A stretch of 64,000 bases of DNA. Origin: Parcubacteria group bacterium (lineage in GTDB: Bacteria; Patescibacteriota; Patescibacteriia; Buchananbacterales; UBA6539). Made by a program: the position numbers and the translations under genes. Under the pieces are notes generated by a model. The model was given only the letters and a program-made list of their open reading frames with translations, did no database searches and had not been told where the DNA came from. Below are positions 1 to 64,000 of the stretch, piece after piece (within the stretch, counting starts at the first letter, position 1; every line of letters starts with the position of its first letter). The stretch spans positions 27,951 through 91,950 of the forward strand of contig NYZP01000034.1 in the NCBI GenBank assembly GCA_002687175.1, read 5' to 3'.

Positions 1-1
1 C

Positions 2-3000
2 TGTGCTCCAATTTATTGTAATAATGATTTTGAATGTCCAAATTTGTCTTGTAATGCCGATAAGGAACAGTTGGTCAGAGACGCCAAGCGGTTTGGTGAT
101 TTACGTGACTTACAGCTTGAGTTAGAAGACTATAAAGATGCTCAAGGTGGTTTTCCAACTTTAGGCGGTGGAACTTATATTCAGGACACCACTTTCTCGG
201 TCTGGCCTTCGTGGCAAAATACTTTAGCTTCGGAACTTGGTATTGGCATTGATATTGATCCACTTAATAAGTTTAAAGGGTGTGGTTTCCATTATTGTGA
301 TCAGAATTTTGATGGAGTTATCACTCCGGGATCAGAAACTAGGTTGTGCGAAATTGGCGACATCACCGCTTGCAGTAGCCAACCAGCCAACTGTTTACCG
401 CTTGATCCTGATCAACAGCAAACGTGTTGGGAAGAAGCCGCTGGCCAGTTTAGCTGTCCAGCAGACATGTTTGTTTATGCTTACCACTCAATTAATGGCG
501 GCGATGCTTATGAGCTGTACACTAATTTAGAATTTGAAGACGGTGAAGATTGGCGCACGGCCATTGACCCACTTTACCGTTTACCACTAACCGGACAAGC
601 GCCTAATGAACCGGAATGTCGGTTACTTGATTTAGAAATTTTTAAAGCCACGGTTTCCGGCAGTACCAAGGCAGCCAGTTGTGAGTTAGCCGGTGGTGAT
701 GCTGACGGTGACGGCATTTGTGATGATATTGATAACTGTAAGCCAACTGTTGATTGTGCCAATCCACTTGATTGTTTTAACCCTGATCAACGCGACAGCG
801 GGGGACTACCAGGGTTAGGTGATGCTTGTGACGTTACTTGTGCTGGTGACGCTGACAACGATGGTGTTTGTGACCAAGAAGATATCTGCCGGACGGTCAG
901 AAACCCAGCTGGAGTTTGTGGTCCTGGTCCTTTAGATGATCTTGGTCAGTGTGATTTTGATGAAGACGGTATTGGTGATGCTTGTGATCCTTGCAGTGAT
1001 ACTGATGGTGACGGTTGGGGGGATGTAAATACCCCGGGCACTGATTTACAAATTTGTCCGGTTGATAACTGTACTGAAGCAGCTGGATTTCTCTCGGCTG
1101 ACCACTTTGGCTACTGTAATGACAATATCACAGCATGTAGTTTAACTGGCACTGATATCTGTGGTGGTTTGGGCCTAGGAGAATGTACTGATTTTGGAAA
1201 TACTTATAATCCTTTGCAAGAAGATTTTGACAACGACCAAGTTGGGTATATTTGTGATGCTTGTTTGGATTTTGATGGTGACAGTTTTGGTGACTACTCA
1301 TTTTATACCGGTAACACAAGCCCTTGGTCAGTGTTTGATTTAACTCCCGATCAATACGAACATTTCCAAGCCTGTGAATCAACAGACCCTAGTTATCAAA
1401 TGCTGGAAAATCAACTGTGGCTATTAGATTTTGATGGTGATGATAACCTTGACAATGATGATATCAGCGGTCCGGAGGGCTACCTTACTTGGTTTAATGC
1501 TGATCCGCGACCATCTTGTCCGGTTGGTGATTGTGATGTTGATTATGATGGTGATATTGACGAAGCTGACAAAACAAAATTCCAAATAATTATAGCTACA
1601 AATTTTGGTGCAGTTGATATTAATAATAATCCAGATCTAGACATTTGTACGGCTGGCCCTAATGGGTATGATTGCTTTGATGAATTTGGTATTGAAGTTA
1701 GTTGTTTTAATCCGGCGGTGCCTATTTGGCAAGATTTGTTTGGTAACGATTATGAAAATAGTCAGGAAGATATTGATTTAGACCTTAAAGGTAATATTTG
1801 TGATGGGGCATCTTGCGGTGATGCGATTAGACAAGGTCCGGTCGAGGGATGTGATTGTGGTGATCCGCTCCATGGAATTTCCAATGACCCTAACAATCCC
1901 GATATTTGTACTGGTTTAAATGGTGCAGAGTGTGAAGTTGGTTATGGTTCAGGGCAAAGCTGTCGTTACTGTGATTTTAGCTGTACTTATACCACGCTGG
2001 TTGGGGCATTTTGCGGTGATGGCACGGTTGATACTGGTGAAGGGGAAGTGTGTGACGAGGGCTCGGCTAATAACACCATCGGCCGATGTGATGCTGACTG
2101 TCAATGGACATTTTGCGGTGACGGTATTGCCCAGTGGCCCAATGGCTCAGGGGTTTTTGAGGTTTGTGACGGTCTTGGCTGTAATGCCACTTGTAGCGAT
2201 ATTCTAACCGGCCCAGCTAATAATGTTTGTGAGTTAAGTGGTGGTTGGATATCGGCTCCTTTGCCAGCCAACGTTACCAGTCGAATTTATACTGCCGGCG
2301 ATTCTTCAGAAAATTTTGACTTTGCCTGCAGTGTCATTGAAAATAACGAAGTTAGTTCAACAATTGATATTGAGAATAATAGTATTCCCAAAATTGGTGT
2401 AGTGTTTGCCGTAGATTTATCTGGAAGCATGGAATATTGTTTAGATGGATCTAATCCTTGTCCCCCAGGAGAACAACGGGTAGATTTTTTGAAAGAAGCT
2501 TTGCCGCCAGTAATTGAAAATATGTACCTTGAACTTGAAGACGTTGAAATTGGTTTAGTTAGATTTAGAAATTTACTAGGCTGGGATTATTTTTCAGATT
2601 GGAAGTGTGATGGTAAGTCACTTTGTGCGGTGGACGACACCCTAATGGATGGTGCCACAGCTTATAGTGGATCGGTGCTAGATTATTTTAACGCCTCAAT
2701 TGCTTCATTTCCGCCAAACGGTGGGACACCAATGACATCAGGTCTTAATATTTCTCGGGATGTTTTGCAAGACTATATTGCCAGTTTTGATTTAGATAAA
2801 AAAATAATAATTTTAATGAGTGATGGATCACCTAATAGAGTACCAAACGCTAAAAATGCGGCCAATACTGCTAAAGCTTTGGGAATAGAAATTTATTCCG
2901 CCAGTTTCGGTGGTGTTGCCTCAACTATGAATTTATTATCTTCAAATTGTTCTGATTCTACTGATCAGGGTTCTTGCGATCCAAGCTCTTGTGGATCAGA

Positions 3001-3430
3001 TTTTTGCCATCAGTCATCTGACAATATATCGTCATTGTATAATGCAATTATATTTGAAATTGAAAATTCATTATTTGATGCATTTAATATTTTTATTGAT
3101 TTAAGCCAAACCAGTAAATCATTGAGCTATAATTTGCAAACCGGTACTGCCACCTACCAAGATGAGATTATAAATTTTGGATCCGATCTTTGTTCAAGTC
3201 CAACACATATTTTTCAACTTACAGACGTTGATGATAATTCAAATATAACGTTTAGCAATACTATGCTCAGGTATTGTCCAGTGGCTGACGCTGATGGCGA
3301 TGGCTTTATTAATGAGTTTTGGAATGGTAATGACTGTGATGATAACGACGCCACGATTAATCCGGGCGCAAGTGAAGAATGTGGCGACAGTATTGATCAA
3401 AATTGTGATGGCGTTGATTTATCATGTTAA
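2..3430 (+). CDS. Giant Cys-rich surface protein, 5'-truncated: pilin/GspG-like segment, TSP3-like Ca-binding repeats, Myxococcus-type Cys-rich repeats, vWA domain
   Basis: Frame is open from nt 2; many DxDxDGxxDxCD repeats; CGDG repeats; MIDAS DLSGS...T...SDG; C-terminal DCDDNDATINPGA.E.CGD.IDQNCDG. Confidence 0.8.
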   Translation, partial: CAPIYCNNDFECPNLSCNADKEQLVRDAKRFGDLRDLQLELEDYKDAQGGFPTLGGGTYIQDTTFSVWPSWQNTLASELGIGIDIDPLNKFKGCGFHYCDQNFDGVITPGSETRLCEIGDITACSSQPANCLPLDPDQQQTCWEEAAGQFSCPADMFVYAYHSINGGDAYELYTNLEFEDGEDWRTAIDPLYRLPLTGQAPNEPECRLLDLEIFKATVSGSTKAASCELAGGDADGDGICDDIDNCKPTVDCANPLDCFNPDQRDSGGLPGLGDACDVTCAGDADNDGVCDQEDICRTVRNPAGVCGPGPLDDLGQCDFDEDGIGDACDPCSDTDGDGWGDVNTPGTDLQICPVDNCTEAAGFLSADHFGYCNDNITACSLTGTDICGGLGLGECTDFGNTYNPLQEDFDNDQVGYICDACLDFDGDSFGDYSFYTGNTSPWSVFDLTPDQYEHFQACESTDPSYQMLENQLWLLDFDGDDNLDNDDISGPEGYLTWFNADPRPSCPVGDCDVDYDGDIDEADKTKFQIIIATNFGAVDINNNPDLDICTAGPNGYDCFDEFGIEVSCFNPAVPIWQDLFGNDYENSQEDIDLDLKGNICDGASCGDAIRQGPVEGCDCGDPLHGISNDPNNPDICTGLNGAECEVGYGSGQSCRYCDFSCTYTTLVGAFCGDGTVDTGEGEVCDEGSANNTIGRCDADCQWTFCGDGIAQWPNGSGVFEVCDGLGCNATCSDILTGPANNVCELSGGWISAPLPANVTSRIYTAGDSSENFDFACSVIENNEVSSTIDIENNSIPKIGVVFAVDLSGSMEYCLDGSNPCPPGEQRVDFLKEALPPVIENMYLELEDVEIGLVRFRNLLGWDYFSDWKCDGKSLCAVDDTLMDGATAYSGSVLDYFNASIASFPPNGGTPMTSGLNISRDVLQDYIASFDLDKKIIILMSDGSPNRVPNAKNAANTAKALGIEIYSASFGGVASTMNLLSSNCSDSTDQGSCDPSSCGSDFCHQSSDNISSLYNAIIFEIENSLFDAFNIFIDLSQTSKSLSYNLQTGTATYQDEIINFGSDLCSSPTHIFQLTDVDDNSNITFSNTMLRYCPVADADGDGFINEFWNGNDCDDNDATINPGASEECGDSIDQNCDGVDLSC

Positions 3431-3440
3431 ATTATTTTTC

Positions 3441-6400
3441 ATGAAATTTAGAAACAAAATTATTTTTCTACTAATTCCCTTGTTGCTGTTTTTAGGGTTA
3501 CTTGGTTTTGGCTTAACAGTTTTTGCCTTAGACTCTTGTCTGCCGACACAAGAGGGAACTACTCGTGATTGTGCTTTGCAAGAAGGTGTTTGTCAGGGTT
3601 CAGTTGAGTGGTGCTTGGGCGGTTTTTGGCAAGGCTGTGGCGCGCCAAATTATGGTGTTAACTATGAACTGTTTGAACTGAGTTGTGATGATACCTTGGA
3701 TAACGACTGTGATGGGTTAACAGACACCGAAAGTGGTATTGAAGATTCTGACTGTTGGTGTACTGTTGATTTTACACTGGCGGAAACCGAGTGTAATGAT
3801 GGTATTGATAATGATGGTGATACATTTTGTGATTTTGCAGGTTGTTGTGATGATGGCTCTGGTGAGCCACAGGCAAGTTGTAGTGGTACTTGGCTAGAAC
3901 CGGATCTTGGTTGTAACTCTGGCCAAGACAACAGCGAACTTAGTGCTAATACTATCTGTGGTAATCTTGTCTGTGAATTTGGGGAATCGTGCGCCGCTGA
4001 CTGTTCAACCGAAGCTTTTTGTAATGACGGGGTAGATAACGAAGAAAATGGCGAGGCTGATTGTGGCGACTCGGCATGCCTGGGTCAAGCTGACGGCACG
4101 GGCAGAATTTGTTGTTCTGGTGATGCCCAATGTGGCGGCTGTCAATACTGTCAACAAGGTCTACTAACAGAAGAGGCTGAATATGGTAATGGATCTACAA
4201 ATTTTATTAATCGTTGTGAGGTTCAAATAAATGGACCAAGTGGACGTTTATGTAATAATGACTGTTCTTTTTGTGATAATGGTTTTTGCACCAACAGAGA
4301 TGAAGGCGATACTACGGAATGTACCAGTGGATTTGTCTGCGATGAGCCTCCATCAGTAACTGATCCACCAACGGCGTCTTGCATATTAGCGATAACACCA
4401 TTTATTGCAACAACTTTTACTTCTCTTGGTATTGAGGCGGTAAATGGTGGAGCCCCTCCCAACCCAAACACTCTTATTATTTCAAATAGCGGAACCGGAA
4501 TTTTAGACTGGACTGCAACCGTAGATGTTCCCTGGCTTTCTTTAAATATTGCCAACGGTGGCAATGGACCAACAGAAGTTATTGTCTCTTACGATATTAA
4601 TGGCATGTCGGTTGGGTCTAATGTTGGCACAATTACTATTACCGACGATACCGCTACAAACGTTCCATTTTATATAACCATTACTTTAACCATTCAAGCA
4701 CCAACTATAGAGTTATCACCAACATTTTTTGAGGTTGAGGCAATGGAAGGTGATACACCAGCCAGCCAAACCTTGACCATTCAAAATAGTGGTGACGCTG
4801 TTTTAAATTGGCTGGCCGAAAATTTACCGGGCTGGCTTACCATTTTGCCATCTGGAGGAACTGTTACTGATGGTAGTTCAGAAAATGTTACTTTATCTTT
4901 TTCAGATTCTTTAATTCCTGATATTTATACTGATACGTTTGATATTTCAGATCCCAATGCCAGTAATGATCCTCAAACTGCAGATGTTGTATTAACCATT
5001 AATTCAGCACCATTACCAGTAATTTCTCTGTCTCAGACAACTTTTAGTAATTCAGCAGTTGAGGGTAGTAGTAATCCTGCTGATGAAATTTTAACTATCA
5101 CTAATAGTGGTGACAGTGGCTCAATCCTTACTTGGAGTTTTAGTGATAGTCCACCAGCTTGGTTAAGTTTTATTGGAGCTACCAGTGGCACATTAGCCCA
5201 AGGTGAGTCGGACAATGTTACCTTAAGATATGATATTTCAACTTTAAATCCAAGTATTAATAATTTTACTTTTGACGTAGAAGATCCAACGGCGCCAATC
5301 AGTCCTCAGACTGTTTCAGTTGATTTAGAAATTACCGCCGTGCCCGTGGCAACTATTTCACTGACTCCAGGTAGTTTTATAGCTAGTGCTGATGAAGGTT
5401 CCTCGCCGGCTAATCAAATTTTAAATATTGAAAATTCTGGTGGCGTTGGTTCCACGCTTACCTGGTCAGTGAGCAATGATCAGAGCTGGTTAAGTTTGTC
5501 ACCAGCTAGCGGCACAATTACTGCACCCGGTTCTACCAATGTTACTTTAAATTATACAACCGAGGGACTGGTTGATGGACCTCACTCAGACACAATTACC
5601 GTTGACGCCCCCGGTGCTACTAACGATCCGCAAACCGCCAGCGTGGATCTCACAATTATAAATGTTCCAGTCACTTTTCTTTTAACAGTTACTACTGATG
5701 GTGGGGGAACCGGCTCAGTTGTAACTGTTCCCTCAGGAGACATTAACTGTCCAGGAGACTGTAATCAAACTTATAACGAAGGTACTTTAGTTGAGTTAGC
5801 CGCTTCACCTGATGGTGGTTCTACTTTTAGGGAGTGGTCTGCTAACTGTGTAGTTAATGGAAATGGCAACTGTGAAGTTACAATGGATGCTGCTAGAGCA
5901 GTAACTGCCACTTTTGATCCTATTACAGAGTGTAATAATGGTAGTGATGATGATCTAGATGGCGACATAGATCTGCTAGACGGTGGTTGTGATGGTCCAT
6001 TAGACAACGATGAAACAAACTGTGGTGATGCCGTTTGTGAGGGTGGGGAATCTTGTTTAGCCGCTAGTTGTGCGGTCGATTGTGTTGAAGACATCCCTGG
6101 TGGTTGTACTACACTTGCCGGTGATGGGCCTGGTTTTTGTGGCAATGAATTTTGTGATCCAGGTGCTGGTGGTACCAGTGATAATGGTTGGATTTGTCAA
6201 CTTCGTGATTTTGATTGTGCTGGAACTTGTGGCCAGTGCACCGGTAGTGGTAGTTGTGAAATTAATCATAATTCTTGTACCGGCCAATGTTCTCAATGTG
6301 TATTTAATTCTGGTCCGGTATCTTATGATTGTGAGGGTGTATTTGACGAGCAAGATACCTATGGTGACCCGGGCAATAACGTTTTATGTAGTGCTGATGA

Positions 6401-7325
6401 AATTTATGTTGGTGGTGATTGTGCTGGTGTACCATGCACCTGTAATAGTATTGGTGTTTGTGTGTCCACTGCTGATACTGATTTAGATGGTCTGGGTGAT
6501 CCTTTTGATGTTTGTCCGTACGACCCAGACAACGATTTTGACGGTGATGGTATTTGTGCGGTTGGTTGTAATACTGGTTCATCACAGTTTGGCTCCAAGA
6601 CTAATGGGTTTATTTGTGATGCTGGCCCAGGCACCGTTGTTTATGACCAATGTCAGGGTGTTGGTAGTTGCGACAATTCTAACAGTTGTTGGGCGGCTTT
6701 TGGGGCCTCTGATTACCTTAATGTTTATTTAAATGGCACACTGGTGGTTGGAAATTTATATTTACCTGAGGTTGGTGGTTATAAAACTGCCGGTGAAATT
6801 ATTGGTAATGGCGGAAATCCTTATCCTGCCCTACCAGTGAAAGTGTACTTTAAGCCAGCTGATTATAATGTAACCAGTGGTGGTTCTGATGATGTTGTCA
6901 CTTTTGAAGGTTTAACTAATACTTGGTGGGACAGAAATATTAGCGGTGTTTTTATGAGTGTTGATGAAAGTGGTTTGTGCGATCATATCGATTTACCACA
7001 GAAGGCAACAGATTTAACCACAACGCCAACTTTGCCAGTAACTTGCTATACTCAAGATGATGCCAGCGATGGTGGTTTCTTAGGACCACCACCAAGTGAT
7101 TGGCAGGAGGCCTCTTTTGATGATACTGACATCGCACTTTGGCAAATTCCACAACCTGGTAATAACGCTTCAGTACCACTGTTATCAATCTCCTCCTCAC
7201 TCTGGGATGAAACTTATTCAATCTGGGGTCGGGAGTATAGTGACTTTCCAGCTACTTGTGGAGATTCGCCAAAATATTGTGAATTTAGCTTCAGTCATAC
7301 TTATTGTCGATCGGAAGTATTTTAA
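3441..7325 (+). CDS. Large secreted Cys-rich protein with about four BACON/Ig-like repeats
   Basis: ATG 3441 follows the upstream stop and gives a signal peptide (MKFRNKIIFLLIPLLLFLG...); repeated TIxNSG..L.W.....WLSL modules; CNDGIDNDGD motifs. Confidence 0.8.
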   Translation: MKFRNKIIFLLIPLLLFLGLLGFGLTVFALDSCLPTQEGTTRDCALQEGVCQGSVEWCLGGFWQGCGAPNYGVNYELFELSCDDTLDNDCDGLTDTESGIEDSDCWCTVDFTLAETECNDGIDNDGDTFCDFAGCCDDGSGEPQASCSGTWLEPDLGCNSGQDNSELSANTICGNLVCEFGESCAADCSTEAFCNDGVDNEENGEADCGDSACLGQADGTGRICCSGDAQCGGCQYCQQGLLTEEAEYGNGSTNFINRCEVQINGPSGRLCNNDCSFCDNGFCTNRDEGDTTECTSGFVCDEPPSVTDPPTASCILAITPFIATTFTSLGIEAVNGGAPPNPNTLIISNSGTGILDWTATVDVPWLSLNIANGGNGPTEVIVSYDINGMSVGSNVGTITITDDTATNVPFYITITLTIQAPTIELSPTFFEVEAMEGDTPASQTLTIQNSGDAVLNWLAENLPGWLTILPSGGTVTDGSSENVTLSFSDSLIPDIYTDTFDISDPNASNDPQTADVVLTINSAPLPVISLSQTTFSNSAVEGSSNPADEILTITNSGDSGSILTWSFSDSPPAWLSFIGATSGTLAQGESDNVTLRYDISTLNPSINNFTFDVEDPTAPISPQTVSVDLEITAVPVATISLTPGSFIASADEGSSPANQILNIENSGGVGSTLTWSVSNDQSWLSLSPASGTITAPGSTNVTLNYTTEGLVDGPHSDTITVDAPGATNDPQTASVDLTIINVPVTFLLTVTTDGGGTGSVVTVPSGDINCPGDCNQTYNEGTLVELAASPDGGSTFREWSANCVVNGNGNCEVTMDAARAVTATFDPITECNNGSDDDLDGDIDLLDGGCDGPLDNDETNCGDAVCEGGESCLAASCAVDCVEDIPGGCTTLAGDGPGFCGNEFCDPGAGGTSDNGWICQLRDFDCAGTCGQCTGSGSCEINHNSCTGQCSQCVFNSGPVSYDCEGVFDEQDTYGDPGNNVLCSADEIYVGGDCAGVPCTCNSIGVCVSTADTDLDGLGDPFDVCPYDPDNDFDGDGICAVGCNTGSSQFGSKTNGFICDAGPGTVVYDQCQGVGSCDNSNSCWAAFGASDYLNVYLNGTLVVGNLYLPEVGGYKTAGEIIGNGGNPYPALPVKVYFKPADYNVTSGGSDDVVTFEGLTNTWWDRNISGVFMSVDESGLCDHIDLPQKATDLTTTPTLPVTCYTQDDASDGGFLGPPPSDWQEASFDDTDIALWQIPQPGNNASVPLLSISSSLWDETYSIWGREYSDFPATCGDSPKYCEFSFSHTYCRSEVF

Positions 7326-7361
7326 TTAATAATAATTTTATTAAAAATTAACCATAAATTT

Positions 7362-8195
7362 ATGTTTGACGAAAAACCAATTCAACAAAATTCCGCTATT
7401 TCTCAACCTAGTGACAAGCCGGCCAATCCGCCACAAGATTTACCAATTGGCACACCAATTCCCGCGCCGGGAGCTCCTGACACCAGTGCTGGTCAACCGC
7501 CAAGTCAACCATCACCAGATAAACTGCCCGAAATACCGAAAGACCCGATACCCAGCCCTGATGCCGAGCCTCAAGATATTTTAGAGGGATTAGACAAGGG
7601 TGAAGATAAAGACGACCCAGTCAGAGGTCCGGCCGCTCCAATTGCTCCGCCGCCACCGATTATCGGTGACAAGTCACCAGTTCCCCCAGCGATGACACCA
7701 CCAGAAAAGCCAATCACTAAAGAGCCATTTTTTAAGGCGCACAAAAAGGCTTTCGTCGTTATTATTGTCTTACTGTTAGGCGGTGGTGCCTTAGCCTTTG
7801 GTGGTTACTATGGTTATTCTCTATTAGTAAATCCTGAGCCTACTGTTACGCCACCAGTTAATACCTCACAGACAAATCAAGGAACAACGAACACCAATCA
7901 GACAACTAACACCAATCAAGCTGTTAATCAAAATGCCAATGTTAATCAAGCACCGCCGCAACCAGTTGATACCGACCGTGATGGCCTGACCGACGAAGAC
8001 GAAGCCAAGTATGGTACCAGTCCAACGGAAGTTGATTCCGATCAAGATGGGTTAACCGATCGCGACGAAGTTAAGGTGTTTGATACTGATCCGAACAATG
8101 CCGACACTGATGGCGATACTTACCTTGATGGTGCCGAAGTTAGAGCTGGCTATGATCCAAAAGGTGATGGTCGTTTATTAGAGATTGAACCGTAA
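7362..8195 (+). CDS. Single-TM protein: Pro-rich N-terminus, Asn/Thr linker, bacterial TSP3-like Ca-binding repeats
   Basis: Hydrophobic segment; DTDRDGLTDEDE..YGT.P...DSD.DGL repeats. Confidence 0.75.
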   Translation: MFDEKPIQQNSAISQPSDKPANPPQDLPIGTPIPAPGAPDTSAGQPPSQPSPDKLPEIPKDPIPSPDAEPQDILEGLDKGEDKDDPVRGPAAPIAPPPPIIGDKSPVPPAMTPPEKPITKEPFFKAHKKAFVVIIVLLLGGGALAFGGYYGYSLLVNPEPTVTPPVNTSQTNQGTTNTNQTTNTNQAVNQNANVNQAPPQPVDTDRDGLTDEDEAKYGTSPTEVDSDQDGLTDRDEVKVFDTDPNNADTDGDTYLDGAEVRAGYDPKGDGRLLEIEP

Positions 8196-8235
8196 AAAAA
8201 GTTAAACTGAACGGAAACAGAGATAAATATTCTTT

Positions 8236-9345
8236 ATGTTTAAATTAAAACCAAAAAAAACTGCAGAAAATTCGGAATTTCAGGCTTTAGCTGGTCAGAC
8301 CGAAAATTCTTCAAAAACCAAACGTCACAAAAAAGATCAAGAGCCTAAACCGCTTGATCCAAAAGTAAAGGAGCAAATTCATGTTATGCCCCAGCGGTTT
8401 TACGTTAAACCAAAAAAGAAACGCACTGGTTTAATTATTATTATTGTGGTGGGAGTTTTGTTGATTGGTGGTTTAGGCGGACTGGCTGTCTATTTAGCTC
8501 TTAATTTAGATAACACAAATCCTGCTCCACCAGTTAATACTAACCAAACCGAAACAACAAATACTAATCAAACTGAATCGGTTAACCAAAACAGTAGTAT
8601 TAACCAGAATGCCAATATCAATAACAATGCTAATGTTAACTTAAATACTAACGTTAATTCTAATACCAACGCTAACGTAAATGTTAACACCAACGTAAAT
8701 CAAAATAGTAATACTAACAGTAATCAAAGTGTTAACACCAACACTAATGAAACACCCGAGCCAGAAATTATCAGTTTAACACCTCTACCCCAAGCACCAG
8801 ACAGTGACAATGATGGCTTAACTTTAGCCGAAGAAAGTTTGTACGGTACTAATCCGGAGCTAGGGGATAGTGATGGTGACGGTTTTCTTGATGGTACAGA
8901 ATTACTTAATGGTTATGATCCAATTAGACCGGGAGTAACTTTAGTTGAAGGTGGTATTTTTACTGATTATCTGCATCAATCATATTCAATAATATTTCCC
9001 AAAAATTGGAGCTTGCAGGAACAGGGAGCGACCAAAGACCAAGTATTGTTCATATCAACTACCGGAGAGTTCATTGAAGTGTTGGTCATACCAAATGCCA
9101 ATAATCTATCTTTGACCAATTGGTATCAACAACAGTTTCCGGACATTAGCGTAAGTCAAACTACAGCAGTTACCATTAATAATTTTTTGGGGTTACGTCA
9201 TCCTGACCAGCGCAGTTATTATCTAGTGGCTAATCAAGATGATGACAATATATTTTTGCTAACTTATAATGTTGGAGAATTTACTAAAACGAATTTTACC
9301 ACCACCTTTCAGACTATGGTAAAGCAGTTCAAATATTTACCCTAA
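8236..9345 (+). CDS. Single-TM protein: Asn-rich linker, TSP3-like repeats, C-terminal domain
   Basis: TM segment; long N/V/T tract; DSDNDGLT..EE..YGTNP...DSDGDG. Confidence 0.75.
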   Translation: MFKLKPKKTAENSEFQALAGQTENSSKTKRHKKDQEPKPLDPKVKEQIHVMPQRFYVKPKKKRTGLIIIIVVGVLLIGGLGGLAVYLALNLDNTNPAPPVNTNQTETTNTNQTESVNQNSSINQNANINNNANVNLNTNVNSNTNANVNVNTNVNQNSNTNSNQSVNTNTNETPEPEIISLTPLPQAPDSDNDGLTLAEESLYGTNPELGDSDGDGFLDGTELLNGYDPIRPGVTLVEGGIFTDYLHQSYSIIFPKNWSLQEQGATKDQVLFISTTGEFIEVLVIPNANNLSLTNWYQQQFPDISVSQTTAVTINNFLGLRHPDQRSYYLVANQDDDNIFLLTYNVGEFTKTNFTTTFQTMVKQFKYLP

Positions 9346-9358
9346 AAATTATAAGAAT

Positions 9359-9805
9359 ATGATTAAGTTTGAGGTTAATCAGCAGGCTGGAAAAAAAATT
9401 TCTTTGAAACTCTGGCAAAAATGGATCAGTAAAATTACTAAAACTTTAAAATTAAAGAATGATTTAGAAATTTCTATTGCGGTTGTCGGAGACCAGAGAA
9501 TTAAAAAATTAAACGCCACTTACCGGCAGAAAAATAAAGTAACCGATGTTTTGAGTTTTGGTGCTTTAACTAAAACCAGTAAATTTAATAAAGTTAATCA
9601 GCAATATTTAGGAGAAATTGTTATTGGCTATCAGCAGGCCGTAAGGCAATCTAATAAAATTGGTCATTCAGTTAATCAAGAATTTGAAAAATTATTAGTT
9701 CACGGGTTCTTGCATTTATTAGGCTATGATCACGAAAAAGATAATGAGGCTAAGACAATGGAAAAACTTGAACAAAAAATCATCAGTAAAAATATTAATA
9801 AGTAG
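9359..9805 (+). CDS. ybeY: rRNA maturation RNase YbeY
   Basis: TDVLSF and HGFLHLLGYDH motifs. Confidence 0.95.
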   Translation: MIKFEVNQQAGKKISLKLWQKWISKITKTLKLKNDLEISIAVVGDQRIKKLNATYRQKNKVTDVLSFGALTKTSKFNKVNQQYLGEIVIGYQQAVRQSNKIGHSVNQEFEKLLVHGFLHLLGYDHEKDNEAKTMEKLEQKIISKNINK

Positions 9806-9895
9806 TAAAGTTGTATAAATTATTGGTTAATCTAAGTTGTCTACTGAAATTTAATATGTTAAAGTATTTAATATCATAGTTAATAGGTTATCACT

Positions 9896-11152
9896 ATGGC
9901 AGAAAAAGAAATTATCGTCGGCCTTGATATCGGCTCAACCGCCATTAGATTGGCCGTGGGTCAAAATGTCGGTGACGATGAAGATAAAATTCATATCATT
10001 GGTTCAGCCGAAGTTCCGGCTGAAGGCATTAGCAAAGGTATCATCAGTAGTATTGAGGATGCTGTTTCTTCAATTTCTGCTTGTTTGGAAAAAGCTGAAC
10101 GGATGGTTGGTGTACCATTACAAACTGCCTGGGTAGGAATTTCCGGTAGTCATATAATTTCTCAAGAAAGTCAGGGAGTGGTCGCGGTAGCCAGAAGTAA
10201 TGGCGAAATTTCGGAAGATGATATTGAACGTTCAATCGATGCCGCCCGTATTGTGGCGACACCACCAGATTATGAAATTTTACACGTCATCCCAAAAAGT
10301 TTTACCGTTGATGGTCAGATAGGCATCAAAGATCCTTTGGGGATGACCGGCGTACGCCTGGAAGTTGATACTCAAATTATTCAAGGTTTAAGTTCACAGA
10401 TTAAAAATTTAACTAAGGCTGTTTATCGACCGGGAATTAATATTGAAGATTTAGTGCTGTCAATTTTGGCAACATCCGAAGCGGTGTTAAGTAGTCGACA
10501 AAAAGAATTAGGAGTTGTCGTTATTGATGTTGGTGGTGCGACGACCAGCATGGCAGTATTTGAAGAAGGAGATATTTTACACACCGCCGTGTTGCCGGTA
10601 GGTTCTGATCATATTACTTCGGACATCGCCATTGGTTTACGTATTGCCATTGATACTGCTGAAAAGATTAAGTTGGAATACGGTTCAGCCACCACTGACA
10701 AAATTTCCAAAAAAGACGAGATTGATATTGGTGAATTGGAGGGTCGAGAAAGCAATTTTGTGTCGAAAAAGTATGTCGTCGAGATAACCGAGGCTAGGGT
10801 GGAGGAAATCCTTGATAAGGTTGACGCCGAGTTGAAGAAGATTGATAAAAGTGGTAAACTTCCAGCAGGCGTTATTTTAACTGGCGGTGGAGCAAAATTA
10901 AACGGTTTAGTCGATGCAACTAAGAAAAATTTGCGTTTGCCGGCTAATTTAGGCAAGACTTTTAACATCACCAGCGCTATTGATAAGATCAATGATCCAG
11001 CTTTTTCTACTGCTATTGGCTTAGTTATCTGGGGATCCCAGTTAGTGGGTCAAAAAAGAGGTGGTGGTCTTGGTAAGTTGTTAAATAATCTACCAAACCT
11101 TAAAGGCTTAACAAACCAAGGTAAAAAATGGTTTAAAAAGATAATTCCTTAA
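9896..11152 (+). CDS. ftsA: Cell division protein FtsA
   Basis: GLDIGS, DVGGATT and LTGGGAKL motifs; adjacent to ftsZ. Confidence 0.97.
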   Translation: MAEKEIIVGLDIGSTAIRLAVGQNVGDDEDKIHIIGSAEVPAEGISKGIISSIEDAVSSISACLEKAERMVGVPLQTAWVGISGSHIISQESQGVVAVARSNGEISEDDIERSIDAARIVATPPDYEILHVIPKSFTVDGQIGIKDPLGMTGVRLEVDTQIIQGLSSQIKNLTKAVYRPGINIEDLVLSILATSEAVLSSRQKELGVVVIDVGGATTSMAVFEEGDILHTAVLPVGSDHITSDIAIGLRIAIDTAEKIKLEYGSATTDKISKKDEIDIGELEGRESNFVSKKYVVEITEARVEEILDKVDAELKKIDKSGKLPAGVILTGGGAKLNGLVDATKKNLRLPANLGKTFNITSAIDKINDPAFSTAIGLVIWGSQLVGQKRGGGLGKLLNNLPNLKGLTNQGKKWFKKIIP

Positions 11153-11155
11153 TTT

Positions 11156-12325
11156 ATGGCTGAAATCAAACCGGAAATTGAAACGTTTGCGAAAATTAAA
11201 GTGGTAGGGGTTGGTGGTTCGGGGGGCGCTGCCATCAATAGGATGGTTCGCTCCAGATTAAAAGGAGTTGAATTTTTAGCGATTAATACCGATGTTCAGG
11301 CTTTACATCATTCTCAGGCTAATACTAAGCTTCATATTGGTAAAATGACCACCAGAGGCTTAGGGGCTGGTATGGATCCAGACATGGGAGGAAAAGCAGC
11401 TGAAGAAAGCCAGAGTGAAATACGCGATCTTTTAAAGGATGCTGACATGGTTTTTATAACCTGTGGTTTAGGCGGTGGTACGGGTACGGGCGCTGCGCCA
11501 ATTATTGCCAATATGGCAAAAGAAGCTGGGGCGTTGACCGTGGCCGTAGTCACTAAGCCATTTACCTTTGAAGGAGTGCAGCGACGTGAAATTGCCGAGC
11601 AAGGTTTTAATAATTTGAAAGACAAGGTAGATGCTATTGTAACGGTGCCAAATGATCGGCTGTTACAAATTATTGATAAAAAAACTTCTTTGCTGGAAGC
11701 TTTCAAAATATGTGATGATGTTTTAAAACAGGGTGTTCAGGGTATTGCTGAGTTAATAACTGTGCCGGGACTAGTTAATGTTGACTTTGCTGACGTTAAA
11801 ACCATTATGTCCGACACCGGTTCAGCTTTAATGGGTATTGGCCAGGGTAGTGGTGACAATCGGGCCGCTGAGGCTGCCAAGTCAGCAATCTCCAGTCCGC
11901 TTCTTGAATTATCAATTGATGGTGCTAGAGGAATTTTATTTACGGTTGTTGGTGGATCAAGCCTGGGAATGCACGAAGTTAACGAGGCTGCTAAAATTAT
12001 TACTCAATCGACTGATTCATCAGCGAAAGTTATTTTTGGCGCCGTGGTTGATGAAGATATGAAAGATGAGGTAAAAATTACGGTTATTGCTACTGGCTTC
12101 ACTGAACGAGACGGCAAGGGGATCAGTGAGTCGGTATTAAATCAAGATTCGGTTTATTCGCCCAGCGAGTTTGTTGCTAATCAAGAACCGGTTGAAGAAG
12201 TGCGCGAGGTTAAACGGGTACCAAAAAAGAAGGTAGCTAAGAAAACTGTTGTTAAAGATGTTGAAAAAACTGCCGAAGAGGAAGAATTAGAAATTCCCGC
12301 CTTCATTAGAAAAAAAATGAAATAA
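11156..12325 (+). CDS. ftsZ: Cell division protein FtsZ
   Basis: GGGTGTG, NVDFAD and C-terminal EIPAFIRK. Confidence 0.99.
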   Translation: MAEIKPEIETFAKIKVVGVGGSGGAAINRMVRSRLKGVEFLAINTDVQALHHSQANTKLHIGKMTTRGLGAGMDPDMGGKAAEESQSEIRDLLKDADMVFITCGLGGGTGTGAAPIIANMAKEAGALTVAVVTKPFTFEGVQRREIAEQGFNNLKDKVDAIVTVPNDRLLQIIDKKTSLLEAFKICDDVLKQGVQGIAELITVPGLVNVDFADVKTIMSDTGSALMGIGQGSGDNRAAEAAKSAISSPLLELSIDGARGILFTVVGGSSLGMHEVNEAAKIITQSTDSSAKVIFGAVVDEDMKDEVKITVIATGFTERDGKGISESVLNQDSVYSPSEFVANQEPVEEVREVKRVPKKKVAKKTVVKDVEKTAEEEELEIPAFIRKKMK

Positions 12326-12440
12326 AACAAGAACAAAACCAATAAAAAAGTAAAATAATAAAAAAAGCAAAAAAGTTCCAAAAAGAAAAAAATAAAGTAG
12401 TGCGAGGTTGAAAATTTATAATAAGACACCAGGTCTTATT

Positions 12441-12510
12441 TTTTAGTCGCCAGAATGGTGAGCTAAACTTTTTTAGTCGCCAGAATTTCGGGCTAAACTT
12501 TTTTAGTCGA
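12441..12510. repeat. 30-bp tandem repeat (about 2.3 copies) upstream of nrdJ
   Basis: ttttagtcgccagaatggtgagctaaactt / ttttagtcgccagaatttcgggctaaactt / ttttagtcga. Confidence 0.85.
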
Positions 12511-12587
12511 TAATAACGGTTGACATTTAATAGGTAGAATATTTCTAGCTGGTAAATGCTAATTGTTATACTTTATATATTAAAAAT

Positions 12588-14999
12588 ATGATATTAGGAT
12601 TAGGAGAACAAAAAGTAAAAATAGCAAAAAATGCCATGAAGGTGCTGGAAAGTCGTTATCTTCTTAAAGATGAAGAGGGTAACGTGATCGAAAAACCACT
12701 AGAAATGTTTAAGCGAGTGGCCAGTCACATTATTAAAGCTGAAGATCAATATAAGGTTGATAAAGAAAAGAAGGAACAGTTGGAAAAAGCCTTTTTGGAA
12801 ATCATGATTAATTTGGAGTTTTTGCCAAACAGTCCGACTTTTAGTGGAGCGGGAACTAAGCTTGGTCAACTAGCAGCTTGTTTTGTACTCCCAGTTGGCG
12901 ATTCGATGAATGAAATTTTTGAATCAATTAAAAATACTGCTTTAATACATAAGTCAGGTGGTGGTACGGGATTTGCTTTTTCACGTTTGCGACCGGCCAA
13001 AGACCCAGTTCGCTCAACCAGTGGTATGGCTTCCGGGCCAATTTCCTTTATGAACGTTTTTGATGCTGCTACCGAGACCATTAAACAAGGTGGTACCAGG
13101 CGCGGAGCTAACATGGGAATCCTCAGAGTGGATCATCCTGATATCATGGAATTCATTACCGCCAAAGAGGATAATGATAAATTAAATAATTTTAATATTT
13201 CGGTGGCTATTACTGATAAGTTTATGGAAGCCTTGGAGAAAGATGAAGAGTACGATTTAGTTAATCCTCATGACAATAAAGTTTTTGGTCAGTTAAAAGC
13301 TAAAGAAGTTTGGGCGAAGATTCTCCATCACGCTTGGAAGAATGGTGATCCTGGACTTATTTTTATTGATCAAATAAATCGACAGAATCCAACCAGACAC
13401 ATTGGTTTGATTGAAAGTACCAATCCTTGTGGTGAACAACCATTGTTGCCCTATGAATCATGCAATTTGGGGTCCATTAATTTGTCTAATTTTGTTAAAG
13501 AGAAAAAGATTGATTATAATAGATTGAAAGATGTAATTGAAGTATCGATTAGATTTTTGGACAATGTGATTGACATGAATCGTTATCCGCTTAAAGAGAT
13601 TGAGCAGATGACCAAAAATAATCGTAAAGTTGGTTTAGGCGTGATGGGCTGGGCGGATATGTTGATTAAGCTTGGCATTGCCTATAATTCTACAGAAGCG
13701 ATTGACCTTGCCGATGAACTGATGAGTTTCATTCGAAAACATGCTGATAAAGCTTCAGTGGCTTTGGCTAAAGAAAAAGGAGTTTTTCCAAATTTTGAAG
13801 GTAGTAGTTACGACACTCCTGACAGTGAAGGGATGCGAAATTCTACTCGAACGACAGTCGCGCCAACCGGTACTTTAAGTATTATTGCTTCCTGCTCTTC
13901 AGGGATTGAACCAATTTTTGCTTTAGCTTATGTTCGTCGGTCACACATTGGCAGAAAAGGTGACGATTGGGTTGAGTTAATTGAAGTTAATCCCGAGTTT
14001 GAACGTATTGCTAAAGAACGAGGATTTTACTCTAAGGAATTGATGGAAAAAATTTCGCAATCAAATTCCATTCAAGATTTTGAAGAAATTCCTGATGATG
14101 TTAAAAAAGTATTTGTCACTGCCTACGATACTTTGCCAGAATGGCATGTTCGAATGCAAGCAGCTTGGCAGAAACATATTGATCAAGCGGTGTCCAAGAC
14201 CATTAATTTCCCTAACGATGCTTCGGAAGCTGATGTTGCCAAAGCTTATATTTTGGCCCACGAAACTGGTTGCAAGGGAATTACTATTTATCGTGATGGC
14301 AGTCGGGCAGTGCAAGTTTTATCAACTGGTAAAACCAAAAAAGATGCTAAGGCTACTTCTGACTCGGAAGCGCCGGAACAGCCATTCTATAAAAGAGAAC
14401 GGCCAACAGCAATGCGAGGCACAACCTACAAGAATAATATTTCCTATGGAGATCTATATGTCACCATTAATGATGATGAACAAGGCAATCCGTTTGAAAT
14501 TTTTGCGACTATTGGCAAGGCCGGTGGATTTTTCTCGGCCAAGTCAGAAGCGATTTGTCGTTTAGCCTCCCTTTCTCTAAGGGCTGGTATTCCACCCGAA
14601 GAAGTTATTGCTCAAATCAAAGGGATTCGTGGACCAATGCCATCATGGAGTGAAGGTGGTATGGTGCTGTCATTACCAGATGCTATTGCTCAGATTATGA
14701 TAAGACACATTACTAAAGAACAACCTAAGCTCGGTTTAGAATTTAAGTCACAAAGCAGTGAACAAATTAGCAAAGAGGGCATGGGTCAGCCAGCAGTTAA
14801 CCCAATTGCTAACCCAGTTCCCAGCCCAATACCAGTTGCCGTTGGCACTGGTAATCAAAATGGTAATCCAAACGGGGTAACCATTAAACGTGAAATAGCT
14901 GATTACGGTACGGCTCCAGAATGTCCGGAGTGTAGCAGTATCCTAGAAATTTCTGAAGGCTGTTTAAAGTGTAACGGTTGTGGTTATACACATTGCTAG
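12588..14999 (+). CDS. nrdJ: Adenosylcobalamin-dependent (class II) ribonucleotide reductase with C-terminal TSCPD-like domain and Zn ribbon
   Basis: PNSPT, ACFVL, GGTRRGANM, TNPCGEQ and APTGT motifs; C-terminal CPEC...CLKCNGCGYTHC. Confidence 0.93.
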   Translation: MILGLGEQKVKIAKNAMKVLESRYLLKDEEGNVIEKPLEMFKRVASHIIKAEDQYKVDKEKKEQLEKAFLEIMINLEFLPNSPTFSGAGTKLGQLAACFVLPVGDSMNEIFESIKNTALIHKSGGGTGFAFSRLRPAKDPVRSTSGMASGPISFMNVFDAATETIKQGGTRRGANMGILRVDHPDIMEFITAKEDNDKLNNFNISVAITDKFMEALEKDEEYDLVNPHDNKVFGQLKAKEVWAKILHHAWKNGDPGLIFIDQINRQNPTRHIGLIESTNPCGEQPLLPYESCNLGSINLSNFVKEKKIDYNRLKDVIEVSIRFLDNVIDMNRYPLKEIEQMTKNNRKVGLGVMGWADMLIKLGIAYNSTEAIDLADELMSFIRKHADKASVALAKEKGVFPNFEGSSYDTPDSEGMRNSTRTTVAPTGTLSIIASCSSGIEPIFALAYVRRSHIGRKGDDWVELIEVNPEFERIAKERGFYSKELMEKISQSNSIQDFEEIPDDVKKVFVTAYDTLPEWHVRMQAAWQKHIDQAVSKTINFPNDASEADVAKAYILAHETGCKGITIYRDGSRAVQVLSTGKTKKDAKATSDSEAPEQPFYKRERPTAMRGTTYKNNISYGDLYVTINDDEQGNPFEIFATIGKAGGFFSAKSEAICRLASLSLRAGIPPEEVIAQIKGIRGPMPSWSEGGMVLSLPDAIAQIMIRHITKEQPKLGLEFKSQSSEQISKEGMGQPAVNPIANPVPSPIPVAVGTGNQNGNPNGVTIKREIADYGTAPECPECSSILEISEGCLKCNGCGYTHC

Positions 15000-15025
15000 T
15001 TAAAGTTTAAATATAAAAGAGAAAT

Positions 15026-15060
15026 AAAAACAAACCCCTACTAGGCAGGGTTTGTTTTTT
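15026..15060. terminator. Bidirectional intrinsic terminator
   Basis: aaaacaaaccct...agggtttgtttt hairpin between convergent genes. Confidence 0.7.
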
Positions 15061-15137
15061 AATATTATATAAAAAAACGGTAGTAAGCACTTAGCTTGCT
15101 ACCGATGAAGTACAATGAACCTTTGGTTGGTTCTGGT

Positions 15138-15626
15138 TTATGTCTCCTCTTGCCTGTTCTTTGCGAGAGCTTTTTCGAACATTTTTTGCATCTCTTCTTC
15201 CAGGCTCCACCGGGGAATCGGTTCTGCGTACCAGTTAGCGTCGAATAGGAGCTTGGAAAATTCCAGTAACTCTTCCCAGCTTGCGTCGCCATGAGTAAAT
15301 TGGAGAAATCCTACCTCAACTTCAGAGCTGTCCAATTCGACTGTTATCGCACTGAGAAGCGAGCATCCGGGCGGACCCATCGCTATTTCTCCTTCGTTGG
15401 TTAGTGTGGTAGTGGCGAGGTCGAACCAGAGCCAATGAGAGTCAGAAAACTCGAACCGCGGATTACGCCAGTCATCGCTACTCATACTCCGCCTAACACC
15501 AATGACGCCTGGGGCGAATTCCTGAACCTCCGCCGGAGATCCGTAGAAGGTCGGAGGGTCTTCCTCTTTGGCTACTACCAGAAGTTGCTTTCCTGTTAGC
15601 TTTTGCCGTTCTTCGGTATCGGTCAT
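15138..15626 (-). CDS. Hypothetical protein (likely start MTDTEER)
   Basis: Long ORF; GAGG SD-like sequence upstream of ATG 15626; no recognised motif. Confidence 0.6.
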   Translation of the reverse strand: MTDTEERQKLTGKQLLVVAKEEDPPTFYGSPAEVQEFAPGVIGVRRSMSSDDWRNPRFEFSDSHWLWFDLATTTLTNEGEIAMGPPGCSLLSAITVELDSSEVEVGFLQFTHGDASWEELLEFSKLLFDANWYAEPIPRWSLEEEMQKMFEKALAKNRQEET

Positions 15627-15745
15627 GACCTTTTCCTCTCGAGTCATTTTCACGATCATTTTAGTTGACCTAGAACAATATATCTTATTATTATCACGCA
15701 TTATATTTAATTGTCAAGACTATCTTATTGGTTTATAATAATGTA

Positions 15746-16267
15746 ATGAAAAGCGACCTGGGAAAAATCCATGTCTACACTGGTGACGGCAAAGGAAAAA
15801 CCACTTCGTCATTTGGTTTAACCATGCGCGCCATTGGTGCCGGCTATAAAGTTTATATTATTCAGTTTCTCAAAGGTCAGGACTATAGTGAATTAAAGAT
15901 CATAAAAAAATTGCCTAAAGTTGGTTTTAAACGTTTTGGTCTAAAAACTTTTGTTTATCAAAAAGGCACCAGAGTGGACAAGAGTTTAGCCAAGCAGGCT
16001 TTAGACTGGTCATTCAAAATTGTTAAGTCGGGAAAATATGACATGGTAATCTTAGACGAAATATTTCCCGCAGTTTTTTTTAAACTTATTAAAAACAGTG
16101 ACATCATAAAAATTATCAAAGCCAAGCCAGAAAATGTTGAGCTGGTAATGACTGGCCGTCGGGCTCCTGAGCAAGTTATTAAATTGGCTGATTACGTTAC
16201 TGATATGAAAGAAGTTAAACATCCTTACCAAAAAGGCTTGGTGGCCAGGAAGGGGATTGAGGATTAG
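15746..16267 (+). CDS. cobO: Cob(I)alamin adenosyltransferase, CobO/BtuR type
   Basis: YTGDGKGKTT, QFLKG, ILDEI, MTGR, KHPY...ARKGI; ttgtca-17-tataat promoter suggests a leaderless ATG at 15746. Confidence 0.93.
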   Translation: MKSDLGKIHVYTGDGKGKTTSSFGLTMRAIGAGYKVYIIQFLKGQDYSELKIIKKLPKVGFKRFGLKTFVYQKGTRVDKSLAKQALDWSFKIVKSGKYDMVILDEIFPAVFFKLIKNSDIIKIIKAKPENVELVMTGRRAPEQVIKLADYVTDMKEVKHPYQKGLVARKGIED

Positions 16268-16274
16268 GTTGTAG
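16239..16274 (+). repeat. Direct repeat, copy 1 (cobO 3' end)
   Basis: 32/36 identity to 17986-18021, with a 21-bp exact core. Confidence 0.85.
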
Positions 16275-16544
16275 GAGATTATTGTTGATTGGCATTATCA
16301 TCAAGGTTGTCATAAATTTAGTGGCCCAGCCCTGAAGGGCAGGGCTATCGTGTAATTGTTATAAGCAGGTGACGAGAGTAGTCCCGCCGGAGGCGGGGCT
16401 TTATTGTATATCCCTGGACTAAAGGATTGGCCTGGGCGAAGGTGGGTACTGAGGTAGATCCATCCATCATTTTATGGGTACGGGGGGGTTGAGAAGGTTG
16501 GGGTAGGGTTTGAAATAGTAAGGGAGTTGATGTAATATAGATTT

Positions 16545-17978
16545 ATGGAAAGAGAATTAAATTACAATCCAGAAGCTGAGGTTCGCAAGGAACGCACTTC
16601 TCTAAGGGAAATTTTTACTTTAGCAAAAGGCAAAATAGTTGAAGAGCTAATAAAATTTTTGTCGAAAAAAGATGACGAAAAAGTTGAAGCATATGTTAAA
16701 AAGGTGGGAAAAATGGCTGATCTTAATAGAGCCACTGGAGATTTTTTTCGTTCACTTATACCACAATCCTTAAATCTCCCGCAACGGGAATATGAGCATA
16801 CCGATGAAAGAAATGTATATGAGCATCTTGTTGACAATGCGCAATCTGTCCAACAACGTCGTCATCAACAACCAGAAACTATCTCTGGAGAATCTTATAA
16901 AGATTATGCAGATAATCTAGATGACCCCAGTCTTTCTGAAGCCTCGGAAAAAATCAGTGCAGTAGAGGAATCTGAAACTGGTGGGGTTAAGACTCAAAGT
17001 GCAATAGCGTCATATTCACAGGAAGGTGGAAAGAATGTAGTTAGAGAATTTGTTTATAATAATTTTCATACAATGAAAGATGGCAGAGCAGTTAGTTTAT
17101 CATATGCCGCACTCTTGATCGTAGATATTAAAAGTGGTCAAGGAATCGAATTAAAACAATTACTGCCTACTGGCTATGAATTTGTTCCTTCTCAACTTAA
17201 CGAGAGGACTCTTGAATTAGTCAAGGAGAAGGGAGAATCAAGCTCAAAGCTCATCTCACGTTTAATGCGTCATGACCTTAAGGAATACAGAGGAACGAAA
17301 GAAGCAAAGGACAATTTTGTCCTTGCAGGGAAAAAGGTGGAGTATGGCGATCTAACTGAAAAAGGAGGTATGCTATCTCTCTTACATGAGATTGCTCATA
17401 GCTGGCAAAGGGCTCATGATTTGGCAGAAGGGCGATATAACTTTGAAGATTTTTATAAAGAAGTTGGCCTGGAAGTAGCAGTGTTAAATTCTATCAGGAA
17501 AGAAGTTGAAGCAGGAGAATGGGAGCAAGAAGATTATCAAAACAGAGTTCTACCCGAGACGATAGCTGACCTAAAGAAGATTGGTGTAGAAATTGACGAA
17601 GATTATTTTTACCAGACAGACAGACCTGGTCGAAAAGGAGAAATTCGGATAAGAAGGTTGGGCGAAGAGCTACCTAGTGGTGAGTACTCATATGATCACT
17701 TTTTTATCAAAACTGATAAACTTGCCCCCTTGGTTGATGATTACGCCAGAGAAGAACGAGATGCCTGGGCTCATGCCATTCGAGTTTTGCGTTTCTTAAG
17801 AAAAAAAGGGATTGATCTTGAACCACAGCTTAAGAGCTCAAAAGATTTTAGAGAAATTATTGACCCCGCTTTAGGCTCGTATCAAAAAAGTTTAGACAAG
17901 GAAGTTGAGTTTTCCGCCGAACCTGAAAGTAGAAAATTTCTTCGAAGAAAATCAATTGACCAAGCAGATGCGGTCTGA
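16545..17978 (+). CDS. Hypothetical protein with HExxH zinc-metallopeptidase-like motif
   Basis: SLLHEIAH plus downstream EERDAWAHA. Confidence 0.65.
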   Translation: MERELNYNPEAEVRKERTSLREIFTLAKGKIVEELIKFLSKKDDEKVEAYVKKVGKMADLNRATGDFFRSLIPQSLNLPQREYEHTDERNVYEHLVDNAQSVQQRRHQQPETISGESYKDYADNLDDPSLSEASEKISAVEESETGGVKTQSAIASYSQEGGKNVVREFVYNNFHTMKDGRAVSLSYAALLIVDIKSGQGIELKQLLPTGYEFVPSQLNERTLELVKEKGESSSKLISRLMRHDLKEYRGTKEAKDNFVLAGKKVEYGDLTEKGGMLSLLHEIAHSWQRAHDLAEGRYNFEDFYKEVGLEVAVLNSIRKEVEAGEWEQEDYQNRVLPETIADLKKIGVEIDEDYFYQTDRPGRKGEIRIRRLGEELPSGEYSYDHFFIKTDKLAPLVDDYAREERDAWAHAIRVLRFLRKKGIDLEPQLKSSKDFREIIDPALGSYQKSLDKEVEFSAEPESRKFLRRKSIDQADAV

Positions 17979-17985
17979 AATGACG

Positions 17986-18021
17986 TGGTTGCTAGAAAGG
18001 GGATTGAGGATTAGGTTATAG
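17986..18021 (+). repeat. Direct repeat, copy 2 (displaced cobO 3' end, VARKGIED*)
   Basis: tggttgctagaaaggggattgaggattaggttatag. Confidence 0.85.
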
Positions 18022-18212
18022 TAAAGTTAATATAGTTTGCTAAATAAAATCGCCATAGTGATAGATGACGATTTTTTTGACAGAAATCAGTTTGATTATT
18101 TTCTTATTTCGTGATAAAACAAGCTTATTATTGCACTTTGAAATTACCATAACACAAATTTGTGTTTACCAATTTAAATCCGGAAGCGGGTAGCTTACAA
18201 GGAGAAGGCACC

Positions 18213-20003
18213 ATGAAAAATGAAGGTGAAGTTGTTAAGCTCTCGCTACCACGAGGGTATACTAAACTACCAGTTGAAGAACTGGAAAGTCTGTACCGCG
18301 AGATCGAGGATCGCCGCACCGATGATGCCGAGCTGGCCGAGACACTTAAGCATCGGTTAAGAAAGGTCATCAGACGTAGGAAAGGGTCTTTAAGTATTGC
18401 TACAACAACTCCGTCAATTGAGCTTGATTCCGGTTTGCCAAGTTTTCCGGTACACAACACCGGAGGTTTGCCGGTTGGCGGGGCGAATTGTCTGCTTGAT
18501 CCGATCTCAATTGTTCATGAACAATGGTTCAGAGTTGTTAAGGAAATTGCCTGCGGCCTGATTGGCCAAACCGATGGGATAACTCCTACATTCAGTATTG
18601 AGGAAGTGCGCGACGACAGAAAGAGTGCCGTCCGCTTTGTAGTTCGTTGGAGTATTCCACGATTTTTGAGTATTGAAGATCTGTTAGGGGTCTTCAAAGT
18701 TACTCAAGAATCTTTTAGGAGCCGTCAGGTGACTGGACACAAAAGCGTTGATCGACCAAAAGCCAGTGGCTGGGAGCAAGTTATTAGCTACTATGACGTT
18801 AATGACCATATTGTTAAAGGCCGCCGAGGTGTCTATTTTGGGCCTGAAGGTGATTGGGATAATCATGCTACTGGCGTAATCGTGTCGCGACAGTTCAAAA
18901 ATACTAGCGAAGCCATGTATCTGCAGTCGGAGTATCCGGACGAATTTCTTTCACGTTGGGCTCAAACAAAACCGAAAAAGTGTGAGACATTCATCGAAGT
19001 TCGACTGCCGTCAGAAAAGGAAAAGTTTACCCAGCAGGAAGACGCCTTGTATCTGGTGGTTCAGTTGGCGTTTTTGTTCGCCAAACAAAAACGTTTAGAA
19101 AAGCGTCTTCTAATGGCCGCTATTTTCAAAGCGCTCAACCGAGTCGGCACCGCGCCGATCGCCAGAGAGAAGCTGTTTGGTATGCGTGAAATTTTAGAGG
19201 CGGTTGAGCGTACTTTGTTACTGCCACTGGAACAACCAGTGCTGGCTCAAGAGCTGGGTATTGTTCCGGAATCCATTCTGGAGGTCGGCGTTAAGGGAGT
19301 GGGCAAGACTTTTCTGGCTCATTACCTGATGGCCGGTGATTACGCGGCCATTTTTGTGGCCATTAATTGCAGTTCGTTGTTGATCGATCTTCAGCAAAGA
19401 GGTGCTTCTATCTTGGAACGGATCGATCAGATTTCCGATGAATGCCAGCTACCGGTGGTGTTGATTATCGATGACATTGATATTGTTCTGGATAAAAAGG
19501 AAAAAACAGTGGCTATGGTACTCAACTGGATGCAAAGTATCCGGCAGAAAGGTTTTTACATTCTGGCCACCACCAACTATCCGGAACGGATCGATGACCG
19601 GATGATGGAACCTGGACGGTTGTCTCGCATCTTGCACGTTGACTTGCCTAATCCACAGGATCGTTGTGGAGTGTTAGACAGCCACACCAAGGATCTACCG
19701 ATTGCCGAAAAAGAACGGCAAGCGGTCATTAAGTGGTTGGCCAAGGAAACCAAGGGCTGGACCCAGCGTTTTCTTTGGGAGTTAGTCCAAGAGGCCGCCC
19801 GTAACTGTGGTTTGGCCTTACTTGGCGGAAAAATTCAAAGTCAGGCTAATGGCACCGAAGTGATGCTCAAGCGGGAGCACTTTGAACAAGCGTTAAAGGA
19901 ATTGTCCCAGCGCATTGATAAGAAAAGTATTGGTGAGGAGAACGATAGGGTTCATAAATTTGTGAGTAAGAAGAGGCAAGAGATTGGTTTTCGGACCGAT
20001 TGA
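18213..20003 (+). CDS. AAA+ ATPase with uncharacterised N-terminal region
   Basis: Walker A GVKGVGKT, Walker B LIIDDID, ATTNYPERID..MMEPGRL; AAGGAG SD before ATG 18213. Confidence 0.85.
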   Translation: MKNEGEVVKLSLPRGYTKLPVEELESLYREIEDRRTDDAELAETLKHRLRKVIRRRKGSLSIATTTPSIELDSGLPSFPVHNTGGLPVGGANCLLDPISIVHEQWFRVVKEIACGLIGQTDGITPTFSIEEVRDDRKSAVRFVVRWSIPRFLSIEDLLGVFKVTQESFRSRQVTGHKSVDRPKASGWEQVISYYDVNDHIVKGRRGVYFGPEGDWDNHATGVIVSRQFKNTSEAMYLQSEYPDEFLSRWAQTKPKKCETFIEVRLPSEKEKFTQQEDALYLVVQLAFLFAKQKRLEKRLLMAAIFKALNRVGTAPIAREKLFGMREILEAVERTLLLPLEQPVLAQELGIVPESILEVGVKGVGKTFLAHYLMAGDYAAIFVAINCSSLLIDLQQRGASILERIDQISDECQLPVVLIIDDIDIVLDKKEKTVAMVLNWMQSIRQKGFYILATTNYPERIDDRMMEPGRLSRILHVDLPNPQDRCGVLDSHTKDLPIAEKERQAVIKWLAKETKGWTQRFLWELVQEAARNCGLALLGGKIQSQANGTEVMLKREHFEQALKELSQRIDKKSIGEENDRVHKFVSKKRQEIGFRTD

Positions 20004-20161
20004 TTGTTTACGGCTCGAGTCAAATAAGACTTGAGCCATTTTTTTAGAAGGAATTTATATTAAATATCTAAGTGTGTCTTGACAAATTCGGTAATGTTTG
20101 ATAGTGTTTTATGATGTTAAAAATAGCGGCGGCTGTTCAAAGTTAGAGGAGGAAAATAGCT

Positions 20162-20416
20162 ATGAAAGTCGTAGTAATGAGAAATGCCTTAGATGAGCTG
20201 GGGAAGAGGATGGTTATGGGAATCGTCGAAGCCATTGGTGGTGAAATCCTCAGCGCTCCAGACACCATGGTTGCCTTGGCAAATGACGACTGCAAAGATG
20301 GTCCAAGTATCATTTGCAGCATCATGAAGGATGAGAGACAGACATTTACGGCTGTCGAAGAATTGGCAGGCAAACAAGAGATTGAGGTTGTCAATCTTGA
20401 CTTCATGAAGGTATAA
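20162..20416 (+). CDS. Small protein resembling the DAHP synthase ferredoxin-like (ACT-like) regulatory domain
   Basis: GAGGAGG SD; own promoter-like TTGACA and terminator; MKVVVMR...IICSIMKDER pattern resembles MIVVMK...IIGIIGDER. Confidence 0.5.
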   Translation: MKVVVMRNALDELGKRMVMGIVEAIGGEILSAPDTMVALANDDCKDGPSIICSIMKDERQTFTAVEELAGKQEIEVVNLDFMKV

Positions 20417-20451
20417 CATTCTTGCAAAATGACCATGCTTTTTAACACAAA

Positions 20452-20483
20452 AGGTCGTCAAAATTTTGACGACCTCTTTTTTT
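20452..20483 (+). terminator. Intrinsic terminator
   Basis: aggtcgtcaaaattttgacgacct followed by a T-tract. Confidence 0.7.
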
Positions 20484-20518
20484 ATTTATGCTATCTACTT
20501 ATCCCCATCACGGTTTAT

Positions 20519-20547
20519 TTGACAGGACATCTCCAGTATTATACAAT
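20519..20547 (+). promoter_or_regulatory. Sigma70 promoter of the riboswitch operon
   Basis: TTGACA-17-TACAAT. Confidence 0.8.
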
Positions 20548-20564
20548 CATATTACCTTAAAAAA

Positions 20565-20707
20565 TAGTTTTAATTTCAGGGAAGTGAGGTGTGATTCCTC
20601 CGCTGACCCGCAACTGTGAAACCTCTATCTAAATTAGGTAAGGGGTTAAGCCAGACCACTGAAATTAGAGCTAACTATAATTCACTAAGCTCTTCGAGGT
20701 ACGAGAG
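20565..20707 (+). promoter_or_regulatory. Cobalamin riboswitch (short, class-II-like)
   Basis: AGGGAA.TGAGGTGTGATTCCTC.GCTGACCCGCAACTGT...AAGCCAGA (B12 box); closing helix tagttttaatttcag/ctgaaattagagcta; P13-like hairpin ctcttcgaggtacgagag. Confidence 0.9.
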
Positions 20708-20736
20708 TCGGTGATGTCTGATATGGACATTTTCGC

Positions 20737-20760
20737 TCTCCCTTGAACAGGGAGATTTTT
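20737..20760 (+). terminator. Putative riboswitch expression-platform terminator
   Basis: tctccc ttgaaca gggaga ttttt. Confidence 0.6.
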
Positions 20761-20765
20761 AATTT

Positions 20766-22643
20766 ATGAGAACAAAAAGAAATGGTATTCTACCATTCTT
20801 GACTCCTCGGCTCGGAAATAAAAAGTCTAAGACTTTTTATTTCTCTCGCTCTACGTCGTCAATCAAGAATTTTTGTTTAAGCTTAGCGGCCGTGGCAATG
20901 TTGCTGCAGCCGGTTTTAGCTGCCGCCGGAGTTTCTGAAGGCGTTAGCTATTTGGAGGCACAAACTCAAGATCCATGGATTACCATGGCTTTAGTTGCTG
21001 CCGGTGAGTCTGGTATTTCTACCAGTCACTTAACTTCAGTTTCCGGAACTACGGCGACTGACTATGCTAAAACTATTTTAGCTTTAGCCGCAGTTAACGA
21101 AAATCCCGCAACTTTTGGGGTGATTGATTTTGTGGCCGAACTAAAAAGCTATCACCAAGGCGGTCAAATGGGTGATGACAGTTTGATTAACGACGATGCT
21201 TGGTCAATTTTGGCCTTATCATCAGTCGGTGAATCTGGTACGGACGAAATGGAAGATGCCAAAGATTTTATTTTAGACAATCAAAATCCTGATGGTGGTT
21301 GGAGTTGGGGCGTTGGTGGTGCTAGTGATACCAATGACACCTCAGCCATGATCATGGCGTTAATTGAGTCTGGCGTTAGTGCAGGGGACTCAGTTATTAC
21401 TTCAGCTTTAAATTATTTAGAAGAAACCCAAAACGACGATGGTGGTTTTGGTTTTGACGGAGACTCTGATTCTGATTCTGGTTCAGACTCTTGGGTAATT
21501 GCCGCTTTAATTAAAGCCGGCATTAATCCAAACAGTTGGCAAGAGGAAGGTAACAGTCCAATTGACCATCTAGAAACTTTGCAGGATGATGATGGTGGTT
21601 TTTGGTGGGTGCCAGAAGGTGAATCAGAATTTAACAATAAAGCGATGACTGCTTTTGCGGTAGTTGCTTTAAGTGGCTCATCTTATCCGGTTGGTTACTT
21701 TGCCGGTGGTGACGCAGGTCCGCTAGCTGGAACTTTTAGCCTAAGAATTGAAGGGGCTAGTCGCACCATCTGTGACAGTTTTGTTGAAGCGGAAAACGGT
21801 TTAGATATTGTAGAAAACGGTTCAGAAATTTGTGATTACACTTATACTATTGAAGATACCGCTTTTGGTCCTTACTTGTCAGAAGTGGCTGGTGAAGCGG
21901 CTGAAGGTCTTGAAGGTTGGCTTTATCTGGTTGATTATGTTTCACCGCCAATTGGTGCCGCTGATTATGTTTTAGTAGAAGGCGAAGAAGTACTTTGGTA
22001 CTATGGTGAGTGGGGAATTAGTCCACTGCGATTAATTGTTTCCGATGATGAAGTAGATTCTGGAGACAGCACCACAATTACCGTTGAATATTATGAAGAT
22101 GGTTCTTGGCTACCGTTGGCCGGTGCTACTATTAAAGGTGCTGACCAAGACTACACTGCTAACGGTTCAGGACAATTAGCTCTAGGTTTAGATGATGGTT
22201 TTTACAACCTTTACGCCGAAGAAGATGGTTATGTCAGAAGTGCTAAAGTCGGAGTTACCTTTGGCGAGGGAGTTTCCGGAAATATTGGTTTAACCGTTGA
22301 AATTGATCAAGGCGGTGGCGGTGGTGGCGGTGATGGTATTGGTTTAGACATCGATACCAGTAGTATTGACTTTGGTATTTTAAGTCCTGGTGAAATTGCT
22401 GAAAGTATTGTTGGTATCATCGGTAATGTTGGTACTATTGATATCACAGTCAGCGCCTCGGTTTCTGGTGACACACTGTTTACTTCAAATTTAACAATTA
22501 ACGCCGTTGCTCCTAGTCAGTATTCACAAGACTTTAATGCCGGTGAAGGTGGTTCCGCTACTGTCGCCTTAAGTGTGCCAGAAAATTATCTTGGTTCAGG
22601 TGTTAAAAACGGTGAGCTGATTTTTTGGGCCACGCCTCAATAA
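20766..22643 (+). CDS. Secreted protein: prenyltransferase/squalene-cyclase alpha/alpha-barrel repeats, DUF4430 (transcobalamin-C-like) domain and Ig-like domains
   Basis: QNPDGGW, QNDDGGF and QDDDGGF repeats; FGPYLSEVAG...GWLYLVD...IGAADYVL..GEEVLWYY. Confidence 0.8.
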   Translation: MRTKRNGILPFLTPRLGNKKSKTFYFSRSTSSIKNFCLSLAAVAMLLQPVLAAAGVSEGVSYLEAQTQDPWITMALVAAGESGISTSHLTSVSGTTATDYAKTILALAAVNENPATFGVIDFVAELKSYHQGGQMGDDSLINDDAWSILALSSVGESGTDEMEDAKDFILDNQNPDGGWSWGVGGASDTNDTSAMIMALIESGVSAGDSVITSALNYLEETQNDDGGFGFDGDSDSDSGSDSWVIAALIKAGINPNSWQEEGNSPIDHLETLQDDDGGFWWVPEGESEFNNKAMTAFAVVALSGSSYPVGYFAGGDAGPLAGTFSLRIEGASRTICDSFVEAENGLDIVENGSEICDYTYTIEDTAFGPYLSEVAGEAAEGLEGWLYLVDYVSPPIGAADYVLVEGEEVLWYYGEWGISPLRLIVSDDEVDSGDSTTITVEYYEDGSWLPLAGATIKGADQDYTANGSGQLALGLDDGFYNLYAEEDGYVRSAKVGVTFGEGVSGNIGLTVEIDQGGGGGGGDGIGLDIDTSSIDFGILSPGEIAESIVGIIGNVGTIDITVSASVSGDTLFTSNLTINAVAPSQYSQDFNAGEGGSATVALSVPENYLGSGVKNGELIFWATPQ

Positions 22644-22661
22644 AGAAATAAAGAATAAACT

Positions 22662-23177
22662 ATGTTAAAGCGAAGCTGGTTGATCCTGATAATCTTATTT
22701 TTTGGAAGTTTAGTTTTTAGTCAATCAGCTTCTGCCGTAGGTGTTGGTGTAAAACCAAAAGAAGTTCAACTGGACGTTAGAGTAGGGCAAGAAACCACGA
22801 CCGAAATTTTAGTGATTAACATTGCTAAAGAACCGGCTCTTTACCAAGTGACGGCCGATGCCTTGGAAGATGAAATCAGCATCAGCCCTCAAGATTTTAA
22901 GATGGAAGCCGACACCAATAGACTTGTAACTATTATTGTTAAGCTTAAAACGCCGGGACTGTTCAACACTAATTTGTCAGTGGTGGCGCGTCCATTAGGC
23001 GCCGGTGGCTTAACCGCCGCTTCGGGCGTAAAAGTTCCAATAACCATTACTGCTTCGGGATTTCCTTTATGGTGGTGGGGAGCAGGCCTCTTCGTTCTAG
23101 TTTGCTTAAGTTGGTTATTTAGAGTAAAATTAAAAAAGAAACTTAGAAAAGCTAAAATCAGTAACCCAGAACTATGA
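22662..23177 (+). CDS. Secreted Ig-like protein with C-terminal membrane anchor
   Basis: Signal peptide, beta-rich core, C-terminal TM and basic tail. Confidence 0.65.
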   Translation: MLKRSWLILIILFFGSLVFSQSASAVGVGVKPKEVQLDVRVGQETTTEILVINIAKEPALYQVTADALEDEISISPQDFKMEADTNRLVTIIVKLKTPGLFNTNLSVVARPLGAGGLTAASGVKVPITITASGFPLWWWGAGLFVLVCLSWLFRVKLKKKLRKAKISNPEL

Positions 23178-23629
23178 AGTTAATTGCCAAAATAATTATA
23201 ATCGTTACCATATTTGCTGCTGGTTTTTATATTGGTCAACAAGCCTTGGCACCAGCAAATGGCTCTAAAGTAGTAGGTGAAGAAAATAGTGAACAAATAA
23301 CAGTCAGTTTAATGTTTGACTTTGGTGATGGTGAAGTACGAACTTTTAATGATGTGGTTTTATCAAAGAATGCGACGATGCTTGAACTTTTAGAAAAAGT
23401 AACTACTGACAATGATTTAGAATTTAGGATCACAGATTATGGTGGTGGTTTAGGAGCGTTAATTGAGTCAATTAATAATTATTCATCTGATGCTCGGAAT
23501 AATCGCTATTGGCATTTCTGGGTGAATAATGTTTACTCCGACATTGGAGCCAGTAATTACATTTTAGAAAATAGTGATGTGGTTGAATGGAAATATACTT
23601 TAAATCAATTTAATTTAATAGTTAATTAA
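23174..23629 (+). CDS. DUF4430 (transcobalamin C-terminal-like) domain protein
   Basis: YGGGLGALIESIN...RYWHFWVNN.YSDIGASNYILENSDVVEWKY. Confidence 0.8.
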   Translation: MKLIAKIIIIVTIFAAGFYIGQQALAPANGSKVVGEENSEQITVSLMFDFGDGEVRTFNDVVLSKNATMLELLEKVTTDNDLEFRITDYGGGLGALIESINNYSSDARNNRYWHFWVNNVYSDIGASNYILENSDVVEWKYTLNQFNLIVN

Positions 23630-23635
23630 AAAGTT

Positions 23636-24175
23636 ATGGATAAAAGAACAAAATTGATCATCTCTTTCATCTTAATTGTTCTAGCAGTGGCAACCAGAAC
23701 ATTGCCACATCTTTGGAACTTTGCACCAATTGCGGCCATTGCCCTTTTTGCCGGTGTCTATATGGGCCGTAGTTATGCCTTAATTTTACCACCAGTTGCT
23801 ATGCTGGCTGGTGATATGTTTATTGGTTTTTACTCTTTACCTCTAATGGCCGTAGTTTATGGCAGTTTTATGTTGATTGGCTTGATTGGTGTTTGGATTA
23901 AAAAACACAAGAGTTTAGAAACAGTTATTGCTGCCAGCATTTCCGCTTCAGTGGTATTTTTTCTGGCCACTAATTTAACCTATTGGCAGTTCTCACCTTT
24001 ATATTCTCATGACCTAGCAGGTTTATTGACTGCATTTTCTAGTGCCTTACCATTTTTCCGTAATACTTTATTAGGTGATCTATTCTATACTGGAGTATTA
24101 TTTGGTGCTTACGAAGCAGTTATAATGTGGTCAAAACAGAAGAAATTAGCATTTCAGACTGCAAAAAATATCTAA
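23636..24175 (+). CDS. DUF6580-like membrane protein, candidate cobalamin S-component
   Basis: RTLPHLWNFAPIAAIALFAG, FFLATN and ALPFFRNTLLGDLFY motifs; about six TM segments. Confidence 0.75.
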   Translation: MDKRTKLIISFILIVLAVATRTLPHLWNFAPIAAIALFAGVYMGRSYALILPPVAMLAGDMFIGFYSLPLMAVVYGSFMLIGLIGVWIKKHKSLETVIAASISASVVFFLATNLTYWQFSPLYSHDLAGLLTAFSSALPFFRNTLLGDLFYTGVLFGAYEAVIMWSKQKKLAFQTAKNI

Positions 24176-24190
24176 AATAATCTAAAAATA

Positions 24191-24231
24191 TTATAAAAAA
24201 CTGTGGATAAGTATCCACAGTTTTTTTATAA
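24191..24231. terminator. Hairpin/terminator built from two inverted DnaA-box-like 9-mers
   Basis: aaaaaactgtggataagtatccacagttttttt. Confidence 0.6.
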
Positions 24232-24395
24232 TAAAATTTCTGTTTGTGGTATAATATATGAAGTTAGCTTAGAAGCGTTACAGTTGAATTTAATTTTATA
24301 AAAACTATATGACTTAAGATATTTCTATATAAAATACATTCGCCAAAACAAAAATAAAAATTTTAATCAATTTAATTTAATAAGTAAAAATATTT

Positions 24396-25094
24396 ATGAT
24401 TAAAATTAAAAGTCAGTTATCAAAAATGAGTCAATTTTTTCAAAGCGCGGCCGTAGTTGTAATAGCCTCGCTTTTTGTTATGTCGGTTGTTTATGCCGCT
24501 TCAACTATTGGTACAAACATAACGACCGAAGGTACGGTCGAGGTTTCCGGAGCTCATGCTTCAACCACTGGTTTCATGGTGATCGGTACTGCCTTAGACG
24601 CTACTCTGTCTCCATCAGCTGGTGATTTGTTTGTTTCAAATAACGCTACGGTGACTACATCACTACATGTGGGTAGCAACGCCACTATAACTAACACTTT
24701 AGAAATTAATGGTGCCTATGCTTCGACCACTGGTTATTTAGCAGTTGGTACAGACTTTTCGGCCCTGATGAGTGGTGGTGATATATTTAACTCAGGCAAT
24801 GCTACGTCCAGTGGGAATCTAAGTGTTGGTGGCTTTGCTTCAACAACCGGTTACTTAAAAGTTGGTGGTGGAGTTATTGATATGTCAACCGGAACCCCAA
24901 CTACTACCCCGGGAATATTTTCTCGTGATCGAACGAATTCAACATCAACTGTCAGTGTTGGTGATATTGATGATGGGAGCGCTGCAACTGTAAGCAATGG
25001 TTGTTTAGAAATGGCAGTTGAAGGAGTTTATTATAACTGTATGGTTGACGCCGGTGTTGGTGATCTAAATTGCGTCATTGGTAGATGTAATTAA
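24396..25094 (+). CDS. Secreted protein with ASTTG/NAT beta-repeats
   Basis: Signal-like segment; repeated ASTTG(Y/F) and NAT motifs. Confidence 0.7.
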   Translation: MIKIKSQLSKMSQFFQSAAVVVIASLFVMSVVYAASTIGTNITTEGTVEVSGAHASTTGFMVIGTALDATLSPSAGDLFVSNNATVTTSLHVGSNATITNTLEINGAYASTTGYLAVGTDFSALMSGGDIFNSGNATSSGNLSVGGFASTTGYLKVGGGVIDMSTGTPTTTPGIFSRDRTNSTSTVSVGDIDDGSAATVSNGCLEMAVEGVYYNCMVDAGVGDLNCVIGRCN

Positions 25095-25132
25095 AACAGA
25101 GAAAATTAATTAACCTTAAATCTTATAATATT

Positions 25133-26734
25133 ATGAGAAAGATTTTCTTGACAATATCAGGGGTTACCATATTTTCTCTGGCCTTAGGTTTGCCTTTGGC
25201 AGCCTTGGCAGCAGTTATAACTTTTGATGGTACTACAACTTTAGCTATGCCTAATGGTAGAAACGTGGATGTACTAACAGGCTCAACTGTTGAGGCCTTC
25301 ACAGTTAATGACGACTCAACTCTTTCACTTGATTTAGCTAGCGATTCCAACGTTAGTTTAGAGGCGACTGATAGCTGGATAATGTCAGTTTCTCCAGAAA
25401 TTGCCCAAAACAGTTGTTCCGGCACAACCGCTTCAATGAACATAACTTCGGCTACGACCCAAACAGTGACTGTTACAATCAGTGGTGACCTTTGTGGTGC
25501 TGCTGGTGGTGGTCCTGGAGGAGGCGGTGGCGGTGGCGGTGGCGGCGGTGTCCCAGCTGTACCACCAACTGAGACCTCGGCGGTGATTAATGGTGGTAAT
25601 GATCAAACGGACAGTGTTAATGTTACTTTAACTTTAGCGGCAACTTCGGCAACTCTTATGTTAGTTTCTAATACCTCCGATTTTTCTGATTCTGACTCCA
25701 CTTGGGAAGATTATGCTACCTCTAAATCATGGACTCTAACTTCTGATTTAGGAACCAAAACAGTCTATGTTAAATATCGCAGTTCCAGTGGCGGTGAATC
25801 AGCAGCTGTTACAGATACTATTGAATTAGTAGCTGCTACTGAACCGGAAAGTTCCGATGTCAGTGGTTCTGCTGGCGGTAGTGTGAGTTTAAGTGATGAT
25901 AGTGCAGCTGTTTCAGTACCAGCTGGCGCTATTACTGGAAGTGGTACAGTTAGTATTACCCCAACCACAAGTTATACTTCTCCTGGCGGCAGTGATAAAA
26001 TTGTTGGTGGTAAAGTTTATGATTTACTCTTAACCGTTGACGGTTCAACAGTGGCTACTTTTGATGAATTTGTTACTTTAACTTTTAGTTACAATGACGG
26101 CGATGTTAGTGGTATTGATGAGTCAACTTTATCGATTAAATATTGGAGTGAGGCAACGGCCGAGTGGCTTGATTTAGGTGGTACTGTTGACTCAGATAAT
26201 AATACAGTTACCGTTGAAACCGCTCACTTTACTCAGTTTGCTATTGTTGGACAACAGTTATCTGGTGGTGGTGAACTTGTAAAATTGGAGTGTGCCGCAG
26301 ATGCTGGTGTTAATGATCCCTGCAAAGCAGTCTATTATTTAGGTGACGATGGTAAGCGGTATGTTTTCCCTAATGAAAAAACTTACAACACCTGGTACAG
26401 TGATTTCTCGTCAGTAACAACTATCAGTGCCGACGATTTAGCTACTTATATGATTGGTGGCAATGTAACATATCGACCAGGAGTTAAATTGGTTAAGATT
26501 CAGACTAATTCAAAGGTTTACGCTATTAGCGGTGGCGGTGTCTTACGTTGGGTATCCACCGGAGAGGCTGCCGAAGGATTATACGGAAGTAGCTGGGCCA
26601 GTATGGTTGAAGATATTCCTGATGCTTTTTTCATTAATTACACTGAGGGGGCTGATATTGCGGAGACTGCTGATTATGATAAAGCGGCCATTTTGAATGT
26701 AGCTGTGGACATTAATACTGATAAAGGCTTGTAA
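25133..26734 (+). CDS. Secreted surface protein: Gly linker, Ig/ZU5-like domains, CPR-type C-terminal domain
   Basis: Signal peptide; poly-Gly tract; TAHFTQFAIVG; AVYYLGDDGKRYVFPNEKTYNTWY. Confidence 0.75.
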   Translation: MRKIFLTISGVTIFSLALGLPLAALAAVITFDGTTTLAMPNGRNVDVLTGSTVEAFTVNDDSTLSLDLASDSNVSLEATDSWIMSVSPEIAQNSCSGTTASMNITSATTQTVTVTISGDLCGAAGGGPGGGGGGGGGGGVPAVPPTETSAVINGGNDQTDSVNVTLTLAATSATLMLVSNTSDFSDSDSTWEDYATSKSWTLTSDLGTKTVYVKYRSSSGGESAAVTDTIELVAATEPESSDVSGSAGGSVSLSDDSAAVSVPAGAITGSGTVSITPTTSYTSPGGSDKIVGGKVYDLLLTVDGSTVATFDEFVTLTFSYNDGDVSGIDESTLSIKYWSEATAEWLDLGGTVDSDNNTVTVETAHFTQFAIVGQQLSGGGELVKLECAADAGVNDPCKAVYYLGDDGKRYVFPNEKTYNTWYSDFSSVTTISADDLATYMIGGNVTYRPGVKLVKIQTNSKVYAISGGGVLRWVSTGEAAEGLYGSSWASMVEDIPDAFFINYTEGADIAETADYDKAAILNVAVDINTDKGL

Positions 26735-26747
26735 AAATAAATTATTT

Positions 26748-26785
26748 AAAAAGAAGGTGCCATAATTTGGCACCTTCTTTTTTTT
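26748..26785 (+). terminator. Intrinsic terminator
   Basis: aaaagaaggtgcca/tggcaccttcttttttt. Confidence 0.75.
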
Positions 26786-26810
26786 AGTAAAATATTGTAT
26801 AATAATTTAT

Positions 26811-27158
26811 ATGGTTCCTAAAAGTTTAAACAAAAATAAATCAACAAATAGATCATCTCAGTCGCCTCAGTCGACTAACCAACAAATTTTGGAGCTCAGG
26901 AAATTGGTAGAAGAAAATTTAGAAGTTTCAAAAAAGTTGTTAGAGACTAATGATAAACTTAGGCACTGGATTATTTTTCAACGTATTTGGACAGTGTTAA
27001 AATTATTAATAATTATCGTACCGTTAATTTTAGGAGCAATTTATCTACCGCCTTTACTAAGCCAGGCGATAGAACCTTATAAAGAACTCTTAAATCTGGG
27101 TCAAGGGGCTGATAGTTTAAATTTTATTGATCAGCTAAATGAAAAAATTAATCAGTAG
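26811..27158 (+). CDS. Hypothetical membrane protein
   Basis: Coiled-coil followed by a TM segment; TATAAT 8 nt before ATG. Confidence 0.7.
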   Translation: MVPKSLNKNKSTNRSSQSPQSTNQQILELRKLVEENLEVSKKLLETNDKLRHWIIFQRIWTVLKLLIIIVPLILGAIYLPPLLSQAIEPYKELLNLGQGADSLNFIDQLNEKINQ

Positions 27159-27486
27159 TCAGTCAACTACAAGTTTGAGTGATTTTACTAAATTTGAACA
27201 ACAGGTCCTAAAATCAGTTAATCAGATACCAATTGGAAAAGTGACGACATATGTCTATTTAGCTCAAGCAATTAATAATTCAAAGGCTTCCAGAGCAGTG
27301 GGTAATGCCTTGCATAAAAATCCTTGGGCACCAAAAGTTCCTTGTCACCGAGTAGTCAGGAGTGATGGTTTAATCGGTGGTTATGGTGGAGGAGTAAAAA
27401 AGAAATTATTACTTTTGCAAAGTGAAGGGATAGAGGTTGAAAAAAATAGAATCAAAAATTTTAAACAATTGTTATACAAGTTTTAA
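27139..27486 (+). CDS. ogt: O6-methylguanine-DNA methyltransferase family (C-terminal domain only)
   Basis: SRAVGNAL..NP...VPCHRVV active-site motif. Confidence 0.85.
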   Translation: MKKLISSQSTTSLSDFTKFEQQVLKSVNQIPIGKVTTYVYLAQAINNSKASRAVGNALHKNPWAPKVPCHRVVRSDGLIGGYGGGVKKKLLLLQSEGIEVEKNRIKNFKQLLYKF

Positions 27487-27489
27487 TTT

Positions 27490-27888
27490 ATGTCAAAAAG
27501 AACAGTAAAAATTTTTTCGATATTTGTTGCGGTAGCTATTGTTGGCAGTTTGTTTATATATTTTTTTCGTGGCTACGGTGATAGGTTGGTTAGCAGTTTT
27601 ATTTCGGAAATAACAATCTGTGGCAATATTGTCGATGAAGAAAGTTGCCAAGAAAAAAACTTTTGTGAAGGAATCTACGGTCCTAGTTGTCCCGGCTGTG
27701 AAGACTTGGAATTTAAACGTTGTCAAAGAGTACCATTAAATGCTTTAGTCCAAATGGAAGAGGAAAAAGTTTTATGTCAGGACACGGGAGGTGAGTGGTA
27801 TACCAACAAGTTAGGAAATTTTTGTTTATGTCAACAAGCTGGGTTAAATAAAATTTTTGATAAGGAATTAGGTTGTATTAATAAATAA
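27490..27888 (+). CDS. Hypothetical membrane-anchored Cys-rich protein
   Basis: N-terminal TM; multiple Cys. Confidence 0.65.
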   Translation: MSKRTVKIFSIFVAVAIVGSLFIYFFRGYGDRLVSSFISEITICGNIVDEESCQEKNFCEGIYGPSCPGCEDLEFKRCQRVPLNALVQMEEEKVLCQDTGGEWYTNKLGNFCLCQQAGLNKIFDKELGCINK

Positions 27889-27901
27889 ATTTGGATCAAC
27901 A

Positions 27902-29003
27902 ATGAAAAATATCAGCGAAAAATTTAATGAGCTGAAAAGTAAAATTTCAGCCACACGGAGGTTACTTTGACCTTAATGGTTTAAAAAAACAGATAAAAAA
28001 GTTTGAAGATGAGATGAGTAAGAAAAATTTTTGGCAGGATCAAGAAAGAGCAAAAAGCGTAAGTCAGCAAGCTGAAAATTTAAAATTAGTGATTGAACCA
28101 TGGGAAAAATTGACTCAAGAAGTTACTGAAAATTTGGAATTTTCCCAAGAAGCTTTGGCCGAAGAAGACACTTCTTTAATTAAAGAATTAACCAAGGATT
28201 ATAATCGTTTAATCAAAAAATTTGAGAAACTGGAGTTTCTCGTTTTGTTTTCCGAAAAGTATGATGTCAACGACGTCATCTTGTCTATTCATGCTGGTAC
28301 CGGAGGAGTGGAGGCTCAAGATTGGACCGAAATGCTTTTACGAATGTACCTAAGATATTGTGAGCGAAAAAAATTAACCACAAAAATAATTGATGAGAGT
28401 CGTGGACAAGAAGCGGGGATTAAAAGTGTTACTTTAGAAATTTCTGGTGCTTATGCTTATGGAAATTTAAAATCCGAAGCCGGAGTACATCGTTTAGTGA
28501 GAATTTCACCATTTGATGCCGAGAAGATGCGCCACACCTCTTTTGCTTTAGTAGAGGTTTTGCCAGTCCTGTCCGATTTAGATCAAGTGGACATTAAGGA
28601 AAGTGAGCTAAAAATTGATACTATGAAGTCGTCCGGTCCTGGTGGTCAAGGTGTTAATACTACTGATTCAGCTGTGCGCATTACCCATTTACCATCTGGG
28701 ATTGTGGTAAAGTGCCAAAATGAGCGATCTCAATTACAGAACAAAAAAACGGCTTTGAAGCTGTTGCAGGCTAAATTAGCTAAATTGCAAGAGCAAGCCC
28801 AAGGCAAAGAATTGGCTAAAATTAGAGGAGAAATACTGGCAGCTCAGTGGGGAAACCAAATAAGGTCTTATGTTTTACAGCCCTACAAGATGGTTAAGGA
28901 TCATCGGACTAATTTTGAGACTAAAGATCCTAGCAGAGTTTTAGACGGGGAACTTGACGATTTTAGTGAAAGTTATCTAAAATACATTAACAGCGCTAAA
29001 TAG
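27902..29003 (+). CDS. prfB: Peptide chain release factor 2 with programmed +1 frameshift
   Basis: ATG 27902 ... GGAGG-tta-CTT-TGA-C at 27957-27971; the +1 frame joins ORF 28014..29003 with SPF and GGQ motifs. Confidence 0.95.
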
Positions 29004-29029
29004 TAAAATATGGTAGAAATCTAATAATT

Positions 29030-29965
29030 ATGAAAATTTTAGTTACCGGTGGTGCCGGGTTTATCGGTTCACATTTATGTAAGTTTTTGATAGATCAGGG
29101 AAACCAAGTTGTTTGTTTAGACAATTTTTTCAGTGGTCAAAAAAGAAATATTGAGCCTTTTTTGAATAACTCTAATTTTGAATTAATGGAGCATGATATT
29201 ACTGTTCCCTTTGATGTTGAAGTTGAGCAAATTTACAATTTAGCTTGCCCGGCCTCACCTCTTTATTATCAAAAAAATCCAGTAGAAACTGTGCGGACTT
29301 CAGTCTTGGGAGCGATTAATGTTTTAGACCTTGCCAAAAAATTGGGCGGGATAAAAGTTTTACAAGCTTCTACTTCAGAAGTTTATGGTGATCCGGAAAT
29401 TCATCCCCAAACCGAGGAGTATAATGGCAACGTTAACCCGATTGGTCCACGAGCATGTTATGATGAGGGTAAGCGTTGTGCGGAAACTTTATTTTTTAAT
29501 TATAATCGTGAGCACAACATTCCCATTAAGGTCGTCAGAATTTTTAATACTTATGGTCCGAACATGGCCCTTGATGATGGGCGAGTAGTTTCTAATTTTA
29601 TCACCCAGGCCCTGCGGGGAAATAAATTAACTGTCCATGGTGATGGTAGTCATACTAGATCGTTTTGTTATGTATCTGATATGGTTGAGGGAATATATAA
29701 GATGATGTTATCAACTGATTTTACGGGGCCGGTTAATTTAGGTAATCCTGACGAATTTACCATAAAAGAGTTGGCCGAAAAAATTACGGCAAAACTTGAT
29801 GGCAGTATTTCTTATGACGCGGTGCCAGCTGAAGACAGAGAAGGGGATCCTGAAAGACGTAAACCAGATATTAGTTTGGCTAAGAATAAACTTGATTGGA
29901 AGCCAAATATTAAACTAGACGACGGTCTAGATAAAACTATTAATTATTTTAAAGAAGTAATATGA
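29030..29965 (+). CDS. UDP-glucuronate decarboxylase-like SDR
   Basis: [25 protein letters not shown] and CYDEGKR motifs. Confidence 0.9.
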
Positions 29966-30876
29966 AATCATTAGTCACTGGAGGTGCTGGGTTTATTGGT
30001 AGTAATTGCGTTGATGCTTTAATTGATAAGGGTCACGAAGTTATTATCATTGATAATCTTTCAACTGGGAAAAAAGAAAACATAAATTCTAAAGCTAAAT
30101 TTATTGAAGCTGATATAACTAATCTTGAAGAAATTAAACCTCACTTTGAAGGAGTTGATTATGTTTTTCATTTTGCCGCTTTACCGCGTGTTCAAGTTTC
30201 AATTGAAGATCCAATCAGTACCCATAATATTAATATTAACGGAACTTTAAATGTTTTGTTGGCTGCCAGAGATGCCAAGGTAAAACGTTTAGTTTATTCC
30301 GCCTCATCATCGGCTTATGGTGACAATGATCAAATGCCATTGCAAGAAGATTTTTTGCCAGCTCCAATGAGCCCTTACGGTTTGCATAAGTACGTTGGTG
30401 AACATTATGCTCGGTTATTCTCTTTGCTTTATGGTTTGGAAACTGTCAGCCTACGTTACTTTAATGCTTATGGTCCGCGGATGGCTTTTGAAGGATCATA
30501 TTTTACGGTGGTCGCTACTTTTTTATTGCAGAAAAAGCAAGGGAAAATATTAACTATCGTTGGTGACGGTAACCAGACTCGTGATTTTACTTATGTTGGA
30601 GATATAGTAAATGCTAATATTGCAGCCGCCACTAGTACTAAGGTTGGTAAAGGAGAAGTGATAAATATTGGTGCCGGGAAAAATTATTCAGTTAATGAAA
30701 TTGCTAAAAGAATCGGTGGGGAAACTACTAATATTGATCCACGTATTGAACCAAAGGACACTCTAGCCGATAACACTAAAGCCAAGGAATTACTTGATTG
30801 GCAGCCAGAGGTTGATTTAGATGAAGGGTTAAAAAATAGCATTGATTGGTTTGATTCAGTTGATTATATAAATTAA
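29962..30876 (+). CDS. NAD-dependent sugar epimerase/dehydratase
   Basis: [23 protein letters not shown] and TRDFTYV motifs. Confidence 0.9.
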
Positions 30877-30883
30877 ATAAATT

Positions 30884-31423
30884 ATGGATAGAGACTATTT
30901 AGATCAAAGAATTCGTAAAATTCCCAATTTTCCTAAAGAGGGGATTTTATTTTATGATGTTACAACTTTATTTGAAGATGGTGAGGCTTATAAAAAAGTT
31001 ATTGATGAAATGTGCAAGAAATATGAAGGCCAACAGATTGATAAAGTTGTTGGTATTGATGCCCGTGGTTTTTTGTTGGCCTCAACCATAGCCTATAAAT
31101 TAGGTGCCGGTGTATCAGTAGTTCGTAAAAAAGGTAAGTTGCCTTATAAAACACGTTTATCTGTCTACGAGAAAGAGTATGGCCCGGACACTATAGAGAT
31201 GCATGATGACACAATTAAGCCTGGTGAAAAAGTGATTATTGTTGATGATCTGTTAGCTACTGGTGGTACGATGCTGGCTTCAATAGATTTGGTTCAACAG
31301 CTTCAGGGAGAAATTATTGGTATTGATTTTATTATCAATCTTTCTTTTTTGCCAGGAATGGAAAAACTCAAAGATTATCGGGCTCATTTTTTAATTGATT
31401 ACGACAACGAGGATATTAATTAA
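30884..31423 (+). CDS. apt: Adenine phosphoribosyltransferase
   Basis: FPKEGILF, ARGF, RKKGKLP and VDDLLATGGT motifs. Confidence 0.95.
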   Translation: MDRDYLDQRIRKIPNFPKEGILFYDVTTLFEDGEAYKKVIDEMCKKYEGQQIDKVVGIDARGFLLASTIAYKLGAGVSVVRKKGKLPYKTRLSVYEKEYGPDTIEMHDDTIKPGEKVIIVDDLLATGGTMLASIDLVQQLQGEIIGIDFIINLSFLPGMEKLKDYRAHFLIDYDNEDIN

Positions 31424-31427
31424 AAAC

Positions 31428-32219
31428 ATGTCAGAGAAAAATATTAAAATTGGAGTGATTGGTGGTTCAGGTCTTGATGACCCTAAATTGTTAACTGATT
31501 TTGAAGAGCTTGAGGTGGATACTAATTTTGGTAAGCCATCGTCAAAATTAATTTCTGGAAAAATTGGTGATCGTCAAGTAGTATTTATTGCTCGTCATGG
31601 ACAAGGTCATACTATTTCGCCAACTAAAGTTCCGTTTCGGGCAAATATTCAGGCCTTGAAAGACGTCGGCTGTTCGCATATCTTAGCGGCCACGGCTTGT
31701 GGGTCGTTACGTGAAGAATTAAAACCCGGTGATATTATTTTTTTAGATCAATTTATTGATAATACAAAACTAAGAACCATAACTTTTTTTGAAGATTTTA
31801 AGGATAAGGTGGTTCATACTCCAATGGCTGAACCATTTTGTCATAACTTACGTCAGATATTTATTGAAGCAGCTAAAAATTTAAGTTTGTCATTTCATGA
31901 AAAGGGCACAATGGTGACCATTGAAGGTCCGCGGTTTTCCACTAAGGCCGAATCACACATGTTCCGCAGCTGGGGAGCAGATCTTATTAACATGTCTACG
32001 GTACCAGAAGTAAGCTTAGCCAGAGAGATTGGTATTTGTTACAGTTCGGTAGCGATGTCAACTGATTATGATTGCTGGAAAGAAGATGAAGAACCAGTAA
32101 CCTGGGAACAGATTAAAAAAATTATGGATCAAAATTCAGAAAATGTAAAAAAATTATTTTTGGAAGTTATACCCAAAATTAATTTTTATGACTGTAGTTG
32201 TAAAGGGACATTAGGATAA
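31428..32219 (+). CDS. mtnP: S-methyl-5'-thioadenosine phosphorylase
   Basis: IGGSG, RHG, EGPRFSTKAES, NMS.VPE and TDYDCW motifs; ATG 31428. Confidence 0.92.
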   Translation: MSEKNIKIGVIGGSGLDDPKLLTDFEELEVDTNFGKPSSKLISGKIGDRQVVFIARHGQGHTISPTKVPFRANIQALKDVGCSHILAATACGSLREELKPGDIIFLDQFIDNTKLRTITFFEDFKDKVVHTPMAEPFCHNLRQIFIEAAKNLSLSFHEKGTMVTIEGPRFSTKAESHMFRSWGADLINMSTVPEVSLAREIGICYSSVAMSTDYDCWKEDEEPVTWEQIKKIMDQNSENVKKLFLEVIPKINFYDCSCKGTLG

Positions 32220-32239
32220 TCAACAATTAGAATTTTAAA

Positions 32240-33922
32240 ATGATTTTTAGCTCGCCTAAAACTCGAACCATCTTTATTGTTATTTTTTTAGTAGCGACGA
32301 TTCTACGTTTGTGGTCTTTGAGTTCAGCCGACATGTTCAATGATGAAGTTTATTATGGTTTAAGGTCGATTGGCTATATTGATTATGTTGGCCTAACCAC
32401 TCAAACTACGCCAATTGATTGGTTTGATCCTTTACCTAAATGGACTAGGCTTTCTTTTCATGATCATCCACCTCTGGTGTTTTTTATCCAACATATCTTT
32501 TTTAGTCTTTTTGGCGTATCGGTTTTTGTCACCAGATTACCGTTTGTTTTGGCCGGGTTGATTTCTATTTTTTTAATTTTTATAATAAGCAAAAAATTAT
32601 TTGATGAAAGAACCGCCTTGGTCGCTTCGGCTTTAGCAGCCATATTATCTTTGTCGGTTTGGGTTTCACGGCTGGCCTTAATGGAATCAATGGTAATAAT
32701 GCTTATTCTGATAGCTTGGTATTTATTCCTAAAAGTTTTGGAAGATAAGAAGTATTTTTATTATTGGGGCGCAGTAATTGGTCTATGTTTTTTAGCTAAA
32801 TACACAACTTTTCCCATCCTGATTGTTTTTTTAATTTATTTGGCAGTTTATAAGCGTCAGGTTTTCAAAAACTACCGTATTTATTTGAGTCTTCTGTTGG
32901 CGTTAGTTATTTTTAGTCCAGTGTTGATTTATAATATTTTACTATTTCAAAATACTGGACATTTTGATTTACAAATTGCCGCTTTTCTTAATCAAGATGT
33001 GCCTGAATGGCAAACTTTAACTGACAAGATATCTGGGGGGCCAATTGATAATTTTTTGGCTATTGGTCCGGGATTGCTGGGGGCTTTTTCTCCGGCCAGC
33101 TTGACCCTTTTAATTTTGGCGGTATTTTTCTCACTTGTTAAATGGTTGAAGCGAAAAGAGTCCAGCCCGTTTTTGTTAGTTTTATTTTTAGCATTTTATT
33201 TTTTATTATTCATTGCTATCAAATCTCCTCCACGTTTCATTACTCTTATTTTTCCTTTTGTTGTAATTTTAATTGCCTATTGTTTAACAGCGGTATGGAA
33301 TAATACTGATGGTGTGAAAAATATTTTTTTAGGTATTGGAATAGCTTTATTTTTTATTTATGAATTATTTTTTTCAATCAACACCAATTTAACTATCATT
33401 TCTTATGGTCTACCTAACATAACATTTTCGATGGTTAGACCTTTTTCTTCTGATTTTGCGGTGAGTAAGCTTGATAAATATTTAACTGATGAATTATCTG
33501 GCACAACCTCAGCGGTGATTCCACAAAGTGGCAACAATTTTTTGGATGAATTTATTGCTAATCGAGCTAACAAAGTTGATTTAAGTAAAACACCAGCTTA
33601 TACTTTGTTTGTTTATGACACTCGGCTTTCGGAAATCGTGACCCTCTGGCTTTTCGAGAGACGATTTATCTACGACGCCATTCCCACAACTTATTCTGAT
33701 GATTTTATGAAGCTACTTGATGCCAAGGGTCAAAATACTTTTAACAATTACAATATCTATTATATTACCGGTACCACTTTTGCTCAGTGGCGCCAGGCTT
33801 ATGCCGTTAAAACTCAATCAATTGAACTGGAAAATCGTTTAATTTCTCAAGGTTTAGAACCAGACATAATTTACAACAATTCAAATGTACCAATCTTTAA
33901 AGTTTATAAATTTAGTTTTTAA
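32240..33922 (+). CDS. GT-C (PMT/ArnT-like, family 39) membrane glycosyltransferase
   Basis: DEVYY, DHPPL, RLP and KYT motifs; many TM segments. Confidence 0.85.
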   Translation: MIFSSPKTRTIFIVIFLVATILRLWSLSSADMFNDEVYYGLRSIGYIDYVGLTTQTTPIDWFDPLPKWTRLSFHDHPPLVFFIQHIFFSLFGVSVFVTRLPFVLAGLISIFLIFIISKKLFDERTALVASALAAILSLSVWVSRLALMESMVIMLILIAWYLFLKVLEDKKYFYYWGAVIGLCFLAKYTTFPILIVFLIYLAVYKRQVFKNYRIYLSLLLALVIFSPVLIYNILLFQNTGHFDLQIAAFLNQDVPEWQTLTDKISGGPIDNFLAIGPGLLGAFSPASLTLLILAVFFSLVKWLKRKESSPFLLVLFLAFYFLLFIAIKSPPRFITLIFPFVVILIAYCLTAVWNNTDGVKNIFLGIGIALFFIYELFFSINTNLTIISYGLPNITFSMVRPFSSDFAVSKLDKYLTDELSGTTSAVIPQSGNNFLDEFIANRANKVDLSKTPAYTLFVYDTRLSEIVTLWLFERRFIYDAIPTTYSDDFMKLLDAKGQNTFNNYNIYYITGTTFAQWRQAYAVKTQSIELENRLISQGLEPDIIYNNSNVPIFKVYKFSF

Positions 33923-33925
33923 ATT

Positions 33926-34909
33926 ATGAATAGAAGTATGCCCGCCAAAGGCGGGTCCGCCTCTGGCGGAAAACAAAAAATTCTAGTGGCCGGTAGTGTA
34001 GCTTATGATCGGATAATGAATTTCCCAGGGTATTTTAAAGATAATATCTTGCCTAATAAAATTCATATCCTAAACGTTTCTTTTTTTATTCAGGATTTAA
34101 AAGAGAGTTTTGGTGGTACTGCCGGTAATATTGTTTATACTCTAGGACTATTAGGTGTTAAGCCAACTCTGTTAGCCAACGTTGGAGCCAAAGATTTTTC
34201 AGTTTATAAAAAATGGTTTCAAAAAAATAAAATTGATATTTCTAAAGTAAAAATTGTTAAAAATCAACAAACTGCCTCAGCATATATAATTACCGATAAG
34301 GCTGATAACCAGATTACTGGATTTTATCCTGGAGCAATGAAAGATCCAATAACTAAGAGTAAAATTGATTTAGCAAAAGTTGGCTTAGCTATTGTATCTC
34401 CTCAGCACCCGGTTGATATGGTAAATCTACCAAAAATTTTTCGAGCAAAAAAAATTCCTTATATATTTGATCCTGGTCAACAAGTAGCCTCACTGTCTGG
34501 TGCTCAATTAAAAAGCGCCATTATTGGCAGCAAGGTTTTAATTGGTAATGATTACGAAATCGCTCTGATACGGAAAAAAACCAGTTTATCTATAAACCAA
34601 CTTCTTAAAAAAACTAATATTTTGATAACCACCTTAGGGGCCAGTGGATCAATGTTGCGACAAGGGAGCAATACAATTAAAATTCCAGCCGCTAAACGAG
34701 CCAATACTCTTGATCCAACTGGTGGGGGCGACGCCTATCGGGCCGGTCTGATTAAAGGGCTAGTAGATGATTTACCTCTACAAAAAGTAGGTCAATTGGC
34801 TACGGTGACAGCTGTTTATTCAGTTGAAAAATATGGCACTCAAGTCCATAAGTTTACCAAGACTGGTTTAGTCAAGAGGTATCGACAAAATTTTAAAGAA
34901 CCTATATAA
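33926..34909 (+). CDS. PfkB-family (adenosine/nucleoside) kinase
   Basis: GSVAYDRIM, FGGTAGNI, FDPGQQ and DPTGGGDAYRAG motifs. Confidence 0.88.
   Translation: MNRSMPAKGGSASGGKQKILVAGSVAYDRIMNFPGYFKDNILPNKIHILNVSFFIQDLKESFGGTAGNIVYTLGLLGVKPTLLANVGAKDFSVYKKWFQKNKIDISKVKIVKNQQTASAYIITDKADNQITGFYPGAMKDPITKSKIDLAKVGLAIVSPQHPVDMVNLPKIFRAKKIPYIFDPGQQVASLSGAQLKSAIIGSKVLIGNDYEIALIRKKTSLSINQLLKKTNILITTLGASGSMLRQGSNTIKIPAAKRANTLDPTGGGDAYRAGLIKGLVDDLPLQKVGQLATVTAVYSVEKYGTQVHKFTKTGLVKRYRQNFKEPI
33942..33969. repeat. GC-rich palindromic element in frame in the pfkB-family gene (encodes AKGGSASGG)
   Basis: ccgccaaaggcgggtccgcctctggcgg; near-identical to 63190-63217. Confidence 0.85.
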
Positions 34910-34940
34910 TTATTTAGTAATTAAATAACTCCAAGTAAAA

Positions 34941-36203
34941 ATGCCACACGACGTTACTTCCCTCAAATTAGCACCTCAAGGTAAAAAAAGAATTGAATGG
35001 GCAGCTCAAGACATGCCCGTCTTAGAAGAGATAAAAGATCGTTTTACAAAGTCAAAACCCTTAAAAGGTTTAAAAGTTTCTTGTTGCTTGCACGTTACTG
35101 CAGAAACTGCCAATTTAGTTCGGGTGCTAAAGGCCGGTGGCGCTAACGTACTTTTGTGTGCTTCCAATCCACTGTCCACCCAAGATGATGTGGCGGCAGC
35201 TTTAGTTAAAAGTTATGGGATTAAAGTTTATGCCAGAACTGGTGAGGATCGGACAACTTATTATAAACATTTAGAAGCGGCTCTGAAACATAAGCCGGAA
35301 GTAACCATGGATGATGGCGCTGATTTACTGTCATTACTTCACTCCAATAAATACCAAAAACAAGCCCTACAAGTCAAAGGTTCTATGGAAGAAACCACCA
35401 CTGGGGTTATTCGTCTGCAGGCTATGGAAAAAGCGGAAAAATTGATGGTCCCGATTATTGCAGTTAACGATGCTAAAACAAAAAATATGTTTGATAATCG
35501 GTATGGCACCGGACAATCAACTTTGGACGGAATAATCAGAGCAACCGATCTTTTACTGGCTGGTAAAACAGTAGTGGTGGTAGGTTATGGTTGGTGCGGT
35601 CGGGGATTTGCCATGCGCGCTCGAGGGATGGGGGCCAATGTTATTGTAACTGAAGTTGATCAGATTAAAGGCCTAGAAGCCGTAATGGACGGTTTTCGAG
35701 TGATGCCAATGAGTCGAGCCGCCAGCGTGGGAGATTTATTCTGCACCTTAACTGGCGATATTCATGTTTTAAGAAAAGAGCATTTTAAAAAAATGAAAGA
35801 CGGAGCGACTATTTGTAATTCAGGCCATTTTGATGTGGAAATCGATATTCCGGCACTTAAAAAATTGTCTCGTAAATTTAGAAAAAATGTTCGTGATTTT
35901 GTTGATGAATATACCTTGCCCGGCAACAGAAGAATTTATTTACTAGGCCAGGGGAGACTGATCAATTTAGCCGCGGCCGAAGGTCACCCAGCCTCGGTTA
36001 TGGATATGAGTTTTTCAACACAGGTTTTAGCGACCGAGTATGTCTTGAAAAATCACAAGAAATTATTAAACAAAGTTTATTACGTTCCAGAAAAAATTGA
36101 AAATTGGATTGCCAAAGCAAAGTTAAAGTCTTTTGGTATCAGTATTGATAAGTTAACCAAAGAGCAGGAGAAGTACTTAGCCAGCTGGGATATCGGAACA
36201 TAG
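34941..36203 (+). CDS. ahcY: Adenosylhomocysteinase
   Basis: [29 protein letters not shown] and AEGHP motifs. Confidence 0.96.
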
Positions 36204-36204
36204 A

Positions 36205-36239
36205 TAATGAGACCCTGAAACAAGTTCAGGGTCTCATTA
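36205..36239. repeat. REP-like hairpin (ctgaaacaagttcag family)
   Basis: taatgagaccctgaa acaag ttcagggtctcatta; core shared with 41276-41338. Confidence 0.7.
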
Positions 36240-36292
36240 AGAGAAATCAACATAGCGCCCCTTTAACGGGGGCGCTTTTGCTTAAGCAAAAT

Positions 36293-36796
36293 ATGATAAA
36301 AGAACGAAAATTAAATAGATATTCAAACTATAATTATAATTTACCAGGTTATTATTTTATTACGATATGTGTCCAGGATCGTATAAAGTATTTTGGAAAA
36401 ATTGGTGATGGTCGGATGATTTTAAATAAATACGGAAAAATTGCAATTAAATATTTAATGAAAATCCCAAATTTTTATACGAACGTTGCCATTGATGAAT
36501 TTGTGATAATACCAAATCATATTCACATTATTATTGAAATTAAATCCGTAGGGACAGAACAATGTTCTGTCCCTACGGGGGTCAAAAATATTAATTATGG
36601 TTTATTGTCAAAGGTGGTTAAATCCTTTAAAGACGTTACAACCAAAGAAATTCACGGTGCATTGAATGATTACCATTTTCAATGGCAACGTTCCTTTTAT
36701 GATCATATTATTCGAGATGAAAATGGTTTATATAATATTAGGCAATATATAATTAATAATCCTTCGCAGTGGAACAGAGACAGAAATAATGTTTAA
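36293..36796 (+). mobile_element. REP-associated tyrosine (Y1 HUH) transposase, RAYT-like
   Basis: GYYFITIC, PNHIHII and WQRSFYDHIIR...IRQYIINNP motifs; internal GTAG...CTAC palindrome. Confidence 0.88.
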
Positions 36797-38171
36797 CACA
36801 AATTCCAAAATTTTTAGATTTTTTTTAATCTGTTTTATTATAGGTGTCGCTCTGGCATCATTTATTGCAATTAATGATTTTTGGTTGTTTTTGATGGGAT
36901 TATTGATAATGATTGGTTCAGTTTTTTTATGGTCAAAAAAATTTTGGCGCTTTATATTTATCGGCGTAATTATTATTGTTGTAGGAATTTGGCGTTATCA
37001 ATTTTCTGTACCAAAAATAGATGAAACAAAAATATCTTTTTATGTAGAGCAACAAGTTTTTTTTAAAGGTCTGGTAGTCAAAGAAGCTGATCAAAGAATT
37101 AACCATACAAAATTAACTGTTGAGGTTCAAGGATTAGAGAATAAAAAAGTTAACGGTAAAGTCTTAGTCGGTGTACCGTTATATCCTAAGTATCAATATG
37201 GTGACTTGGTTAGCATTAGCTGTAAATTGAGGTCGCCCGAGCCATTCAACGGTTTTGCTTATGATCGATATTTGGCAAAAAGTGATATCTACTCTCAATG
37301 TAGCTTCCCTCGAGTTAAATTAATTAGCCGTGGTAATGGAGACTATCTGTTAACTAAAATTTTTGAATTTAAAAATAAATTAAAATTAATCATTAATAAA
37401 AATTTACCAGAACCACAGGCCAGTTTATTTTCGGCTATTTCGTTAGGGTCACGGCGTGGTGTGCCTCAAGAATTGTCTGACAAATTCAGCATTACTGGCA
37501 CTAGCCATTTGATTGCTATTTCGGGAATGCATATTACCATTATCACAGTCATTCTGATGAAAATTGGTTTAGCGCTTTACCTGCCTCGCAAAAAAGTTTT
37601 CTGGTTAGTTACTTTAATGCTAATTGGCTATGTAACGATGATTGGTTTTCCAGCATCAGCGGTTCGCGCTTCCACCATGGGTTTTTTAGCAATGTGGGCT
37701 TTGTATCTCGGTCGACTTAATCAATCGGTGAATGCTTTAATCTTTGCCGCTTTTGTCATGATTTTGGTAAATCCTAAAATTTTGCGTGACGACATTGGTT
37801 TTCAGCTATCTTTTTGTGCGGTTATAGGTTTAATTTATATGTCACCAATGTTTGAGAAGTGGTTGGCAAAAATGCCGTCGTATTTGGGAATTAAAGAATC
37901 GTTACAAATGACCCTGGCGGCTCAGATTACCACTATGCCATTAATTATTTTTAATTTTGGTCGGTTATCTTTAATTGGTCTGTTAGCAAATCTTCTAGTT
38001 TTACCAGTTTTACCTTATTTAATGATCGTTGGTTTTAGCGCTTTATTATTAAGTCTTGTCTTTACAAGCTACAGTTTTTATTTATTTTGGCCAGTATTTT
38101 TTATTTTATCTTATCTAATTAAAGTAATAGAGTGGTTAAGTCTAGTACCGTTAGCGGCAATAAATTTTTGA
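36789..38171 (+). CDS. comEC: ComEC/Rec2 competence channel (DUF4131 plus Competence domain)
   Basis: GTSHLIAISGMH, SAVRA, DIGFQLSF and NLLVLP motifs. Confidence 0.92.
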   Translation: MFNTNSKIFRFFLICFIIGVALASFIAINDFWLFLMGLLIMIGSVFLWSKKFWRFIFIGVIIIVVGIWRYQFSVPKIDETKISFYVEQQVFFKGLVVKEADQRINHTKLTVEVQGLENKKVNGKVLVGVPLYPKYQYGDLVSISCKLRSPEPFNGFAYDRYLAKSDIYSQCSFPRVKLISRGNGDYLLTKIFEFKNKLKLIINKNLPEPQASLFSAISLGSRRGVPQELSDKFSITGTSHLIAISGMHITIITVILMKIGLALYLPRKKVFWLVTLMLIGYVTMIGFPASAVRASTMGFLAMWALYLGRLNQSVNALIFAAFVMILVNPKILRDDIGFQLSFCAVIGLIYMSPMFEKWLAKMPSYLGIKESLQMTLAAQITTMPLIIFNFGRLSLIGLLANLLVLPVLPYLMIVGFSALLLSLVFTSYSFYLFWPVFFILSYLIKVIEWLSLVPLAAINF

Positions 38172-38199
38172 AGAAAAACCGCAGCTTCATTTATATCCT

Positions 38200-39063
38200 A
38201 TGCGATCAAATGTCAAAAAAATTATTATTAGCTTGTTTGCTATTTTGATAGCCACTTTTATGATTATCACTTATGTGATTTTTTTGGCCAGCAAGCCATC
38301 GGATTTAAAATTTTATGTTTTTGATATTGGTCAAGGTGATGCGATGTTGATTAGAACTCCCAGCCATCACAATATTTTAATTGATGGTGGTCCGGACAAT
38401 AGCGTTGTCTATAAGTTAGGGGAGTATTTGCCATTTTATGACCGCACTATTGATTTAATGATTTTGTCACATCCTCACACTGATCATTTAGCTGGTCTTA
38501 ATGAAGTCTTAGCTAGATACAAAGTGAAACATATCTTAACAACTGGAATTTTTTATAAGTCAGCGTTTTATGCAGCTTGGCTTAATAGTATTTTAGAAAA
38601 AAATATATTTATGGAAATAGTAACTAAATCAAAAAAAATTTTTTTGGGTGAAACAGAATTAAATATTATATTACCAAATCAAAACTATATTAATCAAGAA
38701 ATCAAAAATTTAAATAATGCTTCGATTGTGATCAAATTAAATTTTGCCAGCACCTCAATTATGCTAACCGGTGACTACGAAGACGAAGAAAGCCTAGTTG
38801 GTGTTCATGATTTAAATGCTGATATTTTAAAAGTAGGTCATCACGGTTCTCACAATGCTAATAGCTTTGAATTTTTATCTGCAGTTAATCCTGCTTACGC
38901 CACTATTTCTAGCGGTGTTGATAATAAATTTGGTCATCCTCATTTATCAACCCTAAATGACTTAAGTAGCTTAGAAGTTAAGGTTTTTAATACTGCTTTA
39001 GCTGGCGATATTATTTTTAGCTCTGACGGAGAGGTTATTACCTACTACTTGAAAAATAAATAA
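38200..39063 (+). CDS. ComEC-type metallo-beta-lactamase-fold domain as a separate gene
   Basis: FDIGQGDA, SHPHTDHLAGL, LTGD, KVGHHGS and NKFGHP motifs. Confidence 0.9.
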   Translation: MRSNVKKIIISLFAILIATFMIITYVIFLASKPSDLKFYVFDIGQGDAMLIRTPSHHNILIDGGPDNSVVYKLGEYLPFYDRTIDLMILSHPHTDHLAGLNEVLARYKVKHILTTGIFYKSAFYAAWLNSILEKNIFMEIVTKSKKIFLGETELNIILPNQNYINQEIKNLNNASIVIKLNFASTSIMLTGDYEDEESLVGVHDLNADILKVGHHGSHNANSFEFLSAVNPAYATISSGVDNKFGHPHLSTLNDLSSLEVKVFNTALAGDIIFSSDGEVITYYLKNK

Positions 39064-39083
39064 AACCTGTTATAATAGTTAAT

Positions 39084-39461
39084 ATGGAAAACAATAGTCA
39101 CAAAATTTTACTAGTAGAAGATGACCCCACTCTACTAGAAATGTACTCAATTAAGGCTAAAGAGGACGGTTTGAATTTAATAGAAGCCGAAGATGGCTTA
39201 ACCGGTTTAGAGTTAGCCCAACAAGAATTACCAGACGTCATTTTACTGGATATTATGATGCCTAAAATGGATGGTTTTGCGGTTTTAACAGAACTAAAAA
39301 AAGATGAGAAAACAAAAAATATTCCGGTTGTGATGTTAACTAATTTGGGCCAAAAGGCTGACGTTGAAAAAGGGAAAAAACTGGGAGCCGTTGATTATGT
39401 CGTCAAAGCTTCGATGACCCCAACTCAAGTAATTGAAAAAGCTAAATCATATTTAAAGTAA
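39084..39461 (+). CDS. Stand-alone response regulator receiver
   Basis: ILLVEDD, LLDIMMPKMDG and DYVVK motifs. Confidence 0.92.
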   Translation: MENNSHKILLVEDDPTLLEMYSIKAKEDGLNLIEAEDGLTGLELAQQELPDVILLDIMMPKMDGFAVLTELKKDEKTKNIPVVMLTNLGQKADVEKGKKLGAVDYVVKASMTPTQVIEKAKSYLK

Positions 39462-39470
39462 TTGTAAATA

Positions 39471-40073
39471 ATGGCAGATCTAAAAAAGGAAAGAACATTG
39501 GTTATTATTAAACCAGATGGTGTGCAACGGTCTTTAATCGGGGAAATTATAAGACGAATTGAAAGAACCGGATTAAAATTCGTTGCTTTTAAATTTTTAG
39601 TGGCAACCGAAGATCAATGCTGGGAACATTATCACAAGGAAGAAGCTTGGTTTTTAGAAAAAGGTAATAGAATAACCCAAGACAGAAAAAATCAAAATTT
39701 ACCAATCGAGAAAGAGCCTTTGGAATACGGCAAAGATATTATTCAATCAAATGTTGATCTTTTTACTTCCGGACCGGTTTTAGCGATGGTGGTGGAAGGA
39801 AATGGTGCGGTTGGTATTACTAAAAAATTAATTGGCGCGACCGAGCCGACAACTTCTGATGTTGGCACAATTAGGGGTGATTACACGTTGGATTCTTATG
39901 AGCTATCAAGTATTGATAATCGGGCAGTCAGAAACTTAGTTCATTGTTCTGACAGTACAGAAGAAGCTGGTCGTGAGATCAAAATTTGGTTTGATGATAA
40001 GGATATAATTAAATACAGATTAGTTGCAGATCAAATTTTATACGATGTAAATTTAGACGGAATTTTAGAGTAG
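39471..40073 (+). CDS. ndk: Nucleoside-diphosphate kinase
   Basis: ERTLVIIKPDGVQR, GTIRGD and NLVHCSDS motifs. Confidence 0.93.
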   Translation: MADLKKERTLVIIKPDGVQRSLIGEIIRRIERTGLKFVAFKFLVATEDQCWEHYHKEEAWFLEKGNRITQDRKNQNLPIEKEPLEYGKDIIQSNVDLFTSGPVLAMVVEGNGAVGITKKLIGATEPTTSDVGTIRGDYTLDSYELSSIDNRAVRNLVHCSDSTEEAGREIKIWFDDKDIIKYRLVADQILYDVNLDGILE

Positions 40074-40168
40074 GTAGATCATATAACATACAGCATGTAG
40101 CAATTAATGTTCAACAAGGCGCAGAAATGCGTTTTTTTGATTATATTTAATCTGGAGAGTTATTTTTA

Positions 40169-40524
40169 TTGTCATCCCTGCGAAAGCAGGGATCCAGAAA
40201 TACTATGAGAAGTTACTATACATATATTTTAGCCAGTAAGAGAAATGGAACGCTTTATATTGGTGTTACTAATGATTTAGTCAGGAGAGTTAATGAGCAC
40301 AAAGAAGGTTTGATTAAAGGTTTTACCAGAAAATATAAAGTTAAAATGCTAGTTTATTATGAAGAATTTGATGACATTGGCTTGGCAATTCAAAGGGAGA
40401 AAAATTTGAAGAAGTGGAAGCGCAATTGGAAGTTACTATTAATTGAAAACTTTAATTCTAACTGGGAGGATTTGTACTTCAAGTTATTTTAAATGCTGGA
40501 TCCCTGCTTTCGCAGGGATGACAA
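40169..40524. mobile_element. GIY-YIG gene bracketed by perfect 29-bp inverted repeats, each itself a hairpin
   Basis: ttgtcatccctgcgaaagcagggatccag (40169-40197) and its exact reverse complement (40496-40524). Confidence 0.75.
40205..40492 (+). CDS. GIY-YIG nuclease family protein
   Basis: YYTYILAS.RNGTLYIGVTNDL.RR..EHK and AIQREKNLKKWKR.WK motifs; ATG 40205. Confidence 0.92.
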   Translation: MRSYYTYILASKRNGTLYIGVTNDLVRRVNEHKEGLIKGFTRKYKVKMLVYYEEFDDIGLAIQREKNLKKWKRNWKLLLIENFNSNWEDLYFKLF

Positions 40525-40660
40525 ATAAAGGAGCAGTACGTTAAATAGTTGCTACAGGCTTTGTGCTATATGTTACATGAAAATAGCCTAAAATAGGCTG
40601 TTTTTTTATTATGGTCGCCAAAAGTGTACTGGACAATGATGGACAGTGGATATCTTATGC

Positions 40661-40689
40661 TTGACAATGCTGGACAAGATCTTTAAAAT
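40661..40689 (+). promoter_or_regulatory. Sigma70 promoter overlapped by phased TGGACA repeats
   Basis: TTGACA-17-TAAAAT; tggaca at 40630, 40640 and 40671. Confidence 0.7.
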
Positions 40690-40727
40690 TAAGTCAAGTT
40701 GACCAGATTGGTCGCTAAACAAAAACT

Positions 40728-40904
40728 GTGCCAAACTATAATGTTCTAACCCTCGAAGAGGTTGCAAAGATCATGAAGGTAAGCCTTAAAACGGTTTACC
40801 GCTGGGTTGGTTCAAAAAAATTACGGGCAGCGAAGATAGGGCACAAAACATATCGGGTTTTAGAGAAAGATCTAATTAAGTTCATAAACGATCATATGGA
40901 ATGA
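40728..40904 (+). CDS. Excisionase/BldC-like HTH (HTH_17) protein, 58 aa, absent from the ORF track
   Basis: GTG start; MPNYNVLTLEEVAKIMKVSLKTVYRWVGSKKLRAAKIGHKTYRVLEKDLIKFINDHME. Confidence 0.85.
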   Translation: MPNYNVLTLEEVAKIMKVSLKTVYRWVGSKKLRAAKIGHKTYRVLEKDLIKFINDHME

Positions 40905-40955
40905 ACTGATTAGGTCTTTTTTGCTACCTAATTTTTATAAGTCGTTAGTTAAACA

Positions 40956-41273
40956 ATGTCACCATACTTAAGTAAAAATTACCGCTTCAAGAAAAAGCCA
41001 CGACTGCAATCGCTTCGTGAAGCCGGGCTTTTTGTTGGCTTTTCTATGTTGGCGATAATGTTGACCTTGTTTGTCTTGGGATGGATTGCCTATGCCTTTG
41101 AAGCTCAAGCCGCTTCGGGAATTAACCAACAGCTAAACTACCAGGGTAAGATGACCGATTCGTCTGGGTTGACCGTATCAGATGCTTCATGGAACTTTAA
41201 GTTTGAACCAGAGGCCACCACCGAAGAGATTGTGGTTGAGGATGGAGACACTGTGCAAACAAGTTCACTATAA
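40956..41273 (+). pseudogene. Probable collapsed remnant of a large secreted protein
   Basis: Signal/TM then GINQQLNYQGKMTDSSG, a start resembling giant CPR surface proteins, joined directly to a short acidic tail. Confidence 0.5.
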
Positions 41274-41275
41274 CG

Positions 41276-41338
41276 TGTTATCCTGAACTTGTTTCAGTAT
41301 CTCATTCAACGAGATTCCGAAACAAGTTCGGAATGACA
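41276..41338. repeat. REPIN-like inverted doublet of GTCAT-type hairpins
   Basis: tgttatcctgaacttgtttcagtatctc-7nt-gagattccgaaacaagttcggaatgaca; arms 23/28 complementary. Confidence 0.75.
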
Positions 41339-41356
41339 ATAAAAAGGTTTAAACTC

Positions 41357-42967
41357 ATGTTTAAAATAAAAATCGCATTACTAACAGTACTGTCCGGAGT
41401 AGTTATGTGGCTGGCCCATAATTATTCTATTTTGTGGTTCGTCTCTTTGATTGGTTTAATTCCAATACTGTATATAGTCTACACCCAAAATTTAAAGCAT
41501 TATCAAAATTTTTTGGTTGGTTTTGTTGCCGGTACTATCATGCTGGCCGGTGTCATGCTGTGGCACTGGAATATGTTGCCGCTTGATTGGGCTGGCATTA
41601 ACAATTCAGCCAGCGAACTATTTTTAGTTTTTTATATCTGGATATTGTCGTCAACTACCGCTGGCCTCATTGGGCTTTGGACATTAGGCTTAGGATATTT
41701 AAAAAGAAATAATTGGTTTGACTTATTATTGGCTCCGGCGTTGTGGGTGGTGATTGAGTTTATTAGATCAATTGTTGTTTCAATTTTGTGGCATGGCGAG
41801 GGCTCGACAATTGGATCACACTGGAGCATATCTTTTGTTGGTTATGATCTAGCAGCAGCAAATTTTTTGTTACCATTTGGGGCCATCGGCGGCGTGTACA
41901 TTTTAAGTTTCATCGTTATTCTGTTTAACCTACTTTTATTTTTTTATTTCAGAGATTATTTAGAAAAACAGAATTTAACAATTCATTATAAATTAGCCGG
42001 GGTTGTTATTTTAGTTATTGTTATTTTTAACATTGGCAATTCAATTATTCGTCATCAGTCAGAGCCAGAAAAAATTGTTCCAGTGGCTGTGGTTAATACT
42101 TACTTAGAATCATTTTCGCGAATAACCAAAGATCAGTTTGGAGATATCACTGATAGCCATAAGGCTCTGCTTAGCACTATCAAAAAGGAGAATCGTTCTC
42201 CTAAAATAATAATTTTTCCTGAAGACTCAAGGTTCTTAGTTGGTTTAACAGTTGCCGAAGAACAAAATTTTTTAAAAGAAATATTTAATGATCAAGAAGT
42301 TTTAATTATTGATTCTGCAAGAATACCCAAAGAAGAAGGCAAACCAGTAGCTTTAACTTTTAATTTTTTAAACATCACGGAAGATCAAATCGTTTTTTCT
42401 GATAAACAATTTTTAATACCACATGGTGAATACATTCCTTATTTAAGCGCCGGTATTCTTAGATTAACCGGCAATGGCGAATGGGTAGATAATTTCAGTG
42501 CCTCCCGTGGATTTTCCAAAGGGAAAAATGTAAAATTAGTTGACTTTATGGATTTTAAAATTGGTGCCTTGGCCTGCTCCGAAGCAATGTCATTATCATT
42601 TAATCGTAAACTGGTTGATCAAGGAACTGGTTTTATTATAAACATAGCCTCACACTCATTATTTAACGGTTCAAAAATTTTGTATAATCAGATTTTAAAC
42701 ATGGGCAAGTTACGGGCTATTGAAAATAATCGATACTACGTTCATGCCGGAAATTTTGTTCCTTCGTTTGTTATTGATAATCAAGGCAGGTTAGTTCAAG
42801 AGTCTGATTGGGGAGAGGATTCATTAATTTATCAAGATATTGCGATTATTGAAAGTGATTCTTTCTACAACCGTTTTGGACGCTGGATCTTTTCTGGATT
42901 ATTCATACTAATTATCTTCATAGGTCTATTAGTTAGATTAAAGCCTAAATTTGGGAAATATATCTGA
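41357..42967 (+). CDS. lnt: Apolipoprotein N-acyltransferase
   Basis: Multi-TM N-terminus; nitrilase triad FPE, K..LIP.GEYIP and ACSE; RAIEN. Confidence 0.85.
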   Translation: MFKIKIALLTVLSGVVMWLAHNYSILWFVSLIGLIPILYIVYTQNLKHYQNFLVGFVAGTIMLAGVMLWHWNMLPLDWAGINNSASELFLVFYIWILSSTTAGLIGLWTLGLGYLKRNNWFDLLLAPALWVVIEFIRSIVVSILWHGEGSTIGSHWSISFVGYDLAAANFLLPFGAIGGVYILSFIVILFNLLLFFYFRDYLEKQNLTIHYKLAGVVILVIVIFNIGNSIIRHQSEPEKIVPVAVVNTYLESFSRITKDQFGDITDSHKALLSTIKKENRSPKIIIFPEDSRFLVGLTVAEEQNFLKEIFNDQEVLIIDSARIPKEEGKPVALTFNFLNITEDQIVFSDKQFLIPHGEYIPYLSAGILRLTGNGEWVDNFSASRGFSKGKNVKLVDFMDFKIGALACSEAMSLSFNRKLVDQGTGFIINIASHSLFNGSKILYNQILNMGKLRAIENNRYYVHAGNFVPSFVIDNQGRLVQESDWGEDSLIYQDIAIIESDSFYNRFGRWIFSGLFILIIFIGLLVRLKPKFGKYI

Positions 42968-43010
42968 ATCCTTGACTAATTTAATTAGATAGATTATCAT
43001 AATTAAAACT

Positions 43011-43109
43011 ATGACTTCCCAACGAATTAACATTTCGACTGCGCTCAGTGCAGGCATTATTATTAACATTATTATCCAGCCTTTAGGTGGAAGTCTTTCG
43101 ATGAAGTAA
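43011..43109 (+). CDS. Ile-rich attenuator leader peptide (32 aa)
   Basis: MTSQRINISTALSAGIIINIIIQPLGGSLSMK; promoter TTGACT-17-TATCAT at 42972-43000. Confidence 0.8.
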   Translation: MTSQRINISTALSAGIIINIIIQPLGGSLSMK

Positions 43110-43132
43110 ACACTAAGCAATACGATCTGACA

Positions 43133-43157
43133 GACCTTCCACCAGGAAGGTTTTTTT
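43133..43157 (+). terminator. Attenuator terminator (Ile)
   Basis: accttcc acca ggaaggt plus T-tract; competing antiterminator ggtggaagtct (43086-43096) pairs with agaccttccacc. Confidence 0.8.
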
Positions 43158-43260
43158 GATTGTTTTGCTTGGGCAGAACATATACTTAGGAGGAGGGCAC
43201 CTGCTCTTTGTCACAACTTAACCAGAAACTTTGGAAAATTTACAGAAGGAGAAACATAAC

Positions 43261-43890
43261 ATGAGTTCAGGTAGTCTTTTAATGAATGACGTTCCCGACG
43301 GGAGTGTAGCTACTCGTTTTCAAACTGAAGACTATATTAAGGCGATGATCGGTACCATTGATTTTGGTGACGTAACGATTGGACCGGAAATTGTAACAAA
43401 GGTTTTCCACCGTTGTCAGGAATTGGCAACTCAAGGAGTTACCTTTGACGAAGCTCAAGCTTCGTTTATACTACTGGTCTTGGAAGAATTTGGTTTAGAG
43501 TTAGCCCAGTTCAAATGCTTGTCCGGTCAGGTTACAGTATCTTTTGGCGAGGACAGAGAATCGATATGTGACGCAACCATAAAGGTTGATACCGGCGTCG
43601 ATGAGCCAAAGCATGTAGCTTATGAGGATGCTACACCAGTTAGAGCCTTAAACGGTGCTTTGCAGAAAGTTGTTGTTTCTTTAGCTGACGGGATTACCTT
43701 AGGCAATGTTGTTAAGGAACGTATTCCAACTTCTGATGGCGCTCCAGAGGTTTATCGGGCTACTATTACCTTGGAAAATTGTACTGATACGTGGACCTCT
43801 GTTGGCGTTGGACCGAACCTGATTGAGGCCTTTATTAAGGCCTTGCTCGATGGCTATCGCTATGCCGCTTATCGGCACAATTTGCCATAA
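43261..43890 (+). CDS. Stand-alone CimA-type (citramalate synthase) linker and C-terminal regulatory domain, no catalytic barrel
   Basis: ELATQGVTFDEAQASFILL, DATIKV, PVRALNGALQK and WTSVGVGPNLIEAFIKALLDGYRY resemble the CimA C-terminus; AAGGAG SD. Confidence 0.8.
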   Translation: MSSGSLLMNDVPDGSVATRFQTEDYIKAMIGTIDFGDVTIGPEIVTKVFHRCQELATQGVTFDEAQASFILLVLEEFGLELAQFKCLSGQVTVSFGEDRESICDATIKVDTGVDEPKHVAYEDATPVRALNGALQKVVVSLADGITLGNVVKERIPTSDGAPEVYRATITLENCTDTWTSVGVGPNLIEAFIKALLDGYRYAAYRHNLP

Positions 43891-43909
43891 TCCTGGTTAA
43901 AATGCTCAT

Positions 43910-43941
43910 AGCTGGTCACTTTTTAGTGATCAGCTTTTTTT
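43910..43941 (+). terminator. Intrinsic terminator
   Basis: agctggtcact/agtgatcagct plus T-tract. Confidence 0.75.
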
Positions 43942-43957
43942 GTGGAAAAGTAAGATT

Positions 43958-44010
43958 TTCCGCCAGAGGTAGCCTGTCCGTCCTCTGGCGGAGATGCGCC
44001 TATGGCGCAG
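43958..44010. repeat. Intergenic copy of the ccgccagagg/cctctggcgg palindromic element
   Basis: tccgccagagg-12nt-cctctggcgga followed by gatgcgcctatggcgcag. Confidence 0.7.
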
Positions 44011-44085
44011 ACATCCATAAATTAATATAAATTACTAATATAGATGTGGGGTTGACATCATCTGCCAGTCTGTTAACCTAACTAT

Positions 44086-44139
44086 ATGAGATTTATTGCT
44101 CGAACAAACCTACTGGGTTTACTGCTAGCCAACAGCTAG
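44086..44139 (+). CDS. Leu-rich attenuator leader peptide (17 aa, LeuL-like)
   Basis: MRFIARTNLLGLLLANS; codons CTA CTG ggt TTA CTG CTA; promoter TTGACA...TG-TAACCT places the start near the ATG. Confidence 0.8.
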   Translation: MRFIARTNLLGLLLANS

Positions 44140-44180
44140 GTGGTTTGAGTTGTAGATAAAAAATACAAGTAATCAATCAT

Positions 44181-44207
44181 CTAGTTCAAATCTGGGCTAG
44201 TTTTTTT
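44181..44207 (+). terminator. Attenuator terminator (Leu)
   Basis: ctagttca aatc tgggctag plus T7; ggtttgagttgtagat (44142-44157) can pair with atctagttcaaatc. Confidence 0.75.
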
Positions 44208-44255
44208 GTTGTTTGAAATTGAATTGATCTTTTAACAAAAAGAGGAGAATATATT

Positions 44256-44636
44256 ATGGCCAGTATGGAGTCTTGCTGGGAACTAGCTGATGTTAGATTA
44301 TCTACTGTTAGGTGTGGAGAACAAATGGTTTTTGTTAATCTAAGATTTGGTCAGGAAAATCATAATGATACCTCAAATGACAGCTGTCTTTTTTCAGCCG
44401 TGATTAAAGCTATTGCCAGAGCAACAGACATTGAACTATCTTTGATTCAATTTAATGTCCGGCAGGTAAATGATCACGAGGTAGAAGTTCACGCTACAAT
44501 TCGCAGCAATGGACAATTAACTATTGTTACTGGAATTGATAATGATATTATCTCAGCTTTTGCCAAGGTGGTGGTTGCGGCTGTTAACCGTTCTTTAGAG
44601 AAAAATAAGACGCCAGGATTTATACCTGGATGTTAA
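44256..44636 (+). CDS. Stand-alone LeuA-type allosteric (dimerisation) domain
   Basis: WEL..V...V.L..G......AV.KAI.R.T.IEL.L..F.V...NG....G.D.DII.A.AK..V.AVNR pattern; GAGGAG SD. Confidence 0.75.
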   Translation: MASMESCWELADVRLSTVRCGEQMVFVNLRFGQENHNDTSNDSCLFSAVIKAIARATDIELSLIQFNVRQVNDHEVEVHATIRSNGQLTIVTGIDNDIISAFAKVVVAAVNRSLEKNKTPGFIPGC

Positions 44637-44727
44637 ATAGAAGATATTTTTGACCGTGTTCGTATTTATTACAGCCCGGTCTTTTTTTACCCCCCACTTT
44701 TTTAATAAAAGTGTGGGGGTTTATTTG

Positions 44728-44753
44728 ACCACGTCGTTCGCGAACGACGTGGT
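44728..44753. repeat. Perfect 26-bp palindrome abutting a -35 box
   Basis: accacgtcgttcgcgaacgacgtggt; TTGACA at 44753 and TG-TAGAAT at 44775. Confidence 0.75.
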
Positions 44754-44788
44754 TGACAAATTTTTTATATTTGTTAGAATTTAATTTC

Positions 44789-44915
44789 AACGGCGGCCTG
44801 TTGTAGTCGAAAGCTAGTGAGAGAGGTCTCTCCTCCTGGGTTCTAAGAGATCTGATGCTTTCTGAGCGTCTTCTGGAATTACAGACGCTTACCGACAAGA
44901 CTCCAGGCCGCCGTT
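44789..44915 (+). ncRNA. Candidate structured ncRNA of unknown family (about 125 nt)
   Basis: Starts at the predicted TSS; 12-bp terminal helix aacggcggcctg/caggccgccgtt; internal hairpins. Confidence 0.5.
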
Positions 44916-44939
44916 CCTTATTTGTTCTTTATTTTTTTT

Positions 44940-45040
44940 GGACTCTATCCATTAGCTGGCTGGTCGTGAAAGGTGCCTCTGAAATTCTTCACAAGGGGTG
45001 AAGATTATTAAAGAGGTTCACGGAACCCAGGAAAGAGTCC
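44940..45040 (+). ncRNA. Candidate rod-like ncRNA (about 100 nt) directly before the tRNA
   Basis: Nested helices ggactct/agagtcc, ctgg/ccag, cgtgaa/ttcacg, cctct/agagg and tcttcac/gtgaaga. Confidence 0.45.
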
Positions 45041-45041
45041 T

Positions 45042-45111
45042 CGGCGTGTAGCTCAGGAAGAGCGCCTTGCTTGGGGCAAGGAGGTCGTAGGTGAAAATCC
45101 TGCCACGCCAA
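45042..45111 (+). tRNA. Atypical tRNA-Pro(UGG)
   Basis: Cloverleaf: gctc/gagc D-stem with 5-nt loop, ccttg/caagg around CT-TGG-GG, gtagg/cctgc T-stem with TGAAAAT loop, C1-A72 mismatch, no encoded CCA. Confidence 0.75.
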
Positions 45112-45122
45112 CTCAATCTTCC

Positions 45123-45155
45123 GGTCCTAGACAAATTAGTCTAGGACCTTTTTTT
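45123..45155 (+). terminator. Intrinsic terminator of the ncRNA/tRNA unit
   Basis: ggtcctagac/gtctaggacc plus T-tract. Confidence 0.8.
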
Positions 45156-45197
45156 ATTTGACATATTTTTTTCAATGATATAGTCTTTATATATAGT

Positions 45198-45272
45198 ATG
45201 AAAAAAGCAATTTCTGAAAATTTAGCCCATAAGTGGTTTTTCGTCACTTATTTTACTGACCGAACAGGTTAG
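45198..45272 (+). CDS. Aromatic-rich attenuator leader peptide (24 aa)
   Basis: MKKAISENLAHKWFFVTYFTDRTG; promoter TTGACA-17-TAGTCT at 45158-45186. Confidence 0.75.
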   Translation: MKKAISENLAHKWFFVTYFTDRTG

Positions 45273-45322
45273 CTGGCTTTATTTATAGTAATTGTTTAAA
45301 CAAAAACTTAAAAAATAAAGTC

Positions 45323-45349
45323 AACTGACCGACATAAGGCCAGTTTTTT
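45323..45349 (+). terminator. Attenuator terminator (aromatic)
   Basis: aactgacc gacataa ggccagtt plus T-tract; antiterminator 45267-45284 pairs 17/18 with 45313-45330. Confidence 0.75.
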
Positions 45350-45392
45350 GTTTTTTGGGAGTAGCATGGAACCTTATAACAGGGAGGAAAAA

Positions 45393-45866
45393 ATGGAAAC
45401 TCAAGCCGAAGGAGATATTGTGGGGTTCGAAGTCCAACTGGGTAGTGCTGTTTGTAGTGTTTTAACTACACTGCCAGATAAGAATATTACTGACCGGGAG
45501 TTGGTGATCAAGAAGGCCTTACTTTATGTCTCGGTTAATGGGTCACAAAGGGCCAAGGCCAATAAAACTATTCGTCAGTTAGTGGCGGCAACACCAGTTT
45601 GTTACGGCGTACTGCGCAAGAATACGTTTTGGCGAATAGTTTTGGACTATTTGACTGTTGAAGAAGCGGTTCAGGCATATTTGGTACGTTTCCCAAAAAC
45701 CTTGACTGATCGACAACGTCAAAGTATCATTGACTATTTGGTTGACGAAAGAAAGTTTTCATTCGAGTTAGTCAATCAGTGCATGGTTAAGTTTGGCCGC
45801 CGTCGACGAATTGGCTACAAACATAGCTGTACCCGTAAAAGTCATCATGGTTTTGTATCCAACTAG
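45393..45866 (+). CDS. Hypothetical protein under the aromatic attenuator
   Basis: GGGAGG SD before ATG 45393; no recognised motif. Confidence 0.65.
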   Translation: METQAEGDIVGFEVQLGSAVCSVLTTLPDKNITDRELVIKKALLYVSVNGSQRAKANKTIRQLVAATPVCYGVLRKNTFWRIVLDYLTVEEAVQAYLVRFPKTLTDRQRQSIIDYLVDERKFSFELVNQCMVKFGRRRRIGYKHSCTRKSHHGFVSN

Positions 45867-45879
45867 GAGGATAGTTTAT

Positions 45880-46074
45880 ATGAGTGGAACGTGTTTGGTG
45901 ATCAAAAAAGGTCAAGAGGATCTTATTGAGAGAGTGTTATCGGCTGCTTTTCCCGGCCTGGAATTTGAACCAGTTACTAACGATTCGAAGCATATGCTTC
46001 GGGTCAAAGGTGATTCCGACCAAGTCGGAGAAGTTCGTTCTTTGTTTAATGGAGTAGAGCAAGTTGCCTACTAG
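45880..46074 (+). CDS. Stand-alone DAHP synthase ferredoxin-like (Phe/Tyr-binding type) regulatory domain, 64 aa
   Basis: AGGAGG SD; LVIKKG.E..IERV.....GL......LRVKGDSDQV....LFNGVEQV resembles the type I-beta DAHPS N-terminal domain. Confidence 0.6.
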   Translation: MSGTCLVIKKGQEDLIERVLSAAFPGLEFEPVTNDSKHMLRVKGDSDQVGEVRSLFNGVEQVAY

Positions 46075-46082
46075 AAGCTTAT

Positions 46083-46114
46083 GTCCAGAGTGTTTAACAT
46101 TCTGGACTTTTTTT
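46083..46114 (+). terminator. Intrinsic terminator
   Basis: gtccagagtgt/acattctggac plus T-tract. Confidence 0.8.
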
Positions 46115-46153
46115 ATAATTGACATTGCTTTTTTTGGGTGATAAAATATAAAT

Positions 46154-46365
46154 GAACTTCACTTTCATGATTGGTAAAAGTTTTGGGACAACCTGTGATA
46201 GTAGGGATTCTATAGCGGATGCAACTGTGGTTGTTAACCTGCGAACCCAAAGGTCAAACGCAGCAAATCTTACGTTAAAGTGTATCATATACTTTAAAGG
46301 TAATATTTACTGACACGGCTGGCTTTCACTTAGCCAAAATCTTTGGCCAGTTATAAGTGGAGTTC
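46154..46365 (+). ncRNA. Candidate ncRNA of about 210 nt with paired ends (possibly 6S-like)
   Basis: TTGACA-17-TAAAAT promoter; about 30-bp interrupted terminal helix gaacttcactt.../...aagtggagttc; ctgtgg/gacacgg inner stem; terminator at about 46385-46417. Confidence 0.55.
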
Positions 46366-46422
46366 TATAATTGGGAATTCTACCAATAAAACCTGAATTT
46401 ACCAGGTTTATTTTTTTGCCTT

Positions 46423-47208
46423 ATGGATAAAGATTTAAAAAAACTTATCGAGATTTCTCAAAGCGGGGGAGCGGTTTTAAAAAAGTATTTTGGAAAAAAG
46501 CTTGATGTTATTAATGAAAAGTATAATGCCTCTGACTTGCAAACCACCGTCGATCTAGAATCCGAAAAAGTTATTATTGATCAGCTTAAAAAATATTTTC
46601 CTGATTATAATATTTTATCGGAAGAAGTTGGCAAGATTGACAACGGTTCTAAATTTACTTTTGTTATTGACCCACTTGACGGTACAAACAATTTTGTTTT
46701 GGGAATAGCTAATTTTACCTCGGTCATTGGTTTACTAGAAGGAGACAAAGGAATTATGGCGGCGGTTAATAGTCCAATGACTAATGAAACATTTTATGCG
46801 GCCAGTGGCAGGGGGGCGTTTTTAAATGGTAAAAAAATTAAGGTTAATACTGAATCAGACATGACGAGGTCAACAATCTCCCATGAAGTTGATTATCATC
46901 ACGACCAAACCAGAACGCTTAATATTAGGCACGAACTAGGTGCAAATATTAAGGTAAAGCGATTGTTAACTGACTGGTCTCCACAGTTTATGATATGTTT
47001 GTTGGCAGCTGGTCGGCTTGAAGGTATTATCAGAGAAGAAGGTGAGATTCATGATTATGTGGCTGGTAAAATAATTGCCCGTGAAGCTGGCGCTAAAATA
47101 ACAGATTATCAAGGTAAGCCGGATCAAAGTGATAAAACTGATAAATTTATTATGAGTAATGGTACCCAGGTTCATGACAGGCTGATTGAAGTAGTAAATA
47201 AAAAATAA
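46423..47208 (+). CDS. Inositol monophosphatase family protein
   Basis: ILSEE, IDPLDGTNNF and D.VAG.IIAREAG motifs. Confidence 0.9.
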   Translation: MDKDLKKLIEISQSGGAVLKKYFGKKLDVINEKYNASDLQTTVDLESEKVIIDQLKKYFPDYNILSEEVGKIDNGSKFTFVIDPLDGTNNFVLGIANFTSVIGLLEGDKGIMAAVNSPMTNETFYAASGRGAFLNGKKIKVNTESDMTRSTISHEVDYHHDQTRTLNIRHELGANIKVKRLLTDWSPQFMICLLAAGRLEGIIREEGEIHDYVAGKIIAREAGAKITDYQGKPDQSDKTDKFIMSNGTQVHDRLIEVVNKK

Positions 47209-47218
47209 TTCTAAATTT

Positions 47219-47818
47219 ATGTCCAAGTTTCCTTATCCTAAAAATGATGCCGCTACTGACGCACCATTAATCGACGTCATTAAAAAACGTTGGAGTCCTT
47301 TGGCCTTTTCTAATAAACCAATTGAGCCAGAGAAGATTCAAGCTTTACTTGAGGCTATGCGTTGGGCTCAGTCATCACGCAATGAACAACCGTGGCGGTT
47401 GATCTATGCTACCAAAGATGATGCTGAAGATTTTGAACGACTATCTTCTCTTTTAACCGAAGGTAATAGTTGGGCCAAGGATGCTTATTTTTTAGCATTA
47501 GGCTGTACAGTACCAAATCACGTTTATAAAAATAAACCAAACCGGATGGCCATGTACGACACTGGAGGAGCAATTAGTAATATTTTTCTTCAGGCGGTTG
47601 GTATGGATCTAGTGGCTCATGAAATGGGTGGTTACGATAAAGAAGCCGCCTACAAAGTTTTGGAAATTCCCCAGGACATTATTGTTACGGCAATGATAGC
47701 CATTGGTTATCCTGGTGATGAAAGTAAGATTGACCAAGACAAACAAAAAAAGCGTTTTGATCAACATCAAGAACGCAAGGATTTACCAGAAGTAGCTTTT
47801 AAAGGTAAGTGGCAATAA
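47219..47818 (+). CDS. Nitroreductase family protein
   Basis: KRWSPLAF, SSRNEQPWR and HEMGG motifs. Confidence 0.9.
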   Translation: MSKFPYPKNDAATDAPLIDVIKKRWSPLAFSNKPIEPEKIQALLEAMRWAQSSRNEQPWRLIYATKDDAEDFERLSSLLTEGNSWAKDAYFLALGCTVPNHVYKNKPNRMAMYDTGGAISNIFLQAVGMDLVAHEMGGYDKEAAYKVLEIPQDIIVTAMIAIGYPGDESKIDQDKQKKRFDQHQERKDLPEVAFKGKWQ

Positions 47819-47823
47819 AAAAT

Positions 47824-48252
47824 ATGGACAAATTATTTCCCAATGAAGAAGTTATCGTATCTGAATACTTTGACGTACATCAAGATTGGGAAGTGCCAAT
47901 TCCTGGATTTTTTATTCTGGCGGCTAAGAGAAAAGTTAGATCAATCGCCGAATTTACCGACGATGAGTCTAAGGAATTTATTTTTCTAGTAAGAAGTATC
48001 CGGCAAGGAATGAAAGAAGTTTTAGATATTAATGATGTTTATATTTTTCAAAATGAAGACACTGAACATAATTTTCATCTTTGGATATTTCCTCGCTATG
48101 ATTGGATGGAAAAGTTTGGTCGAAAGATAGAGTCAGTAAGGCCAATTATGTTATATGCCCAGAAGGAAATGATAGATGAAAAAACGGCCCAAGAAGTTAA
48201 GACGATGGCCGCTATGATGAATGATTATATGAAAGAGAATTTTAATAAATAA
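47824..48252 (+). CDS. HIT-like hydrolase
   Basis: PIPGFFIL..KR and HNFHLWIFPR motifs. Confidence 0.75.
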   Translation: MDKLFPNEEVIVSEYFDVHQDWEVPIPGFFILAAKRKVRSIAEFTDDESKEFIFLVRSIRQGMKEVLDINDVYIFQNEDTEHNFHLWIFPRYDWMEKFGRKIESVRPIMLYAQKEMIDEKTAQEVKTMAAMMNDYMKENFNK

Positions 48253-48296
48253 AAAATAGGGTATTAAAAAAATAATGACAGGTTATTATCCCATCA

Positions 48297-48506
48297 TTAT
48301 TTTTTTGTTTCCTTATTTTTCTTTGCCTTGTCCCTATTGTTGGACTTAGCAAGATTCTTTAGACAGCTGGTGCAAATGGATATTTTTTTGCCATCAATTT
48401 TTTTAGACTGAAGGTTTAATTTTTGTCGTCTGATGGTTTTAACCTGAGAATGACTTTTCCAGTTTGCTTTTAATGGCTGCCGTTTACAGATATCGCACTG
48501 AGCCAT
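48297..48506 (-). CDS. rpmB: 50S ribosomal protein bL28
   Basis: CDIC...SHSQVKTIRRQKLNLQ...ICTSCLK. Confidence 0.9.
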   Translation of the reverse strand: MAQCDICKRQPLKANWKSHSQVKTIRRQKLNLQSKKIDGKKISICTSCLKNLAKSNNRDKAKKNKETKK

Positions 48507-48588
48507 AAATTTAATGATTATTAATTTATACTTTATCCTAGCAGATTTATTTTAATAAATCAAGTCCCTGTGTTATTATATAAGTATT

Positions 48589-49239
48589 ATGGAAGGAATT
48601 ATTTTTCTAATTTTTATTGTCACCTTTATTTTAGCGGTTATTTTTCATGAGGTGGCTCATGGCTGGGTGGCTAACTATTTTGGTGATGATACTGCCAGAA
48701 TCTCTGGACGCTTATCATTAAATCCAATTGTTCATATTGATCCAATTGGTTCTATTTTGGTTCCGGTTTTATTGTGGATTTCATCAACCGGTTTTTTATT
48801 TGGTTGGGCTAAACCAGTACCGGTGAACCCTCATCGGCTTAGAGGTGGTGCTCAGTCTTATCGTTTGGTGACCATGGCGGGTATATTTACCAATTTGGTC
48901 TTAGCAGTCGTGGCGGCTTTAGTTTTAAAGTTAACAACTCAATTTTTATCAATCCCAACTAATAATTTAGGAGTAACTTTTTTTACGGCTATGTTACAGA
49001 TCAACCTGGTTTTAGCGGTTTTTAATTCTTTGCCTTTGCCAGGATTTGATGGATTTAATTTTTTAACCACCTTTAGCTGGTTTTCTGGCTTGGTTAAGCG
49101 AACACCGTTGGCTGATCCGATGTTTATGGCTCGGTATGGTTTGTTTGCCTCTATATTGTTGATTTTTTTATTTATGCCATTTATTGGAGCAATTTTTTCT
49201 TTTGTTTTTGGCTGGTTTATCCTCATATTTGGCTTATAA
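48589..49239 (+). CDS. Site-2 protease (M50) family protein
   Basis: HEVAHG, GWAKPVPVNP and FNSLPLPGFDG motifs. Confidence 0.92.
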   Translation: MEGIIFLIFIVTFILAVIFHEVAHGWVANYFGDDTARISGRLSLNPIVHIDPIGSILVPVLLWISSTGFLFGWAKPVPVNPHRLRGGAQSYRLVTMAGIFTNLVLAVVAALVLKLTTQFLSIPTNNLGVTFFTAMLQINLVLAVFNSLPLPGFDGFNFLTTFSWFSGLVKRTPLADPMFMARYGLFASILLIFLFMPFIGAIFSFVFGWFILIFGL

Positions 49240-49355
49240 TTATCTTTACCTCTAAAATTCTAATCGGGGTTGACGACATCAGTAAAATTAGTTAGTATAC
49301 TTTTGTATTTATAAACTGCCATTAGGGCAGATTTTTAAGACCAAAATTTTAAAAA

Positions 49356-49832
49356 ATGCCTACAATCAATCAGTTAATTAGAAAAAAGAGAAAGTCTCAG
49401 CCTAAGAAAGCCAAAACTCCGGCTTTAAGGTTAGTTTCTAATACCTTAAAACGTAAAAAGAAAGAGAACCCTAAGGGGGCGGCTTTTAAGCGTGGTGTTT
49501 GTTTGAAAGTTACTACTACTACCCCAAAGAAACCAAACTCAGCTTTAAGAAAAATTGCTAGGGTTCGTTTATCTAATGGCATGGAAGTTACCGCTTACAT
49601 TCCTGGTGAAGGACATAATTTACAAGAGCATTCAGTGGTTTTACTTCGTGGCGGTCGAGTTAAAGATTTGCCTGGTGTACGATATCATATTGTACGTGGT
49701 GTTTACGATACCACCGGGGTTGATGGCCGTAAACAAAGCCGAAGTTTATACGGGGCTAAGAAAAGTGCTGGTGGATCCAAGGCCAAAGCTCCGGCGACTG
49801 AGGTTGCTCCAGCAGAAGCTAAAACAGAATAA
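49356..49832 (+). CDS. rpsL: 30S ribosomal protein uS12
   Basis: [10 protein letters not shown] and [10 protein letters not shown]. Confidence 0.99.
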
Positions 49833-49835
49833 TAT

Positions 49836-50300
49836 ATGCGTGGAAAAACTCCAATCAGAAAAATTAAACCTGACCCTAAATATCAAAGTGTTAATATTGC
49901 AAAACTTATTAATCAAGTGATGCGCAAGGGCAACAAATCAACTGCCCAAAAAGTTGTTTATGACTGTTTTGATATTATTAAAGAAAAGACCAAAAAAGAT
50001 CCTTTGGAAATTTTTGATGGAGCTTTAAGAAATCTTGGTCCGGAAGTGGAAGTTAAGTCTCGACGAATTGGTGGCGGTAACTATCAAATTCCAGTAGCGG
50101 TAGTTGGTAACCGTCGCAACACCTTGGCCTTTCGTTGGCTGATTGGTGCTGCTAATGCTCGTAAGGGTGCGCCGATGAGACAAAAATTAGCCGATGAATT
50201 GATTGCCGCTTTTAATAAAGAAGGTGCTGCTATTAAAAAGCGTACCGATATTTATAAGATGGCTGAATCTAATCGTGCCTTTGCTCACTTTATTCGATAA
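49836..50300 (+). CDS. rpsG: 30S ribosomal protein uS7
   Basis: EVKSRRIGG.NYQ and MAESNRAFAH. Confidence 0.98.
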   Translation: MRGKTPIRKIKPDPKYQSVNIAKLINQVMRKGNKSTAQKVVYDCFDIIKEKTKKDPLEIFDGALRNLGPEVEVKSRRIGGGNYQIPVAVVGNRRNTLAFRWLIGAANARKGAPMRQKLADELIAAFNKEGAAIKKRTDIYKMAESNRAFAHFIR

Positions 50301-50316
50301 ATTTTTTTAATAAATT

Positions 50317-52428
50317 ATGGCTCGTGACTACACTCTAGATAAAACTCGTAATATTGGAATTATCGCACACATTGACGCCGGTAAGACTACTGTCACCGAG
50401 CGTATTTTGTTTTACACTGGAAAAAAACATAAAATTGGTGAAGTTCATGAAGGTGAAGCGGAGATGGACTGGATGGAACAAGAGCGTGAGCGGGGAATTA
50501 CCATTACTTCGGCCGCGACAACTTGCTTTTGGGCACCTCGTGGTGAGGAAGACAATAAATGCCGAATTAATATTATTGATACACCTGGCCACATTGATTT
50601 TACGGCCGAGGTTCAGCGTTCACTCCGTGTATTGGACGGTGGCGTTGTGGTGTTTGACGGCGTAGCTGGTGTAGAACCACAATCAGAAACGGTTTATCAT
50701 CAAGCCGAAAAGTTTAAAGTTCCCTTGATGGCGTTCATTAATAAGATGGATCGAACCGGTGCTGATTTTTATTCTGATTTAGATGGTATTAGAGACCGGC
50801 TTACCAAAAATGCTTATCCGATTCAGTTACCCATTGGTGCTGAAGACAAATTTTTAGGAGTGATTGATTTATTAACTCAAAGAGCTTACATTTTTAAAGA
50901 CGATATGGGTAAGGAAGTTGAAGAAACTGATGTCCCTGATGACATGAAAGAAAAAGCGGATAAGTACCGAGCGGAAGTTATTGAAGCAATTGTTCAGCAT
51001 GATGAAGCTTTAATGAATAAATATTTGGGCGGTGAAACCGTTGAGCTTAAAGATTTAAAAAGAGTTTTACGACAAGCCACTATTGATAACGAAATAATGC
51101 CAGTTTTAGTTGGCTCGGCTTTAAAAAATAAAGGTGTCCAGCAGTTACTTGATGCTGTTTGTGACTATTTACCAAATCCTTTAGAGATTCCACCAGTCGT
51201 CGGTTTTCATCCAAAGAACGAAGAGACCGAAGAAAAACGTGAAGCTAATGATGATGATCCTTTTTCCGCTTTGGCTTTTAAAATTGCCGTTGATCCTTAC
51301 GTTGGTAAGCTCTGTTTTTTTAGAGTTTATTCCGGTACTGTTGAAGCAGGTTCTTATATTTTAAATTCCTCAACAGGTAAAAAAGAACGAATTGGTCGGA
51401 TCGTTAGAATGCATGCTAACTCTCGCGAAGAAGTAAAAAAAGTTTATGCCGGGGAAATTGCTGCCGGCGTTGGCTTAAAAGATACTTTCACGGGACATAC
51501 TTTATGCGATGAAACTAACCCTGTAGTGTTAGAATCGATTACTTTTCCTGATCCGGTTATCTCAGTCGCCATTGAACCAAAGACTAAAGCTGATCAAGAA
51601 AAAATGGGTCTAGCACTACAGAAACTGGCTGAAGAAGATCCAACCTTTGTGGTTAAAGGAGATGAAGAAACCATGCAGACAATTATATCTGGTATGGGTG
51701 AACTTCACTTGGAAGTTTTGGTTGACCGAATGAAACGAGAATTTAAAGTTGAAGCTGGTGTTGGTAAACCACAAGTTGCTTTTAAAGAAACTATTAAGGC
51801 CGAGGCTGATGCGGAAGGTAAATATATTAAACAGTCTGGTGGTCGTGGCCAATATGGTCATTGTTTAATCAAGATTGAACCTCAAGGTCAAGGTGAAGGA
51901 TTTGAATTTATTGATAAAGTTAAAGGTGGTACTATTCCTAAAGAGTATATTCCAGCCATCAAAAAAGGAATTAAAGAAGCTATGGACAAAGGAGTGATTG
52001 CTGGGTATCCTTTGATTGATATTAAAGCCACTGTTTACGATGGATCTTTCCATGAAGTTGACTCCTCGGAAGTAGCTTTTAAAATTGCCGCTTCAATGGC
52101 CTTACAAGCTGCTGTTAAAAAAGCCAATCCAATTCTACTTGAACCAATGATGAGAGTTGAAGTGATTACCCCAGAAAGTTTTATGGGAGATGTGATTGGT
52201 AACTTGAATTCTAAACGTGGTCAGATTGAAGAAATGCGTGATCGAGGTCAAACAAAAGTGATTGATGCTAGAGTTCCCTTGGCCGAGATGTTTGGTTATG
52301 CCACTGAGCTTCGCTCAATGTCTCAAGGTAGAGCTTCTTACAGTATGGAATTTGACGATTTTGGTGAAGTACCATCAAACGTTGCTGAGGAAATTAAAGG
52401 TCAAGATAGTAAGCCAACTAAAAAATAA
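50317..52428 (+). CDS. fusA: Elongation factor G
   Basis: [14 protein letters not shown] and DTPGH motifs. Confidence 0.99.
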
Positions 52429-52469
52429 TTTTTATTTTGTGGAGGGCTAAGTAATAAATATTTAAACTT

Positions 52470-52847
52470 ATGCCTAATTCCTTTGACAAGATCATTAACT
52501 TGATCAATAAAACTGGAGACAACTGTGTTGTTTTAGATCATCAAGGCAATCCTGCTTATGTGGTGGTTAAATTCGATAAATACCAGAGTATGATTCTCAA
52601 TAAATCAGAAGTAGCTGGATTAACCGAGGATGAGCTATTGGACAAAATCAATCGCGATGTAGCAACTTGGAAAGCCAATCAGGATGCCGAGGATCAAGAC
52701 AATTGGCAAGCGGTAAATAGTGCTGTTGAAGAGATAAAAATTAGCAGAGAGATTGATGATACGGACAATAAATTGCTTAATAAAGCAAAAAATGATCAGG
52801 ATAAAAATGACACTGACGAAAAATACTATTTTGAGCCGATTGATTAG
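52470..52847 (+). CDS. Hypothetical protein between fusA and tuf (Phd/YefM-like N-terminus)
   Basis: KTGD.CVVLD..GNPAYVVV...Y pattern; acidic tail ending YYFEPID. Confidence 0.65.
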   Translation: MPNSFDKIINLINKTGDNCVVLDHQGNPAYVVVKFDKYQSMILNKSEVAGLTEDELLDKINRDVATWKANQDAEDQDNWQAVNSAVEEIKISREIDDTDNKLLNKAKNDQDKNDTDEKYYFEPID

Positions 52848-53010
52848 TCTTTATTCGTTGCCGAACGGGGTTGACATCTCGTAGCAATTTATTATATACT
52901 CAAGAGTGCATTTTATTAAATCATTATTAAATATTAATACGATCTGTTCTGGTAAAATAAATTTCAGAACTGGTTCATAAAAGATCGTAAAAAAGGGAAA
53001 ATTTAAAAAT

Positions 53011-54201
53011 ATGGCAGATAAATTCGACAGAAGTAAACCTCATCTTAATGTTGGTACAATTGGTCACGTTGACCATGGTAAAACAACTTTAACGGCGGCA
53101 CTTTTAGCTTACCTAAACAAAAAGGGTAATAAAGCTAGTGACAAGTCAGTTGATCAGATTGACAGTGCACCAGAAGAAAAAGATAGAGGAATTACTATTG
53201 CCACCGCTCATGTTGAGTATGAGAGTGACTCTCGTCACTACGCTCACATTGACTGTCCAGGTCACGCTGATTACGTTAAAAACATGATTACCGGTGCTGC
53301 TCAAATGGATGGTGCTATTTTAGTTGTTGCCGCTACTGACGGCCCAATGCCTCAAACTCGTGAGCACATTTTGCTGGCCAGACAAGTTGGTGTACCAGCG
53401 ATGGTAGTATTTCTAAATAAAGTTGATCAAGTTAAAGATCCTGAGTTAATTGATCTAGTTGAGGAAGAAATTAGAGATCTTCTTAAAAAATATGAATTCC
53501 CAGGAGATGAAGTACCAATCATCAGAGGCTCAGCTTTAAAGGCATTAGAAAATCCTGACGATGCTGAAGCTATTAAACCAATGGAAGAGTTAGTTAAAGC
53601 AATTGATGAATATATTCCAGAACCTACTCGGGATGTTGATAAACCTTACTTAATGGCGATTGAAGATATTTTTTCAATTGAAGGTCGTGGTACCGTTGTT
53701 ACTGGTAAAATTGACCGTGGAATTATTAAGGTTAATGAAGAAGTTGAAATTGTCGGACTTCGGGACACTCAAAAAACAACAGTTACAGGTGTTGAGATGT
53801 TTAACAAGTCATTAGATGAAGGACAGGCTGGAGATAATGCTGGTATCCTGATTCGTGGAACCAAGAAGGATGAAGTCGAACGCGGACAAGTTTTGGCTAA
53901 ACCAGGTAGTATTACTCCACATACAGAATTTGAAGGTGAAACCTATATCTTAACCAAAGAAGAAGGTGGCCGTCACAGCCCATTCTTTAAAGGTTACAAG
54001 CCACAATTTTATATTGGTACGGCCGATGTAACCGGTGATGTTGAATTACCAGAAGGTGCTGAAATGGTTATGCCAGGTGACACTGTTAGCATTAAGATCA
54101 AATTAATTAAAGCAGTTGCCTTGGAAGAAAAACAACGATTTGCTATTCGAGAAGGTGGAAAAACTATAGGCGCTGGTGTGGTAACTAAAATTATTAAATA
54201 A
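53011..54201 (+). CDS. tuf: Elongation factor Tu
   Basis: GHVDHGKTT and [15 protein letters not shown]. Confidence 0.99.
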
Positions 54202-54208
54202 AAAATTT

Positions 54209-54238
54209 GTAGCGATCCCGAGAAATCGGGGTCGCTAC
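54209..54238. repeat. GTAG...CTAC palindrome (REP-like or terminator)
   Basis: gtagcgatcccga gaaa tcggggtcgctac. Confidence 0.6.
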
Positions 54239-54273
54239 TTAGATTAAATATAAACTAATGTTCTTTCAACCAG

Positions 54274-54639
54274 ATGGCAATTAAGAAAATTCCGGTTTCC
54301 TCTCGTAAAGCTGATGAGGAATCCGAAGAAGGTAAACAAAAAATCAGAATTAAAATTAAAGCTTACGATCATAAAATAATTGATCAGTCTACCAAGACAA
54401 TCATGGAAACGGTTGAGCGTACCGGGGCTAAAGTTTTAGGTCCTGTACCTTTGCCAACCGAGAAGAAAAAATACACTGTTATGAAATCTTCGTTCGTTCA
54501 TAAAGATTCACGTGAACAGTACGAGATGCGTATCCATAAAAGACTACTAGACATTGTTAACCCGGGACCGAAGACCATTGATTCGTTACAGAATTTAAAC
54601 TTACCAGCTGGAGTAGACGTTGAAATTAAAATGGCCTGA
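54274..54639 (+). CDS. rpsJ: 30S ribosomal protein uS10
   Basis: [17 protein letters not shown] and HKRLLDI. Confidence 0.98.
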
Positions 54640-54814
54640 CATTAGGCAAAATAATCTTTAGAAATATAGAGAAAGCTTCCGATCACCAGATTGAGAAAAA
54701 CCTCTGTAGTTCCCAATGATTATTCAAGGAGATTAAAAACTTATAAAATTAAAGCCATACAATTCGCCAAGATTTAATCTGGCTTCTTGAGGCAGATTTT
54801 TATTTTTAATAAAT

Positions 54815-55660
54815 ATGAAATTCATTCTTGCAGAAAAAAAAGAAATGACCCAGAAATTTGAAGAAAACGGAACAGTAATTCCGGTGACTAAGGTTATTGC
54901 AAATCCTTGTGTTGTAACACAGCTTAAGGACATTAAAAAAGACGGCTATACTGCCGTTCAAATTGGTTTTGGTAGTAAGAGGAATTTATCTAAATCGGTC
55001 AAAGGACATTTAAAAAATTTAGGCAACTTTCGTTATCTTAAGGAATTTAAAATATCCGATGAAGACGCTAAAAAGTTAGCCGTTGGTAATAAAATAACAG
55101 TTAATATTTTTCAATCAGGTGACAAGGTTAAGGTATCCGGCACCTCTAAAGGTAAAGGTTTTCAGGGGGTAGTGAAACGTCATGGTTTTCATGGTTCTCT
55201 GGCTTCTCATGGTCACAAAGATCAGTTAAGAATGCCGGGGTCAATTGGCGCTACTGGACCAGCCCATGTTTTTAAAGGTAAAAAAATGCCAGGTCAAATG
55301 GGTAATAGCCAAGTAACGGTTACAAATTTAGAGATTGTTGAGATTGATTCTGATAAAAATGAAATTTTTATAAAAGGTGCTGTTCCGGGAGCCCGGAATA
55401 ATTTACTATTAATTTCTGGTGTTGGTGATTTAGTAATTGAAGAAGAAAAGTCAGTTGACGATTCAGGCAATAGACAAGAAACAACCACAGAAAATGAAGA
55501 TAAAGATACTAAGGATTCTGTCGAAGCAAAAAAATCACCAGAAGTTGAGTCTAGCAAAAAAGAAGATGAACCAATTAAAGATTCTGTTGAGAAACAAGAG
55601 ACTACGGAAGTTAAAGCAGAAGAAAAAAAGCCAGAGGCTAAAATTGAGGCCAGTAAATAA
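54815..55660 (+). CDS. rplC: 50S ribosomal protein uL3 with acidic C-terminal extension
   Basis: SKGKGFQGVVKRHGF and PGSIG. Confidence 0.98.
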   Translation: MKFILAEKKEMTQKFEENGTVIPVTKVIANPCVVTQLKDIKKDGYTAVQIGFGSKRNLSKSVKGHLKNLGNFRYLKEFKISDEDAKKLAVGNKITVNIFQSGDKVKVSGTSKGKGFQGVVKRHGFHGSLASHGHKDQLRMPGSIGATGPAHVFKGKKMPGQMGNSQVTVTNLEIVEIDSDKNEIFIKGAVPGARNNLLLISGVGDLVIEEEKSVDDSGNRQETTTENEDKDTKDSVEAKKSPEVESSKKEDEPIKDSVEKQETTEVKAEEKKPEAKIEASK

Positions 55661-55663
55661 TTT

Positions 55664-56446
55664 ATGGAAAAAGTAACGGTTTACAATATTAAGGGTGAAA
55701 AAGTAAAAGAAATGGATTTAAATCCAGACATTTTTGGTCTGGAAATAAAACCAGAATTAGTTCAACAGGCCGTTATAGCTCAACAGGCAAATTCTCGACA
55801 AAATTTGGCTCACACTAAAGATCGTAGCGATATTCGTGGTGGTGGTAAAAAACCATGGCGTCAAAAAGGTACTGGTCGAGCACGACACGGTTCAATTCGT
55901 TCACCACTATGGATAGGTGGTGGAGTAACATTTGGTCCCAGAAAAAATAGAAACTATTCAACGAAGATTAATAGAAAAGCCAAGAGTAAAGCAATGCTAA
56001 TGAGTTTATCTGACAAAGCTACTAATCACAAAATTGTGCTTTTAGATAAGCTGGAGCTTGAAGAAGCTAAAACTAAAAAAGTTTTTGAAATGTTACAAAA
56101 TTTAAAATTACGACAGAAAAAGGAAGTTCAAAAAAAGTCCAAACAAACTGAAAAAAAAGAGGCTGATAAAAAAGCAGTCAATAAAGTTAAAAATAAAAAG
56201 CCCTCAGTTAAAAGTGTTTTAGTGGTTCTGCCAAGCAAAAATGATAAGGTTAAAAGAGCTACTAGCAACATTAATAAAGTGGACACTATTTTAGCTGATA
56301 GTCTCAACGTTGTTGATATCTTAAAAAATCAATATTTATTATTACCGGTTGATTCACTGGAAAAAATTAAAAAAACTTTTATTTCCGTTTCAGCGCCAAC
56401 TAAAGTTAGTGCAAAGGCTGAGATTAAGGCGAACAAGAAAAAATAA
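55664..56446 (+). CDS. rplD: 50S ribosomal protein uL4
   Basis: KPWRQKGTGRARHGS. Confidence 0.98.
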   Translation: MEKVTVYNIKGEKVKEMDLNPDIFGLEIKPELVQQAVIAQQANSRQNLAHTKDRSDIRGGGKKPWRQKGTGRARHGSIRSPLWIGGGVTFGPRKNRNYSTKINRKAKSKAMLMSLSDKATNHKIVLLDKLELEEAKTKKVFEMLQNLKLRQKKEVQKKSKQTEKKEADKKAVNKVKNKKPSVKSVLVVLPSKNDKVKRATSNINKVDTILADSLNVVDILKNQYLLLPVDSLEKIKKTFISVSAPTKVSAKAEIKANKKK

Positions 56447-56450
56447 TTAT

Positions 56451-56996
56451 ATGGGAATTTTTGATAAATTTAAAAAACAAGATGACAAACGCCAATCAGA
56501 TAGTAAAGCTGATGATAAAGTTGCTAAAGTAGCTGAACAAAAACAGCCAGAAGAGTCAGCTGGTAAATCAGCTAAAGAGAAAATTGATTCGCCAAAAATT
56601 GATTCCCCGGTGAAAAAGGTAAAATCTGATAAGGTAAAACCAAATGTTGCTAAACCAGGTAAAGTAGCCACTGACAAAAAAGGGAAATCAGATGTTATAA
56701 AAGGTAAGACCGCTCAAGCTTACAAAGTCTTAGTCAAGCCGTTAGTAACCGAGAAGGCTAGCGATTTGGGAGTTTTAAATAAATATGTTTTTGCAATTGC
56801 TGTTGGTATGAATAAAATAGAGGTTAAAAAAGCAATTCGTACAATTTATAAAGTTGAACCAGTCAAAATTAATATAGCTAATTTTAAGGGAAAAAATGTT
56901 CGGTATGGACGTGTTAAAGGTAAAACTAAATCATGGAAAAAAGCCGTGGTAACCTTAAAACCCGGCGATAAGATTGAAGTTTACGAAGGAGTTTAA
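56451..56996 (+). CDS. rplW: 50S ribosomal protein uL23 with long N-terminal extension
   Basis: PLVTEKA, NKYVF and WKKAVVTL; ATG 56451. Confidence 0.95.
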
Positions 56997-56998
56997 AT

Positions 56999-57844
56999 AT
57001 GGGTATTAAAGTTTACAAACCAACTACTCCAGGTCGCCGAAAAACATCGGTTGATACTTTTTCTGATATTACCAAAAAACGACCAGAAAGAAAGTTAACT
57101 AAGATTAAAAAAAGACAAGGTGGTCGAAATGCTCAAGGTAGAATTACCGTTCGTCATCGAGGTGGGGGAGCAAAACAGTTTTATCGTTTAATTGATTATA
57201 AGCGAAATAAGTTTGATATGCCGGCCACTGTGAAAGCCATTGAATATGATCCAAACCGTAATGCTCGTATTGCTTTGGTTGAATATCAAGATGGTGAAAA
57301 ACGTTACATTATTTTACCAGTTGATCTTAAAGTTGGTGCTCAGGTTATTTCTTCAGAAAATCGGACAGAAATTCAACCTGGTAACCGTATGCCTCTTGAA
57401 CATTTGCCTTTAGGTTCAATAATTTATAATATTGAGATTACTCCTGGCAAGGGTGCCCAGTTAGTTAGAACGGCCGGATCTAATGCTAAATTAATGGCCG
57501 TTGAAGGAAAGTATGCTACAATCAGAATGCCTTCAGGAGAGGTTAGGTTAATTTCTAAAAAATCTCATGCCACCATTGGTCAAGTTTCTAACCCCGATGC
57601 GATGCATATCAGAATTGGTAAGGCTGGTCGTAAAAGACATATGGGTATTAGACCAACTGTTCGTGGTAAGGCAATGAATCCTGTTGATCATCCTCATGGT
57701 GGTGGTGAAGGAAGTAATCCAATTGGTCTTAAGGCACCAAAAACACCTTGGGGTAAAAAAGCCCTTGGAGTATTAACTAGAAAGAAGAAAAAATATTCTG
57801 ATAAATTTATTGTTAGAAATCGTAAAAAGAAGAGAAGAAAATAA
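56999..57844 (+). CDS. rplB: 50S ribosomal protein uL2
   Basis: EYDPNRNA and [13 protein letters not shown]. Confidence 0.99.
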
Positions 57845-57856
57845 TTATTTAAAAAT

Positions 57857-58195
57857 ATGCCAAGAAGTTTAAAAAAAGGTCCATACGTTAATGAAAGATT
57901 ATTAAAAAAACTCAAGAATTTAAAGCCGGGTGACAAAACGGTGGTAAAAACTTGGGATCGTGCCTGTATGATAACCCCAGAGATGGTTGGTTATACAGTG
58001 GGAGTTCATAACGGCAAAACACACGTTCCTGTTTTAGTTATCGAAAATATGGTTGGTCATCGCTTAGGTGAATTTTCACCAACCAGAAAGTTTATTATTC
58101 ATGGTGGTAAAATTGCTAAGGAACAACAAAAAGCGGCAGCCCAAAAAGCCGCTGATGATAGAAAGAAAGCCTTAGCTGCAGACGAAAAGAAATAA
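57857..58195 (+). CDS. rpsS: 30S ribosomal protein uS19
   Basis: RSLKKGPYV and [11 protein letters not shown]. Confidence 0.98.
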
Positions 58196-58205
58196 TTACA
58201 GATAA

Positions 58206-58856
58206 ATGGTAAAAGATGATAAAAAATTAAATAAAGATGTAGCTAAATCCGATAAAGCTAAAGTTGCTGTCAAGCAAGAAGCTAAAGCTGTAGAAAAAAA
58301 GGATGACAAGAAACAGACAATAGTCTCGGAAGTTAAGGCTAGTGCACGGTTTATTAAAATTGCACCACGCAAGGTTCGTTTAACGATTAATCAGTTAACA
58401 GGTCTAGAGGTTGAAAAATCTTTAGATCACTTAAAATTTGTACATAAAGGTGCGGTGAAGCCAGTTACCAAATTAATTAAATCAGCTATTGCTAATGCGG
58501 AAAATAATTTTAAATTAGATAAAAAGGATTTATTTATCAAAAAAATTGCGGCTGATGACGGCCCAATTATTAAAAGATTTAAACCAAGAGCTTATGGTCG
58601 TTCAGCCCCAATCAGAAAAAGAACCAGTCATATTTCGTTAATTTTAGGTGTTAAGGAAGGGGCCAAACTAAGAGTTGATACTAAAAAGGCTGATAAACAA
58701 GTTAAAAAAGAAGAAAGCAAAAAAGAGGAAGTTAAAGTAGTAAAACCAGAGGAAGTTAAGAAAGAAGGACCAAAGGGAAGCAATAAGGGACCAGAAGAAA
58801 AAGGTCAGAGCAAAGAAGGATTTTTAAAGGGAATGTTTAGGAGAAAAACAGGTTAA
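58206..58856 (+). CDS. rplV: 50S ribosomal protein uL22 with N- and C-terminal extensions
   Basis: APRKVR, SAIANAENN and PRAYGR...RKRTSHI. Confidence 0.97.
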   Translation: MVKDDKKLNKDVAKSDKAKVAVKQEAKAVEKKDDKKQTIVSEVKASARFIKIAPRKVRLTINQLTGLEVEKSLDHLKFVHKGAVKPVTKLIKSAIANAENNFKLDKKDLFIKKIAADDGPIIKRFKPRAYGRSAPIRKRTSHISLILGVKEGAKLRVDTKKADKQVKKEESKKEEVKVVKPEEVKKEGPKGSNKGPEEKGQSKEGFLKGMFRRKTG

Positions 58857-58870
58857 TAATTAAAATTACT

Positions 58871-59548
58871 ATGGGACAAAAAGTACATCCAAAAATATTT
58901 CGTATCGGCGGTGTTTACACCTGGAATTCAAAGTGGTTTTCTAAACGAGACTACGCTAAGTTTTTGCAGCAAGATATTTTAATTAGAAAATTTTTAAAAA
59001 GTGAATTAAAGGAAGCAGCAATATCTCAAGTTGAGATAGAACGTTCAGCTACTGTAACCACAGTGATAATTCATTCTGCTAAACCAGGCATCATCATTGG
59101 CCGTGGTGGTCAAGGCGTTGAACAATTAAAGAAAAAAGTTAAGGCTAAATTTTTGGAGCCCAAATCAAGTTTAAATATAAATATCAAAGAGATAACTAAC
59201 CCAAACATAGAAGCAGAACTTGTTGTTCAGTCTATTATTATAGATTTGGAAAAAAGAATGCCTTACCGTCGTGTAATGAAACAAGCTATTAACCGCGTGG
59301 AAAAAACTGAAGCTAAAGGTATTAAAATCATAGTTGCTGGAAGATTAAATGGTGCGGAAATTGCCAGAACAGAAACTTTGACTTCTGGTAGCTTACCATT
59401 ACACACCTTAAGAGCTGATATTAATTATTCCAGAGGAGTTGCTAGAACAACTTATGGTGCCATTGGTGTTAAAGTATGGATTTATCGTGGAGAAATATTT
59501 AAGAAAGACCAAGGCAAGAGCAATGAGTCACTAAATAAGACCAAGTAA
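58871..59548 (+). CDS. rpsC: 30S ribosomal protein uS3
   Basis: [17 protein letters not shown] and PLHTLRADI. Confidence 0.98.
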
Positions 59549-59550
59549 TT

Positions 59551-59955
59551 ATGTTATCACCCAGAAAAGTAAAACATAGAAAATGGCATAAAGGTGTTTT
59601 AAGAGGTAATGCAACTTCTAATACTAAGATTAATTTTGGTAAATACGGAATAAAAGCCATGGGTAATTGTTGGTTAACTGCTCGTCAAATTGAGTCTGCT
59701 CGTAGAGCAATGACCCGTTTTGTTAAGCGTGGCGGTAAGATTTGGATTCGAGTTTTTCCTGATAAGCCAGTTACCAAAAAAGGTGAACAATCAACTATGG
59801 GTTCCGGTAAAGGAGCTGTTGATCATTACGTAGCAGTTATTAAACCAGGAATGATTTTATTTGAAATGGATGGTGTACCAGAAGATGTAGCCAAACAGGC
59901 CTTGCATTTGGCCGCTTATAAATTACCCGTCAAAACCAGTTTTGTTGTTAAATGA
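59551..59955 (+). CDS. rplP: 50S ribosomal protein uL16
   Basis: [17 protein letters not shown] and MGSGKG. Confidence 0.98.
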
Positions 59956-59959
59956 TAAC

Positions 59960-60050
59960 TAGGTTGTAGCTTTTTAGCTTCTTAAGTTTTTAGGGGACTG
60001 GATCAAGTTCAGTAAAACAAAGTTTAAGAATCTAAAAAGCTAATAACCTA
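59960..60050. repeat. About 90-bp imperfect inverted repeat between rplP and rpmC
   Basis: taggttgtagctttttagcttcttaag ... tttaagaatctaaaaagctaataaccta. Confidence 0.65.
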
Positions 60051-60062
60051 AAAACCTAAACT

Positions 60063-60311
60063 ATGAAGTATAAAGAGTTAAAAAATAAATCAGATAAAGA
60101 GCTTAATAAAATTTTGACTGACTGGCAGGAAAAATTAAGAGATTTAAAATTTAAAACAGCGGCTGATCAGTTGAAAAATATAAGAGAACTTAGAGATGTA
60201 AAAAAGACTATTGCTAAGACCATCTTTCTATTAAGCCAGAAAAATAAAGATAATGTTCCCGCGAAGGTAATCCAGATAAAAGATCAATCCAGTGATAATA
60301 AAACTAAATAA
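60063..60311 (+). CDS. rpmC: 50S ribosomal protein uL29
   Basis: Operon position; LRDLKF...QLKN...KKTIAK. Confidence 0.93.
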   Translation: MKYKELKNKSDKELNKILTDWQEKLRDLKFKTAADQLKNIRELRDVKKTIAKTIFLLSQKNKDNVPAKVIQIKDQSSDNKTK

Positions 60312-60316
60312 TTTTT

Positions 60317-60577
60317 ATGACTACCGAAGATAAAAAAGACCATAAAAAGGTAACCAAAAGAAAATTTGAAGGAATTGTGGCTTCTGATAAAGGTGACAAA
60401 ACTATTATTGTTGAAGTCAGAAGAACAAAAATTCATTCAAAGTATTTAAAAAGATTTATTGTTTCTAAAAAATATGCTGTTCATGATCCGGCAAACAAGT
60501 ACAAGGTCGGTGATAAAGTTTCATTTGTTGAAACTAGGCCTATCAGTAAAAATAAACGGTGGATAGTTATTAACTAG
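60317..60577 (+). CDS. rpsQ: 30S ribosomal protein uS17
   Basis: DKTIIV, KKYAVHD and ETRPISKNKRW. Confidence 0.97.
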   Translation: MTTEDKKDHKKVTKRKFEGIVASDKGDKTIIVEVRRTKIHSKYLKRFIVSKKYAVHDPANKYKVGDKVSFVETRPISKNKRWIVIN

Positions 60578-60591
60578 CCGTAAGATAAATT

Positions 60592-60963
60592 ATGATTCAA
60601 GTCCAAACAATGTTAAAAGTCGCTGATAATACTGGTGCTAAAAGGCTGCAATGTATTAAAGTTTTAGGTGGCACCAAAAGACGCTACGCCCATGTCGGTG
60701 ATTTAGTGACAGTTTCAGTTAAAGAAGCAGTACCACACAGCACGGTCAAGAAGGGGGAAGTATTGCATGCGGTGATTGTTCGGACGAGAAAAGAAATCAG
60801 ACGGACAGATGGTTCTTACGTTCGTTTTGGTGACAACGCTGCGGTGATTATTGATAAAAAAAGTAAAGAGCCTAAGGGTACCAGAATTTTTGGTCCTGTT
60901 GCTCGAGAGTTAAGAAACAAAGGATTTAGTAAAATTATATCATTAGCACCTGAAGTTTTATAG
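60592..60963 (+). CDS. rplN: 50S ribosomal protein uL14
   Basis: [16 protein letters not shown] and SLAPEVL. Confidence 0.99.
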
Positions 60964-60968
60964 AATAT

Positions 60969-61277
60969 ATGAGAATTATAAAAGGCGATAAAGTAAAAAT
61001 ATTAAGTGGTAAAGACAAGGGCAAGATTGGTAAGGTATTGCAGATTTTTAATAAGAAAAATAGAGTAACAGTGGAAGGTGCTAATTTACTTTTTAAAAAT
61101 GTCCGTCCTAAAAAGCAAGGGGAAAAGGGACAACGAATTCAGTTTCCTTCTCCACTGATGGTTTCCAATGTAGCATTGGTTTGTCCGAAGTGTAATAAAC
61201 CAACCAGAGTAGGTTTTAAAATTTTAGAAGGCAAGACTAAAACTAGATCTTGCAAGAAATGTAAACAAACTATTTAA
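60969..61277 (+). CDS. rplX: 50S ribosomal protein uL24
   Basis: KGDKVKILSGKDKGKIG. Confidence 0.97.
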   Translation: MRIIKGDKVKILSGKDKGKIGKVLQIFNKKNRVTVEGANLLFKNVRPKKQGEKGQRIQFPSPLMVSNVALVCPKCNKPTRVGFKILEGKTKTRSCKKCKQTI

Positions 61278-61279
61278 AT

Positions 61280-61825
61280 ATGAGTAGAATTAAAGAAAAA
61301 TATAATAAAACAGTTATTGCGGCATTAACCGAGAAGTTTGGTTATAAAAATAAAATGGCAGTACCAAAAATTGAGAAGGTAGTGGTTAACGTTGGTACCG
61401 GTCGTGGTTTAAGCGATTCAAAGTTTAATCAAGTTGTTGAAGATACTTTGCAGAGAATAACTGGTCAAAAACCAGTTAAAGGAAGTGCCAAAAAATCAAT
61501 TTCTAATTTTAAAATCAGAGCTGGGCAAACTGTTGGTATGACTGTTACTTTACGTGGTCAAACCATGGATCACTTTATTGATAAGCTAGTTAATATTACT
61601 TTACCTCGAGTTAGAGATTTTCGTGGTTTAAATCATAAATCAGTTGACTCGCAGGGAAATTTAAATATTGGTTTTACCGAGCACATTGCTTTTCCAGAGA
61701 TTAAGTCTGATGAGGTTGAAAAAATTCATGGATTAGAGGTTGCAGTGGTGACTAGCGCTAAGACTAAAGAAGAGGGTTTAGAATTACTAACACTTTTGGG
61801 TTTTCCCTTCCAAAAACAGGAGTAA
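61280..61825 (+). CDS. rplE: 50S ribosomal protein uL5
   Basis: ITGQKP and LPRVRDFRG. Confidence 0.98.
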
Positions 61826-61827
61826 AT

Positions 61828-62013
61828 ATGGCAACATCAGCTAGAATAGCAAAATCAAAAAAGAAAGCTAAGTTTACCACGCGGGTAGTACATCGTTGTT
61901 GGCGTTGTGGTAGAAATCGAAGTTATATGAGAGACTTTAATCTATGCCGAATTTGCTTCAGAGAACTGGCCAATAATGGCCAAATACCCGGTGTTAGAAA
62001 ATCAAGTTGGTAA
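61828..62013 (+). CDS. rpsZ: 30S ribosomal protein uS14, Zn-binding type
   Basis: RCWRCGR...[20 protein letters not shown]. Confidence 0.97.
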
Positions 62014-62036
62014 GATAAACTTTAAATAATATTTAT

Positions 62037-62438
62037 ATGACAGACCCAATTGCTGACATGCTTACAAGAATAAGAAACGCCCAGGCCGTTAGAAAGCCAG
62101 AGGTTGTTTTACCATTTTCAAAATTAAAAATGGCTGTCGCGGAAATTTTAAAAGAACAAGATTATATTAGAAAGATTGAAAAAATTGAAAAAGGTAATAA
62201 TGGTGGTAACCATGAAGAGCTGAAGTTAATTTTGAAATATCAAGGTAGTCAACCAGCCATTTCCATGTTAAAGAAAATAAGTAAACCGGGCCGTCGAATC
62301 TATGTTACGGCTGACAAATTACCAGTAGTTTTAAATAATTTTGGTATTGCCATTATTTCTACTTCTAATGGTCTAATGACCAATAAAGAAGCCAAAAAGA
62401 AAAAATTGGGTGGCGAAGTAATTTGTGAAATTCATTAA
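62037..62438 (+). CDS. rpsH: 30S ribosomal protein uS8
   Basis: DPIADMLTRIRNA and SKPGRRIY. Confidence 0.98.
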   Translation: MTDPIADMLTRIRNAQAVRKPEVVLPFSKLKMAVAEILKEQDYIRKIEKIEKGNNGGNHEELKLILKYQGSQPAISMLKKISKPGRRIYVTADKLPVVLNNFGIAIISTSNGLMTNKEAKKKKLGGEVICEIH

Positions 62439-62442
62439 TATT

Positions 62443-62991
62443 ATGAGTAGAGTAGGCAAACAACCAATAAAGATTCCCGAAGGCGTTGACGTTAAAGTTG
62501 AAGATTTTAACGTGAAAGTTAAAGGACCAAAAGGTGAGTTAAATCAACAAGTTCATCGCTTAGTTAATATTGATCAAAAAGATAATGAATTAATGGTGTC
62601 GGTAAAAAATCCAGAGGAAAAATTACAAAAATCTTTATGGGGATTATTCCAAAGATTAATTGTCAACATGATTACTGGTGTTACTGAAGGATATTCAAAA
62701 AAATTGGAAGTCAATGGTGTTGGCTATAAGGCAGCCGTCGCTGGCGACATTTTGAATTTGCAGCTTGGCTATTCTCATCCAATTGATTATAAAATTCCTG
62801 AAGGTATTAAAGTTGAGGTGGAAAAAAATGTTATTACTGTTTCCGGAATTGATAAACAACAAGTTGGCCAAATTTCCGCAGAGATTAGAGCAAAAAGAAA
62901 ACCAGAACCTTACAAAGGTAAAGGTATTAAATATGCTGACGAGGTGATCAGAAGAAAAGTTGGTAAGACCGCTTCCAAAGGGGCTGAATAA
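62443..62991 (+). CDS. rplF: 50S ribosomal protein uL6
   Basis: MSRVGKQPI and PEPYKGKGIKY. Confidence 0.98.
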   Translation: MSRVGKQPIKIPEGVDVKVEDFNVKVKGPKGELNQQVHRLVNIDQKDNELMVSVKNPEEKLQKSLWGLFQRLIVNMITGVTEGYSKKLEVNGVGYKAAVAGDILNLQLGYSHPIDYKIPEGIKVEVEKNVITVSGIDKQQVGQISAEIRAKRKPEPYKGKGIKYADEVIRRKVGKTASKGAE

Positions 62992-63002
62992 AAATTATTA
63001 CT

Positions 63003-63392
63003 ATGGCTAATAAAGAAAAAATTAAATTAGAGAAGAAAATTAGACGTAAAGGCCGAGTGCGGGTTAAAATTTCGGGAACCGCCAAGAAACCAAGGCTTAA
63101 TGTTTTTCGTAGTTTAAAACATATTTTTGTTCAATTAATTGATGATCAGAAAAGTGTTACGGTAGTTTCAGTTAAAGACTCCGAGATTTCCGCCAAAGGC
63201 GGATCCGCCTCTGGCGGAAAAGAAAGTAAAGTCAAAAAAACTGACATTGCATTTAAAGTAGGGGAACTAGTTGCTGTTAAAGCTAAAGAAAAAGGAATCA
63301 CCGAAATTGTTTTTGATAAATCTAGTAATAAATATCATGGCCGCATTAAAGCTGTAGCTGAAGGAGCCAGAAAAGGCGGCTTAATTTTTTAA
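63003..63392 (+). CDS. rplR: 50S ribosomal protein uL18 with in-frame palindromic insertion
   Basis: PRLNVFRS, VFD...YHGRIKAVAEGARKGGL; extra SAKGGSASGG segment. Confidence 0.97.
   Translation: MANKEKIKLEKKIRRKGRVRVKISGTAKKPRLNVFRSLKHIFVQLIDDQKSVTVVSVKDSEISAKGGSASGGKESKVKKTDIAFKVGELVAVKAKEKGITEIVFDKSSNKYHGRIKAVAEGARKGGLIF
63187..63220. repeat. 34-bp near-perfect palindrome inside rplR
   Basis: tttccgccaaaggcggatccgcctctggcggaaa (one mismatch). Confidence 0.9.
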
Positions 63393-63396
63393 AATT

Positions 63397-63960
63397 ATGG
63401 CAGATAATAAAAAAACCAGTAAATTTGGTAATGATAAAAGAGGTGGACGAGTAGTTGATCGTGAGTTTGATCAGGTTATCGTTGATATTGCCCGAGTGAC
63501 TCGAGTAATGGCTGGAGGCAAAAGAATGAGGTTTCGTGCTTGTGTGGCCATTGGTGACCGAAAAGGTAGAGTAGCCCAAGCCGTGGCAAAAGGAGCAGAT
63601 GTTACCTTGGCGGTTAATAAAGCAGTCGCTAAAGCTAAAAAGGTGATGATAACTGTACCAATCGTTAATGGTACCATTCCTCATCGAGTTGATATCAAGC
63701 TTGGTGCCGCTAAACTTTTGATCAAGCCGGCTCCTAAAGGAACAGGAATTATTGCTGGCGGAGCTGTGAGAACAGTTCTAGATTTGGCTGGTATTGCCGA
63801 TGTGGTGGCAAAAATATTAGGAACTAATAATAAGATTAACAACGTTAAAGCAACCATTGAAGCATTAAAAAGATTGAAACGAGTTGAGAAAACACCGGCT
63901 CAAGTTAAAGAAGAGCAGAAAAAAGTTGTTGAAACTGTTGAAAAAACCAAATCAGTATAA
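63397..63960 (+). CDS. rpsE: 30S ribosomal protein uS5
   Basis: RVTRVMAGGKR and GTGIIAGGAVR. Confidence 0.98.
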   Translation: MADNKKTSKFGNDKRGGRVVDREFDQVIVDIARVTRVMAGGKRMRFRACVAIGDRKGRVAQAVAKGADVTLAVNKAVAKAKKVMITVPIVNGTIPHRVDIKLGAAKLLIKPAPKGTGIIAGGAVRTVLDLAGIADVVAKILGTNNKINNVKATIEALKRLKRVEKTPAQVKEEQKKVVETVEKTKSV

Positions 63961-63963
63961 AAT

Positions 63964-64000
63964 ATGTCTGAACTATCCCTACACAATTTAAAGGTAAATA
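63964..64000 (+). CDS. rplO: 50S ribosomal protein uL15, 5' fragment
   Basis: MSELSLHNLK..., a typical L15 start, directly after rpsE. Confidence 0.75.
   Translation, partial: MSELSLHNLKVN

Follow-up and report, generated by a model that had tools for sequence, protein, structure and literature searches.

The 64-kb window (the whole stretch of DNA analyzed here) contains three units on the plus strand, in each of which a short leader ORF and an attenuator are followed by one or more SD-led ORFs and a closing hairpin. Contigs from four public sequencing runs span most of this sequence and agree with it at every letter, indicating that it is not an assembly artefact. The isoleucine unit begins with a promoter-like site (42972..43000; TTGACT-17-TATCAT, matching 10 of 12 consensus positions in a promoter scan) and a 32-residue leader ORF (43011..43109) containing eight Ile, with a cluster, IIINIII, in which Ile occupies six of seven codons. 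The antiterminator strand, GGTGGAAGTCT (43087-43097), lies within the distal part of this ORF, and the attenuator terminator, a hairpin with a T-tract (43132..43158), is found by sequence, terminator scan and folding simulation. ORF1 (43261..43890, 209 aa) follows, and a terminator detected in the scan (43910..43942) ends the unit.

The leucine unit has a putative promoter (44052..44079, TTGACA at 44052) that was read by eye and is absent from the scan; its -35 element is common to the valine leaders of relatives. The 17-residue leader ORF (44086..44139) carries the cluster LLGLLL (Leu at five of six codons) on an RNA scaffold of the valine type, which bears Val codons in relatives and Leu codons here. 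It is followed by the attenuator terminator (44181..44208, hairpin and T-tract; scan and folding simulation), ORF2 (44256..44636, 126 aa), and a probable terminator with a short stem, long loop and T7 (44652..44688; by eye, absent from the scan). Downstream is a tRNA-Pro(TGG) gene (45042..45112); in relatives, a tRNA-like gene lies 3' of a proline leader at the matching place. The aromatic (Trp/Phe/Tyr) unit comprises a putative promoter (45158..45186, TTGACA at 45158; by eye), a 24-residue leader ORF (45198..45272) with the cluster WFFVTYF (cognate amino acids at five of seven codons), an attenuator terminator (45323..45357, hairpin and T-tract) seen in simulation, for which the scan gives a hairpin on the opposite strand, ORF3 (45393..45866), ORF4 (45880..46074) and a terminator from the scan (46083..46114). 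The original prediction gave every unit a promoter; only that of the first appears in the consensus scan, and in the other two the second hexamer, read by eye, matches at just three of six positions.

To simulate switching, a ribosome footprint was advanced codon by codon along each leader and the terminator pairing computed. In all three window leaders, pairing stays at or below 0.16 through the penultimate cognate codon and rises to 0.8-1.0 once the ribosome has passed the cluster; with the ribosome on the last Ile codon it is 0.63, and on the last Leu codon 0.86. Correct timing was obtained for 27 of the 33 listed leaders, while three of the rest had no tract found and three failed. When the antiterminator segment was shuffled, the terminator was still blocked in 11 of 180 controls. 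The Ile cluster is unique among the 9045 short ORFs of the genome; Leu-type clusters occur in 31 of these and aromatic clusters in 86, so that the latter two leaders are identified by switch timing and conservation. Conservation, which had been proposed as a check, was confirmed for all three leaders: cluster and pairing are preserved in relatives and recur across the order, the Ile scaffold being the same there and the aromatic leader having homologous leaders. The three units are predicted to be ribosome-stalling transcription attenuators on the strength of their switching in silico.

The genes behind the Ile and Leu leaders encode parts of enzymes. ORF1 corresponds to the C-terminal part of CimA, comprising the end of the accessory region and the regulatory domain; it matches LeuA_dimer (PF08502; E 1.9e-5), and its sole NCBIfam match is citramalate synthase TIGR00977 (E 1.5e-16, model positions 355-517 of 526). 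ORF2 is the LeuA regulatory domain alone (LeuA_dimer, E 5.8e-11; six LeuA models also match), and in a tree both ORFs group with CimA and LeuA rows. By homology, the regulatory domain in ORF1 is of the CimA type and that in ORF2 of the LeuA type, in agreement with the assignments made at the outset. Unlike complete CimA (TIGR00977) and LeuA (TIGR00973), however, ORF1 has no HMGL-like catalytic barrel, ORF2 has neither barrel nor accessory domain, and both fall far below the whole-protein cut-offs (59.8 against 450 bits for ORF1, 34.6 against 598.7 bits for ORF2). In regulatory domains of this type the inhibitor site is made from two chains, and the GxGP (GxG[PG]) loop has a role in ligand binding. 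The loop is present in both solved structures aligned (3f6g and 1sr9), and the alignment places D-A-T-P at that position in ORF1 and D-S-C-L in ORF2. The original prediction that the ligand-binding module had been kept is therefore doubtful; loss of the loop speaks against sensors and for decoys.

Separate regulatory subunits are known, such as IlvH (described in the available text of PMC13381585), and ORF1, ORF2 and ORF4 could likewise serve catalytic halves encoded elsewhere in the genome. The assembly is in 35 contigs, which leaves this idea some room, but it is scored 100% complete and the check originally suggested found neither HMGL-like nor DAHP_synth_1 domains (0 each), nor did a profile built from the DAHP synthases of relatives match anything in a six-frame search of the genome. 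We consider such split enzymes highly improbable.

In the aromatic unit, ORF3 (157 aa) is all-helical and belongs to no known family, as originally noted; five relatives have homologs of it in their aromatic unit, in four of them upstream of DAHP synthase. ORF4 (64 aa) occupies the place held by DAHP synthase in relatives, and had been assigned to the ferredoxin-like domain of type I-beta DAHP synthase (PF18152; Thermotoga maritima 1rzm). Its structure model has the order beta-alpha-beta-beta-alpha, of the ferredoxin-like class and compatible with that domain, the last strand being unsure. The assignment did not hold at the level of sequence: there was no Pfam match, no HMM match to PF18152 or to the N-terminal domains of the relatives' DAHP synthases, and a profile comparison with the ferredoxin-like domain gave a probability of 4.8. 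Foldseek returned no row at E 0.001, with 1rzm weakly matched at rank 29 (E 0.26). Position and fold class hint at a DAHP-synthase origin of ORF4, which is unproven.

In relatives, the same site encodes full-length CimA, LeuA, a ProB-like kinase, PDT/PDH (prephenate dehydratase) and DAHP synthase, behind leaders for Ile, Val, Leu, Pro and aromatics whose order is fixed. Genes tested for the steps downstream of these enzymes were mostly not found. DAHP synthase is found in 18 of 41 genomes, AroB in 0 of 31 and AroC in 0 of 41; LeuA_dimer occurs in 21 of 41, LeuC/aconitase in none of these 41 and Iso_dh in one. Likewise, HisG is present in 12 of 31 genomes as against 0 of 31 for HisD, and ProA is absent from the five genomes examined for it, three of which carry the ProB-like kinase. 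Elsewhere, His-rich leaders lie 5' of HisG and Arg-rich leaders 5' of ArgB. There are exceptions: in one genome (G021) a Pro leader precedes a complete proB-proC-proA set, and, as read by eye, HisI-like, ArgE-like and ArgG-like genes adjoin HisG or ArgA, and a few Patescibacteria (G059, G169, G198) have leu-operon-like neighbors. Since the downstream enzymes tested were not found in relatives, the cassette products appear to have no use in a pathway of their own cell. By sequence comparison, the window fragments derive from a cassette found across the order, whose full-length, feedback-controlled enzymes were already without pathways; this is not a case in which a pathway disappeared and its sensor stayed. 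The proposal that the enzymes were lost and a module retained thus stands for the catalytic barrels, which are missing from the genome, but not for the pathways. In the full-length enzymes of relatives the two catalytic motifs are retained, as is the GxGP loop, suggesting that they may remain subject to inhibition.

Classical attenuators of the trpL, leuL, ilvL, pheL and hisL type resemble the window units in their short leader with cognate codons, an antiterminator overlapping the leader end, an intrinsic terminator, and an amino acid that fits the enzyme family downstream. They differ in that the window leaders gate lone orphan genes or fragments with no working pathway, match no Rfam leader family, and belong to a cassette that in relatives clusters five leaders.

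Leader-linked stand-alone domains recur in 14 cases behind Ile or Leu leaders (five families, f1, f2, f4, f37 and f103, plus a single metagenome contig). A shared Leu leader in f37 is followed by a full LeuA in G123 and by a bare domain in G048, G075 and G099. The GxGP loop is lost in 11 of the 14, the exceptions being G020, G024 and L040; among 22 full-length rows, 20 retain it. A dN/dS check had been recommended; where it could be made, in lineages other than the window's, the bare domains gave 0.36, 0.27 and 0.28, pointing to purifying selection in two other lineages. Neighboring control genes have lower values (0.11-0.19) and the branches leading to the bare domains in the tree are long (1.0-3.5), so relaxed selection fits too.

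Late-stage decay is accordingly worth weighing: the ancestral enzymes would have worked in the small cell, cross-feeding citramalate, isopropylmalate and DAHP to a partner, until deletions took the catalytic parts in this genome and left eroding remnants. The long branches, the lost loop, the apparent catalytic integrity of full-length relatives, the lack of a close ORF1 homolog (one of 142 candidates, ORF1 itself) and the position of the cassette at a turnover hotspot all fit. We nonetheless regard decay as unlikely, because the identical part was retained all 14 times, the dN/dS values in other lineages are 0.27-0.36, and ORF1 and ORF2 still have their SD, stop and terminator. When neutral change was simulated at 0.5 per base, the open reading frame survived in 0 of 500 runs for ORF1 and 7 of 500 for ORF2, although some of the real divergence may be older than the truncation. 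Recoding of the Val scaffold to Leu is likewise unexpected of decay, as is ProB without ProA, which yields an unstable intermediate.

That the domains are sensors or effectors rather than random decay, as first suggested, is borne out insofar as the class is not simply decaying; the lost loop argues against the sensor part. As cell-internal sensors, the bare domains would bind Ile, Leu or aromatics and signal to a partner in their own cell, which might be a transporter or a host-detachment program. A CimA regulatory domain taken on its own shows specific binding of Ile, according to the available part of PMC13381585, and both purifying selection and the three loop-keeping domains agree with sensing. 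Yet both window domains and most others lack the loop, no unit showed an output domain or a partner gene that is conserved, a starvation-only sensor would duplicate the leader's job, and sensing would not account for the full enzymes that occupy the same slot without a pathway. We judge this somewhat less likely than decay.

Most amino-acid pathways are missing from Patescibacteria, and the source bacterium is tiny and probably host-dependent or epibiotic. As relatives keep feedback-controlled enzymes while the tested pathway genes were not found, the proteins likely act in the host cell. Our leading interpretation, to which we give a probability of roughly 45%, is that the units encode starvation-induced proteins that deregulate host amino-acid synthesis, the window domains being ligand-blind decoy subunits. 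Going by sequence and simulation, a shortage of Ile, Leu or aromatics would stall the ribosome on the leader and turn the unit on; the protein would then pass to the host, perhaps through a type IV secretion system (T4SS). Full-length forms could supply extra first-step capacity, while trimmed forms could pair with the regulatory domain of host CimA, LeuA or possibly DAHP synthase and weaken end-product inhibition, until amino acid overproduced by the host switched the unit off again. The genome encodes VirB4-like and TrwB-like ATPases, the two families searched, on a contig other than that of the cassette. In the literature available in part to us, the patescibacterial T4SS lacks conjugation parts and is essential to epibiotic life in one species (PMC12102498), and T4SS and putative effector clusters (PMC12102498, PMC12592800) offer a possible route into the host; the portions available name no substrate of the cassette-protein kind. 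IPMS is described as a domain-swapped dimer (PMC9860122, in part), which puts in question how a free domain could get into a host enzyme that has already assembled.

Delivered to the host or contact site, the proteins might instead bind the amino acid as sponges or carriers, lowering the free pool and so easing feedback indirectly, or handing the amino acid to an uptake system. The genomic logic would be identical to that of host deregulation, no fit to a host enzyme is required, and the loop-keeping domains suit it. Loss of the loop in most cases, and the millimolar affinity given for an engineered CimA domain in the available text of PMC13381585, which is poor for a stoichiometric sponge, make it a little less probable even than internal sensing.

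Deregulation of the host by decoys has a precedent in kind. As the available sections of PMC12607891 describe, Ustilago Cmu1 and Sclerotinia SsCM1 are amino-acid-pathway enzymes of a parasite, deregulated or weak, that pair with a host enzyme and redirect flux, Cmu1 dimerizing with the host chorismate mutase. They are whole enzymes aimed at plant defense, with no amino-acid-sensing switch in that account, whereas the system proposed here would act from bacterium to microbe, for nutrition, with demand control per amino acid and with bare domains. Numerous leaders also precede unrelated proteins of no known function, which counts against the decoy proposal. We tentatively extend the proposal, with slightly less confidence, to Patescibacteria steering amino-acid synthesis in their hosts according to need: a set of leaders would read which amino acid is lacking and let the corresponding protein be released into the host, as either a feedback-controlled enzyme or a trimmed, ligand-blind domain that breaks host feedback inhibition. 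The orphans that other leaders control (ORF3, the Val-unit families) would act as additional feedback-breakers of unrelated kinds, the leader thus labeling the host target of its gene.

Attenuators and LeuA_dimer were already known; any novelty lies in their arrangement, and we found no paper describing it. The arrangement bears on how Patescibacteria obtain amino acids from hosts, and the proteins are small, expressible in laboratory strains and thus open to culture-free tests, their likely target and inducing signal being readable from the leader codons. If the proposal is true, it defines a class of effectors passed from bacterium to microbe and accounts for the scattered leuA, cimA, aroF, hisG and proB genes that are often taken for remnants of biosynthesis in these genomes. 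Host enzyme types would then be predictable, the cassette alternating between CimA and LeuA subtypes, and strains for amino-acid production could gain trans-acting feedback-relief parts from the domains.

The three units lie on the + strand between genes for an apolipoprotein N-acyltransferase and an inositol monophosphatase, and each opens with a leader that carries a codon cluster: IIINIII in the Ile leader (43011-43109, +), LLGLLL in the Leu leader (44086-44139, +) and WFFVTYF in the aromatic leader (45198-45272, +), with a hairpin and T-tract 3' of each. Among the genome's 9045 short ORFs the Ile cluster is unique, and clusters of the Leu and aromatic types occur 31 and 86 times, respectively. 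A scan found a consensus promoter for unit 1 only, and the window leaders matched no Rfam leader family. Contigs of four public marine runs agree with this sequence with zero differences. We folded leaders up to the T-tract with a ribosome footprint of the codon plus 10 bases, a size of our own choosing; in these simulations, terminator pairing in the window leaders was at most 0.16 through the penultimate cognate codon and 0.8-1.0 past the cluster. Across 33 hand-picked leaders (three from the window and 30 from relatives), 27 switched, three failed and three had no tract that we could find; with the cluster-to-stop segment shuffled as a control, the terminator was still blocked in 11 of 180 cases. 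Promoters of units 2 and 3 aside, the window leaders have every feature of classical attenuators that folding simulation and sequence can test, and the simulated switching, together with the same pattern kept in relatives, supports the three predicted amino-acid leaders. The window Leu leader aligns with the Val leaders of relatives, not with their Leu leaders, Leu replacing Val codons.

Behind the first two leaders, the original prediction had placed regulatory domains of the citramalate synthase (CimA) and 2-isopropylmalate synthase (LeuA) types, which profile matches and a tree support. ORF1 (209 aa, Ile unit) matches LeuA_dimer and otherwise just one model, that for citramalate synthase (355-517 of its 526 positions), and forms a clade with TIGR00977-type CimA rows (support 95/83); ORF2 (126 aa, Leu unit) matches LeuA_dimer and LeuA models and falls among LeuA rows (85/88). 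Judged from their sequences, they are homologs of CimA and LeuA but not members of either family. There is no third clear LeuA_dimer in the genome (1.12 Mb in 35 contigs, scored 100% complete), and searches of it for the HMGL-like and DAHP_synth_1 catalytic domains found neither, so that the catalytic halves once considered possible elsewhere did not turn up and a split enzyme is exceedingly improbable.

The aromatic unit had been predicted to encode an unknown protein and a DAHP-synthase domain, and the first half of this description holds better than the second. ORF3, a member of a small family, has an all-helical predicted structure (mean pLDDT 82) with no clear fold match in a structure search. 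The ORF4 model has a beta-alpha-beta-beta-alpha topology, but comparison with the DAHP-synthase regulatory domain gave no significant match and ORF4 is unassigned; a link would rest chiefly on gene position. In G004, G007 and G014, DAHP synthase follows an ORF3 homolog, at the place that ORF4 takes after ORF3 in the window. The aromatic unit of G008 encodes a 262-aa protein, a prephenate dehydrogenase/dehydratase (PDH-PDT) fusion and DAHP synthase; in G003 and G006 the first two genes are homologous to these and a small ORF follows, an ORF4 homolog of 63 and about 62 residues, respectively, with no DAHP synthase.

The leader pattern recurs in records whose titles include Candidatus Buchananbacteria and Patescibacteria group, where we compared the neighbourhood from ndk to rpsL as far as contigs extend. 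Here Ile, Val, Leu, Pro and aromatic leaders, in that order, stand before the genes of a cassette that includes full-length CimA (two subtypes, behind Ile leaders) and LeuA (several subtypes, behind Leu leaders) of 510-610 aa, a ProB-like kinase (behind Pro leaders in G013 and G014), prephenate dehydratase or the PDH-PDT fusion, and DAHP synthase. Outside the cassette, the HisG genes of G020, G029 and G022 stand behind His-containing leaders and the ArgB gene of G029 behind an Arg-rich one; no leader was found before aspartokinases and ArgA. Catalytic motifs are mostly kept in the full-length enzymes. Two of three motif patterns are missed by the Ile-unit proteins in G019 and L036; such full-length CimA-like products behind Ile leaders (L008:11428-13047, L036:3256-4911) are possibly dead decoys. 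Two records titled Gammaproteobacteria (L028, L029) share the pattern; their titles may be wrong.

Many leaders in relatives control uncharacterised proteins instead. Behind aromatic leaders, one family of 246-262 aa (L001:6425-7165, L003:10591-11373, L004:7428-8216, L012:2184-2951) has only a faint prephenate dehydratase match, and the next gene is a PDH-PDT fusion without an ACT match. Behind Val leaders or in the Val slot, two recurring families (about 200 aa with a further 60-130 aa, or pairs of about 100 aa; L004:10944-11731, L008:10172-11172, L040:3666-4161, L001:2404-3055) are candidates for binding the host acetolactate synthase small subunit; the members scanned had no Pfam or NCBIfam match. 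The first gene after many Leu leaders encodes a small protein of 53-65 aa that has Cys pairs and is hydrophobic over an N-terminal stretch (L002:8314-8475, L003:8203-8370, L004:10333-10512, L007:4850-5047, L011:6766-6942), possibly a membrane partner.

In these genomes, first enzymes occur while the downstream enzymes searched for were mostly not found. Counting the window genome, and with some genomes incomplete and kin not independent, LeuA_dimer is found in 21 of 41 genomes and DAHP synthase in 18, with aconitase/LeuC and chorismate synthase in none and Iso_dh in one; HisG is found in 12 of 31, AroB and HisD in none, and ProA in none of five. Exceptions are a Pro leader in G021 that precedes proB and a proC-proA fusion, and HisI-, ArgE- and ArgG-like neighbours read by eye. 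At L073-L077, L079 and L084, HisG follows a gene for a small protein that resembles a TrpR/YerC-type repressor, often with a HisI-like gene (both by eye); HisD was not found in the order. The cassette enzymes other than LeuA, CimA and PheA are feedback-inhibited steps. So are LeuA (PMC9860122) and CimA and PheA (PMC13381585), according to the portions available.

Bare LeuA_dimer-like domains, which lack the catalytic barrel, also recur. We counted 14 such ORFs with an Ile or Leu leader in front: two each in G000 and G001 (in G001 the Leu link crosses a contig break and is presumed), one each in G005, G010, G020, G024, G022 and the metagenome locus L040, and, beyond the order, one each in G048, G075, G099 and G330. 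Three further bare domains (G027, G031, G091) had no leader that we could find; in G031, also outside the order, CimA, a ProB-like kinase and a bare domain with intact loop are consecutive (L017:1746-4853). Within genome family f37, one Leu leader type precedes full LeuA in G123 and a bare domain in three genomes, and in those lineages LeuC was found in none of five. In a phylum-wide sample, 30 of 401 genomes contain the domain, and a few of the 18 regions examined resemble ordinary leu operons. A tree of 37 rows, with f37 and G330 rows left out, needs six changes, at least two of them forced. Pairwise dN/dS (Nei-Gojobori type) for bare domains is 0.36 for G020/G024 (Fisher 4.6e-4), 0.27 for G048/G075 (0.01) and 0.28, near saturation, for G048/G099, compared with 0.15 (full CimA), 0.29 (DAHP synthase) and 0.11-0.19 (two control genes nearby). 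Decay following metabolite cross-feeding is an unlikely origin. The GxG[PG] loop, which we take to be the inhibitor-binding part of the dimer interface, is present in structures 3f6g and 1sr9, and 20 of the 22 full-length rows have it too. Of the 14 leader-linked bare domains, 11 have lost it, and those of G020, G024 and L040 retain it. A role as an internal sensor is quite unlikely, and one as a sponge very unlikely.

This cassette of attenuators and bare regulatory domains is real, conserved and unusual, and the parts of the literature searched gave no description of it. Since the leader would switch its gene on when the cell is short of an amino acid, the product should help to obtain that amino acid. 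A first enzyme without its pathway would be useless at home, and a bare domain would have no target there; both would therefore make sense if they act in the host, where the remaining pathway is. Full enzymes would increase the host's first-step capacity, and bare domains that have lost the loop would associate with the regulatory domain of the host enzyme and blunt its inhibition; a CimA regulatory domain on its own can fold and form oligomers (PMC13381585). The window genome encodes VirB4-like and TrwB-like ATPases, which may point to an export route into the host; PMC12102498 describes the Patescibacteria type IV secretion system as widespread and devoid of conjugation parts, and reports that one species needs it to grow as an epibiont. 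From export onward, each step is what we infer. In function, fungal Cmu1 comes closest as a precedent (PMC12607891). We give host deregulation as a whole a probability of roughly 0.45; it is a bold reading, yet directly testable in laboratory strains.

Several non-coding features accompany the units. Pro leaders in several genomes are followed directly by a tRNA-like sequence with no protein gene (L001:5662-6000, L002:10122-10400, L003:10054-10330, L008:7800-8058), which suggests a Pro-codon attenuator controlling a tRNA gene. Upstream of tRNA-Pro in the window (44753-44920), a strong promoter-like site (TTGACA-16-TAGAAT with TG) precedes a closed, GC-rich stem some 125 nt long that has no Rfam match and is possibly an orphan small RNA; the folding z-score of 44785-45040 is -3.8. 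A long near-perfect palindrome (44725-44756) overlaps the promoter-like site and may be a repeated element, because short stretches of other contigs match it.

Follow-up and report, generated by a model that had tools for sequence, protein, structure and literature searches.

Transcription attenuation through a leader peptide is known classically from the ilvGMEDA, leu, thr and pheA leaders of Escherichia coli. The ilvB, leuS and trp leaders of actinobacteria are described as classical attenuators as well (PMC1262725). At the protein level, the isolated regulatory domain of CimA has been found to dimerise and to bind isoleucine (PMC13381585), and both amino-acid supply and the cargo of type IV secretion are counted among the open questions on Patescibacteria (PMC11665869). 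In the open-access literature we found no report of cimA or leuA attenuators, or of headless forms, in CPR bacteria. Here we analyse a stretch of 64,000 nucleotides from a Parcubacteria group bacterium (contig NYZP01000034.1, positions 27,951 to 91,950; the window), part of a 1.12 Mb genome that is 100% complete (G000), in which a predicted isoleucine attenuator precedes a gene for the regulatory end of CimA. Two more attenuated units, Leu and aromatic, follow this Ile unit in the window, and all three lie on the forward strand.

The Ile unit opens with a sigma-70-like promoter at 42972-43000, which is a consensus match only (10/12, spacer of 17 nt), and promoter-type matches barely exceed chance (nine found against 5.7 in shuffles). 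The leader reading frame at 43011-43109 has 32 codons, of which codons 16-18 and 20-22 are Ile (control codons 43056-43076). A run of six Ile in seven codons is unique to it among the 8,704 short ATG reading frames of the whole genome; 14 others have five in seven. An earlier note on this DNA, made from its letters, had proposed an Ile attenuator on the strength of this run, of a segment at 43086-43096 that could pair in either of two ways, and of a terminator 5' of a 209-aa reading frame, and all three features hold. Folding predicts a 1:2 protector hairpin at 43075-43091, which is weak (-5.2 kcal/mol), a 2:3 antiterminator at 43086-43143 (-16.0 kcal/mol) and a 3:4 intrinsic terminator with its U-run at 43132-43157 (hairpin 43132-43153, -11.6 kcal/mol; U-run to 43157), with 43086-43096 pairing either to the 5' arm of the terminator or to 43075-43081. 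The alternative conformers prove mutually exclusive in silico and are set by the position of the ribosome. When its footprint (A-site codon plus 9 nt) was masked in transcripts ending at 43152-43157, a ribosome at any of the six Ile codons left the terminator a probability of 0-0.10 and the antiterminator 0.90-1.0, and one at codon 24, codon 28 or the stop gave the terminator a probability of 1.0. Unmasked RNA favours the antiterminator over the terminator. Where folding is allowed beyond the U-run, an extended terminator is favoured at the last Ile codons, and with this over-extended terminator in place of the real U-run the stalled terminator probabilities become 0.77-1.0 and 0.18-1.0 in two foldings.

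Comparative evidence also supports the attenuator that the earlier note had proposed. Across 14 aligned Ile leaders, seven of the nine terminator pairs show two-sided changes, a score matched in none of 500 shuffles, and the antiterminator is 82% paired, with three pairs changed on both sides and a weaker covariation signal (9/500 shuffles). The five core pairs of the 1:2 hairpin are kept in 14/14 leaders and are invariant or nearly so; its covariation is nil and the core is thus uninformative in this respect. Ile leaders precede 10/10 full-length cimA-type genes examined in the family, Leu leaders precede 9/9 family leuA genes with upstream DNA, and the control amino acid fits the type of gene downstream, Ile with CimA types and Leu with LeuA types. 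Our leader survey took in 44 genes from fetched loci, the class-level ones having been picked after their leaders were seen; four genes had no leader, one doubtful leader was dropped, and 35 of the remaining 39 switch in the ribosome-position test, the exceptions being L035, L068, L056 and L077. An Rfam scan (Leu_leader, Phe_leader, Thr_leader) gave nothing at the gathering threshold, the best match being Phe_leader at 21.9 against 55 bits. With high confidence we predict that a ribosome held up at Ile codons 16-22 allows formation of the antiterminator.

Some further observations concern the surroundings of this leader. Inside it, 5' of the Ile run, lies a 21-nt in-frame palindromic, REP-like stretch (43034-43054), which has an identical in-frame copy in the Leu leader of a genome of another genus (G014, L037:4642) and a related copy of REP-type look at about 33180 of G000:C23. 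At 36278-36796 the window encodes what we take, by its motifs, to be a probable REP-associated transposase. Directly 5' of the Ile unit, 41333-42967 encodes an apolipoprotein N-acyltransferase over the NCBIfam cut-off, which was not seen here in the relatives listed, and a cobalamin riboswitch over the Rfam gathering score, unexpected in a reduced genome, is found at 20553-20717.

The gene that follows the Ile attenuator (43261-43890, 209 aa) is preceded by a strong Shine-Dalgarno sequence at 43246-43251, and a terminator running from 43910 to between 43935 and 43942 closes the unit. Its product matches TIGR00977 at positions 355-517 of 526 with 59.8 bits, below the whole-protein cut-off of 450 bits, has no HMGL-like catalytic barrel, and scores 25.0 bits against a cut-off of 24.9 for Pfam LeuA_dimer (PF08502); by family-membership criteria applied to its sequence, it is not a citramalate synthase. 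Residues from about 21 to 209 align to the last 190 residues of TIGR00977-type CimA (HHalign 99.9%, E 4e-31), which bears out the homology to CimA C-termini on which the earlier note had relied. An AlphaFold model (pLDDT 90) predicts three helices and the regulatory fold, and in a fold search LeuA and Leptospira CMS structures rank first; dsRNA-binding domains are weakly similar in fold (E about 1e-4, TM <0.3). Searched on its own against PDB sequences, the protein gave one chance match. The earlier note had described the protein as the CimA linker plus the regulatory domain, and the regulatory domain stands, but the word linker is too narrow, since the entire three-helix subdomain II is retained from about residue 21. 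Its reading of the GxGPV site as EDATPV agrees with our alignment, in which the second glycine is kept in 63/63 other homologues. Both the GxGP and DY motifs, which line the ligand site of the LeuA/CimA regulatory domain, are missing, and at residue 191, a Ser in 62 of 63 homologues, the protein has Phe. On sequence grounds, the suggestion of the earlier note that ligand binding may be altered or lost is supported; the note had proposed no role for the protein.

The two units downstream, which the earlier note had not picked up, have a similar arrangement. The Leu attenuator at 44086-44206 comprises a 17-codon leader (44086-44139, five Leu in six codons), an antiterminator and a terminator (44181-44200), and it precedes a headless LeuA-type regulatory domain of 126 aa, identified by profiles (44256-44636), which has lost the GxGP motif and shows the same Ser-to-Phe change as the headless CimA; the single search made found no same-length homologue of this tail. 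The aromatic (Trp/Phe/Tyr) attenuator at 45198-45350 comprises a 24-codon leader (45198-45272), an antiterminator and a terminator at about 45324-45349. It is followed by a 157-aa protein of an unnamed family (45393-45866), which in relatives lies 5' of DAHP synthase or PDT and for which the Atlas gave nothing usable, and by a 64-aa ferredoxin/ACT-like protein (45880-46074) in the slot that DAHP synthase occupies in relatives. The 64-aa model (pLDDT 84) fits the ferredoxin/ACT fold, and the TyrA ACT domain tops the fold search (Z 8.5, rmsd 2.1, 64 aligned), tied with designed proteins. The family is found in 3/31 order genomes, the three from which it was built, all of them without DAHP synthase, and in both other genomes the gene lies directly after the PDT gene. 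Assignment to the ferredoxin-like domain of DAHP synthase, PF18152, was tried and given up for want of a sequence or profile match (probability 1.9%); position and fold remain, and the link to DAHP synthase regulation is a positional lead only. A loose genome-wide scan for leaders with terminators produced 83 noisy candidates and missed the Leu leader. Low-scoring tRNA genes lie within the island (window 45042-45111, L032:5795, L033:9245 and L037:3704) and are possible insertion points.

An HMMER scan found two homologues of the 209-aa protein of about the same length and predicted start, P0002 (214 aa, 43% identical over residues 4-206) and P0005 (226 aa, 32% identical, on a 1.7-kb contig), which align from residues 4 and 11. 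They too are without the GxGP motif, form one clade with the window protein (97-98% SH-aLRT) and share with it newly conserved residues in the C-terminal helix. Their loci were sought in metagenome and genome contigs and not found, so that their starts and leaders are provisional. Most other short matches are pieces of full-length genes from short contigs and were left out of the headless count, and word-based searches matched only the query proteins themselves. Homologues of the same length at 43% and 32% identity argue for selection. In a neutral-drift simulation none of 300 runs kept the frame open to 65% identity, and the codon score of the ORF is typical (46th percentile). The frame is probably kept by selection. 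This bears on the possibility, which we judge to be unlikely, that genome reduction removed the catalytic halves from an orphan attenuated cimA and leuA, leaving tails that drift and whose motif loss is decay. Such a relic would be consistent with the full-length genes at the same locus in relatives, with the long branches of headless rows in a quick tree, with a broken gene in one class genome (L054, a 347-aa frame) and with the three headless CimA tails that have no Ile leader; it is harder to reconcile with diverged homologues sharing an N-terminus, with a frame that drift closes in simulation, and with a Shine-Dalgarno sequence, a terminator and a switching attenuator that are all intact, and it would require that precisely the catalytic part disappeared from each of the Ile and Leu neighbours and that both acquired the same Phe.

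Across the class, the LeuA-dimer domain is present in 47/401 genomes, and 12 of the 69 matches lie in frames of <300 aa. Several of the headless domains have Ile or Leu leaders, with another such case in G022. At loci of family f54 a headless CimA with GxGP kept follows an Ile attenuator and branches at another place in the quick tree, and the 5.5-kb stretches read there showed no tandem Leu twin. In that tree the main CimA/LeuA split has headless forms to either side, which implies at least two origins; a common clade of the CimA-type headless forms is compatible with the data (AU p 0.35), so that many independent origins are unsupported. Both GxGP glycines are lost in 5/15 headless domains and GxG is kept in the other ten (10/15), so ligand blindness is not general; full-length CPR proteins keep GxG in 39 of 42 cases and hence do not look feedback-resistant. 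The 191 column, which belongs to the second ligand helix, has Phe in 6/15 headless forms against 0/42 full-length CPR and 0/29 reference proteins (one Tyr), and the Ser-to-Phe change is seen to either side of the CimA/LeuA split. The one reference with Tyr at this column, P0007, is a full-length TIGR00977 CimA (554 bits) that has lost both motif glycines as well and is a candidate natural feedback-resistant enzyme.

The loss of uL30 is a marker of Patescibacteria, and uL30 was not found in 5/5 genomes, which makes a patescibacterial origin of the window likely. Between ndk and rpsL, members of the family hold full-length cimA and leuA and, variously, proB, PDT/TyrA and DAHP synthase, all of them feedback-controlled steps. 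Judged by their best NCBIfam models, the genes that share these leaders fall into two CimA subfamilies and three of LeuA, which suggests repeated replacement. Of 40 long LeuA-dimer proteins, two being PALP fusions, 37 and 38 retain the catalytic motifs. Such a fusion of a PALP (threonine-synthase-like) enzyme with a C-terminal LeuA_dimer is seen in class genomes at L050:10354-12252 and L060 (622-aa frame). The downstream steps were for the most part not found. In the complete G000 genome we found no HMGL-like domain, so no catalytic half elsewhere, and no catalytic CimA/LeuA, LeuC, LeuB or IlvD. LeuC and IlvD were found in 0/19 family genomes, and each in 1/33 genomes overall; LeuC was found in 0/5 further headless-bearing genomes; and Iso_dh is present in 1/19 family genomes. 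The one genome with LeuC and IlvD is a class genome, G055, which carries a full ilv/leu cluster (L050 = G055:C11), unlike the others searched. Chorismate synthase was found in 0/31 order genomes though DAHP synthase is present in 17/31, and ProA, IlvE and IlvC gave nothing over cut-off in five genomes each. Small unnamed ORFs between the cimA and leuA genes of relatives may be co-regulated (L032:2404-3055, L033:6345-6990, L034:7260-7948, L037:3798-4462, L039:12172-13172), and similar-looking ORFs of 255-280 aa precede the island TyrA-PDT fusion (L032:6317-7165, L034:10591-11373, L035:8428-9216, L044:4183-4950), with no Pfam match among the three scanned.

Island enzymes thus lack downstream, and some lack upstream, partners in these genomes, which is our ground for giving an even chance to the view that island products work in a host cell. 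An entry enzyme is useless to an apparent auxotroph that cannot process its product and must serve a cell with the remaining pathway, namely a host; PDT and ProB without partner enzymes would likewise be useful only in a cell with the rest of the pathway, and a tail without catalysis can matter only via a partner. We infer that the simplest partner that fits the sign of the switch is host CimA, whose Ile sites lie between regulatory domains. Our main reading, to which we give a probability of roughly 0.4, is that a starvation-induced and likely ligand-blind CimA tail acts in the host cell, lifting Ile feedback on host CimA. Shortage of Ile would stall ribosomes on the Ile codons, the antiterminator would form and the headless CimA gene would be read; the product would be exported, perhaps by a VirB4-type system, and would pair with host CimA in a mixed regulatory dimer whose defective Ile site weakens feedback. 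Effector delivery by this route has been speculated upon (PMC11665869; PMC12102498). A VirB4-like ATPase is present in 5/5 genomes, but VirB4 is found in about 80% of Patescibacteria (PMC12102498) and so is not specific support for export. Work on IPMS (PMC9860122) suggests that in a mixed dimer inhibition could persist or activity be lost, which counts against lifted host feedback, and since the protein is about 30% identical to canonical tails of CimA, the dimer interface may no longer match.

That the tail stays in the CPR cell and serves there as an adaptor or signal protein induced by starvation, its partner or ligand being new, is about as improbable as a relic. This would make export unnecessary, and the stable fold predicted by the model, the new residues that the three homologues conserve in their C-terminal helix and the weak dsRNA-binding-domain likeness could be understood in this way; yet separate Ile, Leu and aromatic units, each with a domain of the matching pathway enzyme (for the third, by slot only), better fit enzyme-specific targets, and no such target enzyme was found in G000. 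Still less probable is that the domain is host-directed in another manner, soaking up the amino acid or inhibiting the host enzyme to cause precursor spill-over. That an isolated domain binds Ile with mM Kd (PMC13381585), that ten of the headless forms keep GxG, and that truncation impairs IPMS (PMC9860122) are points in its favour, but the window protein has lost the binding motif, a domain with mM affinity would soak up little, and blocking host Ile synthesis during Ile shortage has the wrong sign for the switch. That the leader is no functional Ile attenuator, its terminator being constitutive or otherwise controlled, is very improbable, since the preference of naked RNA for the antiterminator, the terminator favoured at the last Ile codons in folds beyond the U-run and the ineffective codon mutations in S. 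coelicolor ilvB (PMC1262725) are set against a clean position-dependent switch at the real U-run, covariation in both terminator and antiterminator, and a leader amino acid that tracks enzyme type.

Under the host reading of the CimA tail, the locus names a candidate cargo, a trigger (uncharged tRNA-Ile, -Leu or -aromatic) and a host target, and these are testable in vitro without culture. A broader and rather doubtful extension is that the island is a toolkit for farming host amino-acid metabolism, in which each amino acid has its own attenuator, set before a captured committed-step enzyme or before an exported ligand-blind domain that de-represses the enzyme of the host; in G000 the Ile, Leu and aromatic units would all have been reduced to modules without enzymatic activity, and the Ser-to-Phe change would be a convergent closing of the pocket. 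Should the host model fail, amino-acid-specific attenuation is still kept in apparent auxotrophs, and its leaders would offer inducible switches for a group lacking them; the natural substitutions, for their part, may close the CimA/LeuA feedback site.

Compared with known systems, the attenuation switch itself is of a known kind. The window leader has in common with classical attenuators the run of control codons, the 2:3 and 3:4 hairpins, the U-run terminator and, less surely, a 1:2 hairpin, and is unlike them in being Ile-only, in controlling a non-enzyme whose pathway was not found in the genome, and in lying below all Rfam gathering scores. Like TIGR00977 CimA, Leptospira CMS (PDB 3F6G/3F6H) and M. 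tuberculosis LeuA (3FIG), the protein has subdomain II and a regulatory domain; unlike them, it is without the TIM-barrel or subdomain I, has lost GxGP and DY, and has Phe for Ser at 191. As a free-standing amino-acid regulatory module it resembles IlvH/IlvN of acetolactate synthase, which (PMC13381585) differ in partnering a catalytic subunit of the same genome and in keeping their ligand site, where for the window protein no partner was found. New here are the headless Ile and Leu units in tandem, the change at the ligand site that they share, the aromatic unit as a third, and the occurrence across the family of committed steps without their pathways.

Follow-up and report, generated by a model that had tools for sequence, protein, structure and literature searches.

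By what route could a GC-rich palindrome come to lie, in frame, inside the gene of a ribosomal protein? The question is raised by rplR, the gene of protein uL18, in a Parcubacteria genome of 1.12 Mb and 36.7% GC, whose proteins match those of Patescibacteria, several of these named Buchananbacteria. Within the window, which is the whole stretch of 64,000 nucleotides that was analysed, positions 63187-63220 read TTTCCGCCAAAGGCGGATCCGCCTCTGGCGGAAA, a palindrome of 34 bp that is centred on GGATCC and has a single mismatched pair. An earlier note on this DNA had taken it for a mobile mini-repeat that adds Gly/Ser peptides to proteins, comparable with the palindromic elements of Rickettsia but much shorter.

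The insert in uL18

The product of rplR scores above the NCBIfam L18_bact cut-off. A uL18 protein was detected in all 30 related genomes, and the 29 with loci entered our alignment; none of these 29 carries the SAKGGSASGG insert. The relatives read E-I-K-x-x-K-x-K-K-T where the carrier reads E-I-SAKGGSASGG-K-E-S-K-V-K-K-T, and their empty site, EI^K, is mostly encoded by ATT or ATC followed by AAA. Since uL18 has 119 residues there and 129 here, 30 bp entered between ATT and AAA, without duplication (Table 1); the closest relative is only about 70% identical in amino acids, so the empty site is read at the level of codons and its bases are deduced. The palindrome is thus present as the earlier note described it, but its outermost two bases on either side belong to the host.

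The peptide had been placed in a variable loop of uL18, and its residues do fall where homologues, solved uL18 proteins included, show gaps. In an AlphaFold2 model of the carrier the fold is intact (mean pLDDT 87.8), residues 67-73 score below 50, and the insert is predicted to add a floppy ten-residue loop. Among the 120 homologues listed of 3324 in the database, three are carriers, this one included; in the other two (P0070 and P0104) the loop holds an identical decapeptide, which in one of them also sits at EI^KES, as it does here. Three changes are required on the best tree to account for the three carriers, and the alternative that joins them in one clade is not rejected (p-AU 0.21). Two further homologues (P0003 and P0040) carry unrelated inserts of 10 and 18 residues in this loop, which possibly derive from another repeat family.

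The conserved unit of the element was defined by its pairing. The folding z is about -5.6, and the minimum-energy fold, computed for the uL18 copy alone, is the long hairpin. Across 47 copies, picked by their GCC/GGC cores only, 265 of 282 free stem positions are paired in a model of two adjacent hairpins, against 154 of 282 in the long palindrome, and many of the changes are double. Because these family data overrule the fold of a single copy, the conserved unit is two short hairpins, and the 34-bp palindrome, although the lowest-energy fold here, was rejected as the unit. We call the 30-bp element the double hairpin (DH). On each strand, its 5' loop mostly ends in A. The same DNA had been reported, with one change, in a pfkB-family gene: the copy is there, at 33941-33970, while the single change applies to a 28-bp core only. 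Over 30 bp there are two changes, and together they replace the T-A that closes hairpin 1 by C-G, a single compensatory pair.

Table 1. Window coordinates of the double-hairpin element (DH), its host genes and related copies.
Feature	Position	Strand	Basis or remark
30-bp double-hairpin element (DH)	63189..63218	.	between rplR codons 62/63; encodes SAKGGSASGG, residues 63-72
Mini-hairpin 1, 6-bp stem, loop AAA	63189..63203	.	sequence; covariation over 47 copies
Mini-hairpin 2, 6-bp stem, loop TCT (AGA on minus strand)	63204..63218	.	sequence; covariation
Host TT (end of Ile ATT), left half of TT^AA target, outside DH	63187..63188	+	codon alignment, flank profile
Host AA (start of Lys AAA), right half of target, outside DH	63219..63220	+	codon alignment, flank profile
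rplR, uL18, 129 aa (relatives 118-119 aa)	63003..63392	+	predicted fold kept
Second DH copy, directly behind ancestral pfkB start, encodes PAKGGSASGG	33941..33970	.	pattern match
Ancestral start codon of kinase gene	33938..33940	+	closest homologues begin MKQKILV
In-frame ATG 4 codons upstream, likely present start (inferred); hairpin then at +16	33926..33928	+	
pfkB-family carbohydrate/nucleoside kinase, 327 aa from upstream ATG	33926..34909	+	
Intergenic variant: DH outer arms and unrelated 12-nt centre	43959..43992	.	sequence
Single 15-bp hairpin of DH family (TGCGCC-TAT-GGCGCA)	43995..44009	.	sequence

The DH family in this genome and beyond

A degenerate pattern run on the window finds the uL18 and pfkB copies, with no match in 100 dinucleotide shuffles; in this genome, 13 forward matches compare with none for the reversed-pattern control. 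The genome holds 15 DH copies (16 matches minus one AT-rich chance match), that is, 14 besides the one in uL18: nine are coding, five sit inside duplicated pieces of tRNA genes, four of these without an adjoining gene, and one is intergenic. The coding copies are in uL18, the pfkB kinase, PheT, TrmD, RibH, a peroxiredoxin, a sugar dehydrogenase, a NUDIX protein and a DUF5667 protein, and eight of the nine were inserted between codons; partial copies occur in argS and uS11. The variant that had been noticed between genes near 43958 indeed has the same arms with a different centre. Rfam, run on four DH loci, recognised tRNAs only and no family on the DH itself.

These copies bear on the idea that a Gly/Ser linker arose in uL18 by ordinary mutation and was selected there, the likeness from gene to gene being convergent. 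The uL18 loop is length-variable, but the same bases occur in non-coding tRNA fragments, copies internal to genes lie in both orientations (47 + and 22 - among 69), stems change in compensatory fashion, and GC-rich codons are rare in this genome, where TCC makes up 1864 of 11992 TCN codons. With the peptide absent from all 29 orthologues, the stems covarying and copies spread genome-wide, a convergent linker is refuted, and we consider it highly improbable. Where an orthologue does share the peptide it also shares the codons, as in the pfkB gene of genome G012, which has the identical 30 bp.

Beyond this genome, the loose pattern was found in 26 of the 31 genomes of the relatives' set, at 0-44 copies each, and in 72 of 101 genomes of the class; the stricter pattern was found in 43 of 301 genomes of the phylum, and reversed controls gave zero. 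An exact-consensus scan of public genomes returned at least 120 copies. Among 80 matches listed, 20 are named from other phyla, e.g., Omnitrophota, Ignavibacteria, Kiritimatiellae and Zixibacteria, such titles of assembled genomes being at times possibly wrong. The DH family spans Patescibacteria and other phyla. Viral contigs and phage records gave no DH match, and 14 partial matches in plasmids (E about 0.9) are at chance level, so viruses and plasmids were dropped as carriers.

Many carriers are metagenome-assembled, and contigs break at the DH, as would be expected of an assembly or library artefact such as a linker or adaptor with a BamHI site. We regard this explanation as negligible: the variants are genome-specific and have compensatory pairs, the copies obey filters of frame and start codon, and contigs from two other studies (X2 and X3) start inside the DH and continue over the remainder of rplR, differing once and covering the right junction, and also show the flanks of the pfkB, pheT and dehydrogenase copies.

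The flanks of the 120 listed copies are T-rich on the left and A-rich on the right (T at -2 in 92, A at +2 in 106), with the consensus TT^AA. No target duplication was seen in 105 of these copies, which sets the DH apart from MITEs, with their target-site duplication and terminal inverted repeats that match an IS; 1 nt is repeated in 8, and 3-7 nt, with periodic flanks, in 7. Pairing between the left and right flanks beyond the DH shows no excess (0.85 vs 1.05 in shuffled pairs). Of the listed copies, 83 fall in frames open for 150 codons, and 70 of these separate two codons without splitting one, where about 42% would follow from the flank preference; no reading frame of the DH contains a stop, and selection for the Gly/Ser/Ala reading would explain this excess. 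We consider it very probable that the element is a mobile, translated and tolerated insert, which supports the earlier note's reading of a mobile repeat that adds peptides. We infer that SAKGGSASGG is translated as part of uL18, and the host probably tolerates the peptide without gaining any use from it.

Two groups of copies share a site. Ten of them (L092, L225, L233, L238, L244, L252, L263, L268, L295 and L297), always of the P-A-K variant, lie at one LHGxM^K site in orthologues 42-80% identical of a protein that we take to be RecG; the site may be another hot spot, or the insertion may be old and conserved. Five copies from Ignavibacteria (L069, L105, L113, L118 and L148) lie, in both orientations, at one site of a C-terminal domain that is presumably secretion-signal-like, showing DH activity outside Patescibacteria.

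The kinase copy and the start-codon filter

Since the closest pfkB homologues begin MKQKILV, the element landed directly behind the old start of the kinase gene. Four copies in this genome are preceded by M-x-x-x-M. We collected copies preceded by ATG from metagenomes, at least 119 in number, of which 107 are distinct and 37 N-terminal, a few of the 37 being orthologues. Going upstream from these 37, an in-frame ATG is first met after 4 codons in 22 cases, 5 in 8, 6 in 2 and 7 in 2; one copy has it 2 codons away and two have none. An upstream ATG at 4-7 codons thus accompanies 34 of 37 copies, compared with 15 of 465 comparable ATGs in this genome (391 have none). In E. coli, a hairpin at +4 was reported to lower translation 544-fold, and the initiation footprint to extend 12-14 nt, about 13 (10.1101/091470). 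With a spacing of 4 codons the hairpin stands at +16, which is the nearest in-frame position past that E. coli footprint; this suggests that the upstream ATG keeps the hairpin clear of the initiating ribosome and that it is used in pfkB, whose database entry begins at the second ATG. Among the 120 listed copies, which were not selected for an ATG, the few cases stand at +4 (one), +16 (two), +19 (three), +25, +37 and +52, and 14 are without an upstream ATG. Surviving coding copies appear to pass three filters: they lie between codons, in tolerant loops or N-termini, and at +16 or farther from the start.

Sixteen relatives of the pfkB family were compared, of which 14 are empty, one (G012) has an identical copy and one (G018) a decayed relic with neither hairpin nor upstream ATG. 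In G012 the position of the 30 bp matches as well, and an ATG of the gene's own stands 5 codons upstream. In the tree it nests among non-carriers on starred branches, and its union with this genome in one clade is borderline (p-AU 0.051). More than one hit at this site is probable, and the simplest reading is a preferred target that the element entered repeatedly; the alternative is long conservation of a shared copy.

Such conservation would be expected if the host kept the copies for a role in DNA or RNA, e.g., as a site for a dimeric protein, a recombination or uptake signal, or an mRNA structure, with spread by recombination that needs no dedicated enzyme. In favour of this, the two pfkB genes differ at none of the 30 DH positions and at 25 of 36 silent, four-fold sites, the A-GGC-N6-GCC-T core is two-fold symmetric, and positions 27 and 30, although outside the search pattern, are nearly constant (C in 97 and A in 102 of 106). 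However, the G012 identity can reflect a recent separate insertion, because close non-carriers surround that copy in the tree; the G018 copy has decayed; relatives range between 0 and 44 copies; and the stricter pattern is limited to 43 of 301 genomes of the phylum. We therefore judge a kept host role rather unlikely. A comparison of stems and flanks (12 of 303 vs 672 of 1070) is biased, most stem positions having been set by the pattern used for the search, its pairs are not independent, and it was not used as support.

A GIY-YIG nuclease, its tRNA cassettes and a probable means of spread

Ten GIY-YIG matches were found in this genome (G000). The gene at G000:C1:195899-196183 encodes P0001, a protein of 95 aa with domain PF01541. 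A DH at G000:C1:195854, 45 nt upstream, interrupts a 36+5-nt copy of the 5' half of tRNA-Ser at the anticodon loop, and the gene runs into a whole tRNA-Ser, giving a cassette of tRNA-Ser fragment, DH, nuclease gene and complete tRNA-Ser. Relatives of this nuclease occur in 65 of 101 genomes of the class. From about 168 matches we took 29, the best locus of each other genome by its resemblance to a DH-linked query; a DH lies within 130 nt upstream in 11 of these 29, against none of 29 Ssn-type loci (p 3e-4), and a tRNA on the same strand within 130 nt in 21 of 29, against 1 of 29. The gap from DH to nuclease is mostly 38-58 nt and at most 117; across the loci, the break that the DH makes in the tRNA piece falls in the D, anticodon or T loop, and a DH stands at both ends of some cassettes. 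The DH is present in 55 of 64 genomes with a P0001-type nuclease and in 13 of 36 without (p 5e-7, kinship not corrected). DH-bearing nucleases cluster on their tree (5 changes; shuffled mean 11.2, 0 of 500), and hairpin subtypes track nuclease subclades, subtype being confounded with tRNA target. The last DH base equals the first flank base at 59 of 98 ends (42.6 in shuffles), which may be a one-base microhomology or come from this same confounding.

The linkage has its exceptions. Eighteen of the 29 nuclease loci are without an upstream DH, several having other hairpins; a GIY-YIG gene stands beside only 2 of the 120 listed consensus copies, for which 300-600 nt were fetched; and class genome G088 has 39 pattern matches with no P0001-nuclease match at E 1e-8.

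Hairpin ends and the lack of a target duplication are hallmarks of HUH transposition. The DH has both, and it may have been moved in trans by another enzyme, likeliest an HUH one of the IS200/IS605 or RAYT type, sharing tRNA-fragment landing places with the nuclease genes. A RAYT-REP link is described (PMC3733652), four Y1 matches occur in this genome, the correlation of Y1 with DH across genomes is weak (p 0.08, 0.015 and 0.02 at thresholds 1, 2 and 3; for Ssn it is not significant), and most DH copies in tRNA fragments here are without an adjoining gene. Against this, none of 32 Y1 loci of about 3 kb each has a DH, the DH ends lack a GTAG or CGTC tag, and the DH keeps a fixed short distance before one clade of nucleases, with subtype following clade. 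Two reverse transcriptase genes (G000:C24:13636-14244 and C5:24307-24918) have no DH within 1.5 kb, and with the Ssn-type nucleases and Y1 transposases they were dismissed as DH neighbours. Movement by an HUH enzyme is in our judgement not likely. We prefer to think that the solo DH in uL18 was spread by the small GIY-YIG nuclease, with its DH-fronted genes in duplicated tRNA pieces, and put the probability of this at about 0.55.

According to the model, by analogy with Ssn, the nuclease would bind the DH where DNA is single-stranded, whether at a fork or while being taken up by the cell, and nick beside it, and host repair would then join the hairpin-bearing strand into a new site. At tRNA genes, 12-36 nt of tRNA sequence by the hairpin would let the whole cassette of tRNA piece, hairpin and gene enter, leaving a complete tRNA copy; elsewhere, the bare 30 bp would enter. 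Purifying selection would then remove all copies except Gly/Ser/Ala linkers clear of the initiating ribosome. Hairpin-specific cleavage of single strands by a small GIY-YIG protein has a precedent in Ssn (PMC11893778), whose behaviour is borrowed here, the nuclease lying outside the Ssn clade. The weak link is the joining step, which the model leaves unexplained: GIY-YIG enzymes hydrolyse DNA and are not known to have a joining step. Tentatively, and as less likely than not, we extend the model to a mobile system that works without a transposase. The nuclease and the 30-bp DH would travel together as a cassette with tRNA genes as its home, and solo hairpins would be strewn over essential genes with no duplication of the target, some sites being hit again and again; proteins, even ribosomal ones, would gain Gly/Ser linkers, and genes would be forced to shift their starts upstream.

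Several known systems resemble parts of this one. The Rickettsia palindromic elements are described as about 150 bp long, with shorter CGTC-tagged RPE-4/6 types (Ogata et al. 2000, 2002, as summarised in PMC10969869 and PMC3733652). Like them, the DH is a dispersed palindrome that lies in frame in unrelated housekeeping genes with a shared peptide, and also between genes, and the analogy first drawn holds; at 30 bp, as a double mini-hairpin without a CGTC end, in other phyla, with links to tRNA genes and to a GIY-YIG gene, and present in a ribosomal protein, it works like such an element but is not one, a separation drawn from published descriptions of those elements. The gene of the Ssn nuclease, which restricts transformation, is reported to be flanked by a short hairpin repeat (NTS/SRM) that is also dispersed in the genome, and in the parts of that source consulted no mobility is shown (PMC11893778). 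P0001, too, has a single GIY-YIG domain, a length of about 95 aa and a hairpin repeat beside its gene, but its type falls outside the cd10448/NTS clade and has another repeat, a tRNA-gene cassette and a hairpin mostly upstream only. It is 26% identical to this genome's Ssn-type protein, from which a branch with support 96 separates it, and its only solved relative is the UPF0213 protein 1ywl. NTS-like flanks occur at 22 of 29 Ssn-type loci vs 2 of 29 P0001-type loci, the NTS-flanked clade being called Ssn because its repeat resembles the published consensus. REP/REPIN-RAYT systems are described as GC-rich palindromes of 20-40 bp, some intragenic, with a partner enzyme gene (PMC3733652); the DH, in contrast, has no GTAG/CGTC tag, clusters or dimers, is mostly coding and has no Y1 partner at the loci above. 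Double-hairpin elements of fungal mitochondria are reported as very short, GC-rich, made of two adjacent hairpins, near-identical across diverged species and thought to be mobile, their mover being unknown (PMC10085805). The DH, too, consists of adjacent GC-rich hairpins kept by compensatory change, but the mitochondrial elements are, as described there, organellar and intergenic or in rRNA genes, and the likeness is structural only. A search of the literature, subscription papers and supplements apart, found no description of the DH, its peptide or the tRNA-nuclease cassette, and passages of a preprint on a genome language model did not name Patescibacteria or CPR; the DH is a coding palindrome with a candidate partner enzyme that is apparently undescribed.

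Other repeats and genes were observed nearby. In the window, an Ssn-type GIY-YIG gene (40205-40492) lies between inverted 28-bp NTS-like hairpins (40170-40197 and 40496-40523), and two close paralogues, at G000:C2:44950 and C32:5586, share these flanks, which makes a second nuclease-hairpin family in the genome. A RAYT-like Y1 gene (window 36293-36790; match at G000:C34:64426-64710) stands behind a palindrome at about 36208-36235 and a CAACATAGCGC motif, the latter also upstream of several GIY-YIG genes. More small GIY-YIG genes of the tRNA-linked type lie at G000:C15:228-570 and C30:38364-38900; one is behind a tRNA-Val, with a different hairpin in a duplicated tRNA end, and the sequence directly after the other is presumably RNase P RNA-like. 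A tRNA gene at G000:C1:200775-200899 is called by ARAGORN only with a 48-nt intron. At 63960-64000 of the window, rpsE is followed by an apparent rplO start with no rpmD (uL30) between; loss of rpmD is reported for these bacteria (PMC9297842).

The way in which coding palindromes, those of Rickettsia among them, are moved has been an open question since 2000, and the DH offers a case in which candidate enzyme, home site and hairpin are all visible and small enough for tests in the tube. Its copies map where essential proteins accept ten-residue inserts, the spacing of their ATGs is natural evidence, from uncultured bacteria, for an initiation footprint of about 13 nt, and gene callers misplace start codons at them. 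Streamlined genomes, then, harbour active selfish DNA within their core genes.
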